Assembly (NCBI GenBank): GCA_043822385.1
Contig: JBDRBT010000006.1
Location: forward strand, 23,586 to 87,585
Direction of reading: 5' to 3'
Source of the DNA: Candidatus Micrarchaeota archaeon
Lineage (GTDB): Archaea > Micrarchaeota > Micrarchaeia > Norongarragalinales > Norongarragalinaceae
Length of the DNA: 64,000 nucleotides
Translations under genes and position numbers: made by a program
In this document: piece after piece, positions 1 to 64,000 of the stretch
Layout of the letters: each line of letters opens with the position of its first letter
How positions within the stretch are numbered: position 1 is the stretch's first letter
Notes under the pieces: model-generated
What the model was told of the DNA's origin: nothing
Seen by the model: the letters and a program-made list of their open reading frames with translations, nothing else
The model's database searches: none

Positions 1-209
1 GCTAGTATTATTTTTTCATTCAAAAACTGTTTTTTGGCTGCTAACCCAATTCTATTTCTCATGAAACTTATGTAGCCTTTTTTTAGTACTAATTTAATGA
101 AAGGTGGCGCTTTGCTTTCTTTTATTTTTTTCCCGGTTTGCATGGTTTTTTTATTTAAGTAAGTGTAGGGCGCGATTTTTTTCAATAGTTTTTCGTCAAT
201 CATTTTTAA

Positions 210-659
210 TTACACTAAAACGTTTAGGAAAGAGATTGCGCCTGTTGCAGCCAGGAAAGTAATTACTCCCGCGCAAGCGATTCCAAGCAAGCCAGCGAGT
301 ATAATGAACCTATTTTTGTAACCAAGTATTTTACCTATTAACACTCCCGTGTAAACTCCTGTTGCAGGAAAAGGTATTGCAATAAAGAAAAGCAAACCAA
401 GCCAACCGTATTTCTGGGTTTTTTCTCCAGCTTCCTTCAAGCGAGAATTTAGTTTTTCTCCAAGAATGCGTCTTCCAATCAACTCGATTTTAAGCGCATC
501 CCACAAAACCAACAACGCAATTAATGCAACAACGTTTCCTATAACGCCGAGTAGAATTAATTCTTGCTTTCCGGTTGCTAGAGCGTATAGTACTGCTCCC
601 CTGATTTCGCTTACTGGCGCGCCCCCTAAAAGAAACGCAGTTAATTCTTCTTCAAACAT
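210..659 (-). CDS. small membrane protein, COG2426-like (putative small multidrug export protein); family call is weak
   Basis: 149-aa ORF with four hydrophobic segments (LLGVIGNVVALIALLVLW, GLLFFIAIPFPATGVYTGVLIG, ILAGLLGIACAGVITFLAA). Family assignment rests on composition and architecture only. Confidence 0.4.
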   Translation of the reverse strand: MFEEELTAFLLGGAPVSEIRGAVLYALATGKQELILLGVIGNVVALIALLVLWDALKIELIGRRILGEKLNSRLKEAGEKTQKYGWLGLLFFIAIPFPATGVYTGVLIGKILGYKNRFIILAGLLGIACAGVITFLAATGAISFLNVLV

Positions 660-787
660 GGTTTTATCCCGATACTTATTAAAAAGTATTAAAAAGCTAG
701 TTTTTCACTATTTTGTTCTACAACGCTAGATGTCGGATCGGCTGGAATACGCCCCGGAATGCGTTGCAAAAAGGTGAATTCTTTAAC

Positions 788-1192
788 ATGGGTGCAGCTA
801 AATACATTGCTAAATCGTTTATTAACTCGATAAAAACTAAGAGTCCTGTTTACAAAGCTAGGTTGTACGCCTGGCGGAGACAAGGAACTATTGTTAGAGT
901 AGAAAAACCCTTAAATCCAACTCGTGCTCGAGCTCTTGGGTTTAAGTCCGTTAATGGTTTTTTTATAGCTAGAGTTAAGATGACTAGAGGAAAGCGCGTT
1001 AGGCGTGCTCCTGACTTAGGTAGAAAACCCGGTAAAAACCGAAAGAGAGTTAATCCTGGAAAAGCTTGGCAGTGGTTTGCTGAATTGAAAGCTACTCTGC
1101 GTTTCAAGAACTCTAAAGTGCTCGGTAGTTACTGGGTTGGTGAAGATGCTGTAAGCCAGTACTATGAAGTGGTTTTGAAGGCGGATAACTAG
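788..1192 (+). CDS. rpl15e: 50S ribosomal protein L15e, short form
   Basis: N-terminus MGAAKYI...LYAWRRQG and later SYWVGEDAVSQYYEVVL match the L15e family pattern (MGAYKYI.ELW..; SYWVGQDG..W.EVIL). The ATG at 788 lies inside a longer ORF. The protein is about 134 aa and lacks the usual C-terminal ~60 aa. Confidence 0.8.
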   Translation: MGAAKYIAKSFINSIKTKSPVYKARLYAWRRQGTIVRVEKPLNPTRARALGFKSVNGFFIARVKMTRGKRVRRAPDLGRKPGKNRKRVNPGKAWQWFAELKATLRFKNSKVLGSYWVGEDAVSQYYEVVLKADN

Positions 1193-1224
1193 TTTTTTTA
1201 TTCCTCTTTTTCCTTATTCTTTTC

Positions 1225-1992
1225 ATGTCTGTTTACTTGTCGTTCTTAAAGAAACTAGCTTTCAAAGCTGGTAAACTACAATTAACTAATTACCGCAAGA
1301 ATATTTCTTTCACTAATAAGTCTAGCATTGATTTAGTGTCTGAAGTAGACATGGATATTGAAGCTTTTTGCGTTGAAGCAGTTAAGAAAAAGTTTCCTAA
1401 CCACGGTTTTATTGGCGAGGAAGACAATTGTTTTAATGAAGACGCTGAATTCGTTTGGTTGTTTGATCCTTTAGATGGAACAAATAATTACGCTAGAGGG
1501 CTTCCTTGGTTTTCTTTCGTTGGTTGCTTACTGAAAAACAAGCAGCCGGTTGTTTCAGTAGTTTTCGATCCGATTCGCAAAGAATTGTTTCATGCTGAAA
1601 AAGGCAAGGGTGCGTTTCTTAATGGTAAAAGAATTTTTACGAGTAAACTTTCTTTTAAGGAATCGCTAGTTTCTTTTTCTGACTACACTAGACACGAGAA
1701 GACTCTTTGCGCTTACCAAAGAATGGTTGGTAAAACTCTAGGAGTCAGGGTTTTAGGCTCGTCTGCCTTGGAAATAGCTTTTGTTGCGTGCGGTCGTTAC
1801 GGCGGTAAAGTAAAGTTTGGTTTTAATGTTTGGGATTTCTTGCCTGCTTCCTTGTTAGTTACTGAAGCTGGCGGCATAGTAACTGATTTTACTGGAAGAA
1901 AAATTTGTTTTGATTCAAAAGGGGAAGTGTTTTCTGGAAACAAGCAAGTTCACTCTGAATTATTGAGGTTAGTTAAGAAATGTACGATGTAA
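1225..1992 (+). CDS. inositol monophosphatase / fructose-1,6-bisphosphatase family protein (SuhB-like)
   Basis: Metal-binding signature FDPLDGTNNY and IGEED are present. The 255-aa length is typical of the IMPase fold. Confidence 0.75.
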   Translation: MSVYLSFLKKLAFKAGKLQLTNYRKNISFTNKSSIDLVSEVDMDIEAFCVEAVKKKFPNHGFIGEEDNCFNEDAEFVWLFDPLDGTNNYARGLPWFSFVGCLLKNKQPVVSVVFDPIRKELFHAEKGKGAFLNGKRIFTSKLSFKESLVSFSDYTRHEKTLCAYQRMVGKTLGVRVLGSSALEIAFVACGRYGGKVKFGFNVWDFLPASLLVTEAGGIVTDFTGRKICFDSKGEVFSGNKQVHSELLRLVKKCTM

Positions 1993-2030
1993 ATTGCTTT
2001 ACTGATTCTGAAAGCGTTAAGTCAACCTCA

Positions 2031-2486
2031 ATGAAGCTAGAATTGCTTTCCTTGAAAACAAGCAAGGACTTAATGAAGCTGAAGCGAGGAATTAGTGTTT
2101 CGGGTAGTGGGGATTTGCTTGCGAAAGCGTGTTTGAAGAAAGAGTTTTTTTTAGTTAATCCTTTGGAGACTCAAAAGTTTTTTTCTTCAACTGAATTAAT
2201 CCGCGCTGTTGCAGACAACGGGAAAGTATTTGAGATACCTTTGCTTTCTTTGCTGCGTTCTAGTTTTGTTGCTAGAGCCAGGCTCGTTCGCGAGCTGCAG
2301 TTTTTCTTGCGTAATTGCTTGAAGTATAACGCTGAATTTGTTTTTTCTTCTCGAGCAGAAAACGAGTTTGACTTGAAAACAGAGCGGGAATTAATAGCAA
2401 TTTTACAGGAATTAGGTTTGACTCGCGCGCAAGCAGCATTTGCTTTGAATGAACGCGCTAAAAGAGTTTTTGAAGAGTTGAATTGA
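2031..2486 (+). CDS. rnp3: RNase P protein component 3 (Rpp30/Rnp3), N-terminally short
   Basis: The C-terminal half (IPLLSLLRSS..ARARLVR..LKYNAEFVFSSRAENEFDLKTERELIAILQELGLTRAQAAFAL) aligns with the archaeal Rpp30 TIM-barrel C-terminus (PLL.S...ERA.L.R....KY.V..FltSsA....D.R.PrDLI.L....G.....A.A.i). Its position after L15e matches the conserved superoperon. The start was chosen at the internal Met after the overlap with the upstream gene. Confidence 0.65.
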   Translation: MKLELLSLKTSKDLMKLKRGISVSGSGDLLAKACLKKEFFLVNPLETQKFFSSTELIRAVADNGKVFEIPLLSLLRSSFVARARLVRELQFFLRNCLKYNAEFVFSSRAENEFDLKTERELIAILQELGLTRAQAAFALNERAKRVFEELN

Positions 2487-3038
2487 ATGAAAATATTTTT
2501 TTGCACTACTAACGAAGGAAAGTTTCTTGAAGCGCGGTCTGTTTTGTCAGAGTTAGGTGTTTCCCTTGAGTTGAATAAAATTGATTTAAGCGAGCCTAAA
2601 GTGTTTTCAATTAATGAAATAGTGTTAAGCAAGGCGAGACGGGCTTTTGAGGAATTACGCGAGCCAGTTTTAGTTGAGGATACTGGCTTGTTTTTGTTGG
2701 ATTACCAGGATTTTCCCGGAGCGTTTAGTAAAGTGCTTATTCAAGGCGCTGGTTTGACTGGTTTTTTGCGTTTAACTGAAGGCACGAGCAGGCAAGCAGA
2801 GTTTAGGACGTTAGTTGCTTTCAAAGACAATACTCGAGAAAAAGTTTTTGAAGGTAAAATCAAGGGCAGCATACTAACCGAACCAAGGGGTAATGCTTTG
2901 AGTTCCTTGCAGTATGACTCTGTTTTTGTTCCTGAAGGTTGGAGCAAGACTTTTGCTGAAGCTGGTTCTCAAGAAAAAAACAAGGTTTCTCACAGGGCTT
3001 TAGCGTTAAGGAGTTTCGGCGAGTGGATTACAAAATGA
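2487..3038 (+). CDS. non-canonical purine NTP pyrophosphatase (Ham1/RdgB/ITPase)
   Basis: Contains MKIFFCTTNEGKFLEA (the TGNxGK-like motif), VEDTGL, FPGAFSK, RQAEFRT and SHRALAL, which are characteristic Ham1 family motifs. Confidence 0.85.
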   Translation: MKIFFCTTNEGKFLEARSVLSELGVSLELNKIDLSEPKVFSINEIVLSKARRAFEELREPVLVEDTGLFLLDYQDFPGAFSKVLIQGAGLTGFLRLTEGTSRQAEFRTLVAFKDNTREKVFEGKIKGSILTEPRGNALSSLQYDSVFVPEGWSKTFAEAGSQEKNKVSHRALALRSFGEWITK

Positions 3039-3340
3039 GGTTTAAGAAGCGGTACTTGAAGCTTAACGTGTTTGGTGCTAGCTTGAGCGAGGAGGAAGCA
3101 AAGCAACTAGTTTTGGAAGCAGTTTTCTCGTTTTTAGGGGAGGAAAACAGCGGGAAAGCAGGTATTGCAGTAAAGAGTTTTGATTCTGAAAAAAGCGTGT
3201 TGCTCGTGAAATGCAATTTGAGTTACTTGGAGAAAGTAATTGCTGCTTTAGCGTTAAAGCGGTTTTTCAGGGGTAGGGATGTTGCTTTGCGGTTAGTAAA
3301 GCTTTCAGGGAGTATTTCAAAGCTTTCTGGGAAAGGTTAA
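3035..3340 (+). CDS. rnp2: RNase P protein subunit Pop5 (Rpp14/Rnp2)
   Basis: KKRYLKLNV at the N-terminus plus the ...FLGE..G.A...VK.FD.E....LVKC....L..VI.AL.L.......V.L.LVKLSGSISKL pattern matches archaeal Pop5. It sits upstream of psmA, as in the conserved superoperon. Confidence 0.7.
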   Translation: MRFKKRYLKLNVFGASLSEEEAKQLVLEAVFSFLGEENSGKAGIAVKSFDSEKSVLLVKCNLSYLEKVIAALALKRFFRGRDVALRLVKLSGSISKLSGKG

Positions 3341-3461
3341 AAAGCTGGTTTTTTCCTTTATTAGTGTAGTAAAAAGAATTATTTTTCAAGCCTGCGTGCT
3401 TGACTAATAAATGAGTGTTTATTTATTTTTAATAAGTATTTTTAGTTTAGAGGTGAGTTGA

Positions 3462-4163
3462 ATGTATCCTCCTTCTCAAGCTGCTTACGACCGGGCTATA
3501 ACTGTTTTTTCGCCTGATGGACGGCTCTTTCAAGTAGAGTACGCCAGGGAAGCAGTTAGAACCGGCGCTACTAGTTTGGGTTTAGTTTCAAGCGAGGGAG
3601 TTATTCTCTTGGCGCAAAAAAGAATTTCCAGTTCGTTAGTAGTTGGGAATTCTCACGAAAAAATTTTTCAGATAGACCGGCACATTATTGCTGCTTCAAG
3701 CGGTTTAGTAGCTGATGCTAGGAAACTAGTTGATTTTGCTAGAGTTGAAGCACAAAGACACAGAATGGCTTACGACGAGGCTATTGAAGTAGAGAATTTA
3801 GCTAAAAAACTCGGTGATCACATTCAAGTTTTTACTCAATACGCGGGAGTAAGGCCTTACGGGGTTTCTTTATTGATTGCTGGAGCTGATTCTTCACTGC
3901 GCTTGTTCGAGAGTGACCCGAGTGGTGCTTTGTTTGAGTACAAGGCTACTGCTATTGGTTCGGGAAAGAAAGCTGTGGAAGAATTCTTCGAGAAAGAATA
4001 CAAGGATGATTTGAGTCTTGACGATGGCTTAAAGCTTTGTTTCAAGGCTTTAAAGAAGGGTTCGGAAGACAAATTGTCTCCCGAGTTGCTGGACTTGTCT
4101 GTTGTTAAGGCTAATGGCGAAGTAAATGTTTATTCGCGCGAGGAAATAAGCAAGTACTTGTGA
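3462..4163 (+). CDS. psmA: proteasome subunit alpha
   Basis: AYDRAITVFSPDGRLFQVEYAREAV is the hallmark proteasome alpha N-terminus. Length is 233 aa. An SD-like GAGGTGA lies 7 nt upstream of the ATG. Confidence 0.95.
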   Translation: MYPPSQAAYDRAITVFSPDGRLFQVEYAREAVRTGATSLGLVSSEGVILLAQKRISSSLVVGNSHEKIFQIDRHIIAASSGLVADARKLVDFARVEAQRHRMAYDEAIEVENLAKKLGDHIQVFTQYAGVRPYGVSLLIAGADSSLRLFESDPSGALFEYKATAIGSGKKAVEEFFEKEYKDDLSLDDGLKLCFKALKKGSEDKLSPELLDLSVVKANGEVNVYSREEISKYL

Positions 4164-4170
4164 TTTTGAA

Positions 4171-4860
4171 ATGACGCAGATAGAAAACACGGTTATTGCA
4201 AGAATAGAGAAGAACGGTGAGCGGTTTGAAGTGTTAGCTGACCCTAAACTTGCGTTCGAGTTCAAAACTGGGGTTAGAAAAGATTTTACTAACGTCTTGA
4301 TTTCGGATGAAGTTTACAAGGATGCTAACAAGGGAGAACGCCACGGTTCACAAGCGTTAAAGAAGGCTTTTGGCACTGAGAATGTTAATGAGATTGGTTT
4401 GATTATTTTCAGGGACGGAGACTTGCAGTTAACTACTGAACAACGCAAAAAGTTGTTGGAAGAAAAAAAGCGTTTAGTTATTGCTTTGATTGCTAAGAAC
4501 GCTATTGATCCGAGGGCTAAAACGCCTCACCCTGTTCAAAGGATTGAGAACGCGTTGATTCAAGCTAGGTTTTCTTTCGATGCATTCAAGTCTGCTGAAG
4601 AACAAATGCTTGAAGCTATTGAAGCTATTCGCGAGATTATTCCAATTAGTTTAGATAAGTTGAGGATTCAAGTAGTTGTTCCCGCGTCTTTCGTGGGCCG
4701 CGCGTACGGTTTGTTGAAGGAATACGGAATAACTAAAGAATCTTACAATAATGACGGTAGTTTGTCTTGTGTTTTTGATATTCCTGCTGGCATTGAGGGA
4801 GAGTTTTACGACCGCTTGAATAAAATTACTAGCGGCCAGGTTTCTACTAAGAGGTTGTGA
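4171..4860 (+). CDS. sdo1: SBDS-family ribosome maturation protein (Sdo1)
   Basis: IARIEKNGERFEVLADP...AFEFKTG is SBDS N-domain-like. The ~230-aa length and the position between psmA and rrp4 are canonical for the archaeal superoperon. Confidence 0.85.
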   Translation: MTQIENTVIARIEKNGERFEVLADPKLAFEFKTGVRKDFTNVLISDEVYKDANKGERHGSQALKKAFGTENVNEIGLIIFRDGDLQLTTEQRKKLLEEKKRLVIALIAKNAIDPRAKTPHPVQRIENALIQARFSFDAFKSAEEQMLEAIEAIREIIPISLDKLRIQVVVPASFVGRAYGLLKEYGITKESYNNDGSLSCVFDIPAGIEGEFYDRLNKITSGQVSTKRL

Positions 4861-4868
4861 TTTGAATT

Positions 4869-5483
4869 ATGAAGGAATTATTTTTTCCAGGTGATTTAGT
4901 AAGCGACAAGCCTTTGTCTGGAGAAGGATTGTTTGTTGAAGACGGAAAAACTTTTGCTTTAACAATCTTGTTGCATAACGACGGGCGGACTGTTCCGTTA
5001 AAGGGTTATTACGTGCCTGAGCGCGGTGATTACGTTATTGGAGTTGTTACTGACGAGCGTTTTAGTGGTTACACTATTGACTTGAATTCGCCTTACGCGG
5101 GAACAGTTAGTTCCAGGGATTTGAGGGCTGAATTTCAAGTTGGAGACGTTATTTCTGCTAAAGTTTATTCTGTTAATGAAGTGCATGAAGCATTGTTATC
5201 TGAACCCCGCTTGTTTGAGGGTGGTGAAGTAATTGAAGTCGAGGCAGTTAAAGTTCCTAGAGTTATAGGAAAGCACGCTAGCATGCTTCAAATACTCAAG
5301 GATTACACTAAAGCTGAAATATTTGTCGGCAAGAACGGACGCATTTATTTGCGCGGAGGAAACTCTTTGCTTGCTTCTCTTGCTATTAACAAGATTTCTA
5401 GGGAAGCTCACTCGAGTGGGTTAACTGATCGAATAATGAATTTCTTGCAGAATGAATCAAAGAATGGTGAAAAAAATGAGTGA
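4869..5483 (+). CDS. rrp4: exosome complex RNA-binding protein Rrp4 (S1 + KH)
   Basis: An S1-like segment (PERGDYVIGVVTDERFSGYTIDLNSPYAGTV) is followed by a KH-like segment (VIGKHASMLQILKDYTKAEIFVGKNGRIYL). It lies directly upstream of rrp41. Confidence 0.8.
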   Translation: MKELFFPGDLVSDKPLSGEGLFVEDGKTFALTILLHNDGRTVPLKGYYVPERGDYVIGVVTDERFSGYTIDLNSPYAGTVSSRDLRAEFQVGDVISAKVYSVNEVHEALLSEPRLFEGGEVIEVEAVKVPRVIGKHASMLQILKDYTKAEIFVGKNGRIYLRGGNSLLASLAINKISREAHSSGLTDRIMNFLQNESKNGEKNE

Positions 5484-6210
5484 AAAAATGGTTTTGTTTA
5501 AAGATGGAAAGCGTCTTGACGGCCGTGGGCCGACTGACTTAAGGCCTTTGAAAATAACTGCGGGAGTTTTAGCTAGGGCTAGTGGTTCTTGCTTGATTGA
5601 GTGGGGACGCAACAAGGTTTTAGCTGCGGTTTACGGTCCGCGTGAAGTTTTCCCAAGGCACTTGACTAACCCGCGAAAAGCAATAATTAATGCTCGCTAC
5701 ATAATGGCGCCGTTTAGTTCTGTTGAAGAACACGGAAGAAGCGGGCCTAATCGTAGGAGTATTGAAATTTCTAAGGTAGTTAAACACGTTTTTGAGAACG
5801 TTGTTTTTACTGAGCGTTTTCCTAAAATGGCTATTGACGTGCAAATGGAAGTTTTACAGAGCGATGGCGGTACTCGTGTTTCCGCTATTAATGCGGCTGC
5901 AGTTGCTTTAGCTGACGCGGGCATTCCAATGCGTGATTTGGTTTGTGGTGTTGCTGCCGGCAGAGTTGACGGTAACTTGATTATTGATTTAGATAAGTAT
6001 GAAGATAATCTTGGCGAGAGCGATATTCCAATAATTTTTTCTCCGCGCACTAAGGAAGTATTGTTGTTCCAGTTGGATGGAGTAGTATCCAAACAGGAAA
6101 TAAGCCAAGTGTTGGATATGGCTTTCGAGTCTTCTTTGAAGGTTCGCGAAAAACAAATTGAAGCTTTGCGCGAAAAATTTGATAAAATTGATTCAGGTGA
6201 TTTACAGTGA
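5476..6210 (+). CDS. rrp41: exosome complex exonuclease Rrp41 (RNase PH domain)
   Basis: GRLDGRGPTDLRPLKITAGVLARASGSCLIEWGRNKVLAAVYGPREV is a typical Rrp41 N-terminus. The ATG at 5476 overlaps the rrp4 stop (ATGAGTGA). Confidence 0.9.
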   Translation: MSEKMVLFKDGKRLDGRGPTDLRPLKITAGVLARASGSCLIEWGRNKVLAAVYGPREVFPRHLTNPRKAIINARYIMAPFSSVEEHGRSGPNRRSIEISKVVKHVFENVVFTERFPKMAIDVQMEVLQSDGGTRVSAINAAAVALADAGIPMRDLVCGVAAGRVDGNLIIDLDKYEDNLGESDIPIIFSPRTKEVLLFQLDGVVSKQEISQVLDMAFESSLKVREKQIEALREKFDKIDSGDLQ

Positions 6211-6977
6211 TTTTAGAAGAAATTCAGTCTGATTACATTAAGGATTTAGCTAAGGCTGGAAAAAGAAGCGACCAGCGTGGCTTGTTTGAGTACCGCCCGA
6301 TTAAGGTTACTAAGGGTTACTTACCTAATGCTGAAGGTAGTGCTTTAGCTGAAATTGGTGACACTAAAGTAGTTGCTGGAGTTAAATTTGATTTAGTAAC
6401 TCCTTTCCCTGACAGGCCTGACGACGGCGTAGTTATTTTTGGAAGCGAGTTTTCGCCTATTGCTCACCCTGATTTTTTCCCAGGTCCACCTGACGAGAAC
6501 AGTATTGAACTCGCTCGTGTTGTGGATCGGGGTATTAGGAGTGCGGAATGCATTAACGTTAAAGAATTGAAAGTCAGTGAAGAGAAAGTGTTGGGCGTGT
6601 TTGTTGACTTGTATACTATTGACCACACTGGTAACTTGATTGACACTGCTGGCTTGGCTGCAATGGCTGCTTTGAAGGACGCTAAAATTCCAAAGATAGA
6701 GGATGGAAAACTAATTCGAAGCGAGTTTACTGGTGGCTTGAATCTTTCTCGCGATGTAGTTATAACTAGTTTCGAAAAGGTTGATGGCGTATTAATGGCT
6801 GATGCTCGAAATGTTGAGGAAGTAGCTAGCAACGGCAGAATGAGTTTTGCAATTAGCAATGATGGTTTTGTGGTAGCTGCTCAAAAATCTGGTTTAGCTG
6901 GCTTTAGTAAAGATGAGTTACTTAAAATAATTGATTTGAGTTTAGAGAAGTCTAAAGAATTATTAACGCATGTTTAA
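6207..6977 (+). CDS. rrp42: exosome complex component Rrp42 (RNase PH-like)
   Basis: RSDQRGLFEYRPIKVTKGYLPNAEGSALAEIGDTKVVAGVKF shows RNase PH-like architecture. The start overlaps the rrp41 stop (GTGA). Confidence 0.85.
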   Translation: MILEEIQSDYIKDLAKAGKRSDQRGLFEYRPIKVTKGYLPNAEGSALAEIGDTKVVAGVKFDLVTPFPDRPDDGVVIFGSEFSPIAHPDFFPGPPDENSIELARVVDRGIRSAECINVKELKVSEEKVLGVFVDLYTIDHTGNLIDTAGLAAMAALKDAKIPKIEDGKLIRSEFTGGLNLSRDVVITSFEKVDGVLMADARNVEEVASNGRMSFAISNDGFVVAAQKSGLAGFSKDELLKIIDLSLEKSKELLTHV

Positions 6978-6988
6978 GGTGATTGAGA

Positions 6989-7216
6989 ATGTCAGTTAGG
7001 TATGGTACTAAAATCCGGAAGAAGGTAGCTAGCATTAAAGCGCAGAAGGTTGCTAAGTACGAGTGTCCTCGTTGCGGGAAACACAAGTTAAAGAGAATTA
7101 GTAATGCTTTATTTTCTTGTTCTTCTTGCGGTAGAGTAATGGCTGGGGGAGCTTTCACGCCTGAAACCTTGAGTGGAAAAAGTGCTTTAAAACTAATTTC
7201 TAGAGAGACTGAGTGA
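6989..7216 (+). CDS. rpl37ae: 50S ribosomal protein L37ae
   Basis: MSVRYGTKIRKKV...KYECPRCGKHKLKRISNALFSCSSCGRVMAGGAF shows the L37ae zinc-ribbon pattern (RYGA..RK......KY.C..CGK...KR...GIW.C..C....AGGA). The ATG lies 6 nt inside the listed ORF, which begins with TTG. Confidence 0.85.
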   Translation: MSVRYGTKIRKKVASIKAQKVAKYECPRCGKHKLKRISNALFSCSSCGRVMAGGAFTPETLSGKSALKLISRETE

Positions 7217-7218
7217 GA

Positions 7219-8043
7219 ATGCAGGAATTTGTTTTGTTTCAAGCAAACAACTCTGGCTTCGAGTATAATTTGAGCGCTAGCGACGAAAAGCAAGTGATTA
7301 GTTTGCTTGCTGATGTTAGGAATTACTTTTTGAGTTCAATGCCGATTTATTGCCCGGTTAGTGCTGACGCAAGCAAGATTGTTCCTAAAGTAAAAGGGGT
7401 TAAAGAAATTGTTTCTTTCTTGAGTTCAGTAAAGCCCTCTGAACTAGAAAGAGAAATGGCGCCTTTTGTTTTATTAAAATGGGGCGGTATTGAAGTAACG
7501 CCCAAGCACGCTAGCCCGATGGATTTTGGTTGGGTTGTTTTAATGAATTCCTTGTGGAAGCAAGTGGTTCCTTTAAAGTTTTCATCCAAGGGTTCTTGCA
7601 AGCAAAAGGAATTAAGGTTGGCGGCTAATTACCAGGGTTGGGTTGTAGTGAAGAAAGTTAATTTGGAAATCGCTTCCAGGCAGGAAGTTTTAGCGTTTTT
7701 GGTTGGTGCATTTAATACTGTTGACAAGAAGCTAGCTGAATACTCTTTTTCTTCTTATTTTGATTTCGAAGCGTTTTGGCAGAGTTTTTCTTCTAACTAT
7801 TCGCCGAGGAAGAGTTTCGTTAAGTTGAGTGAAATGCTTCGTAAAGCAATTGATTTAGAGGAAGACGTGCGAAAGTTAAGCAAGCCGGGTTTGAGTGATT
7901 ATTGCGTGCAGCATTTTTACCACAAGATTTTCGAGTTTTGTGGTTACAGTCCTTTCGCTACTGTTGAAATGATTAATAATAATTACCCGGCGTTAAAGAT
8001 TCCTAAGCCGAAAGGCAACTTCGGAAAGAAAAAAAAGAAATAA
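7219..8043 (+). CDS. hypothetical protein (no recognisable family)
   Basis: 275-aa ORF immediately after rpl37ae, where rpoP and other small genes usually sit. It has a Lys-rich C-terminal tail (KPKGNFGKKKKK) and no motif I can assign. Confidence 0.5.
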   Translation: MQEFVLFQANNSGFEYNLSASDEKQVISLLADVRNYFLSSMPIYCPVSADASKIVPKVKGVKEIVSFLSSVKPSELEREMAPFVLLKWGGIEVTPKHASPMDFGWVVLMNSLWKQVVPLKFSSKGSCKQKELRLAANYQGWVVVKKVNLEIASRQEVLAFLVGAFNTVDKKLAEYSFSSYFDFEAFWQSFSSNYSPRKSFVKLSEMLRKAIDLEEDVRKLSKPGLSDYCVQHFYHKIFEFCGYSPFATVEMINNNYPALKIPKPKGNFGKKKKK

Positions 8044-8094
8044 GAACTGCTTTAATGCTAACTTTCTTTTGATCAAACTTTTCGGTAAAAGTTT

Positions 8095-8167
8095 GGGGGA
8101 TTGGGGTAGCCTGGCATCCTGTCAGCTTTGGGAGTTGACGACCTGAGTTCGAATCTCAGATCCCCCA
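8095..8167 (+). tRNA. tRNA-Pro (anticodon TGG)
   Basis: Manual fold gives a 7-bp acceptor GGGGGAT/ATCCCCC, a D-arm, an anticodon stem TCAGC/GTTGA with loop TTTGGGA (anticodon TGG), a T-arm CTGAG-TTCGAAT-CTCAG and discriminator A. CCA is not encoded. Confidence 0.85.
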
Positions 8168-8737
8168 TTTTGTTTTTCTTCTTATTAACACCATTATTGT
8201 GAATGATGCGTTTAGTATTATTAGTGCTAGTGGGTACAAGTAAGTTGTTGGGGAATAACTTTCTAGTGCTGCGATTGCAAAAACGAATTTTAGGGAGTCT
8301 AGTGCGTAAGTGATTACTGTTTCTTCAAAGGGTTTAAAGTAAGCTTTCCGGAATGTTGGAGCGTAAGCTGTCGCGTCAACTAGAATGATTATTATTATCG
8401 CAGTTAACGGGTTGTTCGTAATTCCCCACAATGCTATTCCTAGGAAGGCTCCAAGCAAGCAAATCCAATCGAAGGTTTTTATGTCTTTTTCTCCCTTGAA
8501 GAAGGAAATGAAGGCTATAGTGAAGCAAACGATTGACGTAAATAAGGTAACCCATGCTCCTGCGCCGCCTCCTTTCGAGTATTGAGCTAGAAAACCTATT
8601 CCTGTTAATATACCCCAAATAAGCCAACTGAAAGCGTGGGGTTTAGTCTTGCCTTTGAATATGTCTAGAAAGTAAGGAATGTAGCCTATTACTCCGATTC
8701 CTACCGCGATTATTGATAAAACGAGTTTGTAGTCCAT
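8156..8737 (-). CDS. hypothetical polytopic membrane protein
   Basis: 193-aa ORF with about 6 hydrophobic helices. Its last 4 codons overlap the 3' end of tRNA-Pro on the opposite strand. Confidence 0.5.
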   Translation of the reverse strand: MDYKLVLSIIAVGIGVIGYIPYFLDIFKGKTKPHAFSWLIWGILTGIGFLAQYSKGGGAGAWVTLFTSIVCFTIAFISFFKGEKDIKTFDWICLLGAFLGIALWGITNNPLTAIIIIILVDATAYAPTFRKAYFKPFEETVITYALDSLKFVFAIAALESYSPTTYLYPLALIILNASFTIMVLIRRKTKWGI

Positions 8738-8790
8738 ACTGCTTGTAACTACTAGTAATTTATTGGTTTTAATTTACCTTGCTTTTATTT

Positions 8791-10236
8791 TTACTTGTTT
8801 TCGTTTTTCACGTGTTCTTGCAAGTGCCGAATGTCGATTTCTGGCGGGTGTTGTTCCCTGGTTTTCTTGAAGTAAATTAATGCTCCCACTAACGCGAGAA
8901 TGATTATTACTACGCCGATTATAGTCGCGTAATCAATTTGGTTTTCCTTCGGCTGTAAAATGAATGCTCTTTCAGCCAAGTCTCCAGCTATTGCTGCCAG
9001 TGTTTCCATGTTTACGCCTTCAGTGCTTCCTGAAGCTAGGAATTCTTCTTGTTTTTGCAGTTCGTTCTTTGCGTCTGCTAGTTCTTGTTGTAAAGCGAGA
9101 ACGCGTTCGTCGTTTGAACCGTATTTTTCTAGTGCTTCGTTAACGTTTTCTTCAGCTTCACTAACTTGTGCTTTAGCGCTAACGTAATCGTCTAGAATTT
9201 GTTCGTATTGAGTTAGTTTAAACCTCATTCCTTCCGACTTGTTGTAGAATTGTTCGGTATTGCTTTGGTTGTTTGAAGCGGTAGCGTTGAGTGAAGAGAA
9301 TTCAGTTTGCAATCCAGGCAAGTTTAATCCTGCGTTAGTATAGTTGCTAATGATGCTTTCGTATTGCCCGATTAATTCTTCTATTACGCTTAGTTGGTTA
9401 GCGTTTATTCTCCTGGTTTTAGCTTTTTCTTTTCTCGTTTCCGTTTGAGTTTTAATGCGATTCAAGATTTCGTCCGGACCAGAATATTTTGATTCGATTA
9501 AGTTTAACGTTGAGTCTATGTTAGTGTTAATGTCTTCAACTTTTTCGCATACTTGTTCTTCTCCGCTAATGTAGAACGCGTAAGGAAAGTTCGGCGATAA
9601 AATGTTTATGTACGCTTCGTATATTGAGGGGTAATCGCTTTTTATTCCGCTTAACCTGGTTTTTAATTCAGATAAAGCATTGAATACGCCTCTGAATTCT
9701 TTCTTTTCTTGAGACTGCAATAATTTTTGGTAAGACGTGTTTGCTCCAATTACTTTTTCTTGAAAGACTGGGCCTTTTTCTTTTAAGGTTAAGTACGCAG
9801 CGTTTTCTTTCGGGAAATCAATTTTTGCTAGTATAATGTATAGTTTGTACGTGTATTGGTTAATCGTCATGGAATAGAATTGGTTAGTTCCTGCGGCGCA
9901 CTCATTTATTTTACTCATCGTGTACAAGAAATTGTCTTTAAAATTACCTAAGTCTTGCGCAAACGAGGGTTCGTCGAAAACGTTTGTTAAATAAACATCT
10001 ATTATTGTTGTTAAACTAGCGTCTTCTTCCACTGGTTTAAAGGTTGAATCAAGTAACGCGACCTCCAAGCCGTTTGCTTTTATTACGTAGTAATTGCTTC
10101 CTTGGTATGAAACGTTAGAGAAAGAAGGAGTTTCTCCTGGTTCAGAGTAAAAACCTGCTTCTTGGTCTATGGTTAAACCAGCAACGAGGGAAGTGAGCAA
10201 AGCTAACAACAAAAATTTATTAACGTATGAATTCAT
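8791..10236 (-). CDS. secreted, membrane-anchored coiled-coil surface protein (hypothetical)
   Basis: N-terminal signal peptide (MNSYVNKFLLLALLTSLVAGL). Long heptad-like E/K/Q-rich stretches. C-terminal TM helix (IIGVVIIILALVGALIYF) followed by a basic tail. Confidence 0.6.
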   Translation of the reverse strand: MNSYVNKFLLLALLTSLVAGLTIDQEAGFYSEPGETPSFSNVSYQGSNYYVIKANGLEVALLDSTFKPVEEDASLTTIIDVYLTNVFDEPSFAQDLGNFKDNFLYTMSKINECAAGTNQFYSMTINQYTYKLYIILAKIDFPKENAAYLTLKEKGPVFQEKVIGANTSYQKLLQSQEKKEFRGVFNALSELKTRLSGIKSDYPSIYEAYINILSPNFPYAFYISGEEQVCEKVEDINTNIDSTLNLIESKYSGPDEILNRIKTQTETRKEKAKTRRINANQLSVIEELIGQYESIISNYTNAGLNLPGLQTEFSSLNATASNNQSNTEQFYNKSEGMRFKLTQYEQILDDYVSAKAQVSEAEENVNEALEKYGSNDERVLALQQELADAKNELQKQEEFLASGSTEGVNMETLAAIAGDLAERAFILQPKENQIDYATIIGVVIIILALVGALIYFKKTREQHPPEIDIRHLQEHVKNENK

Positions 10237-10271
10237 GAATAAATAACGAAACCTTGTTTAAAAAAGGAGTT

Positions 10272-10431
10272 CCCGCTGTAGCTCAACTTGGCAGAGCACC
10301 TGACTGTAGAAAACTCTAAAAAAGTATTTTTGGGTTTGCAGTATTTGCTTCAAAAACTCCGAGTTTTTGTTGAAGAGTGCTTTTTCAAGCGCGAAATCAG
10401 GGTGTTGCCAGTTCAAATCTGGCCAGCGGGA
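10272..10431 (+). tRNA. tRNA-Tyr (anticodon GTA) with an ~86-nt intron after position 37 (intron about 10310..10395)
   Basis: Acceptor CCCGCTG/CAGCGGG with C1:G72, D-arm GCTC-AACTTGGCA-GAGC, anticodon stem CCTGA ... TCAGG interrupted after CTGTAG, T-arm GCCAG-TTCAAAT-CTGGC, discriminator A. Intron boundaries are uncertain by 1-2 nt because of the A-run. Confidence 0.75.
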
Positions 10432-10463
10432 TTTTTTTCCTTTTTTTTGTAAAGTGATCTTTT

Positions 10464-10886
10464 TTGAAATGGGAACGGCCGGGCTGGTTTGCGAAAAAAG
10501 AAAGCGTTTTAGGTTGTAAGGAAGTAAAAACGTGGGTTAAAGGAGATAAAGTCTTTTTTTTAGTTAACAATAGTGTTTTTCACCCGGATTTAGCTCTAGC
10601 TCGATCAAATCATTTTGTGACGACTATTGCGTATTCAAACCTGATTAGCTCTGTTGCTTCAACTAAGCGCTTCGAGCTTCAACGCAAGGAGCTTCGCAAG
10701 CTTATTGCAGAACATGAAGAAACGGCTTTGTCTTTAGTAAGAAAAGGTTTAGTTTTTAATAAAAAGTTTAATGTTGGTTCGAAAATTCTTGGTTTGTTCG
10801 AGAAAGCAGGTGGTTTGACTAACGCGCAAATCGAGTTTTCAGTTCCTTTAAATCACTTGATTCTTAGTTTTCCTAACGAACGATAA
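10464..10886 (+). CDS. hypothetical protein (no ATG; TTG or GTG start)
   Basis: 140-codon open frame in AT-rich DNA between tRNA-Tyr and the homing endonuclease gene. It has no in-frame ATG, so it may be a pseudogene or non-coding. Confidence 0.35.
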   Translation: MKWERPGWFAKKESVLGCKEVKTWVKGDKVFFLVNNSVFHPDLALARSNHFVTTIAYSNLISSVASTKRFELQRKELRKLIAEHEETALSLVRKGLVFNKKFNVGSKILGLFEKAGGLTNAQIEFSVPLNHLILSFPNER

Positions 10887-10935
10887 AAAGAACTTATTTT
10901 ACAATATGCGCTACTATTAATTTGCCTCACCGGAA

Positions 10936-11613
10936 TTGAACCCGCGAAAAACGTTTAAGTGGCTGCTTTTTTTGTTTATTGTGAACGAGCGGGATGTTTA
11001 TTGGTGGTTAGGCGTAACTCACGCTGATGGCTATTTTTATTTTAAGAATAACAAAGTAAGAGAGTTGCGTTTGAGAGTAAGTATTTGTTCGTTATCAATG
11101 CTTAAAAAATGGGGTAAAATTATTGATAAATTAACGGAAAAGAAGCACCGGTTGTTACTTGAAAAAATGTATGATCCACGCAGTGAGCGAAAATTCGACC
11201 AATACTTAGTTCGCGAGGGAAGTCAAGCAAGCCTTTCTTTGCTTAACTCCTTATTTTTGAAAAAGAAAATTAAACTTACTAGTATTGTCGTGCCTGATTG
11301 TTGTTATCATTCAAATGTTAGGAGCGGAGCTTATTTGGCTGGAATAATAGATGGGGACGGGTGTATTCAATTAAGAAAACACTATGTAGACGGTCATTTA
11401 GAGCGGTTATTGAAAATAACAACTAATAATAAAAAACACTTGGAACAAATACAATCCCTTTTGAGGAGTGTGGGTCTTTCTTCAGGGTATATTACAGATT
11501 ATGTGCGACACTTTGATTTATGGGTTTACTTGAATAAGAAAAGTATTGGTTGGTTCAAAAAATACGTAGTTCAAAACTTAGCGATAAAAAGAAAAGCCTT
11601 TAGGTTCAAATAA
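10936..11613 (+). CDS. free-standing LAGLIDADG homing endonuclease (double-motif, monomeric type)
   Basis: Two LAGLIDADG motifs are present: WWLGVTHADGYFYF (degenerate first motif) and YLAGIIDGDGCIQL (canonical second motif). The two motifs are the usual distance apart for a monomeric enzyme, and the 225-aa size is typical. Confidence 0.8.
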   Translation: MNPRKTFKWLLFLFIVNERDVYWWLGVTHADGYFYFKNNKVRELRLRVSICSLSMLKKWGKIIDKLTEKKHRLLLEKMYDPRSERKFDQYLVREGSQASLSLLNSLFLKKKIKLTSIVVPDCCYHSNVRSGAYLAGIIDGDGCIQLRKHYVDGHLERLLKITTNNKKHLEQIQSLLRSVGLSSGYITDYVRHFDLWVYLNKKSIGWFKKYVVQNLAIKRKAFRFK

Positions 11614-11631
11614 TGGATACAGCGCCTTGGT

Positions 11632-11736
11632 GCCTTGGTAGAAGTTATTACCTCTAAAGGAAATAACTGCCGAATGTAGTGGTTAGCACACGAGCTTGTC
11701 GAGCTTGTATCCCGGGTCCGAATCCCGGCCAAGGCG
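11632..11736 (+). tRNA. tRNA-Asp (anticodon GTC) candidate with a ~33-nt intron at a non-canonical position (about 11642..11674, between nt 10 and 11)
   Basis: 3' two-thirds fold cleanly: D-arm GTGT-AGTGGTTA-GCAC (after splicing), anticodon arm CGAGC-TTGTCGA-GCTTG, 4-nt variable loop, T-arm CCGGG-TCCGAAT-CCCGG, acceptor 3' CCAAGGC plus discriminator G. The only 5' acceptor complement (GCCTTGG, followed by U8 A9 G10) lies ~40 nt upstream, implying an intervening sequence. An extra copy of GCCTTGGT lies immediately 5' (11624..11631). Confidence 0.5.
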
Positions 11737-11782
11737 CTCTCTTTTTTTAACTTTTTTCCCCCTAAATTCATTAGTTGATTGA

Positions 11783-12160
11783 ATGACTGAATCTTCTTGC
11801 CCTAAAAGAGTTAATGGTTTTGAGCCGCACGTAACTCGTTTTTTGAATTTTGTTAAGAAAGCTAAACCCGCCGACTTTGTTAACGGTGGAGAAAAATTCA
11901 AGGGTTCTTTTTATTCTTTAAAAAAAGATTTTTCTTTACATCCAGAAAAAACAAAGGAAAAAACGTTAAAAGTAGTTGAGGATTTGGCTTCAGAAGTTTT
12001 AATGAGAGCCCTTGATTTTGATAGGTCTTTATCCGTTTCTAGCGAGTTGACTAACCGTACTGAAGACGAGTTTGAAGCGTTTGTGCGTAGTGTTTTTATT
12101 AATTGGAGTAACACTCAATCATTTAGGCGAGAGTTAAGAAAGAAATTTGAATTGCATTAA
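11783..12160 (+). CDS. hypothetical protein
   Basis: 125-aa ORF with no recognisable motif. Confidence 0.4.
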   Translation: MTESSCPKRVNGFEPHVTRFLNFVKKAKPADFVNGGEKFKGSFYSLKKDFSLHPEKTKEKTLKVVEDLASEVLMRALDFDRSLSVSSELTNRTEDEFEAFVRSVFINWSNTQSFRRELRKKFELH

Positions 12161-12220
12161 ACAGAAACTTATTAAAGTGCTTTTTTCACTATATGTTTTC
12201 GTTTTAGAGGTTTTATTTAA

Positions 12221-12451
12221 ATGGTTAAAAGCAAGAAAGCAAAAGTATTCAAGAGCGAGTTAAGCGGCAAGGAAGCAGCTAAACTGTTTTTCGATAATTA
12301 CTTAGGCAAGTGGATTACTCGCAACGAAGTAAAAAGCGAGCGAGTAGTCAAGAAAAAGCACCGACTTATTTCCAAGAAAGCTTGGAGTAACTTGAAATTG
12401 CGTAAAATGTTTTTGAATAATTCTATTGCGGTTTTGTTCAAAGGCGATTAA
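12221..12451 (+). CDS. hypothetical small basic protein
   Basis: 76-aa Lys-rich ORF with a nucleic-acid-binding-like composition and no family assignment. Confidence 0.35.
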   Translation: MVKSKKAKVFKSELSGKEAAKLFFDNYLGKWITRNEVKSERVVKKKHRLISKKAWSNLKLRKMFLNNSIAVLFKGD

Positions 12452-12453
12452 GC

Positions 12454-13194
12454 TTACTCGGCAACTAATTTACTTAGGCCTACTATCACTAGTATTCCTA
12501 GTATTATCATTAAGAGTTGCTTAGCTGATTTTATCGAGTTTTCTTCCTTGTGTAATTCTGGTACTAAGTCAGCTGTAGCAATGTAAACAAAAGTTCCCGC
12601 AGTAAACGCTAGTCCTAAAGGCACTAGCCCGCTTACGTATTCAGCTGCGTAATAAAAACTTATTCCGCCTAAAACCGCGGTTAAAGCGCTCAAGAAATTA
12701 AAGGCTAAAGCTTTCTTTTTACTTAAGCCAGCATAAATAAGCAGGAAGTAATCTCCTATTTCTTGAGGTATTTCGTGAAAAATTACTGCGGCAGTTGTAG
12801 CAATGCCTATTGGTATTCCAGCTAGGAATGCGGCGGCTATTGCTACCCCGTCAAAAAAATTGTGAAACGCGTCGCCAATTAAGTTTAAGTATAACAAGGG
12901 TTTTTCTCGTTTAGAGTGTTTAGTTGAGTGGTGGTGGTGCCATAAAACTATTTTTTCTATAGCGAAAGAAAACAAGATGCCTATTAAGAAGCAAGTTACT
13001 GCGGTTTCAATGCTTATTTCCTCCATTGATTCTGGAAGCAAGTGCAGTATTGAAGCTGCTAAGAGAGTGCCGGTAGCAAAACTTATTACTAAGAATAACG
13101 AGTTTTGAGTTATTTTTTTAGAGAAAAACAAGATTCCTATTACTGAAATCAAGCTAACGATTACTGTCGCGGCAATAATGAGTTCTAGAACCAT
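12454..13194 (-). CDS. zupT: ZIP family metal (zinc) transporter
   Basis: His-rich loop (WHHHHSTKHSKREKP). Conserved ZIP motifs LIGDAFHNFFDGVAIAAAF and HEIPQEIGDYFLL. About 8 TM helices. Confidence 0.85.
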   Translation of the reverse strand: MVLELIIAATVIVSLISVIGILFFSKKITQNSLFLVISFATGTLLAASILHLLPESMEEISIETAVTCFLIGILFSFAIEKIVLWHHHHSTKHSKREKPLLYLNLIGDAFHNFFDGVAIAAAFLAGIPIGIATTAAVIFHEIPQEIGDYFLLIYAGLSKKKALAFNFLSALTAVLGGISFYYAAEYVSGLVPLGLAFTAGTFVYIATADLVPELHKEENSIKSAKQLLMIILGILVIVGLSKLVAE

Positions 13195-13232
13195 AAGTAA
13201 ATCCTAATATTTCGCGAAGTATTTATTGTTTT

Positions 13233-13877
13233 GTGAATTCAAACGAAGAATTAATCCAGCACTTGAAGAAAACCGGTGCATTGAAGAGCCCTGCTTTAGA
13301 AAAAGCTCTTTTTGAAGTTGATAGGGCTATTTTTGTTCCAAAAGAACTGCAACACAGGGCTTACGCTGACAATCCGCTTCACGTAATGAAGGGGCAGACT
13401 ATTTCCCAGCCTTTTGTTATCGTTCATGCTCTAGAGGCTCTTGATTTAACTGAGGGGCACAAGGTTTTAGAGATAGGAACTTGTTCGGGTTACCAGACTG
13501 CATTAATTGCTAAGTTAGTTGGTAAGAACGGAAAGGTGGTCTCAATAGAATTAATTCCTGAATTAGTTGCTTACGCTAAAAAAAGACTTTTTAACCACAA
13601 GAATGTCGAAATTATTCATGCTGACGCCAGTAAAGAAGATTTTTTGCCAACTAAAAAATTAGTTTCATTGCTTGAGCATTTTGATAGGTTGATTATTAAT
13701 GCTCAGACTCTTAATTTTCCAATTCATTTGCTTGTTTTATTGAAGGATGAAGGAAAAATAGTTTTGCCTTATGGCAGTGTTGAACACCAGAACTTGTTGC
13801 TTGTCGACAGCAGGTTAAAAACTAAGAAAGTAATTATTCCCGTGCAATTCGTTCCGTTAAAGGGTGCTCATGAATGA
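13233..13877 (+). CDS. pcm: protein-L-isoaspartate O-methyltransferase
   Basis: TISQPFVIVHALEAL plus the SAM-binding motif VLEIGTCSGYQTALIAKLVG. Length is 214 aa. Confidence 0.85.
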   Translation: MNSNEELIQHLKKTGALKSPALEKALFEVDRAIFVPKELQHRAYADNPLHVMKGQTISQPFVIVHALEALDLTEGHKVLEIGTCSGYQTALIAKLVGKNGKVVSIELIPELVAYAKKRLFNHKNVEIIHADASKEDFLPTKKLVSLLEHFDRLIINAQTLNFPIHLLVLLKDEGKIVLPYGSVEHQNLLLVDSRLKTKKVIIPVQFVPLKGAHE

Positions 13878-14596
13878 GGATTGTTTCTTTATCGCCTAGC
13901 AATACCGAGATTTTGTGTGCTTTAGGCTGTGAAAAAGAATTAGTTGGCGTAACTAGTTTGTGTGATTACCCGCGTGAATTGAGTGTTTCTAGGGTTAGTA
14001 GTTGGGTTGACCCTGACTTGCGGGAAGTAACTCGATTAAAACCTGACTTGGTTTTTACTAGTGGTTTTACTCAACAATCGCTTGCTGATTCCTTGAGGAA
14101 AAAAGGCTTGAGTGTTTTTCACGTTGACCCGCATTCTTTGAAAGACGTGTTGAGTTCATTCAAAGAAATTGGCGAAGTTGTTGGAAAAAGAAAAGAAGCT
14201 AATTCTTTAGTAAAGGAATTCAAGAAAAAAAGCGTTAGTAAGAAACTCGGCAAGCGCGTTTTGTGTTTGCAGTGGTTGAATCCCTTCATGGCGTCTGGTT
14301 ATTGGGTTCCGGACTTGCTTAAGAAAGCTGGTTGCAAGTCTTTATTGAAGAGTGGTGAAGATAGTCGTGTTTTTTCTCCTGAAGAATTGAAAAAATTTAA
14401 TCCTGAAGCTATTATAGTTAGTGTTTGCGGTGCTGGAGCAGCTGTTTCTGCGCAAAGCATTTTAGATAACGAGTTCTTCAAGAATACTGACGCAGTGAAG
14501 AAAAACAAGGTTTTTGTTATTGATGATGTTTTATTAAACCGGCCTGGTCCTAGATTAATAGAGTCAATTATTGAATTAGATCGCGCTTTAAAGTGA
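13874..14596 (+). CDS. BtuF/TroA-like cobalamin or siderophore binding protein (class III periplasmic-binding-protein fold) without a signal peptide
   Basis: The N-terminus begins directly with the BtuF-type motif RIVSLSPSNTEILCALG. The ~240-aa size matches that domain. No hydrophobic leader is present and no permease or ATPase gene is adjacent. Confidence 0.6.
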   Translation: MRIVSLSPSNTEILCALGCEKELVGVTSLCDYPRELSVSRVSSWVDPDLREVTRLKPDLVFTSGFTQQSLADSLRKKGLSVFHVDPHSLKDVLSSFKEIGEVVGKRKEANSLVKEFKKKSVSKKLGKRVLCLQWLNPFMASGYWVPDLLKKAGCKSLLKSGEDSRVFSPEELKKFNPEAIIVSVCGAGAAVSAQSILDNEFFKNTDAVKKNKVFVIDDVLLNRPGPRLIESIIELDRALK

Positions 14597-14628
14597 AGTG
14601 ATTTTTTTTGAGACAAACTTTCGAAGCA

Positions 14629-15168
14629 ATGAAGAACGCTTATTTAGCAGTTACTGAATTGTCTAATGCCGAGAAACGTCGTTTGTCTAAACTCGCTCAA
14701 GAATCCGAAGTTTATAGGAAGTTGAGGAAGAATATTGAACGAAAGTTTGGTTATCGTTCTAATTTAAGAGGAGGCAAGATTCCGCTTAATGTTGTTAACG
14801 CTTTTTTAGGTGATAAAACCGCGCGTGCTCTGCAAAAACATAATTTGGAACTTCATTATGATGGCGATCGTCAAGGGGTAAAACGTTTTAGCGTTCAGTA
14901 CTCGAATAAAGAAGTTCCCTGGTTTTTTTTGAACAGTAAGGGTTTAGTTATTCGTGTTGATACTAATTTACCTTCTGTTGGTTTTTACAAAACGCTATTT
15001 GGTAAAGAACCGATTCATCCTATTGACTTGTCTTTTGCTTCGCCTGAATTGTTTAAACATTTTCCAGAAGAAAAGTTAGATGAAAACTTAGTTAAAACTG
15101 GTTATCACGGATTGTTTGACGACCCGAAGTTTATTGCTGCGTTAAGAAACGTTAGCTTGAAGACGTGA
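14629..15168 (+). CDS. hypothetical protein
   Basis: ORF immediately upstream of rpoH. ATG chosen at MKNAYLAV (the listed ORF begins with TTG at 14608). No recognisable motif. Confidence 0.45.
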   Translation: MKNAYLAVTELSNAEKRRLSKLAQESEVYRKLRKNIERKFGYRSNLRGGKIPLNVVNAFLGDKTARALQKHNLELHYDGDRQGVKRFSVQYSNKEVPWFFLNSKGLVIRVDTNLPSVGFYKTLFGKEPIHPIDLSFASPELFKHFPEEKLDENLVKTGYHGLFDDPKFIAALRNVSLKT

Positions 15169-15284
15169 TTTTTCGTTATAAGAACGTTTTTAAATGTTTT
15201 TTTCCATTATAGTAAGAGTGTCTGGGTGCTCACTCTATAGTTTATTTTAGTTTTTCTAGGGTGCTCCATCTTTTTGGTGTTTGA

Positions 15285-15521
15285 TTGGATTCTTTAGCAA
15301 GTCATTTTTTAGTTCCGAAGGCAGTAAAGCTTTCGGAAGACGAAGTTTCAGAGTTACTTTCAAAGCTAAAATGTACTGTTGATAAATTACCTAAAGTAAA
15401 GAGTGATGATGCTTCAGTAAAAGGCTTGCAGGTAGTAGAGGGCGATGTAGTAAAATACGTTCGCAAGAGTCCAATTATTAGTGGGGATTCATTTTATTAT
15501 CGGATAGTTATTTCCGAATAA
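15285..15521 (+). CDS. rpoH: DNA-directed RNA polymerase subunit H (Rpb5 homolog)
   Basis: SHFLVPKAVKLSEDEVSELLSKLK...LPKVKSDDASVK...GDVVKYVRKSPIISGDSFYYRIV matches the RpoH pattern (HELVPKH..L...E...LL..Y.I...QLP.I...DP.A..IGAK.GDVV.I.R.S.TAG....YR.VV). It lies directly upstream of rpoB. The start is apparently TTG. Confidence 0.8.
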   Translation: MDSLASHFLVPKAVKLSEDEVSELLSKLKCTVDKLPKVKSDDASVKGLQVVEGDVVKYVRKSPIISGDSFYYRIVISE

Positions 15522-15558
15522 TTTTTTTTGTTTTAGTTTTTGGGGGGATTACATCGTT

Positions 15559-17028
15559 ATGTCTCAGTTCGCTGAAGTTACTAAAGCTTATTTGCGCGAT
15601 AACAGTGTAGTAAAACAACACTTGGAAGGCTACGACAAGTTTGTTAGGGGCGAAATGCAAGCTATTGTTGACGCTCAAGCTACTATTGAACCTCAAATAG
15701 AGGGTTATACGATCAAGCTCGGTAAGATTCGAGCTGAAAAACCAATGATTACTGAAGCCGATGGTTCTAGACGAAAATTACTTCCTTCTGAAGCTCGTTT
15801 CAGAGATTTGTCTTATACTTCCCCGTTGTTTTTGGAAATGACTCAAGTAGTCAACGGAGTTGAGCGAAGAACTGAAGATGTTTTTATTGGTGAATTGCCG
15901 GTAATGTTGAAGTCTTCTCTTTGTTATTTGTATGAATTGAGTTATTCTGAATTAGCGGATGCTGGCGAGGATGGAATGGATTCGGGTGGTTATTTCGTTA
16001 TTAATGGCACTGAAAAAACCTTAATGACTTTAGAAGATTTAGCTCCTAACCGTATTCTTGTTTCTCGAGATAAGGATAAGGAATTAGTTCAAGCAAAAGT
16101 TTTTTCCACTCGCTCTGGTTTCAGGGGAAGATGCACTGTAGATCGCGATAAGATTGGTCGTTTGAGTGTTACTTTACCTTCTTACAGCAAGAATTTAGAG
16201 TTAATTCTGGTTTTAAGAGCACTTGGTTTAGTTGATAGAGAAAGAATATTGAAAGTTTTCTCTGAGAATCAAGAGATTGTTAATGACTTACTGCTTAATT
16301 TAGAGTTAGAGGAATCAAAAACTAAGCGCGATGCTTTGGAAATAATAGGCAAGAGAGCTGCGCCTGGACAACCGGTTGACTACCAAATTAAGAGAGCTGA
16401 ATTGCTTTTAGATCGTTACTTGCTTCCTCATATTGGTATTGACGAGAGTGTTCGTTTAGCTAAGGCTTATTATTTGTGTAGAATGGCTGAACGGTGTATA
16501 CTTGTTTCTTACGGTAAGAGAGCTGTTGAAGACAAGGATCATTATTCTAACAAGCGTTTGAAGATTTCCGGCAAGTTAATGGAGGAAGTTTTTCGTTACG
16601 CTTTCCAGTTCCTTGTGAAAGACGTGGCTTACCAAATGGAGAGGGCTAACGTGCGTGGTCGTAGAATGAGTATGTTTTCTATTGTTAGGCCTGATGCTTT
16701 GAGTGATAGAATAAAGTATTCAATGGCTACTGGAAATTGGGTTGGCGGGCACACAGGTGTTTCACAGCCTTTAGATCGTTATAATTTTATTTCTGCAGCT
16801 AGTTTCTTGAAGCGTGTTACTTCGCCTCTAGCTAAAAAGCATCCTCATTATAAAGCAAGGGATTTGCATGGTACTCATTGGGGTAGGCTTGATCCTAACG
16901 AGACGCCTGAAGGCCCGAATTGTGGTTTAGTTAAGAACTTGTCTTTGTATTGTGAAGTTACTACCGGCATTCATGAAAAGGGTGTCGAATCTATTTTGAA
17001 AAGAATGGGAGTTTCATTGAAGTTATAA
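15559..17028 (+). CDS. rpoB2: DNA-directed RNA polymerase subunit B'' (N-terminal half of split RpoB)
   Basis: Rpb2 N-terminal protrusion and lobe motifs are present, and the C-terminus reads GLVKNLSL. A 489-aa split B subunit is typical of many archaea. Confidence 0.95.
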   Translation: MSQFAEVTKAYLRDNSVVKQHLEGYDKFVRGEMQAIVDAQATIEPQIEGYTIKLGKIRAEKPMITEADGSRRKLLPSEARFRDLSYTSPLFLEMTQVVNGVERRTEDVFIGELPVMLKSSLCYLYELSYSELADAGEDGMDSGGYFVINGTEKTLMTLEDLAPNRILVSRDKDKELVQAKVFSTRSGFRGRCTVDRDKIGRLSVTLPSYSKNLELILVLRALGLVDRERILKVFSENQEIVNDLLLNLELEESKTKRDALEIIGKRAAPGQPVDYQIKRAELLLDRYLLPHIGIDESVRLAKAYYLCRMAERCILVSYGKRAVEDKDHYSNKRLKISGKLMEEVFRYAFQFLVKDVAYQMERANVRGRRMSMFSIVRPDALSDRIKYSMATGNWVGGHTGVSQPLDRYNFISAASFLKRVTSPLAKKHPHYKARDLHGTHWGRLDPNETPEGPNCGLVKNLSLYCEVTTGIHEKGVESILKRMGVSLKL

Positions 17029-17041
17029 GGAGTGTTGTTTA

Positions 17042-18853
17042 ATGAAGTCTAGCAGTATTTTTTTGAACGGGAGATTCCTCGGTTTTCACGATAATGGTGA
17101 AAAACTAGTTGATGACTTGCGTGAAATGAGGCGTAAGGGAGAACTTGATTCTGAGTTTAATATTTGTTTTTACTCTAAAACTAATGAAGTTTTTATTAAT
17201 ACTGACGAGGGACGCGCTCGCAGGCCTTTAATCGTTGTAAAGAACGGCAAGCCATTGCTTTCAAGTGATTTAGTTGATAGATTAAAGAAAAAAGAATTAT
17301 CCTGGAACGATTTAGTTGTCAGGGGCTTAATTGAGTACTTGGATGCAGAGGAAGAAGAAAACACGTTAATTGCTTTGAATTTAAACGAGTTAACTGAAAA
17401 ACACACTCACTTGGAAATTGATCCTTCAGTTATTTTGGGTTATGCTTCTTCATTAATTCCTTTTCCTGAATACAACATGGCTCCGAGAGTTTTAATGGCT
17501 GCTCAGCACACTAAACAGAGTCTTGGCTTGTTTGCAAGCAATTACAATTATCGTACTGACACTAGGTCTCACTTGCTTTTTTATCCACAAAGGCCGTTAG
17601 TTCAAACTAGAACTTACGACGCATTAAAGTTGTTTAATCGTTCTTCAGGACAAAATTACGTGGTTGCTGTATTGAGTTATTACGGTTACAACATGAATGA
17701 CGCGGTCGTAATGAACAAGAGTTCCATAGAACGCACTTTAGGTAGAACTATGTTCATGCGTACGTACAATACTGAAGAAAGGCGTTATCCTGGAGGACAA
17801 AAAGACAAGTTCTGTAAGCCGGAAGAATTTGTTCAAGGTTATTTAGGTGAGGAAGTTTACGCTAGTTTAGATGAAGATGGATTGATTTCTCCTGAAACGG
17901 TTGTTGAGCCTAACGCGGTTTTAGTTGGAAAAACGTCTCCTCCACGGTTCTTGAAGGAAGTTACTGCTCTTGAAGTTGATGTTGAAAAAAGGCGCGAGAG
18001 TTCTCTTTCAGTTCGAGGTAACGAAAGCGGTATAGTTGATTCTGTTATTTTATCTGTAACTCCTTCTGGCAATAAGTTCGTTAAAATTAAAGTGCGTAAC
18101 TTGAATATTCCTGAAGTTGGAGACAAGTTTGCTTCGCGTTTCGGGCAAAAGGGAGTTGTTTCATTAATGGTTCCTCAGGAAGACATGCCGTTTACTAAAG
18201 ACGGTGTGGTGCCTGATTTGATTATTAATCCTCATGCTATTCCAGGTCGTATGACTGCTGGTCACTTGCTTGAAATGCTTGGTGGAAAAGCTGCTTGCGT
18301 TAGTGGAAAGTTGAGGGATGGAACTGCTTTTAGTGGCGAAAAACAAGCTGATTTTGAAAAGGTTTTGAAGGAAGCTGGTTTTGACGAGACTGGGCAAGAA
18401 TTATTGTACGATGGAAAAACGGGTCGTTTAATGAACTCGAAAATTTTTGTTGGAGTTATTTACTACCAACGATTGCATCACTTGGTTGGTTTGAAGATGC
18501 ATGCTCGTTCGCGTGGTCCAGTTCAAATGCTTACTCACCAGCCTACTGAAGGACGCGCTCGCGAGGGTGGTTTGAGGCTTGGTGAAATGGAGCGTGACTG
18601 TTTTATTGGTTACGGCGCGGCTTTGTTGTTGAAAGAGCGTATGATTGATTCAAGTGACAAGACTACTGAATTAGTTTGCAATACTTGTGGTTCTCTTGCA
18701 ATTTTTGATCGTGTTAAGAACAAGCGTTACTGTCCATTGTGTGATAGTTCTGACGTTAAAGAAATTTTTGTTTCTTATGCCTTCAAGCTGTTGGTTGATG
18801 AAATGAAGTCTATTGGTATATTCCCAAAATTAAACTTGAAGGATAATGCGTGA
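17042..18853 (+). CDS. rpoB1: DNA-directed RNA polymerase subunit B' (C-terminal half of split RpoB)
   Basis: GDKFASRFGQKGV, NPHAIPGRMTAGHLLE, GEMERDC and the C-terminal Zn ribbon C..C....C..C are conserved Rpb2 C-terminal motifs. Confidence 0.95.
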   Translation: MKSSSIFLNGRFLGFHDNGEKLVDDLREMRRKGELDSEFNICFYSKTNEVFINTDEGRARRPLIVVKNGKPLLSSDLVDRLKKKELSWNDLVVRGLIEYLDAEEEENTLIALNLNELTEKHTHLEIDPSVILGYASSLIPFPEYNMAPRVLMAAQHTKQSLGLFASNYNYRTDTRSHLLFYPQRPLVQTRTYDALKLFNRSSGQNYVVAVLSYYGYNMNDAVVMNKSSIERTLGRTMFMRTYNTEERRYPGGQKDKFCKPEEFVQGYLGEEVYASLDEDGLISPETVVEPNAVLVGKTSPPRFLKEVTALEVDVEKRRESSLSVRGNESGIVDSVILSVTPSGNKFVKIKVRNLNIPEVGDKFASRFGQKGVVSLMVPQEDMPFTKDGVVPDLIINPHAIPGRMTAGHLLEMLGGKAACVSGKLRDGTAFSGEKQADFEKVLKEAGFDETGQELLYDGKTGRLMNSKIFVGVIYYQRLHHLVGLKMHARSRGPVQMLTHQPTEGRAREGGLRLGEMERDCFIGYGAALLLKERMIDSSDKTTELVCNTCGSLAIFDRVKNKRYCPLCDSSDVKEIFVSYAFKLLVDEMKSIGIFPKLNLKDNA

Positions 18854-18868
18854 GGAGTGGATTTTGTT

Positions 18869-21800
18869 ATGACTATTATTGGCTCAATCAAGTTTTCGTT
18901 GTTTTCACCTAATGACATACGAAAAATGAGTACTACGCGTATTACTGTTCCAGATACTTACGATGAAGATGGTTACCCGATTGTTGGTGGTTTAGCGGAC
19001 CAGAGGCTTGGCGTGATTGATCCGGGTTTGAAATGCAAGTCTTGTGGTTCTAGAATGAAGGATTGCCCAGGACACTTTGGGCACATTGAGTTAGTTCGTC
19101 CAGTAGTTCACGTTGGTTTTGCTAAAACAGTTTACCAGTTATTGAAAGCTACTTGCAGGAAGTGCGGTAGGTTAATGGTTTTAGCTGACCTTGAAAAAAC
19201 TAAACAAAGCAATGAGTGTCCTCATTGTGGAGAAAAACAAAAGAAAGTAAAATTTGTTAAGCCAACTGGTTTTTTTGAAGACGACCGAAAAGTATTGCCT
19301 AATGAACTTCGCGAAAGGTTAGAGCGTATTCCTCAGGAAGACTTAGACGTATTGAAGGTTAAAATAAGGCCTGAGTGGGTGGTTTTAACGGTCTTGATTG
19401 TTCCTCCTGTTACTGTACGCCCTTCAATTACTCTTGAGACGGGAGAACGAAGTGAAGATGATTTAACTCACAAGCTAGTGGATATTTTGCGTATAAACCA
19501 ACGGCTTGAGGAAAACGTTGAAGCAGGGGCTCCTCAATTGATTATTGAAGACTTGTGGGAGTTATTGCAGTACCACGTTTCTACTTATTTTGATAATGAG
19601 ACTGCTGGTATTCCGCCCGCTAGACACAGGAGTGGTAGGCAGTTGAAGACTTTGTTCCAGAGGCTTAAAGGTAAGGAAGGCAGGTTTAGGTACAACTTGT
19701 CTGGAAAGAGAGTTAACTTTTCTGCGAGAACCGTTATTTCTCCTGACCCGACTCTTGGAATAAATGAACTTGGTGTTCCGGATGAAATTGCTTCTGAATT
19801 AACCGTGCCTATTAGCGTTACTGAATGGAATTTAGAAAACGTCAAGATTTTGCTTAAAGAAAAAATGGATAAAATTAGTTACGTTGTTAGGCCTGATGGA
19901 CGAAGAAAGAAACTGAGTGCATCTAATTTAGATGAAGTTTTAGGTGAATTAGCTCCCGGTTATTTTGTTGAACGACAGTTAATTGATGGAGATTTTGTTT
20001 TGTTTAACCGACAGCCTTCATTACACAGAGTTTCAATGATGTGCCACCGTGTTAGAGTTTTGCCTGGAAAAACCTTTAGGTTTAATGTTGCTGTTTGCAA
20101 TCCATATAACGCGGACTACGATGGGGATGAAATGAACATGCACGTTCCTCAAAACGAGGAAGCTCAAAGCGAAGCAGCTTTGTTAATGAGTGTTAAAGAA
20201 CAAATATTGTCTCCACGAAAAGGGTTTGCAATTATCGCGCCTAGTTTAGATCACATTACTGGCTTGTACTTATTGACTCAAGATGAAGTTTCTTGGTCTA
20301 GGGAAGAGGCTTGCACTTTACTTAATGAAGCAGGAATAACTAACGAAAACGTTAACAAAACTATTTCCGGTAAAGACTTGTTTTCAATGATTTTGCCTCC
20401 TGAATTAAATTTCGAGTGCATTAACAAAAGCAAGGAAAAAGTTGTCATAAAAAAAGGAAAACTTGTTAGTGGTCACATTGATGGGAAAGTAAGTACTATT
20501 CTAGTTGAAGAAATTTTCAAGAAACTTGGTTCTGAAGCGGCTTCTGATTATTTGGATCGAACAACCAAATTGTCTGTTGCAGTCACTACTTTCTACGGTT
20601 TTTCTTTGAGCATGGATGATTATAAAATAACTCCGAAAGCTAAAGAAGAAATAACTCAGTTGTATGAAGAAGGAAGAAAGAAAGTACGCGAGTTAATCAA
20701 GCTTTATCGTACTGGAAAATTAGAGAGAAAACCCGGTAAAACACTAAAGGAAACTCTAGAAGAGCAAGTAATGAGTGTAGTTGAATTAATTCGTTTTCAC
20801 TCTTGGTCTATAGTTAAAGACAACATCAAGCTAAATGCGGTTGTTATTGGTGGTAAAGAATTGAAGCAAAACTCTGCTTTGTTAATGGCTAGTTCAGGCG
20901 CGAGAGGTAAGCCAATAAACGTAGTGCAAATGACTTCCTTAGTTGGCCAGCAAGCAGTTAGAGGAAAGAGAATGACTGCAGGGTTTAGGAATAGAATTCT
21001 ACCTCACTTTTTGCGTGGTGACTTATCTGATTCTTCTCGTGGTTTTGTTAAGAATAATTACGTTGACGGCTTAACTGCCTTTGAGTATTTCTTCCACGCT
21101 GCTGGAGGAAGGGACTCGGTAGTAGACAAGGGCGTAAACCCTGCTAAAACAGGTTACATGCAGAGGCGTTTAATTAATGCTTTCCAAGACTTTTTCGTTG
21201 ATTCCGATTATAGCGTTAGGGATGCGGAAGGTAATTTGATTCAATTCCTTTACGGTGACGATGGAAATGACCCATGTACTAATGAGGCTATTGCTCCTGG
21301 AGAGCCAGTTGGAGTAGTTGCCGCACAATCTATTGGTGAACCTGGCACGCAAATGACTTTAAGAACGTTCCACTATGCTGGAGTAGCTTCTTTAGCACAA
21401 TTAGGGTTCACTCGATTGGTTGAATTAGTTGATGCTAGACGCACGCCTAAAAAACCAGTTATGGAAATTCACTTGCAAAAGAAATTCCAGAAAGATTACG
21501 ATGCAGTAAAGAAAATTGCTTCAAGCATTGAGCAAGTTACGCTTAGAGATATTGCTGAAATAAAGGAAGACTTCATCAAGAAAGTAGTAACCATTACTTT
21601 CAACAAGCAATTAATGCGTGAAAAAAATATTAAAGAAAAAGAAATAATTGAAAAGATAAAAGAATTAGCTGAATTTAGCGTCAAGGATGATGTTCTCGTG
21701 ATAAAACCAAAGAACGAGTCTTTGAAGAATATTCGCTTGCTTACCACTAAGATGGGTGACTTGCATTTGCAAGGCATTTCTGGAATAAGCCGAGCTATTA

Positions 21801-22267
21801 TTGTAGAATCAAAGAAGGACCAGGGAATTGAATTAACTATTGCTACGGAAGGATCTAACTTGAAGGAAGTATTCAAGATTCCTGAAGTTGATAGTTACTT
21901 TACTACTACTAATGACGTTAAAGAAATTGCTGAAGTCTTAGGTATTGAAGCAGGAAGAAACTCTATTATTCAGGAAGTAATGAAGGTTTTAGATGCTCAA
22001 GATCTTGATGTTGACTTGAGGCACATAATGCTTATTGCGGATGCAATGGCGTTTAAGGGAGCTATTCTTTCAGTAGGCCGGCACGGTTTAGCTGGGAAGA
22101 AGGCTTCAGTAATCGCCAGGGCTGCTTTCGAGGAAACTGCCAAGCACTTGTTGAATGCTTGCGTTCACGGGGAAGTAGATAACTTGAGTGGCGTAGCTGA
22201 AAATATTATTGTCGGACAAACTATTCCTTGCGGAACCGGTAAAGTAAACCTCGAGTACAAACCTTGA
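18869..22267 (+). CDS. rpoA: DNA-directed RNA polymerase subunit A, with A' and A'' apparently fused in one ORF
   Basis: The N-terminal clamp Zn motifs, the catalytic NADYDGDEMN, the bridge helix (AKTGYMQRRLINAFQD) and the trigger loop (AAQSIGEPGTQMTLRTFHYAGVA) all lie in one continuous 1132-aa frame. Only about 25 aa separate the bridge helix from the trigger loop. The C-terminus reads GQTIPCGTG. ATG at 18869 is preferred over the upstream GTG. Confidence 0.9.
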   Translation: MTIIGSIKFSLFSPNDIRKMSTTRITVPDTYDEDGYPIVGGLADQRLGVIDPGLKCKSCGSRMKDCPGHFGHIELVRPVVHVGFAKTVYQLLKATCRKCGRLMVLADLEKTKQSNECPHCGEKQKKVKFVKPTGFFEDDRKVLPNELRERLERIPQEDLDVLKVKIRPEWVVLTVLIVPPVTVRPSITLETGERSEDDLTHKLVDILRINQRLEENVEAGAPQLIIEDLWELLQYHVSTYFDNETAGIPPARHRSGRQLKTLFQRLKGKEGRFRYNLSGKRVNFSARTVISPDPTLGINELGVPDEIASELTVPISVTEWNLENVKILLKEKMDKISYVVRPDGRRKKLSASNLDEVLGELAPGYFVERQLIDGDFVLFNRQPSLHRVSMMCHRVRVLPGKTFRFNVAVCNPYNADYDGDEMNMHVPQNEEAQSEAALLMSVKEQILSPRKGFAIIAPSLDHITGLYLLTQDEVSWSREEACTLLNEAGITNENVNKTISGKDLFSMILPPELNFECINKSKEKVVIKKGKLVSGHIDGKVSTILVEEIFKKLGSEAASDYLDRTTKLSVAVTTFYGFSLSMDDYKITPKAKEEITQLYEEGRKKVRELIKLYRTGKLERKPGKTLKETLEEQVMSVVELIRFHSWSIVKDNIKLNAVVIGGKELKQNSALLMASSGARGKPINVVQMTSLVGQQAVRGKRMTAGFRNRILPHFLRGDLSDSSRGFVKNNYVDGLTAFEYFFHAAGGRDSVVDKGVNPAKTGYMQRRLINAFQDFFVDSDYSVRDAEGNLIQFLYGDDGNDPCTNEAIAPGEPVGVVAAQSIGEPGTQMTLRTFHYAGVASLAQLGFTRLVELVDARRTPKKPVMEIHLQKKFQKDYDAVKKIASSIEQVTLRDIAEIKEDFIKKVVTITFNKQLMREKNIKEKEIIEKIKELAEFSVKDDVLVIKPKNESLKNIRLLTTKMGDLHLQGISGISRAIIVESKKDQGIELTIATEGSNLKEVFKIPEVDSYFTTTNDVKEIAEVLGIEAGRNSIIQEVMKVLDAQDLDVDLRHIMLIADAMAFKGAILSVGRHGLAGKKASVIARAAFEETAKHLLNACVHGEVDNLSGVAENIIVGQTIPCGTGKVNLEYKP

Positions 22268-22295
22268 TTTACTTCAGCTTTTTGATTGAAGTAAA
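22268..22295 (+). terminator. hairpin immediately after the rpoA stop (TTTACTTCA-10 nt-TGAAGTAAA followed by an A-run)
   Basis: 9-bp inverted repeat at 22268..22276 and 22287..22295. It lies in the convergent intergenic region shared with polD2. On the minus strand the A-run reads as a T-run. Confidence 0.3.
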
Positions 22296-22407
22296 AAAAG
22301 AGTATATTTAAGCTAGTGTACTCCTTGTTTTGAGAAAAATCGCCTCCTCTCAACGCAAGGTGTTTGGGAAAACGCGTTAAAGCGTTTTCCTTCACCAACC
22401 ACTTTTT

Positions 22408-25400
22408 TTAAAAGTATTTTGCTAGCGAGAATTGCTGTGCGTTGTCTTGCTTGAAAATGTCGTTTATTTCTCGTTCGAGTAATGCTAGTCTTTGTTTCAA
22501 GTAATCCGGCAAGTTGTATTTTTCAGTCATTTCCTTGCTTAATTCTAAGTACTTCATTATTCCGCCTTTGTTTATTGTTAGTAATAGTTTTCCGTTGCAC
22601 TTGCGGCACTTTCCGCTTAAAGGCACGCGCCTGTATTTAGCGTTGCAGTCTACGCATCTTAGTTTTTGTTTTCCGAATGAACGCAGGTTTCCATACAAGT
22701 CGGGTAAAAAGTGTGATAAAATTATTTTTTCGCTTGCTTTGCTTTCATCTACCGCCCTGATTTTCCTCATTAATTCTAGTTCAGAGTAAACTTTTTCACT
22801 CATGCTTTTTAGTTCAACGTATTTTGTTACTATCGGGCCTAAAATGCTTGCTTCGTGAGTATACCCGATTCCTTCGTATTGTTCTTCTTTACCTAAGAAT
22901 TCGCTTATCGTGCTTATTTTAGCTTCGCTTGGTGGGAAACTGTTTTCTGAATTCCGGTAAAAATCAAGCGGGTAATCAAAAGAACGATCCATTGCGTGAA
23001 CTTCATCATCTACTTCCCGTGGGTCTAGAATAGTAGTTAATACTAGGGCCGCATCCATTTTGCCTCCGCGTGTTTCAGGTAGGAACGAGTAAGAAAAGTT
23101 TAGGAACAAGTCCATGGCTAGCATTACTGCTAATTCGTCTCCGTCTGCGTTTCTCCTGCAAGCACAATGCAAGTAAGGGTGAGCTAATAGCCCTTGAACG
23201 TGCGTGTAACCAATTATTCTGCAAGTTATTCCTGCGCTAGTGTGCGGCGCTATTGCCACGAGTACTTTTCCAATCAAGTCTTTTGGTTTGCTGCAGTTGT
23301 AGTAAGAAGAAAGGTTGTACAAGTAAACTAGTTCGTCATCAATGAATTGCGTTACTCGATAAAAATATCCTAAAGCGTGTTCTGAAATAACAACGTCTTG
23401 AGGGAATATTTCTATTATTTGATCCGTGTTTTCAATTGGTTTTCCGTGAATGTCTTTTTCGTAGCCTAGTTTTTTTATTTCTTCAATGCTCGCATTTATT
23501 TCCCCTGGTTTGAAGTGAGTTATTGGTATTTCAGTTGAATCGTGTCTTATAGTGCCGTCCCTGAACACGCTTAATTCGTACTTGGCGCGCAGTAATCCTT
23601 TCTCTAGTGCTTCAGGTGTCTTTGCTGCTGAAATCAAGCCTATTACTGCTTTTACTTTTTCCGGCTTACAGTTTACTTTGCTAGCGGCTTTTTCAACTAA
23701 GTCCTTCAAGTTTACTCTTTGAATCGCGCTCTTTTTTTTCTTTATTTGGCATGAACAAGTCTTTTTCCCGCATTTTACGCAAGTTTCTATACTTATTGTG
23801 TCCTGGCCGCATGAACTGCATTTATTGTTGTATTGAACGAGTTTGCAGGAACTGCACTCTCGAGTTTCCACTTCGACTTCTATTATTCCCGCATTAGCTG
23901 CTTTCATTAAGTCGCGGGTTTTGCCTCCTGCTTGCCCGATTGGGAACAAGGAGTTTACGGGGGGCTGCATTTTTCTTTCCTTGCTTTTTTCAGGCCTACC
24001 CATACTAGTTCCGACGTATATTCCTACTTTTTTCTTGATTTTGAATGGTGCTGTTTCATTAATTATTTGCATTACTGTTTTTTCTTCAGAAAAAGCTTTA
24101 TTGAATTTTTCTAGAGTCAACCCCTTGTTTTTGATTAATCCTAGCGAGGTTAGTAGTGCGAGCGCGTAGTTTTTTTCTATAATGATTTCATCGTTTTTTA
24201 CTGAGTGTGGGAAACACATTATTTCCAAGAGTCTTTTTTCACTCGAGTTTTTAAGTGAGTAATTCTTGAATTCAAACCAGTCGTAGTCAAGTTTTCCTTT
24301 TTTAATTAAGTATTCAGCTAGTGTTTTCAATTCTTTTGCGGTTAAGTCATGCCAGTGGAAAGTGTATTTTGGGGCTAGTGGCGCGTTGAATGACGCTGCT
24401 TCTTCAAAAGAGATTTCGTTTATTTCACTAATGCTTTTATGCACGTTTATTTCGTTTAATTCTTTTTGGTACCATTCTTCGCACCAGGCTGAAGCTATTA
24501 TTGGGTGGTTTGCCTTGTTGAAGTCGCCGAAGCAAGTAAGCAAGTCGCCTAGGAAAATTATTTCTTTTATTTTTTCTTTTTCTTCATTTGCTTCTTCAAC
24601 TGAATTGATTTTTTTTACTGTACCATCTTCCAACAACACTGTTGGGCCTTCGATTGTTTCGCAAGGCGTGACTATGCAGCCTTTTCCAGGGCGTTCTGTT
24701 TTAACTTGAGTTCCAAAAACAGGAAAGTTATCCAAAACCGTCATTGTTGCGGGGTGTATTCCTTTTGCTAGTATTCCGCAAAAACGAGTTCTACCGTACC
24801 GCAACCTGAAGCCTCCTTGAGCCATTGGGAAACTAAAGATTGGTCTCCCGGCTACTATGTCTTGCATGTATTTGGGTACTGGTTTTATCTCGATTTTTTT
24901 CTCGTTTTGTTTCGTTACTTTAACTAGTTTTTCTAGCCAACTCCAGTCTAAACCTGCTTTCTTAGCTATTTTCATTACTTTAGGTGCTTTCAAGCATATT
25001 CCTTCGCTTATTACTAAGCAAACGCCTGAACGCACTTTGTTTGTTTCTATTGAAGCGAGGTTTTTGTACGTGCTTACTTCATAATCTTCAGTTGGCTCGC
25101 CGTTAACGCAAATAGGACAGTTTGTTACTACGTGTTTTACTTCTTCTTCTGTTGGAACGTATTGTCCTGCCCTGGTTTTTAAGGCGTACAAATTTATTTC
25201 TTCAACAAACCTGTTTTGCTCGTCTTCAAGCGGCCTGTAAGCGCCTATACTCATTTTTTTCCTGCAGTAATCCGCAACTAAGAGTGTGAATGCTTGTCCG
25301 GTTCCTCCCGCTCCACGAATTGGTCCAGTAAAGTAAACTGCTATGTAGTCCGAGCCGTCTGCGTTCTTTTTTATTTTTACTCTTGATACGCCCTCGATTG

Positions 25401-25755
25401 GTGCTGAAACTACTCCCTCAGTGAATAATGCTAGTGCGGAGCGTACTGCTTGTTCTATTAATTCTTCTTTGCTTCCTTGAATGAATTTTTCGTCAAGTAT
25501 TTCTTTAGCTATTTCGAAACAAACTTTATCCCGGTTATCTAGTTCTTCAGTTAATTCTCTTATTCTTGTCGCTATTCCCCGCGGGCCTACTAGTCCTTCT
25601 ACTCTTGCAGCCACGTCTTTTGCTGGCGCAACTTCCACTCCTTTAGATGGGTCTAAGCCTTTGCTTCGAGCTTGGCTTGCTAAATCAATTTGTTTGGTTA
25701 TTTCTGTTTCTAGTTCTTGAAAATAGTTTTTGATTTTAAGGCTGGCTTCAATCAT
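22408..25755 (-). CDS. polD2: DNA polymerase II (PolD) large subunit DP2
   Basis: 1115 aa. The N-terminal region (RVEGLVGPRGIATRIREL), central Cys clusters and the C-terminal Zn-binding motif CVDCNAKYRRVPLSGKCRKCNGKL are typical of archaeal DP2. No intein-sized insertion is present. Confidence 0.95.
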   Translation of the reverse strand: MIEASLKIKNYFQELETEITKQIDLASQARSKGLDPSKGVEVAPAKDVAARVEGLVGPRGIATRIRELTEELDNRDKVCFEIAKEILDEKFIQGSKEELIEQAVRSALALFTEGVVSAPIEGVSRVKIKKNADGSDYIAVYFTGPIRGAGGTGQAFTLLVADYCRKKMSIGAYRPLEDEQNRFVEEINLYALKTRAGQYVPTEEEVKHVVTNCPICVNGEPTEDYEVSTYKNLASIETNKVRSGVCLVISEGICLKAPKVMKIAKKAGLDWSWLEKLVKVTKQNEKKIEIKPVPKYMQDIVAGRPIFSFPMAQGGFRLRYGRTRFCGILAKGIHPATMTVLDNFPVFGTQVKTERPGKGCIVTPCETIEGPTVLLEDGTVKKINSVEEANEEKEKIKEIIFLGDLLTCFGDFNKANHPIIASAWCEEWYQKELNEINVHKSISEINEISFEEAASFNAPLAPKYTFHWHDLTAKELKTLAEYLIKKGKLDYDWFEFKNYSLKNSSEKRLLEIMCFPHSVKNDEIIIEKNYALALLTSLGLIKNKGLTLEKFNKAFSEEKTVMQIINETAPFKIKKKVGIYVGTSMGRPEKSKERKMQPPVNSLFPIGQAGGKTRDLMKAANAGIIEVEVETRECSSCKLVQYNNKCSSCGQDTISIETCVKCGKKTCSCQIKKKKSAIQRVNLKDLVEKAASKVNCKPEKVKAVIGLISAAKTPEALEKGLLRAKYELSVFRDGTIRHDSTEIPITHFKPGEINASIEEIKKLGYEKDIHGKPIENTDQIIEIFPQDVVISEHALGYFYRVTQFIDDELVYLYNLSSYYNCSKPKDLIGKVLVAIAPHTSAGITCRIIGYTHVQGLLAHPYLHCACRRNADGDELAVMLAMDLFLNFSYSFLPETRGGKMDAALVLTTILDPREVDDEVHAMDRSFDYPLDFYRNSENSFPPSEAKISTISEFLGKEEQYEGIGYTHEASILGPIVTKYVELKSMSEKVYSELELMRKIRAVDESKASEKIILSHFLPDLYGNLRSFGKQKLRCVDCNAKYRRVPLSGKCRKCNGKLLLTINKGGIMKYLELSKEMTEKYNLPDYLKQRLALLEREINDIFKQDNAQQFSLAKYF

Positions 25756-27224
25756 TGTTCGTCACCAACAAAATTCAAGACTTTTAGTGACCCCGTCTTT
25801 AAGTTGTAAACAGGTAGTTGTGCGGGAGTAGGAACGTGTCCTTGTTTTACTTGAAAATCGGTTCTTGACTGCCAGGTTCCTGAATTAACTATGAAGGTTC
25901 CTTTGTAGTCTGCGTAACCGTTTTTGTGCACGTGCCCGAAGTGAAGAATATCTGGTATTTGTTTTATTACCATTTCATCTTCAGGTAAGGGAATTAAGGG
26001 TTTTTCTCCGTAAACTGGAGACAAGTGTCTCCTCTTTAAGTATTCAATGCCGACTAGTTCTGGTTGTTCATACCCGTTTTTTAGGCTGGGTAGCGCTTTA
26101 ATTACGTAATCTATTGAAGTGCCGTGATAAATCAGTATTTTCAAGTCGTGAATTAAAACCATTGCGGGGTTGGATACGAATAAGACGTTTTCTTTTCCTT
26201 CTAGTTGTCGTACGAATTCGTTTGATATTCTAGGTGTTGGTTCTGCGGTTCTTGCAGAATCATGGTTTCCGGTTGAAATAATTATTTGAATGTGGTCGGG
26301 TATTTGTTTGAAGTAATCGCAAAACATTTCGTACTGGCCGTAAATGTCTTTAGTTACTAACTCGCTTTCTTGGTTTGGGTAAATGCCTACTCCGTCAACT
26401 ATGTCTCCTGCTAAAATTAAGTACTTTATTTTGCTTGCTTCCTCGCTGTCTTCGGTTTCTCCTCTTAAGAACTTTATTAGTTTCTGGAATTCCCTTTGCA
26501 TGAAGTTTTTGCTTCCAAAGTGAGTGTCTGAAATGAATGCTATTGAAACGTCTTCATTAATTAGTTTTTTTTGTCTTATGGGAACGTCCGGCCAAACAAT
26601 ATTTTCTACAATAAACAAGCCTTTACTCATGAAGCCGTCTAAGGCGAGTACGTCATCTTGAAGCACTTGGTTTGCTAGCTCGAGTGTTTTCGCGTCGTTT
26701 TTTGATACTAAGCAAGGTATTAATTCATCTAAGTCTTCTAGCTCAATTAGTTTGTGCTTGTTTTTTGTTTCCCTGCAGTCATTTACCATGCCTATTATGC
26801 GCATTTTGTTTCTGTCAATGCTTTTTTTTGCTTGGCTTAGAGTTACGATAGCGTGTTCGCTTCTTCTTTGTTTTAGTATCAAGCTTAATTGAGCAAAACG
26901 GTTTTGAAAGTATTTAGTAAAGTCTTTTACTTCCCCTATTATTCTGCCTGTTTTTTTTTCTTCATAAACCAGGGAAGTTTTTACTAGTGCTGCAGACGGC
27001 GCGTAATCTGTTTTTTTTTCGCTTGTTGTTTGCCCTGCTTTTTCTGACACGTTTAACTCGTTTAAAACTTCGTCAATAATAGCGTGAGTAATTATGAAGC
27101 CTCCCTTCAAGTGAGTTTCGCATGCTTCTAAGAGTTTTAACGGGTTTTCGTAATTCTTCAAGTGGTTTAATGCTGCTGGTTCTATTAGCAAGCCTCTTTT
27201 TTTGGCTTCAAGCAGTACATCCAT
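25752..27224 (-). CDS. polD1: DNA polymerase II (PolD) small subunit DP1 (calcineurin-like phosphoesterase, 3'-5' exonuclease)
   Basis: Metallophosphatase motifs IAFISDTHFGS, LILAGDIVDG, GNHDS and FGHVHKNGY. It overlaps the DP2 start by 4 nt. The start is ambiguous: ATG at 27284 adds a hydrophobic 20-aa extension, and I prefer 27224 (MDVLLEAKKRG). Confidence 0.9.
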   Translation of the reverse strand: MDVLLEAKKRGLLIEPAALNHLKNYENPLKLLEACETHLKGGFIITHAIIDEVLNELNVSEKAGQTTSEKKTDYAPSAALVKTSLVYEEKKTGRIIGEVKDFTKYFQNRFAQLSLILKQRRSEHAIVTLSQAKKSIDRNKMRIIGMVNDCRETKNKHKLIELEDLDELIPCLVSKNDAKTLELANQVLQDDVLALDGFMSKGLFIVENIVWPDVPIRQKKLINEDVSIAFISDTHFGSKNFMQREFQKLIKFLRGETEDSEEASKIKYLILAGDIVDGVGIYPNQESELVTKDIYGQYEMFCDYFKQIPDHIQIIISTGNHDSARTAEPTPRISNEFVRQLEGKENVLFVSNPAMVLIHDLKILIYHGTSIDYVIKALPSLKNGYEQPELVGIEYLKRRHLSPVYGEKPLIPLPEDEMVIKQIPDILHFGHVHKNGYADYKGTFIVNSGTWQSRTDFQVKQGHVPTPAQLPVYNLKTGSLKVLNFVGDEQ

Positions 27225-27326
27225 TAAAAAACCCACCCAACTATAGAAAAAGACTGAGGAAGTAATATACGTAAAACAAAGCATTTAATTTTATTGCTTT
27301 CAATATAACGTTAAAAGGGAGATTGA

Positions 27327-27860
27327 ATGGAAGAGAGAGATATACAAAAGGAATTGTTTAACTTGGCAGATAAGGGGGATGCTCCTTCAGTTAAGAAAGC
27401 TAAGCGGATTATTGAGCAGGCTAAGCTTCATCCTGATAAATTTAGACACGCGCTTACTAACAACACTTTGTTTTTGCATGCTTGTTCAAAAGGAAATCGC
27501 AATTTTGCTGAATTACTCCGGGAAAAAGGCGCTGACCCTAATGAAACTAACAACCAGGAGCGCGATGGCTTGATTTTGGCTATACTAAACCGGCATTTTG
27601 AGTACGCTAATCATTTGTTGAATGAAGTACCTAATTTAGATTTAACTAAACGCGATAAATTCAATAAGAGTGCTTTCAAGTATGTTGAAGAACACCTTTC
27701 TAAGTTAGAGAAAGATAAGGCGAGGATTAAGGCTAAAGTGAAGCCCAGCGTGTCTATGATTAGAAAAATTAGTTCTTTCGAGAAAGAAGGAATTAGCGAG
27801 TTAGACCGGATAGAACAAGAAGAAGCACTTTTGAAAAGCTTAAGCAAAAAGCTTGAATAG
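27327..27860 (+). CDS. ankyrin-repeat protein
   Basis: Two ankyrin-like repeats (NTLFLHACSKGNRNFAELLREKGADPNETN; ERDGLILAILNRHFEYANHLL) are followed by a charged coiled-coil tail. Confidence 0.6.
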   Translation: MEERDIQKELFNLADKGDAPSVKKAKRIIEQAKLHPDKFRHALTNNTLFLHACSKGNRNFAELLREKGADPNETNNQERDGLILAILNRHFEYANHLLNEVPNLDLTKRDKFNKSAFKYVEEHLSKLEKDKARIKAKVKPSVSMIRKISSFEKEGISELDRIEQEEALLKSLSKKLE

Positions 27861-27917
27861 CTCTAGTTTTTCTGTTTTTAGAAAGCGTTTTATAAGTGGT
27901 TTGAGTGTTTAGTTATT

Positions 27918-29123
27918 GTGTCTAAGTTTGTTTTGTTTTTACTGGTTTTGTCTTCACTTGCTTTAGCGGAATGCTTAGATTTAGTTCAGTTTTCTTATTC
28001 TGGTTCTAACTTGCTTCTTGATTTAAACGCTAAAGTAAGCCCTGGCGGCCCTGCAATAAGGGTTTTGTTTACTAGGCCTGCATTCAACTTTACTGGCAAT
28101 TTCAGTGATTATTTTTACTTGATTACTGAAGATTATTATTACGCTGGAAGCAAGCTATCTAGTTTTGGAGATATTTACGCTCAAAACACGTTTAGTGCTA
28201 ACGTAAGCGGTAATCCTTACTTTTCTAAGTACAAAAACTCTACTTTCTTTTATTCATGCGAGTCTGGTTATAAGAAAAGCATTACTGTAACTGCTTTAGG
28301 TAATACTTCGATTGATACTAATGATTCAGTTTCCTTGACTGGCAATTTTCTTAGGTTGAACACGAGCGAGAAATTTTTTGTTGTAGGGGAAGACGCTTCC
28401 GAGGAAATACTGGTTGTTGCGAGTACTATTAATCCTGAAATTAAAGCTGGCTCTATGTTCTTGAAGAAGGATGATGGTTACTACCTAGCTGGTTCGCCGT
28501 ATACAGATCGTTACCGGTATTATTACCCTTCCGCGTTCTTTTACGGTTGTTGTGAATTGACTTGCAGTGCAAAGAGCGATGTTTTTGTTAAACGCGCTTG
28601 CGACTCGACTGTTTTCAATGCTGTTGATTATTGTGTTGATGACGACTTTTTAATGGAGTATTCTTGTGCAGGTAGTGTTTCTTGCGTTGGAGAAAAAATA
28701 AGTTGTGATTTAGGTTGTGTTAATGGTGCTTGCGTGAAGCCGCAGCAAGTTACTTGCTCTGATTCTGACTTGCTTGATTACTCCGTGTTGGGTTCAACTA
28801 AGGGTACTGATGAACGCGGTGACGCGTTTGCTTTTTATGATGCTTGCGTTGACGGCAAGCTGCGTGAGTATTATTGTGACTTGCAGGGCTTGCCTGCTAG
28901 TGAAGTTGTGAACTGCAATTGCGTTAATGGAGTTTGTTCTGAAGTCGAGCCTACTATAGTTCCAGAAGAAGAAAGCGCGTCTTCTTCAGTGAATAACTGG
29001 TTGTTGCCTGCTGGCGTTGTTTTACTGGTTCTTTTTGCTGGTTATTACTTTTTTGCTTTATCAAATCCGCCTAAGCCCGTTAAACCTGTGGAAAAAGCCA
29101 AACCGCCCTTTAAGAAAAAGTGA
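27918..29123 (+). CDS. secreted Cys-rich surface protein with C-terminal membrane anchor (hypothetical)
   Basis: GTG start. Signal peptide MSKFVLFLLVLSSLALA. Many N-x-S/T sequons. Repeated Cys-rich modules (C..GSVSCVGEKISCDLGCVNGACV; CNCVNGVCS). C-terminal TM (LLPAGVVLLVLFAGYYFFAL) plus a Pro/Lys tail. Confidence 0.55.
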   Translation: MSKFVLFLLVLSSLALAECLDLVQFSYSGSNLLLDLNAKVSPGGPAIRVLFTRPAFNFTGNFSDYFYLITEDYYYAGSKLSSFGDIYAQNTFSANVSGNPYFSKYKNSTFFYSCESGYKKSITVTALGNTSIDTNDSVSLTGNFLRLNTSEKFFVVGEDASEEILVVASTINPEIKAGSMFLKKDDGYYLAGSPYTDRYRYYYPSAFFYGCCELTCSAKSDVFVKRACDSTVFNAVDYCVDDDFLMEYSCAGSVSCVGEKISCDLGCVNGACVKPQQVTCSDSDLLDYSVLGSTKGTDERGDAFAFYDACVDGKLREYYCDLQGLPASEVVNCNCVNGVCSEVEPTIVPEEESASSSVNNWLLPAGVVLLVLFAGYYFFALSNPPKPVKPVEKAKPPFKKK

Positions 29124-29164
29124 GAAATTCTTTTTATTCTAGTTAAGCTAATGAATAGCGAAAA

Positions 29165-31237
29165 ATGTTCTTTTTAGCTAACGAAATTTCGGTAAGCATC
29201 ATAGAAATTGGTGTTGTTGTTTTAGTAGCACTAATTTTAGGGCAATTGTTTTCCCGGTTTAAGTTGTCTTCTTCAGTTGGCTATATTTTAGCTGGAATTG
29301 TTTTAGGCCCGTTAGTATTCAATTTTTTGGTTCCCGGTGAGGGAATGGCGCCGATTTTCGGCGAAATCGGTATTTTAATGCTATTGTTTTACTTGGGTTT
29401 AGAATTGTCTATAACTAAATTCAAGGAAACAGGTCTTACTGCCGCAATTTTAGCTGCTGTTGAAATGCTCACTCCTTTTGCTTTGTGTTTTTTGGTAGCT
29501 AGGTTTTTTGGTTTTTCTTTAATTGATTCTTTGATTGTTGGCGCAATGCTTACTGCAACTAGCACGGTAATGGTTGTTCGTTTTATTATGGACCGCGGAA
29601 TTTTGAAGGAAATAGAATCTAGAATTGGTCTTTCGATTCTAGTGCTTGAAGACTTTTTCGCTATACTGGTTTTAGTTTTTATTTCTAGTTTGTCTCCTTC
29701 GGCAGTTCCATTGCAACAAACGATTTTTGATGGTTTATTGTTTGTTATAGCCATGTTTTTCGTTGTTAGCAAAGCTAGTGGTTTCTTGATTCGGTTGTTA
29801 GAGCAGCGCGGTCACGCGGATAAAATGTCTTTATATGCGATAGGTGTTGGAATACTAGTTGCGTATTTTGGGGATTCTCTTGGTTTGACTACTGCTTTGG
29901 GTGCTTACTTTGCTGGTTTTGCTTTAGCTGAAACTCCTTACGGTGAGAAAATAAAGCGAGAAATTGGGTTCATGCGCGAGTTCTTTATTTTATTCTTCTT
30001 CGTTAGTTTTGGTTCAACTGTTGTTATTCCCGGCGCCAGTGTTTTAATTTTGCTTGTGTTGTTGGTTGTTGCTTACCTTATTTCGAAAGTATTGTCTTAC
30101 GGTATTTTTGGGCCATTGCTTGGTTTGTCGCCTAACTTGTCAATGAAACTAGGAATGCTCATGATTCCGATTGGCGAGTTCTCAATAATAATTGCTACTG
30201 CTGCAAGGGAAATAGTGCAGGATTACCCTGCTTTGTCTTCCTTAGCTTTCTTGCTTACTTTAGTTTCCACGTTTATTTCCCCAAAGTTTTTTGATAATTC
30301 AGATAAAATTGCTGGCTTGTTTTATTCGCTTTACCCTGCGCCAGCTAGAGCTTTTGTTAATTCATTGTCCAAATCAGTTAAAACTACTCTCAACGACTGG
30401 GCTAAAGCTGGGGAATCTTCCGCGCGTTTTTACTCGTCTCTTGAGCGCATTCTAGTTAACTTGATAACTGTGTTCGCGGTTTTGTACGTGTCTACTTTGT
30501 TTACTCAACAAATTGATGTTTCTTTCTTGCCTTTGTTGCCTAGACAAATTTCTGTTGGGTTGCTTGTTTTACCCATTATTATTTGGCCGTTATTCAAGAG
30601 CATTGATGAAATGCGTTTGCTTGTCAAAGGTTTTTCTGCTAGTGCTTTGAAACTTGTTTTTCCAAGCATTGAGTCTCACTCGCGCATTCTAGCTATGCAG
30701 GCGGCTAGTGTTTTCACTGGATTGGTTTTGTCTGTAATTGGTGTTGTGAGTACCTTGATTTTGTATTACTTGCATTTTGATTTGTTAATAGTAATGTTTC
30801 CATTGATTTACGCAATTATTTCAATCATGTATTTGAGTAAGGCGGTTTACGCTTTGTTGGAGCATTTTGAGTTGGGTGAGAGTTTACTTTCTTTATCTGA
30901 AGGTGATGAATCGCTTTCTTCCTTGTCTGGGGAATTCCAGGAGCACTCGAAGAAATTAAGGGAATTGTATCAAGAAAGACTGGAAACTCAAGAAAAAATT
31001 CAGTCCGCTCTCCAGTTGGGTGATATTCGTTCTGCGCGTTATTCTCTTACTCACTTTAAGAAACGCGAGCGGCGGCTCCTTGATGCAATAATTGCTTTAG
31101 ATTCCAGAATTCAGTCTCGTGCTTTAAAGAGTTTAGCGAAATTAAAAGCTAGGGATTTTGCTTCCTTCTCTAGATTCAAGATTGAGCGCAACCAAACTAA
31201 GAAAGCTTTGGAAGAATACTTGACGCAAAACTTGTGA
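29165..31237 (+). CDS. monovalent cation:proton antiporter (CPA2/Kef-NapA type) with a C-terminal cytoplasmic extension
   Basis: N-terminal IEIGVVVLVALILGQLFSRFKLSSSVGYILAGIVLGP is a classic CPA2 start. About 12 TM segments. The C-terminal ~150 aa are charged or coiled rather than a recognisable TrkA-N domain. Confidence 0.8.
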   Translation: MFFLANEISVSIIEIGVVVLVALILGQLFSRFKLSSSVGYILAGIVLGPLVFNFLVPGEGMAPIFGEIGILMLLFYLGLELSITKFKETGLTAAILAAVEMLTPFALCFLVARFFGFSLIDSLIVGAMLTATSTVMVVRFIMDRGILKEIESRIGLSILVLEDFFAILVLVFISSLSPSAVPLQQTIFDGLLFVIAMFFVVSKASGFLIRLLEQRGHADKMSLYAIGVGILVAYFGDSLGLTTALGAYFAGFALAETPYGEKIKREIGFMREFFILFFFVSFGSTVVIPGASVLILLVLLVVAYLISKVLSYGIFGPLLGLSPNLSMKLGMLMIPIGEFSIIIATAAREIVQDYPALSSLAFLLTLVSTFISPKFFDNSDKIAGLFYSLYPAPARAFVNSLSKSVKTTLNDWAKAGESSARFYSSLERILVNLITVFAVLYVSTLFTQQIDVSFLPLLPRQISVGLLVLPIIIWPLFKSIDEMRLLVKGFSASALKLVFPSIESHSRILAMQAASVFTGLVLSVIGVVSTLILYYLHFDLLIVMFPLIYAIISIMYLSKAVYALLEHFELGESLLSLSEGDESLSSLSGEFQEHSKKLRELYQERLETQEKIQSALQLGDIRSARYSLTHFKKRERRLLDAIIALDSRIQSRALKSLAKLKARDFASFSRFKIERNQTKKALEEYLTQNL

Positions 31238-31771
31238 TTAAGTTAAGTTTAATGCGGTATACGCGAGCATTAAGGTAACGAATTTAGCAGCGAATATTGT
31301 TACCCAAATTTTAATTGGTTTGATTTTAGTTATTTCCATGAATGCTAGTGCTAGTTCATCTGGAAAAGGCGAGCCAAACAAAAAAAAGCCGAGTGCTGAA
31401 AGAAAAATATTGTGGTTTCCTATTTTTTTCCTGATTTTTTTTAGTTGCTTGCCAGCGTTTTTTTCTAATTCTTTTTTTACTAAGTTGAATAAAACCACGT
31501 CGAATGAAGCTGCAGTTAACGCGGCTATTAACGCTATTAGAACTGCGTTGTTTGAATTCATCATTTCGAGCAGAAAAATTATTGCAAAAGGAGTAGTTAC
31601 GCCAAAAGTATAGAATGCACCAGTAATTGCTGCGCCTATTAACCCGAGAGAGTGAAGAAAAGCCGCGGTTCCAGAATCTATTCCATTAAAGTGAATTAAT
31701 ACTGAAAGTAAAAGAACTAAACAAACGAGGGTTAAACGCAGTTTTAAAGGTATTTTGCCGGTTAATAGCAT
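31238..31771 (-). CDS. hypothetical membrane protein
   Basis: 177-aa ORF with 5-6 hydrophobic helices and no family motif. Confidence 0.45.
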   Translation of the reverse strand: MLLTGKIPLKLRLTLVCLVLLLSVLIHFNGIDSGTAAFLHSLGLIGAAITGAFYTFGVTTPFAIIFLLEMMNSNNAVLIALIAALTAASFDVVLFNLVKKELEKNAGKQLKKIRKKIGNHNIFLSALGFFLFGSPFPDELALAFMEITKIKPIKIWVTIFAAKFVTLMLAYTALNLT

Positions 31772-31844
31772 GTACGTTCAATCACGTTGCCTTTGCTTTT
31801 AATTGTATTTCAACAAGCGGATGCTATCAAGGTAAAATCCGAGC

Positions 31845-32981
31845 CTACCTGTAGCTAGTGAACCTTACTGGCCTGCGTGGCCTGTAGCTTTTTCGCTGGG
31901 CAAATCTTCGGTCCATAGATGAGGATTGTGGCTTGTAAAACCCTGGAGAATCTGTTTCTACGAAAGTAGTAGCTTTTCCTTTCTTTCCCATTCTGCCAGT
32001 TCTACCTATTCTATGCAAGTGTGTATCCTTATCTCTGGCTTCATCGTAATTAATTACTCTCGTAATATTGTCAACATGCAAGCCTCTTGCAGCAACATCT
32101 GTTGCAACCAGCACTTTAAATCTTCCTTCACTAAAATCGCGTACTATTTTTTCTCTTTTCGATTGCCTCATTCCGCCGTGCAAGTAATTAGAACTAATAT
32201 TATTTTGGTATAGTTTTTTTCCTACGTACTCTGTTGATCTTTGCGTGGCAACGAAAATAAGTATTCTCGCGCCGGGTTCTTGCTTTAGTATTTCCTTGAG
32301 TTTCGCAAATTTTTCTTTTCTAGTTGTTTTAATTGTTTCTTCTTCTATTCCAACCGCTTTCATTAAATCGCCTACCTCAATCATGATGGGGCTCTTCAAG
32401 TAATTTCTAGCAAGATTAATTATGTCTCGAGTTAAAGTAGCTGAAAACAACATTGTTTGCCGGGTTGGATTAACGTTCTTCATTATTTTTTCCATGTCGT
32501 CCCTGAAGCCCATGTCGAGCATTCTGTCTGCTTCATCTAAAACCACTATGTTGAACATAGACAAGTTTATTGTTCTGCGTTCAAAATGGTCTAAGAGACG
32601 TCCTGGTGTAGCAACAATTATTTCAAATCCTTTCCTTAGCAAGGAAAGTTGTCGTGCTATTTCTTCCCCACCGTAAATCGCGTAAACACGTATTTGGTGG
32701 TTTATTCCTATTGCGCGCAATTCTTTGGTTATTTGAAGAGCTAACTCACGCGTAGGCGCTATAACCAAGCCCTTCTTGTTTTTGGATGCAGTTATTTGTT
32801 CTACTAATCCAATTCCAAAAGCAGCAGTTTTTCCAGTACCAGTCTGACTTCGAACCATTACGTCTTCTCCTTTTAATATCAAGGAAAGCGTTTTTTCTTG
32901 TACTTCTGTTGGTTGAATAAAATTCATTGAATCCAACGCGCTAATCGTTTTACTGTTTAATTTTAAGTCACTAAACTTCAT
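31845..32981 (-). CDS. DEAD-box ATP-dependent RNA helicase
   Basis: Q motif and Walker A SQTGTGKTAAF, PTRELA, the DEAD box (VLDEADRMLDMGF), SAT, and HRIGRTGRMG (motif VI). Confidence 0.9.
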   Translation of the reverse strand: MKFSDLKLNSKTISALDSMNFIQPTEVQEKTLSLILKGEDVMVRSQTGTGKTAAFGIGLVEQITASKNKKGLVIAPTRELALQITKELRAIGINHQIRVYAIYGGEEIARQLSLLRKGFEIIVATPGRLLDHFERRTINLSMFNIVVLDEADRMLDMGFRDDMEKIMKNVNPTRQTMLFSATLTRDIINLARNYLKSPIMIEVGDLMKAVGIEEETIKTTRKEKFAKLKEILKQEPGARILIFVATQRSTEYVGKKLYQNNISSNYLHGGMRQSKREKIVRDFSEGRFKVLVATDVAARGLHVDNITRVINYDEARDKDTHLHRIGRTGRMGKKGKATTFVETDSPGFYKPQSSSMDRRFAQRKSYRPRRPVRFTSYR

Positions 32982-33137
32982 TTTTTTTCTTTTCTCCTTT
33001 AACCTTGTGTTTCGTCTATTAAAGCAAAAGCGTTTTTGTGTGTGAAATAATACTTTTTTAACTGTGTAATAGAAGAAAAACTGGTTTTCTTTATTTTTTT
33101 AATATAATAATATGATTGAATCTCCTTTAAAAAGAGC

Positions 33138-33171
33138 GGTTTAAACCCGTTAAACAAAGATGGTTTAAACC
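33138..33171. promoter_or_regulatory. two copies of the 10-bp palindrome GGTTTAAACC (plus a TTAAAC half-site between them) in a divergent intergenic region; candidate operator
   Basis: GGTTTAAACC occurs at 33138..33147 and 33162..33171, 24 bp centre to centre. The site lies between the divergent DEAD-box helicase and acylphosphatase genes. Confidence 0.3.
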
Positions 33172-33284
33172 AGTTTTTTCATTTTTTTTACAGGATGATG
33201 ACGATTTTGAACAACCACTGACTTTGTGATGAGGCTGATAGCGTCTGACGCAAACTTTTACAGAAAAGTTTGAGAGTAATTAAA

Positions 33285-33563
33285 ATGGCGTTGAGACTGG
33301 TTTTAAGGGGGAGAGTGCATGGGGTTAATTGTAGGTCTTTCGTGAAGAGCATTGCGTTTAGAATGGATTTAAAGGGCTGGGTTAAGAATTTGAGTGACGG
33401 AAGCGTTGAAGTAGTTGTTGATGGCTCGCTTGAAGAATTAAATGAATTCAAGAAAAAAATTTTCATTAAGAATCCTGATTCTGATTTTGGTTTGAATGTA
33501 GAAGAAATAATTGAAGAAGACGTTGACGAGAAAGATTTAACGCCTTTTGAGATACGTTTTTAA
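33285..33563 (+). CDS. acyP: acylphosphatase
   Basis: LRGRVHGVNCRSFVKSIAFRMDLKGWVKNLSDGSVEVVVDG matches the acylphosphatase signature (V.G.VQGV.FR......A...GL.GWV.N..DGSVE). About 92 aa from the ATG at 33285. Confidence 0.8.
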   Translation: MALRLVLRGRVHGVNCRSFVKSIAFRMDLKGWVKNLSDGSVEVVVDGSLEELNEFKKKIFIKNPDSDFGLNVEEIIEEDVDEKDLTPFEIRF

Positions 33564-33592
33564 TTTGTTCATTGTTATTTTTGTGATTAGAA

Positions 33593-34291
33593 ATGCGTGA
33601 AGAACTAAAAAAGAGTATTGATGTTTGGTACGAAGACCTTCATTTCAATAAACATAAACAGGCTTTGTTTGAGCATCTTTCTAATTATGATTGGATGAGT
33701 ATTAGGGATAATGTTGAAAAAATCGGTTCGAAAGCTAAACGGGGTAAAACTAAGTATTCTATGGTGGAAGTTGGTTCTGCAGTTGTGAACCGCGAGAAAA
33801 CTCTTTTTCAACTTGCTATAGTGAATGAGTTTATTTCGCACGCCAGAGGATCGCCACCTGTTTTGGTAGCTGGAGAAAGCGAGCTAGCTAATAGAAACAA
33901 TGCGATTGAAGAATTGCAAAAAACTTGGTTGAAGGATACTGCTTTTCGTGAAGAAGTTTTAAAGTTTAAGGAAAACTTGGAGAAAGCTAGTCACGCGTAC
34001 AATAAGCAAGTTGTTGTAACTGCTCTTAGTAACGCGGTAATGCAGTTGCCTCATGGAGATGATTGGCATAAACTTTTTGGTCATGAAGAATGGAGAAAAC
34101 TAACGCGTGATGATGCGTTTAAGGAATTAAATGCTCTTGACAGTTATTTTTACTCTGAAGGTAACCGTTGGTTTCTTAAAGCCGGGAAAAACTGGTCTAA
34201 ACTTAATAAGCATCCTGTAGGGAACTTATTTACTCTTTCCCCTAAGGAATTAGTTGAAGAGTCTAGGCGAGCTAGATATCCGCGAGAGTAA
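33593..34291 (+). CDS. hypothetical protein
   Basis: 232-aa ORF with no recognisable motif. Confidence 0.5.
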   Translation: MREELKKSIDVWYEDLHFNKHKQALFEHLSNYDWMSIRDNVEKIGSKAKRGKTKYSMVEVGSAVVNREKTLFQLAIVNEFISHARGSPPVLVAGESELANRNNAIEELQKTWLKDTAFREEVLKFKENLEKASHAYNKQVVVTALSNAVMQLPHGDDWHKLFGHEEWRKLTRDDAFKELNALDSYFYSEGNRWFLKAGKNWSKLNKHPVGNLFTLSPKELVEESRRARYPRE

Positions 34292-34419
34292 TTAACAGGC
34301 ATGTTTTTAATGCAATAAATTCATTTATTTTTTATTGAGTTGAAGTGGAAAATGGTACGTGGTTTACTTCATAATCAAGCAATTCGCTTTAACTAGTGTA
34401 AACTCTTTTTTTCGTTTGT

Positions 34420-34491
34420 GGCTGGGATGGTCTAATGGTAGGACAAAAGCTTGTGGAGCTTTTAACGCGAGTTCGATTCTCGCTCCCGGCC
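34420..34491 (+). tRNA. tRNA-His (anticodon GTG) with an encoded G-1
   Basis: Acceptor GCTGGGA/TCCCGGC (one G.U pair), an extra 5' G pairing with discriminator C73 (the His identity element), D-arm GTCT-AATGGTA-GGAC, anticodon arm AAAGC-TTGTGGA-GCTTT, T-arm GCGAG-TTCGATT-CTCGC. Confidence 0.85.
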
Positions 34492-34564
34492 CTAAAGTGT
34501 TTTTAAGTGGGAAACCACAAATTCTTAAAAGTTTAAAATGTGAGGTGAGAAAAATTGAATAAAG

Positions 34565-34795
34565 GTGAATGTCTTCACAAAGAGTTTAGTCAAGAATCCT
34601 CGCATTATAGCGTGCAGGCTTGACTCTAAAGCGCGTCTAGTTTTACCTTTAGTTATACGTGAAAAGCTTAGTGTTAACAAGGGGGATATAGTTTCTTTTG
34701 AAGTTGAGTTTAGCGGCGCGTCAGTTTTTTTACGGTTGTGCAAGAACATGCAGAAGGGACTTAATAGGTCTTCTAGAAATGGGTGGGAAAAATGA
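34565..34795 (+). CDS. AbrB/SpoVT (MazE-like swapped-hairpin) family DNA-binding protein
   Basis: ARLVLPLVIREKLSVNKGDIVSFEVE matches the AbrB-type beta-barrel motif. GTG start. Its stop overlaps the HAL-family gene start (ATGA). Confidence 0.55.
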   Translation: MNVFTKSLVKNPRIIACRLDSKARLVLPLVIREKLSVNKGDIVSFEVEFSGASVFLRLCKNMQKGLNRSSRNGWEK

Positions 34796-36312
34796 TTGAG
34801 ATTAATGGAAATAATTTAACTATAGAAAAAATTGTTGCTGTAGCTAGAAATAAAGAGAACGTGTTTTTTTCTGAAGAAACGTTTTCAAGAGTTGAAGCAA
34901 ACTGGTTTGTTCTCCAGGAAATGATTTCGCGGGGGGACGTGCTTTACGGAGTTAATACCGGAATAGGCGCGTTTGGTAATGTTATTTTGTCTAAAAATGA
35001 GGGTGCAGAGCTCTCGAAAAGAATGATTAGAGCTCACGCTGCTGGTTGGGGTAATCCCTTACCTGAAGATGAAGCTAGGGCGTGCTTGTTGTTGCGTGCA
35101 AACGTGTTAGCTAAAGGGTATTCTGGAGTTAGGCCGGTTATTCTAGAATTGTTTGCTAGTTTACTCAACAAAAACGTTGTTCCAGTTATTTACGAGAAAG
35201 GTAGTGTTGGAACTAGCGGTGATTTAGCTCCCCTAGCTCAAATGGCATTAGTGTTGATTGGTGAAGGTGAAGCGTTTTTTGAAGGAGAAAGAATGCCTTC
35301 AAACGAAGCATTGGCGAGAACTGGTTTAAACCCGATTGTTTTGCAAGCTAGGGAAGGCTTGGCGTTGTTTAATGGTGCGCAAACAATGACTGCGATTGGT
35401 GCTTTAGCAGTTTATGATGCAGAACGATTGTTGAAAAACGCGCAAGTAGCTGCCGCGTTAACTATAGATTCTTTGAACGCGGTTACTGTTGCTTTCGACG
35501 AGCGGTTGCACGCGTTAAGGCCGTTTCCAGGTCAAATTAGTGTTGCTAGTAATATTCGCGGTTTAATTGAAAATAGTGAAGTTTTGAAGAAACAGAAAAG
35601 GGACACTCAAAGCGCTTACAGTCTTCGTTGCGTTCCACAGGTTTTGGGAGCGTCTAAGGACGCTATTGCTTACGCTAGAACTCAAGTGGAGATTGAAGCT
35701 AATTCTGTTGCCGACAACCCTATTTTCTTGACTGAAGAAAAAATTTGCTTGGCTGGCGGTAATTTTCACGGACAGCCGGTTGCTTATGCAATGGATTTGT
35801 TGGGTATAGCTGTTTCAGAAATAGGTGACATGGCGGAAAGGCGAGTGAATCGGTTGTTGAATCCTGCATTAAATGCGGGGTTGCCTGCTTTCTTGATTGC
35901 TGAAGGCGGCGGCTTGAATTCTGGTTTAATGATTGTTCAATACACTGCGGCAGCGTTGGTTAGTGAAAACAAGATTCTTGCTTCTCCAGCTAGTGTGGAT
36001 TCTATTCCTTGCAGTGCTGATCAGGAAGACCACGTTAGCATGGGTACTATTGCAGCTAGGAAAGCAAGGGAAATATTGCGTAATACTGAAGCGGTTGTTG
36101 GAATAGAGTTTCTTTGCGCTAGTCAGGCGTACGAATTTCAAAAACCAGCTAAATTAGGCGCGGGAACGAGCGTTGCTTTTGAGGAAGTAAGGAAAGTTTC
36201 TTTGAAGGTTGAGGAAGACCGTGTTTTTTACAAGGACGTTGAAGTACTGGCTAAACTAGTTCGTTCTGGCAAGATAGTTGAGAAAGTTGAAGAAAAAATT
36301 GTTTTGAAGTGA
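34792..36312 (+). CDS. aromatic amino acid ammonia-lyase family protein (HAL/PAL/aminomutase), MIO triad variant TSG
   Basis: YGVNTGIG, the MIO-forming segment GSVGTSGDLAPLAQM (Thr-Ser-Gly instead of the usual Ala-Ser-Gly), YSLRCVPQVLG and NPIF. The 507-aa length is typical of HAL. Confidence 0.85.
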   Translation: MIEINGNNLTIEKIVAVARNKENVFFSEETFSRVEANWFVLQEMISRGDVLYGVNTGIGAFGNVILSKNEGAELSKRMIRAHAAGWGNPLPEDEARACLLLRANVLAKGYSGVRPVILELFASLLNKNVVPVIYEKGSVGTSGDLAPLAQMALVLIGEGEAFFEGERMPSNEALARTGLNPIVLQAREGLALFNGAQTMTAIGALAVYDAERLLKNAQVAAALTIDSLNAVTVAFDERLHALRPFPGQISVASNIRGLIENSEVLKKQKRDTQSAYSLRCVPQVLGASKDAIAYARTQVEIEANSVADNPIFLTEEKICLAGGNFHGQPVAYAMDLLGIAVSEIGDMAERRVNRLLNPALNAGLPAFLIAEGGGLNSGLMIVQYTAAALVSENKILASPASVDSIPCSADQEDHVSMGTIAARKAREILRNTEAVVGIEFLCASQAYEFQKPAKLGAGTSVAFEEVRKVSLKVEEDRVFYKDVEVLAKLVRSGKIVEKVEEKIVLK

Positions 36313-36317
36313 GTTAA

Positions 36318-36914
36318 ATGAAGAATGCGGTTTTGTTGGTTATTGACGTGCAGAATGATTTTTGTTCTTCGCGCGGTATTCTAGCTAGGAATGGGTTTGA
36401 ATTAAAAAAAATACGCGAGAGTGTTTTTCGACTTGCGAAGCTAGTTAATGTTGCAAGACAAGCTAGAATTCCAATTGTATTCACTAAGTTAGTGTATGAC
36501 GAAAAAGTAATTCCCGAAAATAATTATAGAAGACTCAAGATTAAGGGCGTTGAGGGCTTGTGTGCACCAAACTCGTGGGGAGCTGAATTTTTTCTCATAA
36601 AACCAAGACGGAGTGAAAAAGTGTTTGTTAAAAATTATTATAGTGCGTTTTTCAATACTGGGTTGGACGCGTGGCTTTCCAAGAAAAAAATTAAAATTGT
36701 GATTATTACTGGAGTAACTACGCATGTTTGTCCTTTGCTTACTAGTGCTGACGCGTATTATCGGGGTTTTGAATTAGTTGCTGTTAGTGATTGTCTTGGT
36801 TCGTACGAAGCACAAGACTGGTCTTTAAAATATATGCAAAAACAATTTGCAGCTGCAGTAGTGAGTTCTTCTGTTCTTGCTAGTATTTTTCGAGAAAAAG
36901 GTGAATTGAAATGA
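36318..36914 (+). CDS. isochorismatase-family (cysteine) hydrolase
   Basis: N-terminal AVLLVIDVQNDF plus a conserved catalytic Cys region (ITGVTTHVCPLLTSADA) typical of the isochorismatase-like fold. Confidence 0.75.
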   Translation: MKNAVLLVIDVQNDFCSSRGILARNGFELKKIRESVFRLAKLVNVARQARIPIVFTKLVYDEKVIPENNYRRLKIKGVEGLCAPNSWGAEFFLIKPRRSEKVFVKNYYSAFFNTGLDAWLSKKKIKIVIITGVTTHVCPLLTSADAYYRGFELVAVSDCLGSYEAQDWSLKYMQKQFAAAVVSSSVLASIFREKGELK

Positions 36915-36935
36915 ATGCTATAGGAGTGGGTGAAC

Positions 36936-38084
36936 ATGCAAGCAAGCAAACTGTTGGCTTGGAGCTTGAAGAAAAACGGTATCCGAGACGTTTTCTTTTA
37001 CCCTGGGGCTTGCCTCCTGCCTATTGCATATTCGCTTGAAGACTGCGGAATAAGAAAAATAACGATGCGTAGTGATGCTTCCATTCCGCATGCGTGCAAC
37101 GGTTTTTTCCAAGCAAGCGGTAAAGTAGCTGTTGGTTTCGCTGGCGCGGGCCCTGCTTTTACTAATCTGCTTACGGGATTAGCTGCAGCAAAGGCAGATG
37201 GAATTCCAATGGTAATCTTTGTGGCTAATATGGAGAAAGCGGTTATTGGCGCGGGAGGTTTTCAGGACTTCGAAATGTGCAAGGCGGCGGTGCCTTTCGT
37301 GAAAAAAGCTTTTTTTGCGCGAGACGGATCGTCGTTTGCGTGTACTGTGCAGGCTGCGTTTGCAGCATGCACTAGCGGAAGGCCGGGACCGGTTTTAGTT
37401 GAAGTTCCGAGAGATGTTTGGGTAGAGGAAGTTGATGTTTTTGATTTGAAGTTTGAGCAAATGTTTTTTTCAGAAAAAATTCTTTCGCTTTCGCAATTGG
37501 AAAATTCTAGTGTTTCAAACGCATTGAGTTTGTGCACGGCTTTTTTTGATTGCGTGGTTACTGGAAATGGTTTGCACAAATACGTTGCAATGCAATCGTT
37601 TTGTGGTAAAAAGCTTATTTCAAGCGATTCTTTCGGTTGCATGGGGTTTTCGCTTCCTGCTGCGATAGGTGCGTGTATTGCGTTGAAGGAACAAGTGTTT
37701 CTCTTTGTTGGAGATGGTGATTTTAATATGTGTTCGAACGAGTTGGGCACTATTTTGCAATATGGCTTGCCGTTGAAAATAGTAGTATTCAATAATTCGT
37801 CTTTCGGAAGCATAAACCAGCTTAGGCGCGAGAACTGCAGACCTGTTGAAAAATTTGCAAACCCAGATTTTGAGCTTATTGCTAGAGCTTATGGATTGGA
37901 TTACCTAGACGCTGAGGAGAGCACGTTGCCTCAATGCATCAAACGTGCATGTTCTTCCCTCACGCCTTGTCTAATTGATTTTCGTTGTGAACTCAGCGTT
38001 CTTGAAGGAATTCCGTTGCTGCGAAAGTGGTTGAATGAAAACCGAATTAAACCACTTGCAACAATTAGCATTGCAGTAGGCTAA
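36936..38084 (+). CDS. thiamine-pyrophosphate-dependent enzyme lacking the central domain (sulfopyruvate/phosphonopyruvate-decarboxylase-like)
   Basis: A TPP_N pyrimidine-binding domain (FYPGACLLPIAYSL...GFAGAGPAFTNLLTGLAAAKADGIPMV) is joined directly to the TPP_C domain with the GDG...N motif (LFVGDGDFNMCSNELGTILQYGLPLKIVVFNNSSFG). About 380 aa total, similar to fused ComDE/Ppd-type decarboxylases. Confidence 0.65.
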   Translation: MQASKLLAWSLKKNGIRDVFFYPGACLLPIAYSLEDCGIRKITMRSDASIPHACNGFFQASGKVAVGFAGAGPAFTNLLTGLAAAKADGIPMVIFVANMEKAVIGAGGFQDFEMCKAAVPFVKKAFFARDGSSFACTVQAAFAACTSGRPGPVLVEVPRDVWVEEVDVFDLKFEQMFFSEKILSLSQLENSSVSNALSLCTAFFDCVVTGNGLHKYVAMQSFCGKKLISSDSFGCMGFSLPAAIGACIALKEQVFLFVGDGDFNMCSNELGTILQYGLPLKIVVFNNSSFGSINQLRRENCRPVEKFANPDFELIARAYGLDYLDAEESTLPQCIKRACSSLTPCLIDFRCELSVLEGIPLLRKWLNENRIKPLATISIAVG

Positions 38085-38132
38085 GAAGTGGGAGGCTTCT
38101 TTTTATTATTAGGAAAGTAGTAAGTGATTAGT

Positions 38133-39389
38133 ATGGATTTGACGCCGGTTAGGGGTTCTAGGGATTTTCTCGCGGGAGAAAAATTGTTGCGTGACGCTAC
38201 TGTAAGCAAGCTCAAGCGCGTATTCGAGTTGTACGGCTTCAACCCATTGGAAACACCTGCCTTGGAGTACTTGGAGGTATTGTCTTCAAAGTATGCTGGG
38301 GGAGAAGAAATAATCAAAGAAATTTATTCCCTGGAAGACCAAGGGAAAAGAAAATTGGGTTTGCGTTATGATTTGACTGTTCCGTTGTGTAGAGTGGTTG
38401 CTGGAAACAAGTTCGCTATGCCGTTCAAGCGTTACGCGATTGATTTGGTTTGGCGTGACGGCCCGATTAAGGCAGGTCGTTACAGGGAATTCGTGCAGTG
38501 CGATGTTGACGTGCTTGGTGTGGAGAGTGTTTGGGCTGAAGCTGAATTAATTTCCTTGCTTTACTCTGCGTTCAACGAGTTGGGTTTAAGGGTTGTAGTG
38601 AAAGTGAACTCGCGAAAACTGTTGAATTCTTTATTATCAAAAGCAGGAGTTAAGGAAGAAAAGTTTAATGAATTTATTTTGAGTTTAGACAAGCTGGAAA
38701 AAATTGGTGTTGACGGAGTCAAAAAGGAATTGAAAGAAAAAGGTTTTTCAGTAAAAATAATTAATTCTGCTTTGAGTTTATTGAAGGAAAAAGATTTAGT
38801 TGCATTCAAGAGTTTTGACGGAGCTAAAGACTTGCAAGAATTGTTTGATTACTCTCGAGTTTTTAGTTTGCCTGAAGGTGTTTTAGATTTTACTCCTTCT
38901 TTAGCAAGGGGTTTGAGTTATTACACTGGAATTGTTTTCGAGGCGTTCTTAGTGGATTCTGTAGTGAAGAGTAGTGTTGCTGCAGGCGGGCGTTATGATG
39001 ATTTAGTAGGTGCTTTTTCAGGCAAGGAAAAAATTCCTGCTGTTGGTTTTAGTTTTGGTTTAGACGTGATTTGCGAGGAATTAAAACAAAAGGCGCTTGA
39101 CAAAACTGTTGTTAGTGTTTTAGTTATTCCGTTCAAGAACACTGAGTTGGGAGTGCGTTTAGTGCAGACGTTGCGTGCTGCTGGAGTGAATAGTGTGGTT
39201 GACTTGGTTGGAAAGAATGTTTCAAAGAATTTGGATTACGCTAGCAAGGAAGGAATTCGTTTCGTTGCTTTTTATGGCGAGAAAGAGTTAGCTGAAGGCA
39301 AGGTAAAGCTTAGGGACATGAATTCTGGTGTTGAAGAGTTGTTTACTGAAGAAGGGGTTGTTGAAGCAATTAAAAAAGGCTTAAATTAG
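38133..39389 (+). CDS. hisS: histidyl-tRNA synthetase
   Basis: Class II motifs: PVRGSRDFLAGE, LRYDLTVPLCRVVAGN (motif 2 region), RYREFVQCDVDV, GGRYD. ATG at 38133 after a GTG-initiated extension. Confidence 0.9.
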   Translation: MDLTPVRGSRDFLAGEKLLRDATVSKLKRVFELYGFNPLETPALEYLEVLSSKYAGGEEIIKEIYSLEDQGKRKLGLRYDLTVPLCRVVAGNKFAMPFKRYAIDLVWRDGPIKAGRYREFVQCDVDVLGVESVWAEAELISLLYSAFNELGLRVVVKVNSRKLLNSLLSKAGVKEEKFNEFILSLDKLEKIGVDGVKKELKEKGFSVKIINSALSLLKEKDLVAFKSFDGAKDLQELFDYSRVFSLPEGVLDFTPSLARGLSYYTGIVFEAFLVDSVVKSSVAAGGRYDDLVGAFSGKEKIPAVGFSFGLDVICEELKQKALDKTVVSVLVIPFKNTELGVRLVQTLRAAGVNSVVDLVGKNVSKNLDYASKEGIRFVAFYGEKELAEGKVKLRDMNSGVEELFTEEGVVEAIKKGLN

Positions 39390-39437
39390 TTTTTCGTCCT
39401 TCTTTTTACAGCCTTATTTTTTAATGGGTTTTTGTTT

Positions 39438-42302
39438 ATGCGTGAGATTCCTGAATTAGAACTAGAAGTATTGAAGAAGTGGGAGAAAGACAATACTTTC
39501 CAAGAGAGCGTTACTGCAAGGAAGAACGAAAAGCAATTCGTGTTTATTGAGGGTCCGCCTACTGCTAACGGCATGCCTCATCCTGGCCACGTTTTAACTA
39601 GAGCGCACAAAGACTTGGTTTTGCGTTTCAAGACAATGCATGGTTTTTACGTGCCTCGCAGGGCTGGTTGGGATACTCACGGCTTGCCTGTTGAATTGGA
39701 AGTAGAAAAGAGTTTGGGTTTGAATGACAAGAAAGGAATCGAGAAGTACGGCGTAAAGAAATTCAACGAGAAGTGCAGGGAAAGCGTGTTCAAGTACGAG
39801 AATGCTTGGCGTGAAATGACGCGTAGAGTTGGTTTCTGGCTTGATTTGGATGATGCTTACGTTACGCTGACGCCTGATTACATTGAGAGTGTTTGGTGGA
39901 GTTTAAAACAAATTTGGGATAAAGAATTGCTTTACGAAGGACATAAGATAGTTCCTTTGTGTCCTCGTTGCGGTACTTCATTATCAAGTCACGAGGTTGG
40001 TTTGGGTTACAAGGATGTTACTGACGAGTCTGTTTACGTTAAATTCAAGTTAGAAGATGAAGACGCGTTCTTGCTTGCTTGGACTACTACTCCGTGGACT
40101 TTGTTTGGAGTAGTTGGCTTGGCTGTAAACAAAGCTTTTGTTTATTCTTTAGTAGAATGCGATGGAGAAAAGTATTACTTGGCGTCTTCTTTGGTTGAAG
40201 GAGTTTTGGGTTCAAAGTGCAAAGTATTAAAGAAAAACATTAAGGGTAGTGAGTTAGTTGGAAGAAAATTCAAACAATTATTCAAGGATATTCTTGTTAA
40301 AGAAAACGCGTTTTTTGTTATTCACGCTGATTACGTGTCTATTGATGACGGCACGGGTATTGTTACTCAAGCTGGTGCTTACGGTGAAGAGGATTACGAT
40401 AACTGCGTCAAGAACAGCTTGCCTATTGTTTCTTACGTGTTAGAGAATGGGTCTTTCGACGACCAAATTCCTTGGTTGAAGGGATTGTTCTTTACTGTTG
40501 CTAACAAGAAGACTTTCAAGAAACTAGAGGAAGAGCAGCTACTCGTGAAGAGCAAGCCGTTTTTGCATTCTTACCCGCATTGTTGGCGGTGCGATACTAA
40601 ATTGATTTACATTGCTCGCAAGAGTTGGTTCATTAAAATGAGTTCTTTACGCGAGAAACTCTTAAAGAATAATGACGAAATTTCTTGGTATCCTGAAACT
40701 ATTAAAACCGGGCGTTTTGGTTCTTTCTTGAGTGAAGTTAAAGACTGGGCTTTGAGTAGGAGTCGTTATTGGGGCACGCCGTTACCAATTTGGATTAGTG
40801 AGGATGGAGAAAAGATTTGCGTTGGTTCTTTCGACGAGTTGCGGGAATTGTCTGGAAAATCGTTAAAGAATTTTGATCCTCACAAGCCGTTTATTGATGA
40901 AATAATTATTAAAAAGAACGGGAAGGAATTCAAGCGGGTTCCTGAAGTTATTGATGCGTGGTATGATTCTGGTTCAGCTCCTTTTGCTCAATGGCATTAC
41001 CCGTTCGAAAACAAAGAAAAATTCAAGAGGAATTTTCCTGCTTCATTCATTGTTGAAGCAGTAGACCAAACTAGGGGCTGGTTTTACACTCTGCATGCTT
41101 TAGGAACCGTGTTGTTTGATTCTCCTGTTTTCGAGTCTTGCGTTGTTTTAGGCCATGTTCTAGATAAGAATGGTTTGAAAATGAGCAAGAGCAAGGGAAA
41201 TATGGTTTCGCCTGATGAAATGTTCGAGAAGTACGGTGCTGACGCGTTGCGTTGGAGCTTGTTTGTTGGAAACCCGCCTTGGGAACCAAGCAAGTTTTCT
41301 GAAGAATCTGTTGCAGAGAGCTTCAATCGCTTTATTTCAACTTACTATAACTCGTTGTATTACTACGATACTTACTCCGCGTCTTATGGTTTCAAGCCTA
41401 GTGGTGAGTTAGTTTTTGAAAACGCGTTGGATTACTGGATTGTTTCCAGGCTTAATTCAATTATTAATTGCGTTGAAAAAGAAATGAGTGTTTACAATGT
41501 TCACAAGGCAACTCGTGCTTTGCAAGACTTTTTGTTGAATGACTTGAGTAACTGGTTTATTCGCAGGAGCCGCGATAGGTTTACTGCAACTAAAAAGAAC
41601 AAAGAGTCAACTCAAGCTTTCGAGACTTTAGCGTATTGCTTGAAGGAACTAGCTTTAGTGACTGCGCCGTTCGTTCCTTTTGTTTCTGAAACGGTTTACT
41701 CTCGTTTCTCTAAGGAGAGCGTTCACTTGCAGGATTACCCTAAAGCAAAAACAAGGTTGATTGATTTAGAGTTAGAGACGGAAATGAGTGACTTGCGTTT
41801 GGTTGTAGAGCAAGGGAGAATGCTTCGTTCAGCTAACTCGTTAAAGCAGAAACAACCTTTAGCTAAAGCTGTTTTAGTTGGGTTGAGTTTCAGTGATTCA
41901 CTCTTGAGTGTTTTAGCTGGAGAATTAAACGTGAAAAAAATAGTTTTGAAAAAGACTGCAGGACTTGAATTAGAACAAGGATTCGTATTCAGCGAGTTGC
42001 GCGAAGGAGCTTTGCTTTACTTAGAAACTATTTTAACTCCTGAATTGCGTGCTGAGGGTTTAGCGAACGAGTTAACTCGCAATATTCAGGAAGCTAGAAA
42101 GAAATCAGGCAAGAAAATAAGTGATTCTGTTGCTATTGTTTTCATTGACGGCTTAAGCAAGGAAAACGAGGAGTTAGTCAAGCCGTTGCTTGAGGATTTA
42201 GCTGTGGAAGTGAGAGCAAAAAAAATTGTTTTCGGTAAAGGCAAGGGTTTTTCTTTAGACGCTAAAGTAAGTGGTACTACCGTGCGCATAACGCTTTGTT
42301 GA
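39438..42302 (+). CDS. ileS: isoleucyl-tRNA synthetase
   Basis: Class I HIGH-type motif PPTANGMPHPGHV, the IleRS-like GWDTHGLPVELEVEK, KMSKSKGN, and a CP1 editing-domain-sized insertion. ATG at 39438. Confidence 0.85.
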   Translation: MREIPELELEVLKKWEKDNTFQESVTARKNEKQFVFIEGPPTANGMPHPGHVLTRAHKDLVLRFKTMHGFYVPRRAGWDTHGLPVELEVEKSLGLNDKKGIEKYGVKKFNEKCRESVFKYENAWREMTRRVGFWLDLDDAYVTLTPDYIESVWWSLKQIWDKELLYEGHKIVPLCPRCGTSLSSHEVGLGYKDVTDESVYVKFKLEDEDAFLLAWTTTPWTLFGVVGLAVNKAFVYSLVECDGEKYYLASSLVEGVLGSKCKVLKKNIKGSELVGRKFKQLFKDILVKENAFFVIHADYVSIDDGTGIVTQAGAYGEEDYDNCVKNSLPIVSYVLENGSFDDQIPWLKGLFFTVANKKTFKKLEEEQLLVKSKPFLHSYPHCWRCDTKLIYIARKSWFIKMSSLREKLLKNNDEISWYPETIKTGRFGSFLSEVKDWALSRSRYWGTPLPIWISEDGEKICVGSFDELRELSGKSLKNFDPHKPFIDEIIIKKNGKEFKRVPEVIDAWYDSGSAPFAQWHYPFENKEKFKRNFPASFIVEAVDQTRGWFYTLHALGTVLFDSPVFESCVVLGHVLDKNGLKMSKSKGNMVSPDEMFEKYGADALRWSLFVGNPPWEPSKFSEESVAESFNRFISTYYNSLYYYDTYSASYGFKPSGELVFENALDYWIVSRLNSIINCVEKEMSVYNVHKATRALQDFLLNDLSNWFIRRSRDRFTATKKNKESTQAFETLAYCLKELALVTAPFVPFVSETVYSRFSKESVHLQDYPKAKTRLIDLELETEMSDLRLVVEQGRMLRSANSLKQKQPLAKAVLVGLSFSDSLLSVLAGELNVKKIVLKKTAGLELEQGFVFSELREGALLYLETILTPELRAEGLANELTRNIQEARKKSGKKISDSVAIVFIDGLSKENEELVKPLLEDLAVEVRAKKIVFGKGKGFSLDAKVSGTTVRITLC

Positions 42303-42354
42303 AGGTTTTAAATATCTCTCTTGAATTGTTTGTATTAAAGGGGGGTGTTGAAAC

Positions 42355-42603
42355 GTGGATAGGGTTGGCGTAGTAGAACACTATTTCGACAAAATTAGCG
42401 TGGCTGTAATTAACTTGTCAGCTCCGCTTCGAACTGGGGACGTGATAATAATCAAGAATGCGGTTGGAGATAAAGTGTTGGAACAAAGCGTTAGCTCGAT
42501 GCAAATAGATATGAAGAGCGTGTCTGAAGCGGGGAAAGGCGATTCAATAGGCTTGAAAATATCTGCGCGAGTGCACGAAGGCAATCTTGTTTTCAAGAAG
42601 TAA
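42355..42603 (+). CDS. hypothetical small beta-barrel protein (EF-Tu domain-2-like?)
   Basis: 82-aa ORF with a GTG start. The GVVEHYFDKISVAVINLSAPLRTGDVIII...GDSIGLKI pattern resembles translation-factor beta-barrel domains. This is a weak call. Confidence 0.4.
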   Translation: MDRVGVVEHYFDKISVAVINLSAPLRTGDVIIIKNAVGDKVLEQSVSSMQIDMKSVSEAGKGDSIGLKISARVHEGNLVFKK

Positions 42604-43561
42604 TTTTTTTTACTGCCTTGATTATTGCGTTCGAGTTCAATCCGTATTTTTGCATTAATTCATTAGGCTGGCCTGATTCTCCAAAGCAGTCTTTCATTCC
42701 AACGAACTCAATTCGCGTGGGAGCTTTCCGCGAGAGCACTTCAGCTACTGCCGAACCCATTCCGCCAGCAACTTGGTGTTCTTCTGCTGTTACTACGCGC
42801 TTGGTTTTTTTAGCGCTCTTGATTATTGTTTCCTCGTCAATTGGTTTTATTGAATGATTGTTTATTACTTCGCAATCAATTCCTTCTTTCTCCAAGGCGT
42901 TAGCTGCTATTAGTGCTTCGTAAACCATTGCTCCGCAAGCAATTACTGTAACGTCCTTTCCGGAACGAAATATTTCTGCCTTACCTATGGCAAAAGGAGT
43001 TTTTTTAGTAGTAACAATCGGCGTTGCTTCCCTACCTAAACGGAAATAACAAGGCCCCTTGTGTTTAACGAAAGCGCGAACTGTTTTTTCTGCTTCAATA
43101 GAATCACAAGGCACTTCAACAATCAAGTTCGGCAAGACGCGCATTGAAGCAATATCCTCCAAGGCTTGGTGAGTAGCTCCGTCAGGTCCAACACTAATTC
43201 CAGCGTGAGCACCGACGATCTTCACGTTTGCTTTAGAATAACATACTGCAACTCGAACGTGGTCCCACGCTCGTCCTGGAGAAAAAACCGCGTAAGAAGC
43301 AATGAACGGTATTTTGCCTTCCATTGCTAGTCCAGCTGCTACTGCAGTCATGTTTTGTTCTGCTACTCCTACTTCAATAAAGCGTTCAGGGTATTTTTCT
43401 GAAAACAAGTTTGTTTTAGTAGAACCAGTCAAGTCAGCGCTTAAAGCAATTATTTCCTTGTTTTTTCCTCCTTCTTCAAGCAAGGCTTTACCGTAACCAG
43501 TGCGAGTAGCTTCCTGCTCAACGTCTTCGTCAAATAATTTAGGGTTTAGTGTCTTGTTCAT
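42593..43561 (-). CDS. tktB: transketolase, C-terminal section (pyrimidine-binding + C-terminal domain)
   Basis: GKALLE...IIALSADLTGS, the PV motif EQNM.AVAAGLA, and a 322-aa split subunit as in many archaea. Confidence 0.9.
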   Translation of the reverse strand: MNKTLNPKLFDEDVEQEATRTGYGKALLEEGGKNKEIIALSADLTGSTKTNLFSEKYPERFIEVGVAEQNMTAVAAGLAMEGKIPFIASYAVFSPGRAWDHVRVAVCYSKANVKIVGAHAGISVGPDGATHQALEDIASMRVLPNLIVEVPCDSIEAEKTVRAFVKHKGPCYFRLGREATPIVTTKKTPFAIGKAEIFRSGKDVTVIACGAMVYEALIAANALEKEGIDCEVINNHSIKPIDEETIIKSAKKTKRVVTAEEHQVAGGMGSAVAEVLSRKAPTRIEFVGMKDCFGESGQPNELMQKYGLNSNAIIKAVKKITS

Positions 43562-44400
43562 TTTATTTTTTCTCTTTCTTTTTCTAGTTCAATTAATGCT
43601 TTTTCTGCTTCCTTGGCGTTTGGGGGTTTTCCGTGCCACTTGAAGTCGTTCTCCATGAAACTAACGCCCTTGCCTGGAATAGTGTTCATTAGTATTGCTG
43701 TTGGTTTTTCTTTCATTGCGTTTGCTTTCTCCATGGCGGTAATAATTTCATAGAAGTCATGACCGTTTGCTTCTAAAACAAACAAGTTGAATGCTTCTAG
43801 TTTTTCTTTCAAGGGTTCCAACGGCATTACTTGTTCAGTGTCGCCTTCGATTTGAATCTTGTTTCTATCAATAATGAACGTTAAGTTGTCGAGCTTGTAT
43901 TTAGCTGCAAGCATGAATGCTTCCCAATCGCAGCCTTCTTGCAACTCGCCGTCACTAAGCAAGGCGTAAACTCTCCATTTGGCGTGGTTCATTTTACCTG
44001 CTAAAGCAACTCCTGTTGCTATGCCGCAGCCTTGTCCTAGTGGCCCGCCAGTGTTTTCTATTCCCGGCAAGCACTTGAAGTGAGGGTGTCCTTGCAAGCG
44101 AGAATTTATTTTGCGGAGTGTGGATAACTCGCTTTTCGGGAAAAAGCCTGCTTCAGCTAATGCAGCGTATAATACGGGACAAATGTGTCCGTTGCTTAAT
44201 AGTATCCTGTCGCGGTTTTCGTTCCACGCGTCTTTAGGGTAAAGTTTAGCTTGATGAAAATATAACGCAGTGAATACGTCCGCCATTCCAAGTGGTCCTG
44301 CAGAGTGCCCAGAGCCTGCTTCGAGAAGCATTTTAATAATGTCTTGCCTGACTGCGTTGGCTTTCAGCTTTAATTCCTTTGTTTTTTTTTCGTCAAGCAT
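43558..44400 (-). CDS. tktA: transketolase, N-terminal section (TPP-binding)
   Basis: GSGHSAGPLGMADV, the TPP-binding GDGELQEG, HGKPP. Overlaps the tktB start by 4 nt. Confidence 0.9.
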   Translation of the reverse strand: MLDEKKTKELKLKANAVRQDIIKMLLEAGSGHSAGPLGMADVFTALYFHQAKLYPKDAWNENRDRILLSNGHICPVLYAALAEAGFFPKSELSTLRKINSRLQGHPHFKCLPGIENTGGPLGQGCGIATGVALAGKMNHAKWRVYALLSDGELQEGCDWEAFMLAAKYKLDNLTFIIDRNKIQIEGDTEQVMPLEPLKEKLEAFNLFVLEANGHDFYEIITAMEKANAMKEKPTAILMNTIPGKGVSFMENDFKWHGKPPNAKEAEKALIELEKEREKIK

Positions 44401-44450
44401 TTTTTTATTACTCTGCCATTAAATAAATGGCTTTTTACTTGATGAATTTT

Positions 44451-45065
44451 TCACTTGATGAACGATAGTTTTACCGTGTTTCTTATTGGTTGTTGAAACA
44501 ACCAGCTTCCTATTACTAAAGAGTCGGCTCCTGCTTTCACGCATTTTGCAGCGTTTTCTTCGTTTATTCCGCCGTCAACGCAAATTTCTTTATTAAAGGT
44601 TCTTTTAATGCAACGAATTTTTGATAAAACGCTGTCAGAAAAGTTTTGACCGCTTTTACCCGGTTTAACGCTCATTACTAGCACGAAGTCAACTAGTTCA
44701 AGTAAGTCTTGAAAGTCTTTGTTTTTAGTTTCAAGGTTTATTGCAAGTCCTACTAGGCGCCTAGTTTTCCTGATTTCAGTAATTACTTTACGCGGGTCTT
44801 GTTTGCACTCGAAGTGAAAACAAAAAGACCTGGCTTGGCTAGAGTAATCTGCAATAAAATCTGTTGGTTTTTCAACCATTAAGTGAAAATCTTTCTTGAA
44901 TGTTTTCCATTCTTCTAGTTTTTTTGGCTCGAATTTTTGCAGCGTGTTTGTTTCAACGAATTTACCATCCATTAAATCTATTTGGACTCTTTTTACTAGT
45001 CCTTTCAACGAGTCTGCTTTAGTGTAGTTTTCAAGTGATAAGACTGAGGGAATTACTTCAACCAT
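44451..45065 (-). CDS. rpe: ribulose-phosphate 3-epimerase
   Basis: IPSVLS, IDLMDGKFV, HLMV, LVMSVKPGKSGQNF, VDGGIN, GADSLVIGS are conserved RPE barrel motifs. Confidence 0.85.
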   Translation of the reverse strand: MVEVIPSVLSLENYTKADSLKGLVKRVQIDLMDGKFVETNTLQKFEPKKLEEWKTFKKDFHLMVEKPTDFIADYSSQARSFCFHFECKQDPRKVITEIRKTRRLVGLAINLETKNKDFQDLLELVDFVLVMSVKPGKSGQNFSDSVLSKIRCIKRTFNKEICVDGGINEENAAKCVKAGADSLVIGSWLFQQPIRNTVKLSFIK

Positions 45066-45502
45066 TTTGATTCAAACCTGCTTATTTTTTTTAATCTTTT
45101 TACTCTTCGTTCGCTGGAATCGAACTTCGCGTCAAGCCAAGCATTAATCATTCCAAAAGCGTTTTTTGGCTTTGTTTTGTATGCGTTAAAGCAAAGCACG
45201 TTAGCGTTGTTGTGTATTTTCGCGTTTTTTGCTTCTTGATTAGAATAAACTAATACTGCTCGCACGCCTTTGACTTTGTTAGCTGCAATGCATACTCCAG
45301 CTCCAGTTCCGCAAACTAGAATGCCTAACGCTTTTTTTTCAGTTACTTTGCGTCCTACTGCGAAAGCGTAGTCTGGGTAATCAACTTTTTTTGTTTCTGA
45401 AGAAACACCTAAATCTTGAAAAACAATTTTTTTCTTGGAAAGCCATTCCACAATGCTTTTTTTTAGTTTGAACCCAGCATGATCTGAACCCAAATAAATC
45501 AT
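45053..45502 (-). CDS. rpiB: ribose-5-phosphate isomerase B (RpiB/LacAB family)
   Basis: MIYLGSDHAGFKLK, ILVCGTGAGVCIAANKV, 149 aa. This is the bacterial-type Rpi rather than the usual archaeal RpiA. Confidence 0.85.
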   Translation of the reverse strand: MIYLGSDHAGFKLKKSIVEWLSKKKIVFQDLGVSSETKKVDYPDYAFAVGRKVTEKKALGILVCGTGAGVCIAANKVKGVRAVLVYSNQEAKNAKIHNNANVLCFNAYKTKPKNAFGMINAWLDAKFDSSERRVKRLKKISRFESKWLK

Positions 45503-45534
45503 GAAATGATTACACTGTTCTAAATAATAAGTCT

Positions 45535-46176
45535 TTATTTAAACATTTTTTCGCGCTGTGGTAATCTTGTAAAGCGTTGCCACCAAGGTCGTTCTTGGTA
45601 AAGTCGTGTTTTCCTGATTTGAATCATTTGTTTTTCTGAATTGCGTTTGTTTTCGTATTTCTGTCTTTTTTCGTCAAGCGCTTGCCACAAACTCTTGTTT
45701 TTCTTTCTAGTTATTGTTTCCTCGTTTTTTGCTTCAACGAATTTAGTTGGTTTTCTAAGGTAAGTAAAGTAATCGTATTTTTTTCCTTCGTGTTCCAAAG
45801 CGCTTCTTACTTTTATTTTAGGTTCGAAAGCGTGAATGAATGACTGCCAAGCAGTTGGCTTGCCTGTTTTTGTTTCCTTTATTTTGCTTTCAAACGGTTT
45901 TGCTTTCGGGTATTCTTTTGGAGTTGTTTTCAAGTTGGCTTCCATTTTATTTAGTATTGAGCCTAAGTAATCGTTCTTGTATTTCATTCTGAAATGCGTG
46001 TTAGTGCCTTCCTTGAAGTTTGACAGTTTGTTTTTCAAAGAATTGTGTTCGTTTCTCAAGTGGTTTAGTTCTTCTTGCGTTAACCTGCGTTTGTTTGCTA
46101 GTAAAGAATTAGTTTTGTTTACTAACTCGTCGTGTAGTTTAGTGAATTTTCTTTCCTTTCGACTAACTAACGGCAT
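45535..46176 (-). CDS. hypothetical basic protein
   Basis: 213-aa Lys/Arg/Glu-rich ORF with no motif recognised. Confidence 0.45.
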   Translation of the reverse strand: MPLVSRKERKFTKLHDELVNKTNSLLANKRRLTQEELNHLRNEHNSLKNKLSNFKEGTNTHFRMKYKNDYLGSILNKMEANLKTTPKEYPKAKPFESKIKETKTGKPTAWQSFIHAFEPKIKVRSALEHEGKKYDYFTYLRKPTKFVEAKNEETITRKKNKSLWQALDEKRQKYENKRNSEKQMIQIRKTRLYQERPWWQRFTRLPQREKMFK

Positions 46177-46193
46177 AATTTAATTTGTTTTCT

Positions 46194-46784
46194 TTAATTA
46201 AAAACAGGTGGCCTTATTCGCGTTTTTTTCTTGAAGTAGTATCCCGCAGCTAAACCAAATATTAATCCGCCTAAGTGAGCTGCGCTTCCTATTCCGCTTC
46301 CTGCATTAAAGCTGCCTAGCAACTCGAGTACGAACCAGAATATTGCTGCTTGCTTCATTGACATTGGAATAAACCAAATGAAAATACGCAAGTCCGGGTA
46401 AAGAATTGCTAGCGCGCCTAGTACCCCAAAAATTCCTCCTGACGCACCTAAAGCAGGTAAAGCAGGAATTATTCCAATTACTGTAGTAGCGTAGTAAGCT
46501 ATTGCACCAATTATTCCCGCTAGCAAGAATATTGCGAGAAAGTTTTTTTTTCCAACTCGGTTTTCCAAAAGCGGTCCGAACATGAACAAGGCAAAACAAT
46601 TGAAGAACAAGTGAAGGAAGCTTCCATGCAAGAACATGGACGTGATTATTCGCCATGGTTCGCTAAAGAAATTGCTTGGGTCAAGCCAAAAACTAGTTGT
46701 GAAGCCGCCTTCCAGTCCAGTTATTAACTGCACTAGGAATACTGCAACAATAAAAACTAGCAGGTATGAATTTAACGACTTCAC
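46194..46784 (-). CDS. rhomboid-family intramembrane serine protease
   Basis: Catalytic GASGGIFGVLGA (GxSG) and the His-containing AAHLGGLIFGLAAG, within a 6-TM layout. Confidence 0.8.
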   Translation of the reverse strand: MKSLNSYLLVFIVAVFLVQLITGLEGGFTTSFWLDPSNFFSEPWRIITSMFLHGSFLHLFFNCFALFMFGPLLENRVGKKNFLAIFLLAGIIGAIAYYATTVIGIIPALPALGASGGIFGVLGALAILYPDLRIFIWFIPMSMKQAAIFWFVLELLGSFNAGSGIGSAAHLGGLIFGLAAGYYFKKKTRIRPPVFN

Positions 46785-46918
46785 TTTTTTTCACTCAACT
46801 TTTTAGCCGCAGCAACAGCATTTGCTTTTCTTTTTAGTGGTTTTCTTTTTAACTGTTTTTTTTACTTTCTTTTTAACAACCATTTTATCCCCTCTTTTAA
46901 TACTAACTCTAGTTTGTT

Positions 46919-47401
46919 TTAAATGCGTTTTTGTTTATTGAGTTTTGCTGCCTTCCTTATTTTTTCAGCGAATTCTTCAGGGTTTTCAGTAGTAAGCCAA
47001 ACCGTATTGAAGAAGCCGGTTTTCTTTTTTATTTCAACCGCGTAATTTTTTCGCGTGATGAAACCAATTACTCTCCCGCCTATTACATTCAGTCTCAAGC
47101 CAAGGCCGAACCACCACGGTACTTTGCATACTTCAACGCTTTCAATGTCTTTAAACAATACTTCGTATTTTACTGGGCCTTGAATTGTTTTCACCGAATT
47201 ATTAGTGATAATAAAACTAGTATTCCAAAAGAACCATATTGCAAGGATTACTGTTAGTGAAATTATTGTTTGAATTACTAAAGCAGGTAAAGGCACGCCG
47301 ATTGAATAAAACAAGGCGAGCATTGTTATTACTAACACTGGGAAAATAAAGCACAGTATTTTTCCACCCCAGCCGAATGGAGCTTTTTCTTCGTAAATCA
47401 T
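46919..47401 (-). CDS. membrane protein with bacterial-PH-like (YdbT/DUF304-type) domain; hypothetical
   Basis: Two N-terminal TM helices followed by a ~100-aa soluble domain. Family call is weak. Confidence 0.4.
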   Translation of the reverse strand: MIYEEKAPFGWGGKILCFIFPVLVITMLALFYSIGVPLPALVIQTIISLTVILAIWFFWNTSFIITNNSVKTIQGPVKYEVLFKDIESVEVCKVPWWFGLGLRLNVIGGRVIGFITRKNYAVEIKKKTGFFNTVWLTTENPEEFAEKIRKAAKLNKQKRI

Positions 47402-47456
47402 TGCTTTTTAATCAATAGGTATTTTCTTAAAATGCTTTGCTTACTATATTAGTATC

Positions 47457-48878
47457 ATGGCTTTAGACAATAAGAAGAACGAAAACTTTTCAGAGTGGTA
47501 CTTGGAGTTAGTGCAAAAGTCCGAGTTAATGGATTATAGCGCAGTGCAGGGCTGCATGATTTTCAGGCCTGCTTCAATATTCATTTGGGAGAGAATTCAA
47601 GAATTCTTGAATGAAAAATTTTCAGTTGATGGCGTAAAGAATGCTTACTTTCCTTTGTTTATTCCTGAATCAATGCTTTCCAAGGAAGCAGAGCACTTTC
47701 AGGGTTTTACGCCTGAAGTAGCTTGGGTTACTCGCGGAGGAAACGATGAATTGGGAGAAAAATTAGCTTTGCGTCCTACTAGCGAGACGGTGATTTATTC
47801 TACTTATGCTAAGTGGGTTTCTTCTTACCGAGACTTGCCTTTGAAATTGAATCAGTGGTGCAATATTATTCGCTGGGACACGAAGACGCTGAAACCGTTC
47901 TTGCGTACTAGAGAGTTCTTGTGGCAGGAAGGACACACTGTTCACTCTAGTGAAGAGGATGCAGAGCGAATGGTTTCGCGTGCTTTAGGTTGGTATATTG
48001 ATGTTTGCAAGGAATTATTGGCTATACCTGTTTTTTACGGCGTTAAAAGCAAGATAGAAACGTTTCCCGGCGCGGTTTACACTATGGGTATCGAGGCGTT
48101 AATGCCTGACGGCAAGTCTTTGCAGTCTGGTACTTCTCATAATTTAGGCCAGAATTTCTCGAAAATGTTTAATTTGCAATTCAAGACTAAGGACGAAACT
48201 AAGGAGTATGGTTGGACTACTTCATGGGGTGTTTCTACCCGGTTGATTGGAGCGGTAGCAATGCTTCACTCTGACGACAAGGGGCTAGTTTTACCTCCTA
48301 AGATTGCTGAAACGCAAGTAGTGATAGTGCCTATTTACAAGACGTTGGAAGACAAGAAAATGTGTGTAATAGCGGCTAACCGAGTTGTTTCGGTGTTGAA
48401 GAAACAAGGTTTGCGTTTGATTATTGACGAGCGGGAGGACAAGACTCCTGGCTTTAAGTTTAATGACTGGGAAATGAAGGGAGTTCCATTACGCATTGAA
48501 ATTGGCTTGATGGATTTAGCTAAAACTGGCGTTACTATTGCTCGCAGGGATACTGGCGAAAAGGAATTCGTTGTTGAAAACGAGGTTTCTGGTTTTGTTG
48601 AAAGCGTTTTGCAAGAAATTCAGTCTAACTTGTACTCAAAAGCTAAGGCGCTTCTTGATTCTTCTGTTGTTGAGGTAGAGCAATTAAAGGAATTAAAGAT
48701 TAGTATTGAAGACAAGAAGATAGTGAAAGCGTTTTGCTGTGATTCTAGGTGTGAGGAAGCTGTTCACGAGGAGTCTCAAGCTACGAGTAGGATTGTAGAA
48801 AAAGCAAGCGCGGAAGGCAAGTGCATTATTTGCAGCAAGCCTACTGCTGATTTGCATTGGTTTGCTAAAGCTTATTAA
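47457..48878 (+). CDS. proS: prolyl-tRNA synthetase (archaeal/eukaryotic type)
   Basis: Class II motifs: FRPASIFIWERIQEF, LRPTSETVIY, FLRTREFLWQEGHTVH, a C-terminal Zn-binding domain with Cys pairs. 473 aa. Confidence 0.9.
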   Translation: MALDNKKNENFSEWYLELVQKSELMDYSAVQGCMIFRPASIFIWERIQEFLNEKFSVDGVKNAYFPLFIPESMLSKEAEHFQGFTPEVAWVTRGGNDELGEKLALRPTSETVIYSTYAKWVSSYRDLPLKLNQWCNIIRWDTKTLKPFLRTREFLWQEGHTVHSSEEDAERMVSRALGWYIDVCKELLAIPVFYGVKSKIETFPGAVYTMGIEALMPDGKSLQSGTSHNLGQNFSKMFNLQFKTKDETKEYGWTTSWGVSTRLIGAVAMLHSDDKGLVLPPKIAETQVVIVPIYKTLEDKKMCVIAANRVVSVLKKQGLRLIIDEREDKTPGFKFNDWEMKGVPLRIEIGLMDLAKTGVTIARRDTGEKEFVVENEVSGFVESVLQEIQSNLYSKAKALLDSSVVEVEQLKELKISIEDKKIVKAFCCDSRCEEAVHEESQATSRIVEKASAEGKCIICSKPTADLHWFAKAY

Positions 48879-48905
48879 AAACCAAGCTTCACTCTTTTAG
48901 TTTAT

Positions 48906-48978
48906 AGCCCTGTAGTATAGTGGTCAAGTATAGCGGCCTTTGGAGCCGTAGACGGCAGTTCGAATCTGCCCAGGGCTA
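48906..48978 (+). tRNA. tRNA-Gln (anticodon TTG)
   Basis: Acceptor AGCCCTG/CAGGGCT with A1:U72 (typical archaeal tRNA-Gln), anticodon arm GCGGC-CTTTGGA-GCCGT, T-arm GGCAG-TTCGAAT-CTGCC, discriminator A. The D-stem is weak (two G.U pairs). Confidence 0.75.
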
Positions 48979-49063
48979 CTTTTTTGCCTAAACGTTTAAA
49001 TAAGATAGTGCTTATTTTTTTTCAGTCTTTATTCCTTCACAATTTTTTTAGAGTGATTATTTA

Positions 49064-49219
49064 ATGGGTTTAACTGAAGCTGGCTTGGGTTCAATGCTTG
49101 TTTTCTTTTTAGCTGCTTCCTTGTTTGTTTTCTCGACTGACACTAGCGAGGCTTTGTTGTACGCTATTGTTTTGCCAGCGTTGTTTTTTTGGATTGTAGT
49201 GCCTAACCGGTTTGGCTGA
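49064..49219 (+). CDS. candidate small two-TM membrane protein (51 aa), not in the ORF track
   Basis: ATG preceded by GAGTGA 7 nt upstream. Product MGLTEAGLGSMLVFFLAASLFVFSTDTSEALLYAIVLPALFFWIVVPNRFG has two hydrophobic helices. Confidence 0.3.
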   Translation: MGLTEAGLGSMLVFFLAASLFVFSTDTSEALLYAIVLPALFFWIVVPNRFG

Positions 49220-49286
49220 TTTTTTAGATTGTGGTTTTAAATTCTTTTACTCCTTAATTTACTCGTTTTAATAGGTGTTTTATTAG

Positions 49287-52200
49287 TTGTTTGTTGAATC
49301 CATTTCCTTAAAAAATTTCAAGTCATTCAAAAACGCTACAGTCCAGTTTGAACGAGGCTTTAATTCTATAGTAGGACCAAATGGCTCTGGTAAGACGAAC
49401 GTTGTAGATGCGTTGTTGTTTGCTTTCGGCGAGTCGTCGCTTAAAGCAATGCGCGTAAAGAAAACAATGGATTTGTTGTTTAACAACGCGGGAGTGGCGG
49501 AAGTAAGCATTATTGTTTCTTCAGGAAAAGAAAAACACTCTATTTCTAGGTTGATTAGGAAAGATGGAAAACAAAAGTACTTAATGGATGGAAGGCGAGT
49601 GAAAAAGTACGTTATTGAAGAGTTCTTGTTAAAGAACCGAATTTCTTTGAATCACGTTATCAAGCAGGGGGAAGTGCAGCGAATAGTTGAAATGAATTCC
49701 AAGGACCGTCGTTTGTTGATTGATTTCGTGGCTAATGTTTCTGATTACGAAGCAAAAAAGAAGGAAGCGTTGTCTGAACTCCAGAAAGTACAGAATACTT
49801 TGAATGAATCTAACGTATTGCTTGGCGAGAAAGAAGGTTTTTTGAAGGAGTTAGCTGAAGAAAAAAAGAGCGCGGAAAAATACTTGTTTTTAAGCGAGCG
49901 GTTGAAGTCTTTGAAAGCTACTCTCTTGAATTTGGATTTGAGTGTTTTAAATAATGAATTCAAGTCTTTAGTTGAAACTAACCTTGATTTGGATTCAAAA
50001 GCCAGGTGTATGCAGGAAGAAATTTCTAGTATTGATTTGGTTGTTGTTGATTTGCAGACGCAAATAGAGGATTTAAACCAAAAGATTTTATTAAAGGGTA
50101 AAGGCAAGGAAGTTGACTTGCAGAGAGAAATTGACGAGTTAAACAATTTGATTTCTCAAGGAAAATTATTGATTCAAGAAAAGAAAATGGAGTTAGAAAA
50201 AGTTTCAACAAGGAGTTTTGAAGTAAAACTCGAAAAACTAAAAGCGTTGGATGAAGTTAATGCGCAGAAAAAAAATCTAGTTGTTTTCATTGATGATTTG
50301 AAGGAAGTAAGCGCAATGCTTTCAAAAGAAGAGAGCGGTTTGAATAAATTAGTTGGTGCTAGTTCTTCTTTCACTAGTGATTTTCATTCTGCAGTAAAGA
50401 AAATGCAGTTGCTTGAAGAAGAAATGCTTTCAACTAAAGAAAGATTAAACGAGATTCAAGCGGAAACCGGCAAGAACAAGGAAGTACAGAGAATGAAGGA
50501 ACTCGAGCTAGAGCGCCTTCGCAAGGGTTTCGTGAGTGATTCGTCTAATAGATTAAAGGAATTAAAGTCTGGTTTAACCAAGGTTGATAAAGAGCTTGTT
50601 GAATGCGAGAGTAAAGTAAGTGATTTGTTTAGTGTTGAAAAGAAATTAAACAAGGAATTACAGGAAACTGAAATTGATTTAGTTGAATCCAGGAAGAAAT
50701 TTTCTTTTTACGAGGGTCGTTTGAGGCAAGTTGGTGGTTCTTCAAGCTTGTTTGAAGCAGTAAACGCATTGAAGCAAGTGAAAGGGGTTTATGGTACGGT
50801 TCAGGAATTGATTAATTTTGATTCAAAATACGTTATTCCTGTTTCTACTGCTTTAGGCCCAAGGCTTTCTTTTGTTGTAGTTGATTCAGTAAAAACTGCT
50901 GGAAAAAGCATTGAATTCCTTAAGAAAGAGAGGAAAGGAAGAGTTTCGTTTATTCCTTTAGATAAGATTTACGCCAAGTCTTTGTCTAGTGAAGAAAAAG
51001 CGTTGAAGAAAGAAAAAGGCGCAATAGACTTTTTGATTAACTTGCTTTCTTTTGATTCAAAATTCAAGAACGCTATAGAGTTTTGTTGCGGCAACACGCT
51101 GGTAATGAACGACTTTTCTTCAGCTGAAGACTTAATTGGTGAAGCAAGGTTAATTACTTTAGAGGGAGAGTTGTTTGAACAATCTGGCTTGGTTTCAGGG
51201 GGTTCTTCAAGTGATAAATTAAACCCGTTTTTGGAAGCTAAAGAACTAGAAAAATGGGCGTCCAAGCTAACTAAGCTTGAAGCAGAACGCCAGATTTTGC
51301 TTTCTTCACTTAATTCAAACCGTGATGAAGGAAGCGAAGCTCGAAAGAAGCGTGTGGAAGCAGAATTGTTGAAGAAAAAGTTCGAGCTCGAGTTAGAGCA
51401 CGTTCAGAACGAGGAATTGCAAAACCAAGAAAAATTAAAGGATTTGAAGAAGGCGGTTAGTGATTTAACTGTGGAAATAAAGCAGTGCGCTGAGGAAATA
51501 GTCAAGGGCGATGATGAGCGCAGGGAATTAGTCAGGGAGTTATCGCAGCTTAATGTTCACTTTTTGTCGTTAAAGGAAAAAGTGGATGTAGAAAAACAAC
51601 AGAGTTTTGGCAATGAAGTAAAAGAGAGAGAACACCGGGTTTCTGAACTCAAAATAAAATCGTCTGAATTAAAGAGTGAGAAGTCTGCTATTGAAACTAA
51701 GTTGAGCGTTTTCGAGAAGCAATTAGTTGGCATTGAAAAGCAAGAGAAGGATTTGCTTGAGCAAGTGAAGGAATACGAGGGAGTGCAAAAGGAAGCTGAT
51801 TCTAGAATAAAGGTTGCTAGAGAAAAACTCAAGGAGAAACTAGAGGAACAAAAGAAAGTAGCTGGCCACTTGAAGGAAATTTGGGTTTCGCGTGCTGAAT
51901 TCGAGAAGAAAATAAAGGTAATGGGTGAAAAGAAGGCTAAAACCCAGTTTGATTTAGAGGAAAAAATTCGTCCAGGCAAGCAAAAGAATGAAGTGCGTTT
52001 AGCTACTTTACAAGAACGCATTAGTGGCTTGACGTTGCAGTTAGATGACTTGGGTGAAGTTAAACTCTTAAGTAAGTCTGAGGATGACGCGCCTGCTCTT
52101 GAGAAGGAAACTCAGTCTATTGAAAACGAACTTGAGGGTTTAGGTCAAATAAACATGCGTGCTATTGATGATTACGAGCGGAAGGCTGGTGACTTTGAGG

Positions 52201-52730
52201 TTCAAAAAGAGAGAGTAAAGAAGCTTGTTGAAGAAAGGGAAGCAGTGATTTCAATAATCACTGAGATTGAAGGAAAGAAAATTGCTACTTTCATGGAGTC
52301 TTTCAATGCTATAAACAAGAATTTCCAGCACTTGTTTTCACAAATTTTTGTTGGGCAAGGAACTTTGTTCCTAGAGAATGAAGAAAACCCGTTTGAAGGC
52401 GGTTTAACTATTAAAGTCCAGTTGGATAGGAAGGAAGTAAAGTACTTGGAGTTAATGTCTGGTGGAGAAAAATCTTTAATTGCTTTGATTTTCTTGTTCG
52501 CTATACAGGGAGTTAGTCCTTCGAGTGTTTACATTTTGGACGAGGCGGATGCTGCTTTGGATGATGAAAACTCTCGAAAGCTGCAGGAATTAATTAATGC
52601 TTTGAGTAATGATACTCAATTTATTGTTGTTACGCACAATGAAACGGTTTACAAGAAAGCTGATTGCTTGATTGGTGTTGCAATGCAAGGACATGATGGA
52701 AGCAAGCTTGTTGAAGTGAAATTATCGTGA
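49287..52730 (+). CDS. smc: chromosome segregation protein SMC
   Basis: N-terminal Walker A (FNSIVGPNGSGKTN), a long coiled coil, a hinge region, and the C-terminal signature LSGGEKSLIALIFLFAIQ with Walker B YILDEADAALD. 1147 aa. The start appears to be TTG. Confidence 0.9.
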   Translation: MFVESISLKNFKSFKNATVQFERGFNSIVGPNGSGKTNVVDALLFAFGESSLKAMRVKKTMDLLFNNAGVAEVSIIVSSGKEKHSISRLIRKDGKQKYLMDGRRVKKYVIEEFLLKNRISLNHVIKQGEVQRIVEMNSKDRRLLIDFVANVSDYEAKKKEALSELQKVQNTLNESNVLLGEKEGFLKELAEEKKSAEKYLFLSERLKSLKATLLNLDLSVLNNEFKSLVETNLDLDSKARCMQEEISSIDLVVVDLQTQIEDLNQKILLKGKGKEVDLQREIDELNNLISQGKLLIQEKKMELEKVSTRSFEVKLEKLKALDEVNAQKKNLVVFIDDLKEVSAMLSKEESGLNKLVGASSSFTSDFHSAVKKMQLLEEEMLSTKERLNEIQAETGKNKEVQRMKELELERLRKGFVSDSSNRLKELKSGLTKVDKELVECESKVSDLFSVEKKLNKELQETEIDLVESRKKFSFYEGRLRQVGGSSSLFEAVNALKQVKGVYGTVQELINFDSKYVIPVSTALGPRLSFVVVDSVKTAGKSIEFLKKERKGRVSFIPLDKIYAKSLSSEEKALKKEKGAIDFLINLLSFDSKFKNAIEFCCGNTLVMNDFSSAEDLIGEARLITLEGELFEQSGLVSGGSSSDKLNPFLEAKELEKWASKLTKLEAERQILLSSLNSNRDEGSEARKKRVEAELLKKKFELELEHVQNEELQNQEKLKDLKKAVSDLTVEIKQCAEEIVKGDDERRELVRELSQLNVHFLSLKEKVDVEKQQSFGNEVKEREHRVSELKIKSSELKSEKSAIETKLSVFEKQLVGIEKQEKDLLEQVKEYEGVQKEADSRIKVAREKLKEKLEEQKKVAGHLKEIWVSRAEFEKKIKVMGEKKAKTQFDLEEKIRPGKQKNEVRLATLQERISGLTLQLDDLGEVKLLSKSEDDAPALEKETQSIENELEGLGQINMRAIDDYERKAGDFEVQKERVKKLVEEREAVISIITEIEGKKIATFMESFNAINKNFQHLFSQIFVGQGTLFLENEENPFEGGLTIKVQLDRKEVKYLELMSGGEKSLIALIFLFAIQGVSPSSVYILDEADAALDDENSRKLQELINALSNDTQFIVVTHNETVYKKADCLIGVAMQGHDGSKLVEVKLS

Positions 52731-53449
52731 TTAAAAAAGTGAAAAAACCTTTTGTTTCAATAATCGTGCCGTCTTTAAATGAAGAAAAAAACATTGAGGC
52801 TTGCTTGAAGTCTTTACGCAAGCAGGACTTTGGTTTTGATTTCGAGATTATTCTAGCTGACGGCGACAGCAAGGACAAGACGAGGCTTATTGCTAAGAAA
52901 TACGTTGACGCGATTGTTGTTGAGCACAAGCACACGATTGCTGCTGGTCGTCAAATGGGTTGTGCTAAAGCTCGCGGTGAATTGTTTGTTTTCACTGATT
53001 CTGACTCGATTCCGGATAAAGAATGGCTTTTGAGGATTACTGCTCCTTTTGTTGACCCTAAAGTTGTTGCTTCTTACGGTACTGCTAGCTTGTTGAAGCC
53101 GACTTTACTTGAACGAGTTCTAGCTAAAACCGTGTTTTCTTTGTACTTGTTAGTAACGAGTGTGATTGGAATGCATTCAGGGCCTGGTTTTAATTTGGCT
53201 GTTCGCGCTAGCGCTTTTCATGCAGTGAAGGGTTTTGATGTTCACTTGGTTACTGCTGAAGACGTTGCTTTACTCAAGAAATTAAAGAAGCACGGTAAAA
53301 TAGTTTTCGTGCCTGGAGCGGTAGTAGCGGTTTCTCCGCGCAGGATTCGAAAGTGGGGTTTGCTGAAGTTTATTTCTTTTCACGTAAAGAACTTGCTTGA
53401 AGAAAGTCTTTTAGGCAAGTCTGAACGAGAATACGAGCCAGTGCGTTAA
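52727..53449 (+). CDS. family 2 glycosyltransferase (dolichyl-phosphate sugar transferase-like)
   Basis: VSIIVPSLNEEKNI, EIILADGDSKDKT and the DxD-like FTDSDS motif are GT2 hallmarks. It overlaps the smc stop. Confidence 0.8.
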   Translation: MIKKVKKPFVSIIVPSLNEEKNIEACLKSLRKQDFGFDFEIILADGDSKDKTRLIAKKYVDAIVVEHKHTIAAGRQMGCAKARGELFVFTDSDSIPDKEWLLRITAPFVDPKVVASYGTASLLKPTLLERVLAKTVFSLYLLVTSVIGMHSGPGFNLAVRASAFHAVKGFDVHLVTAEDVALLKKLKKHGKIVFVPGAVVAVSPRRIRKWGLLKFISFHVKNLLEESLLGKSEREYEPVR

Positions 53450-53477
53450 CCGGTTCCACCGGAATTGAGGTTCGCCT

Positions 53478-53693
53478 TTGCTTTTTATTCAGCTTTTTTT
53501 AACTCTTTTCCAGTTTAACCCGCTGGGGAGTTGGTTCGTAATGAAAATGGATGTTTCGAAGATTTCTTACCGTGATTTAGAGAAAGTGTTTTCTGAAGCA
53601 GATTACCACGTGCATGAAATAATTCGCGTTGGAGGGCGAGTTATTTTAGATTGCGCTTACATTCAAAGCAATCTCGTGGCTGTTTCAGCCTAA
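53478..53693 (+). CDS. hypothetical small protein
   Basis: 71-aa ORF with a hydrophobic N-terminus and no motif. Low support. Confidence 0.25.
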   Translation: MLFIQLFLTLFQFNPLGSWFVMKMDVSKISYRDLEKVFSEADYHVHEIIRVGGRVILDCAYIQSNLVAVSA

Positions 53694-53735
53694 TCCCCTC
53701 TTTTTTTATTCTTTGTTTTCTTCTATTCTTTTGGA

Positions 53736-54266
53736 ATGAATATTGGTGTTTTAGGTGCGGATGGTTCAGGAAAAACTACGTTAATTTATTCCTTATCCAA
53801 GCATTTGAGTAAAAACAAGGTGCCTGTAAAGTCTTACAATTTCGACGTGTCAGTGAAGCACTTACCTTACCCTGTTGATTTTGATGTTAGAAAAAAAGTA
53901 AAAAAGAAAGAACTTGAAGACGGTTACTCTAAATTGTTTTTCGAGAAAACCAAAGACGTTGTTTTTTACGATTTAGGTGGGGGAATAGATTTCTTTCTCC
54001 AGAATAAAAACTTGTTGAAGAAATTCAACTTGCTTTTGTACGTTTGCGAGGATTACGGAGAAAAAACGCTTGACGCGTTGCAAGACTTGTTAGTGAAAGC
54101 ATTCAACACGCCTGTTTTTGTTGTAGTGAACAAGATTGATTTAAAGAAGTCTTTCTCAACTAGCGTTTTCGAGTCTGTTCCAGTGAGAAAAAGAAAAATA
54201 GCTAGAGTGTCTGCTTGGGAAAAAACTGGTTTGCACGCCTTAGCTAAACAACTTGACGTGGTTTGA
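53736..54266 (+). CDS. small GTP-binding protein (Ras-like superfamily)
   Basis: G1 GADGSGKTT, G3 DLGGG, G4 NKID. 176 aa. Confidence 0.6.
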   Translation: MNIGVLGADGSGKTTLIYSLSKHLSKNKVPVKSYNFDVSVKHLPYPVDFDVRKKVKKKELEDGYSKLFFEKTKDVVFYDLGGGIDFFLQNKNLLKKFNLLLYVCEDYGEKTLDALQDLLVKAFNTPVFVVVNKIDLKKSFSTSVFESVPVRKRKIARVSAWEKTGLHALAKQLDVV

Positions 54267-54962
54267 TTGCGTTTTTGGGAGATTGATTTTTGCCGCGGTC
54301 TAGCTGTAATAGCAATGATTGCTTTCAACTGGCTTTACGCTCTTGGCTTTTTCGGCTTGATTTCCTTTAACGCTAATGAATTAGTTTGGTGGATTACGGC
54401 TAGAGTAATTGGTTTTTCTTTCATTTTCATTGCTGGAGTTTCTTTTTACTTAGCTAGCGAAAAAAACAAGAACTTGCTGCAACGCGGCGCGAAAGTTTTT
54501 TTTGCTGGCTTGCTTGTTACCGTAGTAACCTGGGTTTTCGTTCCTAAAGTATTCGTGGTTTTCGGTGTTTTACACTTAATCGGCGTTTCAATGATTCTAG
54601 CGTTGTTTTTCAAGCGTTTTTCTAACCGCGTCTTGCTTGCTGCAGGCGCTTTAATTGCATTGATTGGTTTTGTTTTACCTAGTTTTTCTTTCGATTACTC
54701 TTGGTTTTTGTGGTTGGGTTTAATGCCGCATACTTTTTCTACTCTTGATTACTTTCCTTTGCTTCCTTGGTTCAGCGTGTTTCTTTTCGGTATTGTTTTC
54801 GCTAGAATTTTTTACTTCAAAGCAAAAAGACGGTTTATTTTCCCTGAAAAAAAGTCTTTCTTATTAGGGGTTTTAGGCAAGAATTCTCTGGCTTTGTATT
54901 TGCTGCATATTCCTTTCTTGCTTTTTTTGCTTTATTTTTTTGGTTTTAATTTTTTAAAGTAA
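54267..54962 (+). CDS. polytopic membrane protein (DUF1624/acyltransferase-3-like?)
   Basis: 231 aa with about 7 hydrophobic helices. N-terminal FWEIDFCRGLAVIAMIAFN resembles DUF1624-type proteins. Weak call. Confidence 0.45.
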   Translation: MRFWEIDFCRGLAVIAMIAFNWLYALGFFGLISFNANELVWWITARVIGFSFIFIAGVSFYLASEKNKNLLQRGAKVFFAGLLVTVVTWVFVPKVFVVFGVLHLIGVSMILALFFKRFSNRVLLAAGALIALIGFVLPSFSFDYSWFLWLGLMPHTFSTLDYFPLLPWFSVFLFGIVFARIFYFKAKRRFIFPEKKSFLLGVLGKNSLALYLLHIPFLLFLLYFFGFNFLK

Positions 54963-55053
54963 GGGTTTTTAAAGGTAGTTGAGTATTATTTGTTTGCAAT
55001 CCATTGATTTTCTTTTTTAATTATTAATCTATTTGTGGAGTTGGTTAACCCGT

Positions 55054-55677
55054 ATGAGTGAAGAACCAAAAGTTTTCAAAGGAACTACTACCGTAGGAAT
55101 TGTTTTTGCGGAAGGAGTAGTTTTAGCTGCAGACAAGAGAGCGTCTTTCTCTAACTTTATTGCTTCTCGCGAAGCAGAAAAAATTCACGTTGTTGGCGAT
55201 AAAATGGCTATGACTATTGCAGGCGGCGTGGGCGATGCTCAAACCCTAGTTAGGGCTCTTAAGGCGGAGTTGGAACTGCAAAAGTTTTCTAAAGGCAAAG
55301 ACTTGACTGTAAAAGGCGCGTCTACTTTACTATCGAACATACTGCAGAGTAATAAGTATTACCCGTTCATGGTGCAGTTGATAGTAGCTGGTTTTGACGA
55401 GAGTCCGCAGTTGTTTGATTTAGATCCTTTAGGTGGATTAATGAAGGAAAATTATGTTTCAACTGGCTCCGGTAGTGTTGTCGCGTACGGAGTATTAGAC
55501 GAAAACTATAAGGAATCAATGACTATTAGTGATGCTTCAAAGCTTGCTGTGAGAGCGGTTTCTGCGGCAATGAAGCGCGATTCAGCTACTGGGGATGGGA
55601 TTGATTTAGTAGTTGTAACAAAAAATGGAGTGAAAAGATTTTCAGAAGAAGAAATAAACGCATTAAAGAATCGTTAG
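55054..55677 (+). CDS. psmB: proteasome subunit beta
   Basis: Propeptide followed by G/TTTVGIVFAEGVVLAADKRAS (catalytic Thr1 context). ATG at 55054 inside a TTG-initiated ORF. Confidence 0.9.
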   Translation: MSEEPKVFKGTTTVGIVFAEGVVLAADKRASFSNFIASREAEKIHVVGDKMAMTIAGGVGDAQTLVRALKAELELQKFSKGKDLTVKGASTLLSNILQSNKYYPFMVQLIVAGFDESPQLFDLDPLGGLMKENYVSTGSGSVVAYGVLDENYKESMTISDASKLAVRAVSAAMKRDSATGDGIDLVVVTKNGVKRFSEEEINALKNR

Positions 55678-55732
55678 TTTCCGAGCATTTTTTTTCGGTG
55701 TGTTTTTCTTTGATTAAACGAATTGGTGAAAC

Positions 55733-57643
55733 ATGGAATTAAATACGTCTACAGTTACTGTAAAGGATTTAGAAGCACTAGTTGAATCCGTATTACCTAA
55801 GGAATGCGAGTTAACTAAAGTAGAAGTTGAAGGTCCTCAAGTAGTGCTTTACTTGCGTAACATTAAGGCTTTTTACGAGGATGATCGTTTAATAACGAAA
55901 ATAGCGTCTAAAGTGCGGAAGAAAGTATTGTTGCGCGTTGACGCTGACTCATTAATGCCTCCAGTGAAAGCTCTTGACGTAATTAAATCATTAATTCCAC
56001 AAGACGCGGGTGTTGCTGAAATTCGGTTTGACCCTGTTTTTCATGAAGTAGTTATTGAAGCTTTAAAGCCGGGTTTGGTTATTGGTAAAGGCGGTTTTGT
56101 ATTAAAATCAATTATTTTGAATACTGGCTGGAGCCCTAGAGTATTGCGTTCGCCAACTAGCCCGAGCGAGGTAGAGAAAGCGATTCGCGGAGCTTTATTG
56201 TCTAATAGTCCTGCGCGTAAAAAGTTCTTGATTAAGTTAGGCAAGAAAATGATTTCTGCTCCGTCTTCTTGCGATTGGGTTAAGTTAACTGCTTTAGGTG
56301 CTTTCAAGGAAGTAGGGCGGTCCTGCATTTTGATTCAAACCCCTAAAAGCAATGTTTTGCTTGATTGTGGAATGAACTTAGATACTTCTGATCCTTCTCG
56401 TGCTTACCCGTACTTGAATGCAATGGGTTTAGCGTTAGACCAGCTTGACGCAGTTATTTTGAGTCACGCTCACTTGGATCACTCTGGGTTTATTCCTTAC
56501 TTGTATAAGTACGGTTACGACGGTCCAGTGTATTGCACTCCGCCAACGCGAGACTTGTCTATATTGTTGCAGCAGGATTGCATTAACGTAATGAATTCTG
56601 AAACGCAACAAGGAGCTCCTTTCTCAGAGAAGGATGTAAAAACTGAATTAAATAACATGATTTGCCGTGATTACGGCGAGGTTACTGACGTTACTCCCGA
56701 TCTTCGTTTTACTTTCTATAATGCAGGGCACATTCTTGGTTCTGCAAGCATTCATTTGCATATTGGCGACGGATTACACAATTTAGTTTACAGCGCTGAC
56801 ATTAAGTACGGTAGAACGAATTTATTTGACCCTGCTGAAACTCGTTTTCCAAGAGCTGAAACCTTGATTTTAGAGAGCACTTACGGTGGCAAGGATGATT
56901 TACTTCCTAAGTTAGAAGACAGCGAGAACCATTTGGTTTCGGTTATTAGGGACGCTATTGCTCGCAGGGGCAAGGTATTGATTCCTGTTTTTGCTGTAGG
57001 ACGCGCTCAAGAAATAATGTTGATTCTCGAACGCGGTTTGAAGGATTTGAACGTGCCTGTTTACATTGATGGAATGAGCAAGGAAGCTTCATCTATTCAC
57101 ACGGTTTACCCTGAGTACTTGCGCAAGAACGTGCAGCGACGCATTTTACAAAACAATTCTCCTTTCGAGCACCCAATGTTTAACCACGTTGTTTCTAAAG
57201 AGCGAAAGGATATTGTTGAGAGTGAAGAACCGTCAGTTATTTTAGCTCCTTCCGGAATGCTTTCTGGAGGCACTAGCTTGCAGTTCTTGAAAATGCTTGC
57301 TTCTGACGAAAAGAACTCGTTAGTTTTCGTTGGTTACCAGAGTGCTTCTTCTTTAGGCCGGAAGATTCAGTCTGGCGTAAAGGAAGTTCCTATTTTGAAT
57401 GAAAAGAGCAAGCTGGATTCCTTGAAGATAAACTTATCAGTGTATACTGTTGACGGGTTTTCAGGTCACGCTGATCGTAGCCAATTGCTTGCTTACGTGA
57501 GGAATTTAAGGCCAAGGCCCCAGCGCGTTATTACTAACCACGGTGACGAAGCTAAGTGTGATGATTTGGCTAGAGCTTTGTCTAGAATGATGCATTTGGA
57601 TGCTCGTCCAATGATGAATTTAGATACTTCTAGATTGAGATGA
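55733..57643 (+). CDS. archaeal CPSF1-like beta-CASP ribonuclease with N-terminal KH domains (aCPSF1/FttA transcription-termination factor)
   Basis: Two N-terminal KH domains (VIGKGGFVLKSI), metallo-beta-lactamase HAHLDHSG, and beta-CASP motifs. The 636-aa length is the typical architecture. The psmB neighbour is conserved. Confidence 0.9.
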   Translation: MELNTSTVTVKDLEALVESVLPKECELTKVEVEGPQVVLYLRNIKAFYEDDRLITKIASKVRKKVLLRVDADSLMPPVKALDVIKSLIPQDAGVAEIRFDPVFHEVVIEALKPGLVIGKGGFVLKSIILNTGWSPRVLRSPTSPSEVEKAIRGALLSNSPARKKFLIKLGKKMISAPSSCDWVKLTALGAFKEVGRSCILIQTPKSNVLLDCGMNLDTSDPSRAYPYLNAMGLALDQLDAVILSHAHLDHSGFIPYLYKYGYDGPVYCTPPTRDLSILLQQDCINVMNSETQQGAPFSEKDVKTELNNMICRDYGEVTDVTPDLRFTFYNAGHILGSASIHLHIGDGLHNLVYSADIKYGRTNLFDPAETRFPRAETLILESTYGGKDDLLPKLEDSENHLVSVIRDAIARRGKVLIPVFAVGRAQEIMLILERGLKDLNVPVYIDGMSKEASSIHTVYPEYLRKNVQRRILQNNSPFEHPMFNHVVSKERKDIVESEEPSVILAPSGMLSGGTSLQFLKMLASDEKNSLVFVGYQSASSLGRKIQSGVKEVPILNEKSKLDSLKINLSVYTVDGFSGHADRSQLLAYVRNLRPRPQRVITNHGDEAKCDDLARALSRMMHLDARPMMNLDTSRLR

Positions 57644-58155
57644 CTTTCTTAATAACTGGTGTTCCAGGTTCAGGTAAAACTACTATAGCTAAAAAACTAG
57701 CTTTAAAGCTTGGTTTGCCTTTGATTGACGTTAACAAACTAGTTTTGGAAAAAAAGCTTTTTTATCCATCTAAAGAAAAAGAAAAGACGGTTAAACTAAA
57801 GGCGTTGGAGAGAGCGTTAAAAAAAATTATTTTAAAGCAAGAGTGCGTGGTGGATTCTCACTTGTTGTGCGAAATGTGTTTAGGCAAAAAAATCTTTGTT
57901 TTGCGTTGCAACCCCCTGGTTTTAGAGAAGCGTTTATTGAAGCGGCGTTATTCTAGAGCAAAAATTAAGGAAAATGTTTTGTCTGAAGTGTTGGATTACT
58001 GTGTAGTTAAGGCTGAAGAAAATTATTCTCGAGTTATTCAAATTAACAATTCACGGGGCGTTTGCGTTAAAAAAATTTTAAAGGAAAAAAAAGATGTTGT
58101 TAGCTGGCTTGATGCGAAGGTAATTAAGCGTTTTGCCTCTCTAGAAAAGCTTTAA
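57640..58155 (+). CDS. Fap7/AK6-like P-loop nucleoside kinase (putative adenylate kinase)
   Basis: N-terminal MTFLITGVPGSGKTTIAKKLA P-loop. 171 aa. Overlaps the aCPSF1 stop (ATGA). Confidence 0.6.
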   Translation: MTFLITGVPGSGKTTIAKKLALKLGLPLIDVNKLVLEKKLFYPSKEKEKTVKLKALERALKKIILKQECVVDSHLLCEMCLGKKIFVLRCNPLVLEKRLLKRRYSRAKIKENVLSEVLDYCVVKAEENYSRVIQINNSRGVCVKKILKEKKDVVSWLDAKVIKRFASLEKL

Positions 58156-58229
58156 AACAAGTTTATTTCATAATGCTTAACTGCTTAATGAGGTGAAGTC
58201 AATTGTCCGATTATGATGAAGAGGATTTT

Positions 58230-58271
58230 GACGAAGAAGAATGGGATGAAGAAGAAGACGAAGAAGAAGAG
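58230..58271. repeat. GAA/GAC-rich purine tract (low-complexity), convergent intergenic region
   Basis: gacgaagaagaatgggatgaagaagaagacgaagaagaagag. It can be read as the acidic micro-ORF (TTG)SDYDEEDFDEEEWDEEEDEEEE preceded by GAGGTGA. Confidence 0.4.
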
Positions 58272-58278
58272 TAAAGAA

Positions 58279-58887
58279 TTATTTTTGTTTTTCAACTGAT
58301 TCCATCATTTGTATAGTAATTACATCTGTTGGAATTATTTCTTCTTTTTTTACCCCTAATTTTTCCAAAAAATCTAGTGTTTGTTTTTCCTGGTTTTTGC
58401 GTGTTCTCTCCATTTTTGTTTTAGGCAACGCTATTTCAATAAAGCAGCCAAATTCGTCTATTTCTAATACCTTTATTTTAATTAGCATTAGTTTGAATTG
58501 CCATTCCGTTACTGCTCTGGCAAAAGCTTCTTGATAGCCGAGTTTGTCTAAGTCTTCTTGAATAGAATAACTGCTTTGTACTTCCAAGTCAATGTTTTCA
58601 TCTTCTTGAGCCATGTACCCGTCAAACAAAATAGTTTCTTTTTCCGTCTTTTTTTCAGTTCTAACTATAAAGTACGTGAAGACTTGTGGTGCTAGTTGTT
58701 TTGCGTGAATAACGTCAATGAATTCTCCCCCTGAAATAAATGCTGCTTTGTTTTTCTTTAGTGCGTAAACTGTTTTTTCAGCGTCTTTTATTATTCCCGT
58801 TAATCGTTGTTCAGGCAAGCCCCATTTTAATGAGTGTTGTTTAGCTTGTTTTTTTTCAAACAAGTTCTTCAGAAAAGGAATGTCCAT
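58279..58887 (-). CDS. hypothetical protein
   Basis: 202-aa ORF with no recognisable motif. Confidence 0.45.
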   Translation of the reverse strand: MDIPFLKNLFEKKQAKQHSLKWGLPEQRLTGIIKDAEKTVYALKKNKAAFISGGEFIDVIHAKQLAPQVFTYFIVRTEKKTEKETILFDGYMAQEDENIDLEVQSSYSIQEDLDKLGYQEAFARAVTEWQFKLMLIKIKVLEIDEFGCFIEIALPKTKMERTRKNQEKQTLDFLEKLGVKKEEIIPTDVITIQMMESVEKQK

Positions 58888-61318
58888 TTTTACTCCCTAT
58901 TATTTTGTCTTTGTACTTTAACAAAAAGTACGATAACGCGCTTATTATAACTAATCCAACTGCCCCGAAAAGAATGTAGTCTTCCTGCTTGTTTTTAGTT
59001 GCTGGAGGACTCACTTTTTTTGCTATGGCGTAAGCCGTTAAGTAATTTCCTGCGTCTAACGCGTTTTTAGCTTCCTTCAGAACACTATCGTCTAGAGTGA
59101 ATTGCTTTGTTTTTTCTTCAGCTAAGCTTACTTCTTTTTCTGCTTTAGACTTCATTGCGTCTATTAAGTTTTCTAACTCGCTTAGTTTTTTTCTTGAGTC
59201 TTCAAGGTTTTTTTCAAGGAGTTCCCGTGAGTAAGTAGTGTTTTTTCCTGATTCAATGCTGGTTTTTGCTTTATCCAACGGCTTAAGCAAAGTGCTTAAG
59301 TCTTTTAGAACCAAAGTAGTTTGCTGGTATTCTAAACTGTTTTTTTTCACTGAAGATTCTGCGTTAACTGCAGTTTCTAACTCTTTTTCCACGTCTTTTT
59401 TTTCTTCCAGGAAATCCATGTAATCGCTTAAAAAGTTATTCCAATTTTCTGGTTGTGGCGTTGGAATAAATATTATTGTAGTTTCAGTTGGTTCTAGTTC
59501 TTTTTTTGCTTCGCGTTTTTCCAGGATTATTGTTTTTTCTTCAAATTCTTGCATTCCGTTCAAAAGTAGCATTCCTTTATTTTCCGTTGCTTCCCCGCTT
59601 ATTTTTGTGTAATTGTTTGTCGCAATATTAGTTTCAATTAGTTCTTGAGTAGCTGCGGGCAAAGTGTTTGTGAAAGTTAGTATTCTATAAGAAAGTTTTT
59701 CACTGCCGGCGTCAATTTCTTTTTCTTCCTCTATTGTTTTTAGAGCTGTTGAAATCAGCGCTTTTTTGTTTTCTTTAATGTAGTCACTAGTTTTCTTCAG
59801 GTTTTCAGTTATTGTTTCTAGTTCGCTTATGCTTTTTACTTCAATTCTCCCAGAAAAAGTTTCTAACGCAGTTTTCAAGTAATCAGCTTGTTTTTCCGGC
59901 AAGTATTTTTGGAACGCACTCAATTCCATAGCTAGGTTTGCGGCCCAACCGTATTCCTGAATTAATTTGTTTTGAATTCCTTCTTCTACGAAACCAACTT
60001 GTTTTAGCAAGTATTCTTGTTCCTTAGAATCTGCTTTTTTTAGCGCGTTGATTACTTCTTCAAGTATTTTTTCTTCTTCACTGAACCCGGCTTTGTTTTT
60101 TATTTCTTTAAGTAAGTCTTCTGTTTTTGCTTCAGTTTTTATTTTAATGAAGTCATCTGTGTTAATTTCGTTCAATACTTTTTCTAATTCCAGTGCGTTT
60201 TGGTACTTTATTTTTATTCTGTTTCCAATTGTTCCAACTGCTTTTTTAGGCGTGAATAAATCCTTACTCGCAATGCTTGTGAAAGACGTAGCGGCTAGTT
60301 TTTTATTTACTTCTTCTTTGAGTTTGTTCGTTTTTTCTTCTAGAAACGCTTCTATTTCTCTAGCTTCTTTTTCTAGTGTTTCGGATTTTTCAGTGCTTTC
60401 TTCCGCATGGTTTAACGCGTTAAATAACGCGTTATTGCTTTCTCCTAGAAACCCTTTTTCTCTTTTTTTTAGTAAGTCTTCAGCGTTTTTTAATTCGTTT
60501 TCTGCTTGGGAAAGAAGTTCTTGTGCTTCCAGCGAGTATTCTTGAGAGTAAAACGTGTTGCTTGATGAACTTATTTGGTTGGATTCGTCTCGCAAATCGT
60601 AATTGCTTGCATCAAAAATGTTGTTTGCCTCGTTTTTCCTGATTTTTGCTTTAGCTTGCTTTATGTTTTCAGTTGTTTTTTTTCTTAATTCGTTGTTTTC
60701 TTCAAGTAGTTTTTGCATTGCTAACTCTAATTTTTCGTAAACTGTTTTTTGGCGTTTTATTGCGGAATCTTTTTCGAATACTTTATTTATGACTGCTTGA
60801 TACGGCGTCCAAAAATCAGTCAGTAACTCATTTAACTCGAGAATTCTTTCAGTTATGCTTCCTTTTGCTTTCGTTTTTTTAAGCAAGTTATTTTTTTCCG
60901 AGTTTAATTCGCTTATTGTTCCTGAAGCTAGTCCTGGGTTTTCTTGAGAGAATGCTTTTTCGAGTTCATTGCTTTTTTCGTCTATTAGTTCGTTTCCTTT
61001 TTTTACTGCTTCCAAAGCTTTATTCATTGCATTAAAGAGTTTTTCGTTGCAAGCCATTTGTTGCGTGATTATTCCTACTGGATCAATTTTTTTAGGTATT
61101 TCTTCCTGGGCTTTTCTTGCTTCTTCCCGTGCTTCGCGCATTAAGTCTATGACTTGTTTAAACTCGGTGGTGGAAGCTAGTTCTGGGTGTATTTCGGGTT
61201 GGCTAGGCATGCAAGGGTATAACGGGAAGTATTTTTGTCCTTCGATTAAGTAATTAAATTCGCTTAAGAACGCGCTTGTTATGGTTGTTAGTAGTAAAAG
61301 AAAAATTATTTTTTTCAT
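58856..61318 (-). CDS. large secreted, membrane-anchored coiled-coil surface protein (hypothetical)
   Basis: Signal peptide MKKIIFLLLLTTITSAF. About 700 aa of E/K/L/N-rich heptad-like sequence. C-terminal TM ILFGAVGLVIISALSYFLL plus a short tail. Same architecture as the 8791..10236 product. Confidence 0.6.
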   Translation of the reverse strand: MKKIIFLLLLTTITSAFLSEFNYLIEGQKYFPLYPCMPSQPEIHPELASTTEFKQVIDLMREAREEARKAQEEIPKKIDPVGIITQQMACNEKLFNAMNKALEAVKKGNELIDEKSNELEKAFSQENPGLASGTISELNSEKNNLLKKTKAKGSITERILELNELLTDFWTPYQAVINKVFEKDSAIKRQKTVYEKLELAMQKLLEENNELRKKTTENIKQAKAKIRKNEANNIFDASNYDLRDESNQISSSSNTFYSQEYSLEAQELLSQAENELKNAEDLLKKREKGFLGESNNALFNALNHAEESTEKSETLEKEAREIEAFLEEKTNKLKEEVNKKLAATSFTSIASKDLFTPKKAVGTIGNRIKIKYQNALELEKVLNEINTDDFIKIKTEAKTEDLLKEIKNKAGFSEEEKILEEVINALKKADSKEQEYLLKQVGFVEEGIQNKLIQEYGWAANLAMELSAFQKYLPEKQADYLKTALETFSGRIEVKSISELETITENLKKTSDYIKENKKALISTALKTIEEEKEIDAGSEKLSYRILTFTNTLPAATQELIETNIATNNYTKISGEATENKGMLLLNGMQEFEEKTIILEKREAKKELEPTETTIIFIPTPQPENWNNFLSDYMDFLEEKKDVEKELETAVNAESSVKKNSLEYQQTTLVLKDLSTLLKPLDKAKTSIESGKNTTYSRELLEKNLEDSRKKLSELENLIDAMKSKAEKEVSLAEEKTKQFTLDDSVLKEAKNALDAGNYLTAYAIAKKVSPPATKNKQEDYILFGAVGLVIISALSYFLLKYKDKIIGSKNGHSFSEELV

Positions 61319-61397
61319 ATGAAAACTTGATTTTTCTTTTGGTTTTAAACTTTAAGCAAGTTTTTTCTTTTTAGTCTATTTAGCCGATTTTTAGTCT

Positions 61398-61934
61398 TTG
61401 AATAAGCTTATTATATTTTTTCAGCTATTGTTTAGAAGAGGGGTTTCTTTTTTGAAGGTATTCAAGCACGGTAACGCTTTTGCGGTAGTACTTCCTAATT
61501 ACTTAGTTAAAGCGTGCAACGTGAAGGAAGGTAGTGAACTGACTTTTGTTGAAACCAAAGACGGTTTGTTTGCTTTAATTCCATCTAGTGAGAAAAAAAC
61601 TACTGGTTCTAGCGGGTTAAACGCGACTGGTTTCATGGTTTTTGAAGACGAAGCAGCAGTGAAAAAACTTTCTGATTCACTAGAAAAAGAAATTAAAGCG
61701 GGTTTAGTGAAAGGATTCAGGAGTTTTGATAAACGTTACTTTATTGTTTCAAAGTCGTTTTTGGATGAAAACTACCCTAAAGTGCTTTCTGCTTTAAAAA
61801 CCAAGGAATTATCTTTAACTGAAATAAGCGAGAAAATCAAATTACCGCGTGACGCAACAGAGTGCTTGCTTGGAGTTTTGAAGGAGGAAGGAGAAGTAAT
61901 AGAGAAAAAACGCGGTTTGTACAAGCTTGTTTAG
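61398..61934 (+). CDS. AbrB/MazE-like DNA-binding domain protein with C-terminal extension (hypothetical)
   Basis: KVFKHGNAFAVVLPNYLVKACNVKEGSELTF resembles the SpoVT/AbrB swapped hairpin. There is no in-frame ATG, and the start is probably TTG. Confidence 0.4.
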   Translation: MNKLIIFFQLLFRRGVSFLKVFKHGNAFAVVLPNYLVKACNVKEGSELTFVETKDGLFALIPSSEKKTTGSSGLNATGFMVFEDEAAVKKLSDSLEKEIKAGLVKGFRSFDKRYFIVSKSFLDENYPKVLSALKTKELSLTEISEKIKLPRDATECLLGVLKEEGEVIEKKRGLYKLV

Positions 61935-61977
61935 AGGAATGAAAGGATTTTTATTGTTCTAACTGCTAAATTAGTTC

Positions 61978-62139
61978 ATGGCTCAAGAAAAAATCACTGC
62001 GCCCCAGAGTTCTGCGGGAATAACGAAGTTTTACGACGTAGTTGGAAGCGGCTTTTTATTAGATCCTAAAATAGTTATTGGTATAGCCATTGCTTTGATT
62101 GTCTTGGAGTTGGGTGTAAAGTGGCTAACAAAGCTGTAG
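61978..62139 (+). CDS. secG: preprotein translocase subunit Sec61-beta (archaeal SecG), 53 aa, not in the ORF track
   Basis: MAQEKITAPQSSAGITKFYDVVGSGFLLDPKIVIGIAIALIVLELGVKWL matches the archaeal Sec61-beta pattern (SAGL.RY.DE....I.P..VIG..VAFVI.E). Confidence 0.7.
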   Translation: MAQEKITAPQSSAGITKFYDVVGSGFLLDPKIVIGIAIALIVLELGVKWLTKL

Positions 62140-63053
62140 ATGCTTTTTTTAAAGAAATTCCTAACGTCCTAATCATTGTTGTATTGCTTTTGGTTTTGCT
62201 TGTAGTTTTAACGAAGTTTAATTGGGTGCATTGTTCACAGGTTCCTGGGAACTGGTGTAAAATTTATTGCGATTACGTAGAGCAATCTCACGGTAAAATA
62301 GCTTTAGTTTACGGAGATAATGGTTTAGGCGATGAACAAGCCTTTTATCAAATGATGCGTTCTTTCCGGCCTAATACTTATGTTGAGCGTTTTCACTTGA
62401 ATCATACCACCTCGGGTTTGCTTAACGGCTTTAATGCAGTTGTTTTAATGCATGCGAAAGAAATTTCCAGCCGGCAAGTACAAATGATTAAGGACTACGT
62501 TAATCGGGGCGGGGTTTTGATAGTTGTAGGGGATTCTGCGTCAAGCCATTACGTTGATGATTTTGATTTAATTACTGCCCGCCAGAAAAATGCTTCCTTT
62601 TTTGAGCAATTATTGATTGAAAACATTACTGACGGTACTCCAGAGTATACTGATGCTATTCGTCAAGCAAAACAAACTAGTTGGTATCGCTTGTTGTATA
62701 ATCAAAGTTACGTGAGTGGTTTTGATGCTTTAGAAGATGTATTTTCAGCTAAATTTGTTAGCGTGAAGAATTCTCCGGGAATTATAGAAATGAGGGGAGT
62801 ATTGCGTGATAATTACGTTTGGAATGGCTTGAGTGCTAACATTTCTTTTCAAACCCCTGCTTTTGCTTTAATAACCCCTGATTCAGCTAGGGTTACTGAA
62901 ATTGCTTTAATTAAGTTGAATGACAACGAGTTTTACCCCGCTATTTTTGAGTCTAGGTACGTAGGTAAAATAATTTATTTTGCTGTTCCCTTGGAGGATA
63001 TTGGTTCTCCAGCATTAGTTAACAACTTGTTTGACTATTTGGTGGTATGCTAG
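62121..63053 (+). CDS. N-terminally membrane-anchored hypothetical protein (paralog 1)
   Basis: GTG start overlapping the secG end. One N-terminal TM (VLIIVVLLLVLLVVL) followed by a ~280-aa ectodomain. Shares architecture and local motifs (ALVYGDNG / LIVVGDSAS) with the next gene. Confidence 0.5.
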   Translation: MANKAVDAFFKEIPNVLIIVVLLLVLLVVLTKFNWVHCSQVPGNWCKIYCDYVEQSHGKIALVYGDNGLGDEQAFYQMMRSFRPNTYVERFHLNHTTSGLLNGFNAVVLMHAKEISSRQVQMIKDYVNRGGVLIVVGDSASSHYVDDFDLITARQKNASFFEQLLIENITDGTPEYTDAIRQAKQTSWYRLLYNQSYVSGFDALEDVFSAKFVSVKNSPGIIEMRGVLRDNYVWNGLSANISFQTPAFALITPDSARVTEIALIKLNDNEFYPAIFESRYVGKIIYFAVPLEDIGSPALVNNLFDYLVVC

Positions 63054-63133
63054 CAAGCAAGGTTTATTAATATAAAAACTACCTATTTTAGTATATATTT
63101 AAAAAGAATTGCGTCTATGGTGGTGTAAAAAAT

Positions 63134-63964
63134 ATGTCGAAAAAAAGAGGACAACAAATGCCTGCAGGCGGCTCATTTTTTGAGAGCGCTATCCCGCTGA
63201 TTTTAATCGTAGTACTTGGTTTGTTTATTGCAGCTAGGTTTGGTTACTTGGATTTAAGCGGCGTGCCTTTAATTGGTTCGTTAGTGCCTAGTTCAAGCGT
63301 GGATATAGCAGTTATTGGAAACCCGTCTCAAGTATTAGTTAATGAATTACGCAGCAGAGACGCAACTCTTGCTGGAATAAAATACATGGGTCATTTACCT
63401 CAAGAAGCGGTAGTGGGCTCTGCTTTAGATAAGTACGATTTAATTATTCTGCAAGGAGAAGTTTACTGTGACCGAACTGCACGTGAAGCAATTCGCAATG
63501 CAGTGCAAGGCGGAACGAAACTACTAGTAGTTGGTAATGCTTGCACTCGAGTTCACAACGACAAGACGGTTTACGGCTGGGATTTTGTACTAAAAGATGT
63601 TATTCCAGTAAAGCTTTCTAACATTCAAGCTCATGAACCAGTTGGTCCAGAATCAATTACTGTAAACGGAAAACTAACTATCGTTTCTCAAGACCACCAA
63701 ATGTTCATGGGAATCTTGAATCCTAGGTTTTCTGGAACTGTAACCAGTGTTTACCCAGCAGCTAACGCAGACATTCTAGCGTTAGTAAGCGAGTATGGTT
63801 CAAGTCCTGTAGGACCATCTGAATTCGCTATTATGGAAAGCAAGGGTTTACTGAGCGGAAAGACAATGTACTTTGCTTTTGATCCAGGTACCATGATTGC
63901 TGAAGGCAATGGCGGAAGAAACATGTTTATTGCTTCCTTGTTGTACTTGAATGGAAAGAAGTAA
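63134..63964 (+). CDS. N-terminally membrane-anchored hypothetical protein (paralog 2)
   Basis: One N-terminal TM (AIPLILIVVLGLFIAA) followed by a ~250-aa ectodomain with IAVIGNPSQ and LLVVGNACT (Rossmann/ThuA-like beta-alpha units). Confidence 0.5.
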   Translation: MSKKRGQQMPAGGSFFESAIPLILIVVLGLFIAARFGYLDLSGVPLIGSLVPSSSVDIAVIGNPSQVLVNELRSRDATLAGIKYMGHLPQEAVVGSALDKYDLIILQGEVYCDRTAREAIRNAVQGGTKLLVVGNACTRVHNDKTVYGWDFVLKDVIPVKLSNIQAHEPVGPESITVNGKLTIVSQDHQMFMGILNPRFSGTVTSVYPAANADILALVSEYGSSPVGPSEFAIMESKGLLSGKTMYFAFDPGTMIAEGNGGRNMFIASLLYLNGKK

Positions 63965-64000
63965 ACTCTTTTCTTTTTCCCTATTTTTTTTTTAATTAAA

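What the first reader, a model, noticed from the sequence alone, without database searches (positions are those of the whole stretch)
34565..38084. AbrB-regulator - HAL/PAL-family enzyme (TSG MIO variant) - isochorismatase - short TPP decarboxylase island
Four co-directional, near-overlapping genes form an unusual small-metabolite module for a streamlined archaeon. The ammonia-lyase family member has Thr-Ser-Gly instead of the canonical Ala-Ser-Gly MIO triad. TSG is known from some aminomutase-type members, so the enzyme may be an aminomutase or a lyase of different specificity rather than a HutH. No hutU or hutI follows. The other two genes are an isochorismatase-like hydrolase and a ~380-aa two-domain TPP enzyme of the sulfopyruvate/phosphonopyruvate-decarboxylase type. 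Together this looks like a horizontally acquired pathway fragment of unknown product.
Basis: partly seen in the sequence, partly recalled or inferred. Interest (0 to 1): 0.55.

Follow-up and report, generated by a model that had tools for sequence, protein, structure and literature searches.

The report
Histidine lyase operon beside tRNA-His/HisRS
A tiny symbiotic archaeon (Micrarchaeota) carries a normal histidine-degrading enzyme in one tight operon with a small regulator, an amide-cleaving enzyme and a very rare shortened vitamin-B1 enzyme. The operon sits between the histidine tRNA gene and the histidine-charging enzyme gene, and relatives share this layout, so it is not recently imported foreign DNA.

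Summary
The four genes are real. The reading of them needs correcting.

- **Lyase:** it is a genuine HutH-type histidine ammonia-lyase. It passes the NCBIfam hutH cut-off and fails both aminomutase models. All eight P. putida HAL active-site residues are present. Thr-Ser-Gly is the majority state in its clade (108 of 117 closest homologues).
- **ThDP enzyme:** it derives from the acetolactate-synthase lineage by loss of the middle domain. It is not sulfopyruvate- or phosphonopyruvate-decarboxylase-like. It belongs to a diverged and extremely rare family: about six representatives among 1.84 billion. Four of the five intact members are operon-coupled to this HAL.
- **No sign of recent transfer:** I found no att repeat and no integrase, and GC3 and codon usage are ordinary. 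Ten related loci share the core of an AbrB-like gene followed by HAL.
- **Missed context:** tRNA-His lies directly upstream and HisRS directly downstream. This linkage recurs in six related loci, in both gene orders, and independently in two Phycisphaerae.
- **Amidase slot:** the position after HAL holds either an isochorismatase-like or a nitrilase-like Cys-amidase. The HAL plus nitrilase-like pair also occurs in a CPR bacterium.
- **hutU/hutI:** neither appears in the window or in any related locus.

Best reading: a vertically kept histidine-overflow and ammonia-release operon. The chemistry of the amidase and ThDP enzyme is unresolved.

The parts
34421..34492 (+). tRNA-His (anticodon GTG), 72 nt upstream of the operon
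   Evidence: ARAGORN and Rfam tRNA at 64.1 bits. A tRNA-His sits at the same relative position in L001 and L003, beside HisRS in L083, and in the Phycisphaerae loci L015 and L029.
34565..34795 (+). Small AbrB/SpoVT-fold protein (76 aa), probable DNA-binding regulator, translationally coupled to the lyase
   Evidence: ORF. Weak Pfam MazE_antitoxin hit at 17.7 bits. An orthologue is present upstream of HAL in L001, L083, L084/85, L086, L087 and L004, and in degenerate form in L003 and L089. Conserved motifs are (A/C)(R/K)LDSKARLVLP and SSKNGWE. The profile hits SpoVT, AbrB, Abh and MraZ in the PDB. 4 of 8 members hit MazE_antitoxin and 4 of 8 hit MraZ. ATGA stop/start overlap at 34792-34795.
34792..36312 (+). 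Histidine ammonia-lyase (HutH), MIO triad Thr-Ser-Gly
   Evidence: Pfam Lyase_aromatic at 617 bits. NCBIfam hutH 623 > 539 and NF006871 640 > 524, with the aminomutase, PAL and TAL models below cut-off. Best PDB matches are HALs: 7tqr at 396 bits and P. putida HAL. All 8 HAL active-site residues are conserved.
36318..36914 (+). Isochorismatase-family cysteine hydrolase (amidase), RutB/BiuH/N-carbamoylsarcosine-amidase-like
   Evidence: Pfam PF00857 at 128 bits. Best NCBIfam hits are BiuH and RutB, both far below cut-off. PDB alignments place D10, K105 and C138 on the catalytic triad region. The orthogroup has only about 9 clusters at 49-56% identity, followed by a gap to <=40%. Orthologues follow HAL in L003, L006 and L083.
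36936..38084 (+). Two-domain ThDP enzyme (PYR + PP domains, no middle domain), ALS-derived rare family; the catalytic Glu position holds Asp
   Evidence: Pfam N and C domains only. ALS models match in two stretches, 218 vs a 538-bit cut-off. PDB: AHAS residues about 45-197 and about 430-590 aligned. Exhaustive search found only P0001-3, P0241-3, then a score gap. Family motifs and D/E at the catalytic position. AF2 model: pLDDT 83, pTM 0.86, disordered linker about residues 171-205; best fold matches are AHAS at TMq 0.8.
38087..38104 (+). Short hairpin (GAAG...CTTC) plus T5 tract; possible end of the four-gene transcript
   Evidence: Read directly from the sequence. Not tested.
38124..39389 (+). 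Histidyl-tRNA synthetase (HisRS), immediately downstream
   Evidence: Pfam tRNA-synt_His plus HGTP_anticodon. NCBIfam hisS 341.7 > 286.75. HisRS is adjacent to the HAL cluster in L003, L004, L006, L083 and L084, and in L015 and L029.

Best explanation
This is a lineage-specific, vertically maintained histidine-utilisation operon of a Micrarchaeota clade. It is not a foreign island.

**Shown**
- The lyase is an ordinary HutH. It converts L-histidine to urocanate plus NH3, using an MIO made from Thr-Ser-Gly.
- It is translationally coupled to a small AbrB/SpoVT-fold protein.
- It is followed, with gaps of 5 and 21 nt and no oligo-T tract at either junction, by a Cys-amidase with an intact Asp-Lys-Cys triad.
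- Next comes a ThDP enzyme with intact cofactor-binding motifs that has lost the ALS middle domain.
- The block is physically tied to tRNA-His and HisRS.

**Inferred**
- The organism is probably a histidine auxotroph that imports amino acids.
- HisRS (by recalled kinetics, a micromolar-Km enzyme) takes what translation needs. The millimolar-Km HAL acts as an overflow valve and turns surplus histidine into ammonia and urocanate.
- The amidase releases a second ammonia from an amide or ureido compound. The slot is filled by either of two unrelated Cys-amidase folds, which argues for the same kind of reaction.
- The ThDP enzyme decarboxylates or condenses a small 2-oxo acid. That would be either the de-amidated product of the amidase or pyruvate.
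- The AbrB-like protein autoregulates the operon from the 72-bp spacer after tRNA-His.
- With no HutU or HutI in view, urocanate is probably an end product. This step is the least certain.
For: **HutH identity.**. Essentiality of the Y/H/N/E residues and Km = 4.83 mM for a characterised HAL come from PMC11432326.

**Operon structure.** ATGA overlap, gaps of 5 and 21 nt, Shine-Dalgarno motifs, and a T5 tract only after the ThDP gene.

**Conservation across loci**

| Locus | Gene order |
|---|---|
| L001 | tRNA-His, AbrB, HAL, ThDP, second HAL |
| L003 | tRNA-His, HAL, ISO, HisRS |
| L006 | HAL, ISO, HisRS |
| L004 | HAL, CN_hydrolase, ThDP, HisRS |
| L083 | tRNA-His, HisRS, unknown 404-aa protein, HisC-like aminotransferase, AbrB, HAL, CysK-like, ISO |
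| L084 | HisRS, AbrB, HAL, CN_hydrolase, ThDP |

- Four-nt overlaps join HAL to the next gene in L001, L004 and L084.
- The HAL plus CN_hydrolase pair also occurs in a CPR Magasanikbacteria contig. Its hydrolase is about 40% identical to the archaeal ones.

**Family rarity**
- The ThDP and ISO families are tiny and HAL-linked.
- The carboxylate at the catalytic position (D or E), the GDG-X24-NN motif and other motifs are kept at about 40% identity across members.

**No transfer signals**
- No att repeat.
- GC3 is 0.40, 0.35, 0.28 and 0.40 for the four genes, against a window mean of 0.356 +/- 0.037. Codon-usage likelihoods are within about 2 SD.
- Neighbours are housekeeping genes.

**Background.** HutH is reported in 12% of Micrarchaeota, and near-complete His biosynthesis in only 9% (PMC8407392).
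Against: - Urocanate is neither an amide nor a 2-oxo acid. So the tight coupling of HAL to the amidase and ThDP enzyme is not explained by a simple 'three separate ammonia/CO2-releasing enzymes' picture.
- The substrates of the amidase and ThDP enzyme are unknown. All specific NCBIfam models are far below cut-off.
- The whole genome was not available, so hutU/hutI could exist elsewhere.
- Some clade members have AbrB plus HAL only (L086, L087, L089). The accessory genes are therefore dispensable.
- A T5 tract between the ThDP gene and HisRS suggests that HisRS may be transcribed separately.
- The HisRS Km is recalled from memory and was not looked up.
- Asp in place of the catalytic Glu could mean low ThDP activity or altered chemistry.
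Confidence: 0.45

Rival explanations
1. New urocanase-independent histidine pathway. HAL makes urocanate. The ThDP enzyme and the Cys-amidase then process urocanate or a derivative. One option is a MenD/PigD-style Stetter addition of a 2-oxo-acid-derived acyl anion to the acrylate, followed by C-N hydrolysis.
For: - Stop/start overlaps or gaps of <=21 nt join HAL, amidase and ThDP genes in four genomes at 40-73% protein identity.
- The ThDP family occurs almost only next to this HAL.
- The amidase slot is conserved through fold replacement, and the pair recurs in a CPR bacterium.
- HutU and HutI are absent from every locus of this clade. Only 1 of 41 TSG/VSG/CSG-type HAL loci has a HutI-like gene within 8 kb, against 30 of 30 SSG-type loci.
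Against: - No chemical precedent was tested here.
- Several clade members have HAL with only one accessory gene or none, which is unexpected for an obligatory pathway.
- L002 has the ThDP gene without HAL on a 3-kb contig.
- Loss of the ALS middle domain removes residues that bind the acceptor substrate in AHAS (from established knowledge of AHAS).
Confidence: 0.2
2. Neighbours without a shared pathway. HAL is an orphan ammonia-lyase. The amidase, ThDP enzyme, HisRS and tRNA-His are simply packed beside it in a small genome, and the synteny is inherited.
For: - DPANN genomes are compact.
- The cargo between HAL and the next conserved gene varies: ISO, CN_hydrolase, ThDP, CysK-like, or a second HAL.
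- Some loci have HAL alone.
Against: - HisRS lies on either side of HAL in different genomes, so proximity survived rearrangement.
- An independent tRNA-His, HisRS, HAL arrangement exists in two Phycisphaerae.
- The HAL plus CN_hydrolase pair is shared between archaea and a CPR bacterium.
- Four-nt overlaps imply co-translation.
Confidence: 0.17
3. One reading: a recently horizontally acquired small-metabolite module. Its MIO enzyme is an aminomutase or a lyase of non-histidine specificity, and its ThDP enzyme is a sulfopyruvate/phosphonopyruvate-type decarboxylase.
For: - The TSG triad is known from at least one aminomutase (AdmH, recalled from memory). AdmH (3unv) is among the PDB hits at 288 bits.
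- The location next to a tRNA gene is a classic island site.
- Total GC of the HAL and ThDP genes is the highest in the window.
Against: - The hutH equivalog is passed and the aminomutase models are failed.
- The His-specific H83 and E414 are present, along with the six other HAL active-site residues.
- TSG occurs in 108 of 117 nearest HALs.
- The high GC comes from codon positions 1 and 2; GC3 is ordinary.
- There is no att repeat and no integrase.
- The ThDP enzyme is closest to AHAS by sequence and fold.
- The arrangement is conserved in relatives.
Confidence: 0.06
4. Histidine-supply module. The amidase liberates histidine from an N-acyl- or N-carbamoyl-histidine or an amide, or it pulls a glutamine-dependent transamination of imidazole-pyruvate in the manner of an omega-amidase. 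This feeds HisRS, and HAL only trims the excess.
For: - The module is adjacent to tRNA-His and HisRS.
- A HisC-like aminotransferase sits in L083.
- The CN_hydrolases resemble Nit/omega-amidase and N-carbamoyl amidases at sub-threshold level.
Against: - It gives no role for the ThDP enzyme.
- Wild-type HAL does not accept histidinamide (PMC11432326).
- The HisC-like gene is seen in only one locus.
- It is speculative.
Confidence: 0.1

Closest known systems
Histidine ammonia-lyase HutH (NCBIfam TIGR01225; PDB 7tqr, 1b8f/1gkm)
   Same: Full-length match above the curated cut-off. MIO Ser-Gly core and all eight catalytic and substrate-binding residues are present. About 47% similarity-level match to solved HALs.
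   Different: The first MIO residue is Thr rather than Ala. The 'switch' dyad is Ala-His instead of Ser-His; 103 of 127 TSG-type sequences share this. The gene is not next to hutU or hutI.
Canonical hutU-hutH-hutI clusters (seen here in Thor-/Promethearchaeota and some Bacillota loci)
   Same: The same first enzyme, about 50% identical.
   Different: Those HALs carry SSG or ASG triads and are flanked by urocanase and imidazolonepropionase. The window clade has neither. Instead it has AbrB, an amidase, a ThDP enzyme, HisRS and tRNA-His.
Acetohydroxyacid/acetolactate synthase large subunit (IlvB; PDB 1jsc, 1ybh)
   Same: The best sequence and fold match for both the PYR and PP domains. GDG-X24-NN Mg/ThDP motif, FQ(D/E) motif and the same domain order.
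   Different: - The entire middle (FAD/regulatory) domain, about 170-180 aa, is missing and replaced by a disordered linker of about 35 residues.
- The catalytic Glu is Asp in half of the members.
- ALS motifs VGQHQMW and GGLGTMG are replaced by GNGLHKY and D.FGCMGF.
- It scores 218 bits against a 538-bit cut-off.
Sulfopyruvate decarboxylase (ComDE) / phosphonopyruvate decarboxylase
   Same: Two-domain PYR-PP architecture of about 380 aa without a middle domain (from established knowledge of these families).
   Different: Not among the top 25 NCBIfam, top 60 PDB-sequence or top 50 fold matches. The similarity is architectural and convergent. No PEP mutase or coenzyme-M context was seen among the neighbours scanned.
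RutB / biuret hydrolase / N-carbamoylsarcosine amidase (isochorismatase-like cysteine hydrolases)
   Same: The fold, and D-K-C triad positions aligned. These are the best sub-threshold hits.
   Different: Only 35-40% identical and far below every equivalog cut-off. It forms its own small HAL-linked orthogroup. The substrate is unknown.
AbrB / SpoVT N-terminal swapped-hairpin DNA-binding domain
   Same: The profile of eight orthologues aligns to SpoVT and AbrB residues about 7-45, including the (D)xxGR(V/I)V(I/L)P signature.
   Different: Below Pfam gathering scores. It has a family-specific C-terminal SSKNGWE tail that overlaps the HAL ribosome-binding site. No toxin partner is present.

Membership tests
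HutH histidine ammonia-lyase (TIGR01225 / NF006871) | Whole-protein score above the curated equivalog cut-off | tested here: met
   623.0 vs 539.15 and 639.7 vs 524.
HutH histidine ammonia-lyase | MIO-forming X-Ser-Gly tripeptide | tested here: met
   Thr141-Ser142-Gly143. Ser-Gly is invariant in 195 homologues, while X is A, S, T, C or V.
HutH histidine ammonia-lyase | His-specific and catalytic residues (P. putida numbering Y53, H83, N195, Q277, Y280, R283, F329, E414) | tested here: met
   All eight are present in the window protein and invariant across triad classes, apart from 2 Cys at H83 (ASG class) and 1 Trp at F329 (TSG class) among 195 sequences. Their essentiality is shown in PMC11432326.
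HutH histidine ammonia-lyase | Catalytic conversion of L-His to urocanate | not testable with these tools
   Needs an enzyme assay (A277).
Complete Hut pathway (hutH-hutU-hutI-hutG/F) | Urocanase and imidazolonepropionase present | tested here: not met
   No tblastn hit (E<1) in the window and none (E<1e-3) in 10 related loci. The rest of the genome was not available.
MIO aminomutases (Tyr 2,3-aminomutase TIGR03832; Phe aminomutase TIGR04475) | Score above the curated cut-off | tested here: not met
   441.6 vs 501 and 412.9 vs 800.
Acetolactate synthase large subunit (TIGR00118) | Three-domain architecture with TPP_enzyme_M (PF00205) and a score above cut-off | tested here: not met
   No PF00205 hit. 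217.9 vs 538.35 bits, matched in two separate stretches. The deletion is visible in the alignment.
ThDP-dependent enzyme (general) | GDG-X24-27-NN Mg2+/diphosphate motif in the PP domain | tested here: met
   GDGDFNMCSNELGTILQYGLPLKIVVFNN. G261, D262 and N289 are invariant in a 43-sequence alignment.
ThDP-dependent enzyme (general) | Conserved catalytic Glu in the PYR domain that activates the cofactor | tested here: inconclusive
   The position holds Asp in the window protein, P0003 and P0241, and Glu in P0002, P0242 and P0245. A carboxylate is therefore conserved, but the Asp is atypical.
Sulfopyruvate / phosphonopyruvate decarboxylase | Sequence membership (specific family models) rather than architecture alone | tested here: not met
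   Absent from the 25 best of 52 NCBIfam hits, all of which are ALS-like. Absent from the PDB sequence hits and the top 50 fold hits.
Isochorismatase-like cysteine hydrolase (PF00857) | Domain score above gathering threshold and an Asp-Lys-Cys triad | tested here: met
   128.1 vs 27 bits. D10 (VIDVQNDF), K105 and C138 (TTHVC) align with the catalytic region of N-carbamoylsarcosine amidase and related amidases. The triad was assigned by reading the alignment.
Nicotinamidase PncA | Score above cut-off (and a metal-binding D/H/H site) | tested here: not met
   41.3 vs 174 bits, and only the C-terminal third matched. No DWHP-type motif was seen on reading the sequence.
AbrB/SpoVT/MazE swapped-hairpin regulators | Recognisable N-terminal domain | tested here: inconclusive
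   Single sequence 17.7 bits vs 24.7. The family profile hits SpoVT at E = 4e-4 and AbrB at 0.03. 4 of 8 members hit PF04014 and 4 of 8 hit PF02381.
tRNA-targeted integrative genomic island | Direct repeat of the tRNA 3' end at the far border, an integrase, and atypical composition | tested here: not met
   No such repeat in 33000-40000. Neighbours are acylphosphatase, an unknown 232-aa protein, HisRS and IleRS. GC3 and codon usage are within range.

The most novel reading that the evidence does not exclude
HAL, a Cys-amidase and the middle-domain-less ThDP enzyme together form a previously unrecognised, urocanase-independent route for histidine/urocanate metabolism in ultra-small archaea. The HAL-amidase core would be shared with CPR bacteria. 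The route would be genomically wired to tRNA-His and HisRS so that histidine charging and histidine disposal are co-ordinated.
Probability: 0.2. Interest if true: 0.75.

Novelty: new variant of a known kind. Interest (0 to 1): 0.5.

Why it matters
**Orphan HALs.**
- HutH without HutU or HutI is widespread in DPANN, CPR, Thermoplasmata and Planctomycetes. In this sample 40 of 41 non-SSG/ASG loci had no hut neighbour.
- Its role in such organisms is not explained.
- This operon gives concrete, cloneable partners to test: two interchangeable amidases and a ThDP enzyme.

**ThDP enzyme.** This family is a natural example of an ALS-lineage enzyme working, if it does work, without the middle domain and often with Asp instead of the near-universal catalytic Glu. 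That is relevant to ThDP enzymology and enzyme minimisation.

**Linkage to translation genes.** The recurrent juxtaposition of a catabolic lyase with the cognate tRNA and aminoacyl-tRNA synthetase is an unusual pattern. It may reflect how amino-acid-scavenging symbionts balance supply and disposal.

Tried and rejected
1. **Exact-sequence look-ups** of the window HAL (both starts) and of P0001 found nothing. The source genome could not be retrieved, so its hutU/hutI status is unknown.
2. **A corrected assumption.** I first assumed that TSG-type HALs sit in hutUHI clusters. This was wrong: the hut-linked homologues are SSG or ASG. I corrected it after tabulating triad against context. HutH identity now rests on the HMM cut-offs and the invariant active-site residues.
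3. **Integrative-island test.** No att repeat, no integrase and ordinary GC3. Rejected.
4. **Nicotinamidase reading of the ISO gene.** Rejected (no metal-binding motif).
5. **Histidinamide/urocanamide link between HAL and the amidase.** Wild-type HAL does not take histidinamide. Only R280K and F325Y mutants do, and the window HAL keeps R and F. Rejected.
6. **Ergothionase reading.** The match is weaker (209 bits), and the window protein keeps the MIO triad and HAL residues. Rejected.
7. **Metagenome scan for more short-ThDP loci.** It returned only two ordinary full-length ALS-like genes.
8. **Literature searches.** Searches for TSG/SSG triads in HAL, HAL-nitrilase clusters, and ThDP enzymes lacking the TH3 domain found nothing directly relevant.
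9. **P0360.** This 396-aa ALS with a clean middle-domain deletion keeps all ALS motifs and is unrelated to the family.

Full report
**Observation**

The window holds four co-directional ORFs at the stated place.

| Gene | Coordinates | Length |
|---|---|---|
| Small AbrB-like protein | 34565-34795 | 76 aa |
| Lyase | 34783/34792-36312 | 509/506 aa |
| Isochorismatase-like protein | 36318-36914 | 198 aa |
| ThDP enzyme | 36930/36936-38084 | 384/382 aa |

- Pfam gives Lyase_aromatic (E = 2.4e-185), Isochorismatase (5e-37), and TPP_enzyme_N plus TPP_enzyme_C with no TPP_enzyme_M. It gives a sub-threshold MazE/AbrB hit for the small protein.
- The lyase start is the ATG at 34792, which overlaps the small gene's stop as ATGA.
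- The next two junctions are 5 and 21 nt. Each start has a GGTG/GGAG-type ribosome-binding motif and neither junction holds an oligo-T tract. A small hairpin plus T5 follows the ThDP gene.
- Proteins 100% identical to three of the genes are named by NCBI as coming from a Candidatus Micrarchaeota MAG, on a 119-kb contig.
There is also no hutU or hutI in the 64-kb window.

- A tRNA-His (GTG) gene lies 72 nt upstream, at 34421-34492.
- The gene 39 nt downstream is histidyl-tRNA synthetase (Pfam tRNA-synt_His plus anticodon domain; NCBIfam hisS 341.7 vs 286.75). IleRS follows it.
- The "island" is thus sandwiched between the two translation components specific for histidine.

**The lyase is a genuine HutH**

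- It passes both NCBIfam HAL models (623 vs 539; 640 vs 524). It fails the Tyr aminomutase (442 vs 501), Phe aminomutase (413 vs 800), PAL and TAL models.
- Its best solved relatives are HALs: 7tqr at 396 bits and P. putida HAL at 356 bits.
- All eight residues that define the P. putida HAL active site are present: Y53, H83, N195, Q277, Y280, R283, F329 and E414.
- In an alignment of 195 homologues these residues are essentially invariant, whatever the first residue of the triad.
- Mutating the equivalent Y, H, N and E residues abolishes activity in a characterised HAL (PMC11432326).
- TSG is not a rarity. 108 of the 117 closest homologues with the region present have it, five have CSG and four have ASG.
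- Locus L001 carries two sister paralogues, one TSG and one ASG.
- The only active-site-adjacent difference is Ala-His instead of Ser-His at the "switch" dyad. Most TSG-type sequences share it.

A correction to my own first reading is needed. The homologues that sit in hutU-HAL-hutI clusters are Asgard archaea and some Bacillota (Pfam-confirmed), and they carry SSG or ASG. They do not carry TSG.

| First triad residue class | Loci with a hut neighbour | Detail |
|---|---|---|
| SSG | 30 of 30 | hutU and/or hutI adjacent |
| ASG | 4 of 8 | |
| TSG/VSG/CSG | 1 of 41 | a HutI-like gene within 8 kb |

The window enzyme therefore belongs to a large clade of "orphan" HALs (DPANN, CPR, Thermoplasmata, Planctomycetes). 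Its chemistry looks standard, but its pathway context is not the classical one.

**The ThDP enzyme**

- By sequence it is closest to the acetolactate/acetohydroxyacid synthase large subunit. Two separate stretches correspond to the PYR and PP domains, aligned to yeast AHAS residues about 45-197 and about 430-590.
- The whole middle domain is missing.
- An AlphaFold2 model (pLDDT 83, pTM 0.86) shows two well-formed domains joined by a disordered linker at about residues 171-205. Its best PDB fold matches are AHAS structures, at TM 0.8 on the query. The alignment used for the model was ALS-rich, so this result was expected.
- Sulfopyruvate and phosphonopyruvate decarboxylases do not appear among the best hits.
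- It is not an ALS fragment or pseudogene.
  - An exhaustive HMMER search of 1.84 billion representatives found a family of only six: the window protein, P0002, P0003, P0241, P0242 and an N-truncated P0243. A score gap then separates them from ordinary three-domain ALS-like proteins.
  - A pattern scan of 241 million metagenome records added none.
  - Members are about 40% identical. They keep the GDG-X24-NN cofactor motif and share family-specific motifs (S[D/E]AS.PHAC.GFFQA.GK, GNGLHKY, D.FGCMGF) that replace the ALS ones.
  - The position of the catalytic Glu holds Asp in three members, including the window, and Glu in three others. A carboxylate is conserved, but Asp is highly unusual for ThDP enzymes. 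That unusualness is from established knowledge and was not tested here.

**The hydrolase**

- It is an isochorismatase-family protein whose D10, K105 and C138 align with the catalytic region of N-carbamoylsarcosine amidase and related amidases.
- Its best, far sub-threshold, models are biuret hydrolase and RutB. It is not a nicotinamidase.
- Its orthogroup is tiny: about nine clusters at 49-56% identity, then a drop to <=40%.

**The small protein**

- Orthologues with the motif (A/C)(R/K)LDSKARLVLP and a C-terminal SSKNGWE precede the HAL gene in every locus of the clade. They are degenerate in L003 and L089.
- Their stops usually overlap the HAL start by 4 nt.
- The family profile hits the SpoVT and AbrB N-terminal DNA-binding domains.

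**Comparative context**

Related loci were recovered through the ThDP protein and the HAL. They were annotated with tblastn, ARAGORN, Pfam and NCBIfam.

| Locus | HAL identity to window | Gene order |
|---|---|---|
| window | - | tRNA-His, AbrB, HAL, ISO, ThDP, HisRS |
| L003 | 80% | tRNA-His, (AbrB-like), HAL, ISO, HisRS |
| L006 | 81% | HAL, ISO, HisRS |
| L001 | 73% | tRNA-His, AbrB, HAL, ThDP, second HAL (contig end) |
| L083 | 75% | tRNA-His, HisRS, unknown, HisC-like aminotransferase, AbrB, HAL, CysK/SbnA-like, ISO, tRNA-Thr |
| L084/85 | 64% | HisRS, AbrB, HAL, CN_hydrolase, ThDP, tRNA-Thr |
| L004 | 60% | (AbrB-like), HAL, CN_hydrolase, ThDP, HisRS |
| L086, L087/88, L089 | 70-77% | AbrB-like, HAL only |

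Four points follow.

1. AbrB plus HAL is the invariant core.
2. HisRS and/or tRNA-His is in or beside the cluster in seven of ten loci. HisRS lies on either side of HAL, so the proximity survived rearrangement. Two Phycisphaerae bacteria independently show tRNA-His, HisRS, HAL.
3. The position after HAL is filled by one of two unrelated Cys-amidase folds. The HAL plus CN_hydrolase pair is also present, 5 nt apart, in a CPR Magasanikbacteria contig. Its hydrolase is about 40% identical to the archaeal ones.
4. Four of the five intact short-ThDP genes with known context lie in these HAL operons, joined by 4-nt overlaps or gaps of 1-21 nt. The fifth, L002, is on a 3-kb contig next to an SDR.

**Horizontal transfer**

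- The 3' end of tRNA-His is not repeated anywhere in 33000-40000.
- No integrase is among the neighbours.
- The slightly raised total GC of the HAL and ThDP genes comes from codon positions 1 and 2.
- GC3 is 0.345 for HAL and 0.400 for the ThDP gene, against a window mean of 0.356 +/- 0.037. Synonymous-codon likelihoods are unremarkable.
- Together with the conserved synteny, this argues against recent acquisition.
- Ancient exchange between CPR and DPANN is compatible with the HAL tree. That tree is a simple NJ tree and should not be over-read.

**Mechanism**

*Shown:* the identities, the intact catalytic and cofactor motifs, the operon architecture and the conservation.

*Inferred:*
- Most Micrarchaeota lack histidine biosynthesis, and 12% carry HutH (PMC8407392).
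- A characterised HAL has Km = 4.8 mM for histidine (PMC11432326). HisRS enzymes work at micromolar histidine (recalled from memory).
- Placing HAL beside HisRS and tRNA-His therefore fits an overflow arrangement. Translation is served first, and surplus imported histidine is deaminated to urocanate plus ammonia.
- The amidase would release further ammonia from an amide or ureido compound.
- The ThDP enzyme would decarboxylate or ligate a small 2-oxo acid, possibly the de-amidated product. This fits the constant order of amidase followed by ThDP gene.
- The AbrB-like protein would autoregulate the operon.

I give this reading 0.45. It does not explain why HAL is so tightly coupled to enzymes whose expected substrates are not urocanate.

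The main rival, at 0.2, is that the three enzymes form a new urocanase-independent route.

**Comparison with the known, and novelty**

- The lyase is already known as a family.
- The operon is a new variant of a histidine-utilisation cluster.
- The ThDP protein is a new, very small subfamily of the ALS lineage with a two-domain architecture convergent on ComDE/Ppd.
- I found no paper describing the HAL-amidase pairing, the HisRS/tRNA-His linkage or this ThDP family.

**Verdict**

- Interest is moderate (0.5). The lyase itself is ordinary. The conserved operon partners, the rare minimal ThDP enzyme and the wiring to tRNA-His/HisRS are unexpected and directly testable.

Noticed in passing
L003-L082 (HAL loci from genome contigs): The first residue of the MIO triad tracks genomic context. 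SSG HALs are next to hutU and/or hutI in 30 of 30 loci (Asgard archaea). ASG HALs are in 4 of 8. TSG, VSG and CSG HALs are in only 1 of 41. All active-site residues are identical throughout, so this could be phylogenetic confounding or a real split between pathway HALs and orphan HALs.
   Followed up: partly
L015:3294-6752 and L029:5969-9563: Two Phycisphaerae (Planctomycetota) contigs carry tRNA-His(GTG), HisRS, then HAL(TSG) in a row. This is an arrangement independent of the archaeal one.
   Followed up: partly
L001:1085-2632 and L001:3821-5285: One Micrarchaeota contig has two sister HAL paralogues flanking the short ThDP gene. One has TSG and the other ASG, which shows that the triad's first residue flips between recent duplicates.
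   Followed up: partly
L095:6001-8311 (also L096): In a CPR Magasanikbacteria contig, HAL (56% identical to the window's) is followed 5 nt later by a CN_hydrolase about 40% identical to those after HAL in the archaeal loci L004 and L084.
   Followed up: partly
L083:6606-7595 and 9570-10451: In one related locus the HAL operon is flanked by a HisC-like aminotransferase (196 bits vs a 277 cut-off) and a CysK/SbnA-like PLP enzyme instead of the ThDP enzyme.
   Followed up: no
P0360 (396 aa) and P0243 (335 aa; L090-L092): P0360 is an otherwise typical ALS with a clean deletion of the middle domain and is unrelated to the short family. P0243 is an N-terminally truncated member of the short family. 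It lies next to an EamA transporter on four contigs and may be a decaying copy.
   Followed up: no
window:10272-10431: Rfam reports a tRNA match spanning 160 nt (49.6 bits) that ARAGORN did not call. It is probably an intron-containing archaeal tRNA.
   Followed up: no
window:42593-44400 (- strand): Transketolase is encoded as two separate genes, an N-terminal ThDP-binding half and a pyrimidine-binding plus C-terminal half. This split is common in archaea.
   Followed up: no
window:33593-34291: A 232-aa ORF directly upstream of tRNA-His has no Pfam or meaningful NCBIfam match and no counterpart in the related loci.
   Followed up: partly
window:34770-34795 and the equivalent sites in L083, L084, L086 and L087: The conserved C-terminal SSKNGWE of the AbrB-like protein is encoded by ...AAT GGG TGG GAA... 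This doubles as the GGTGG-type ribosome-binding site of the overlapping HAL start, so its conservation may be at the nucleotide level.
   Followed up: no
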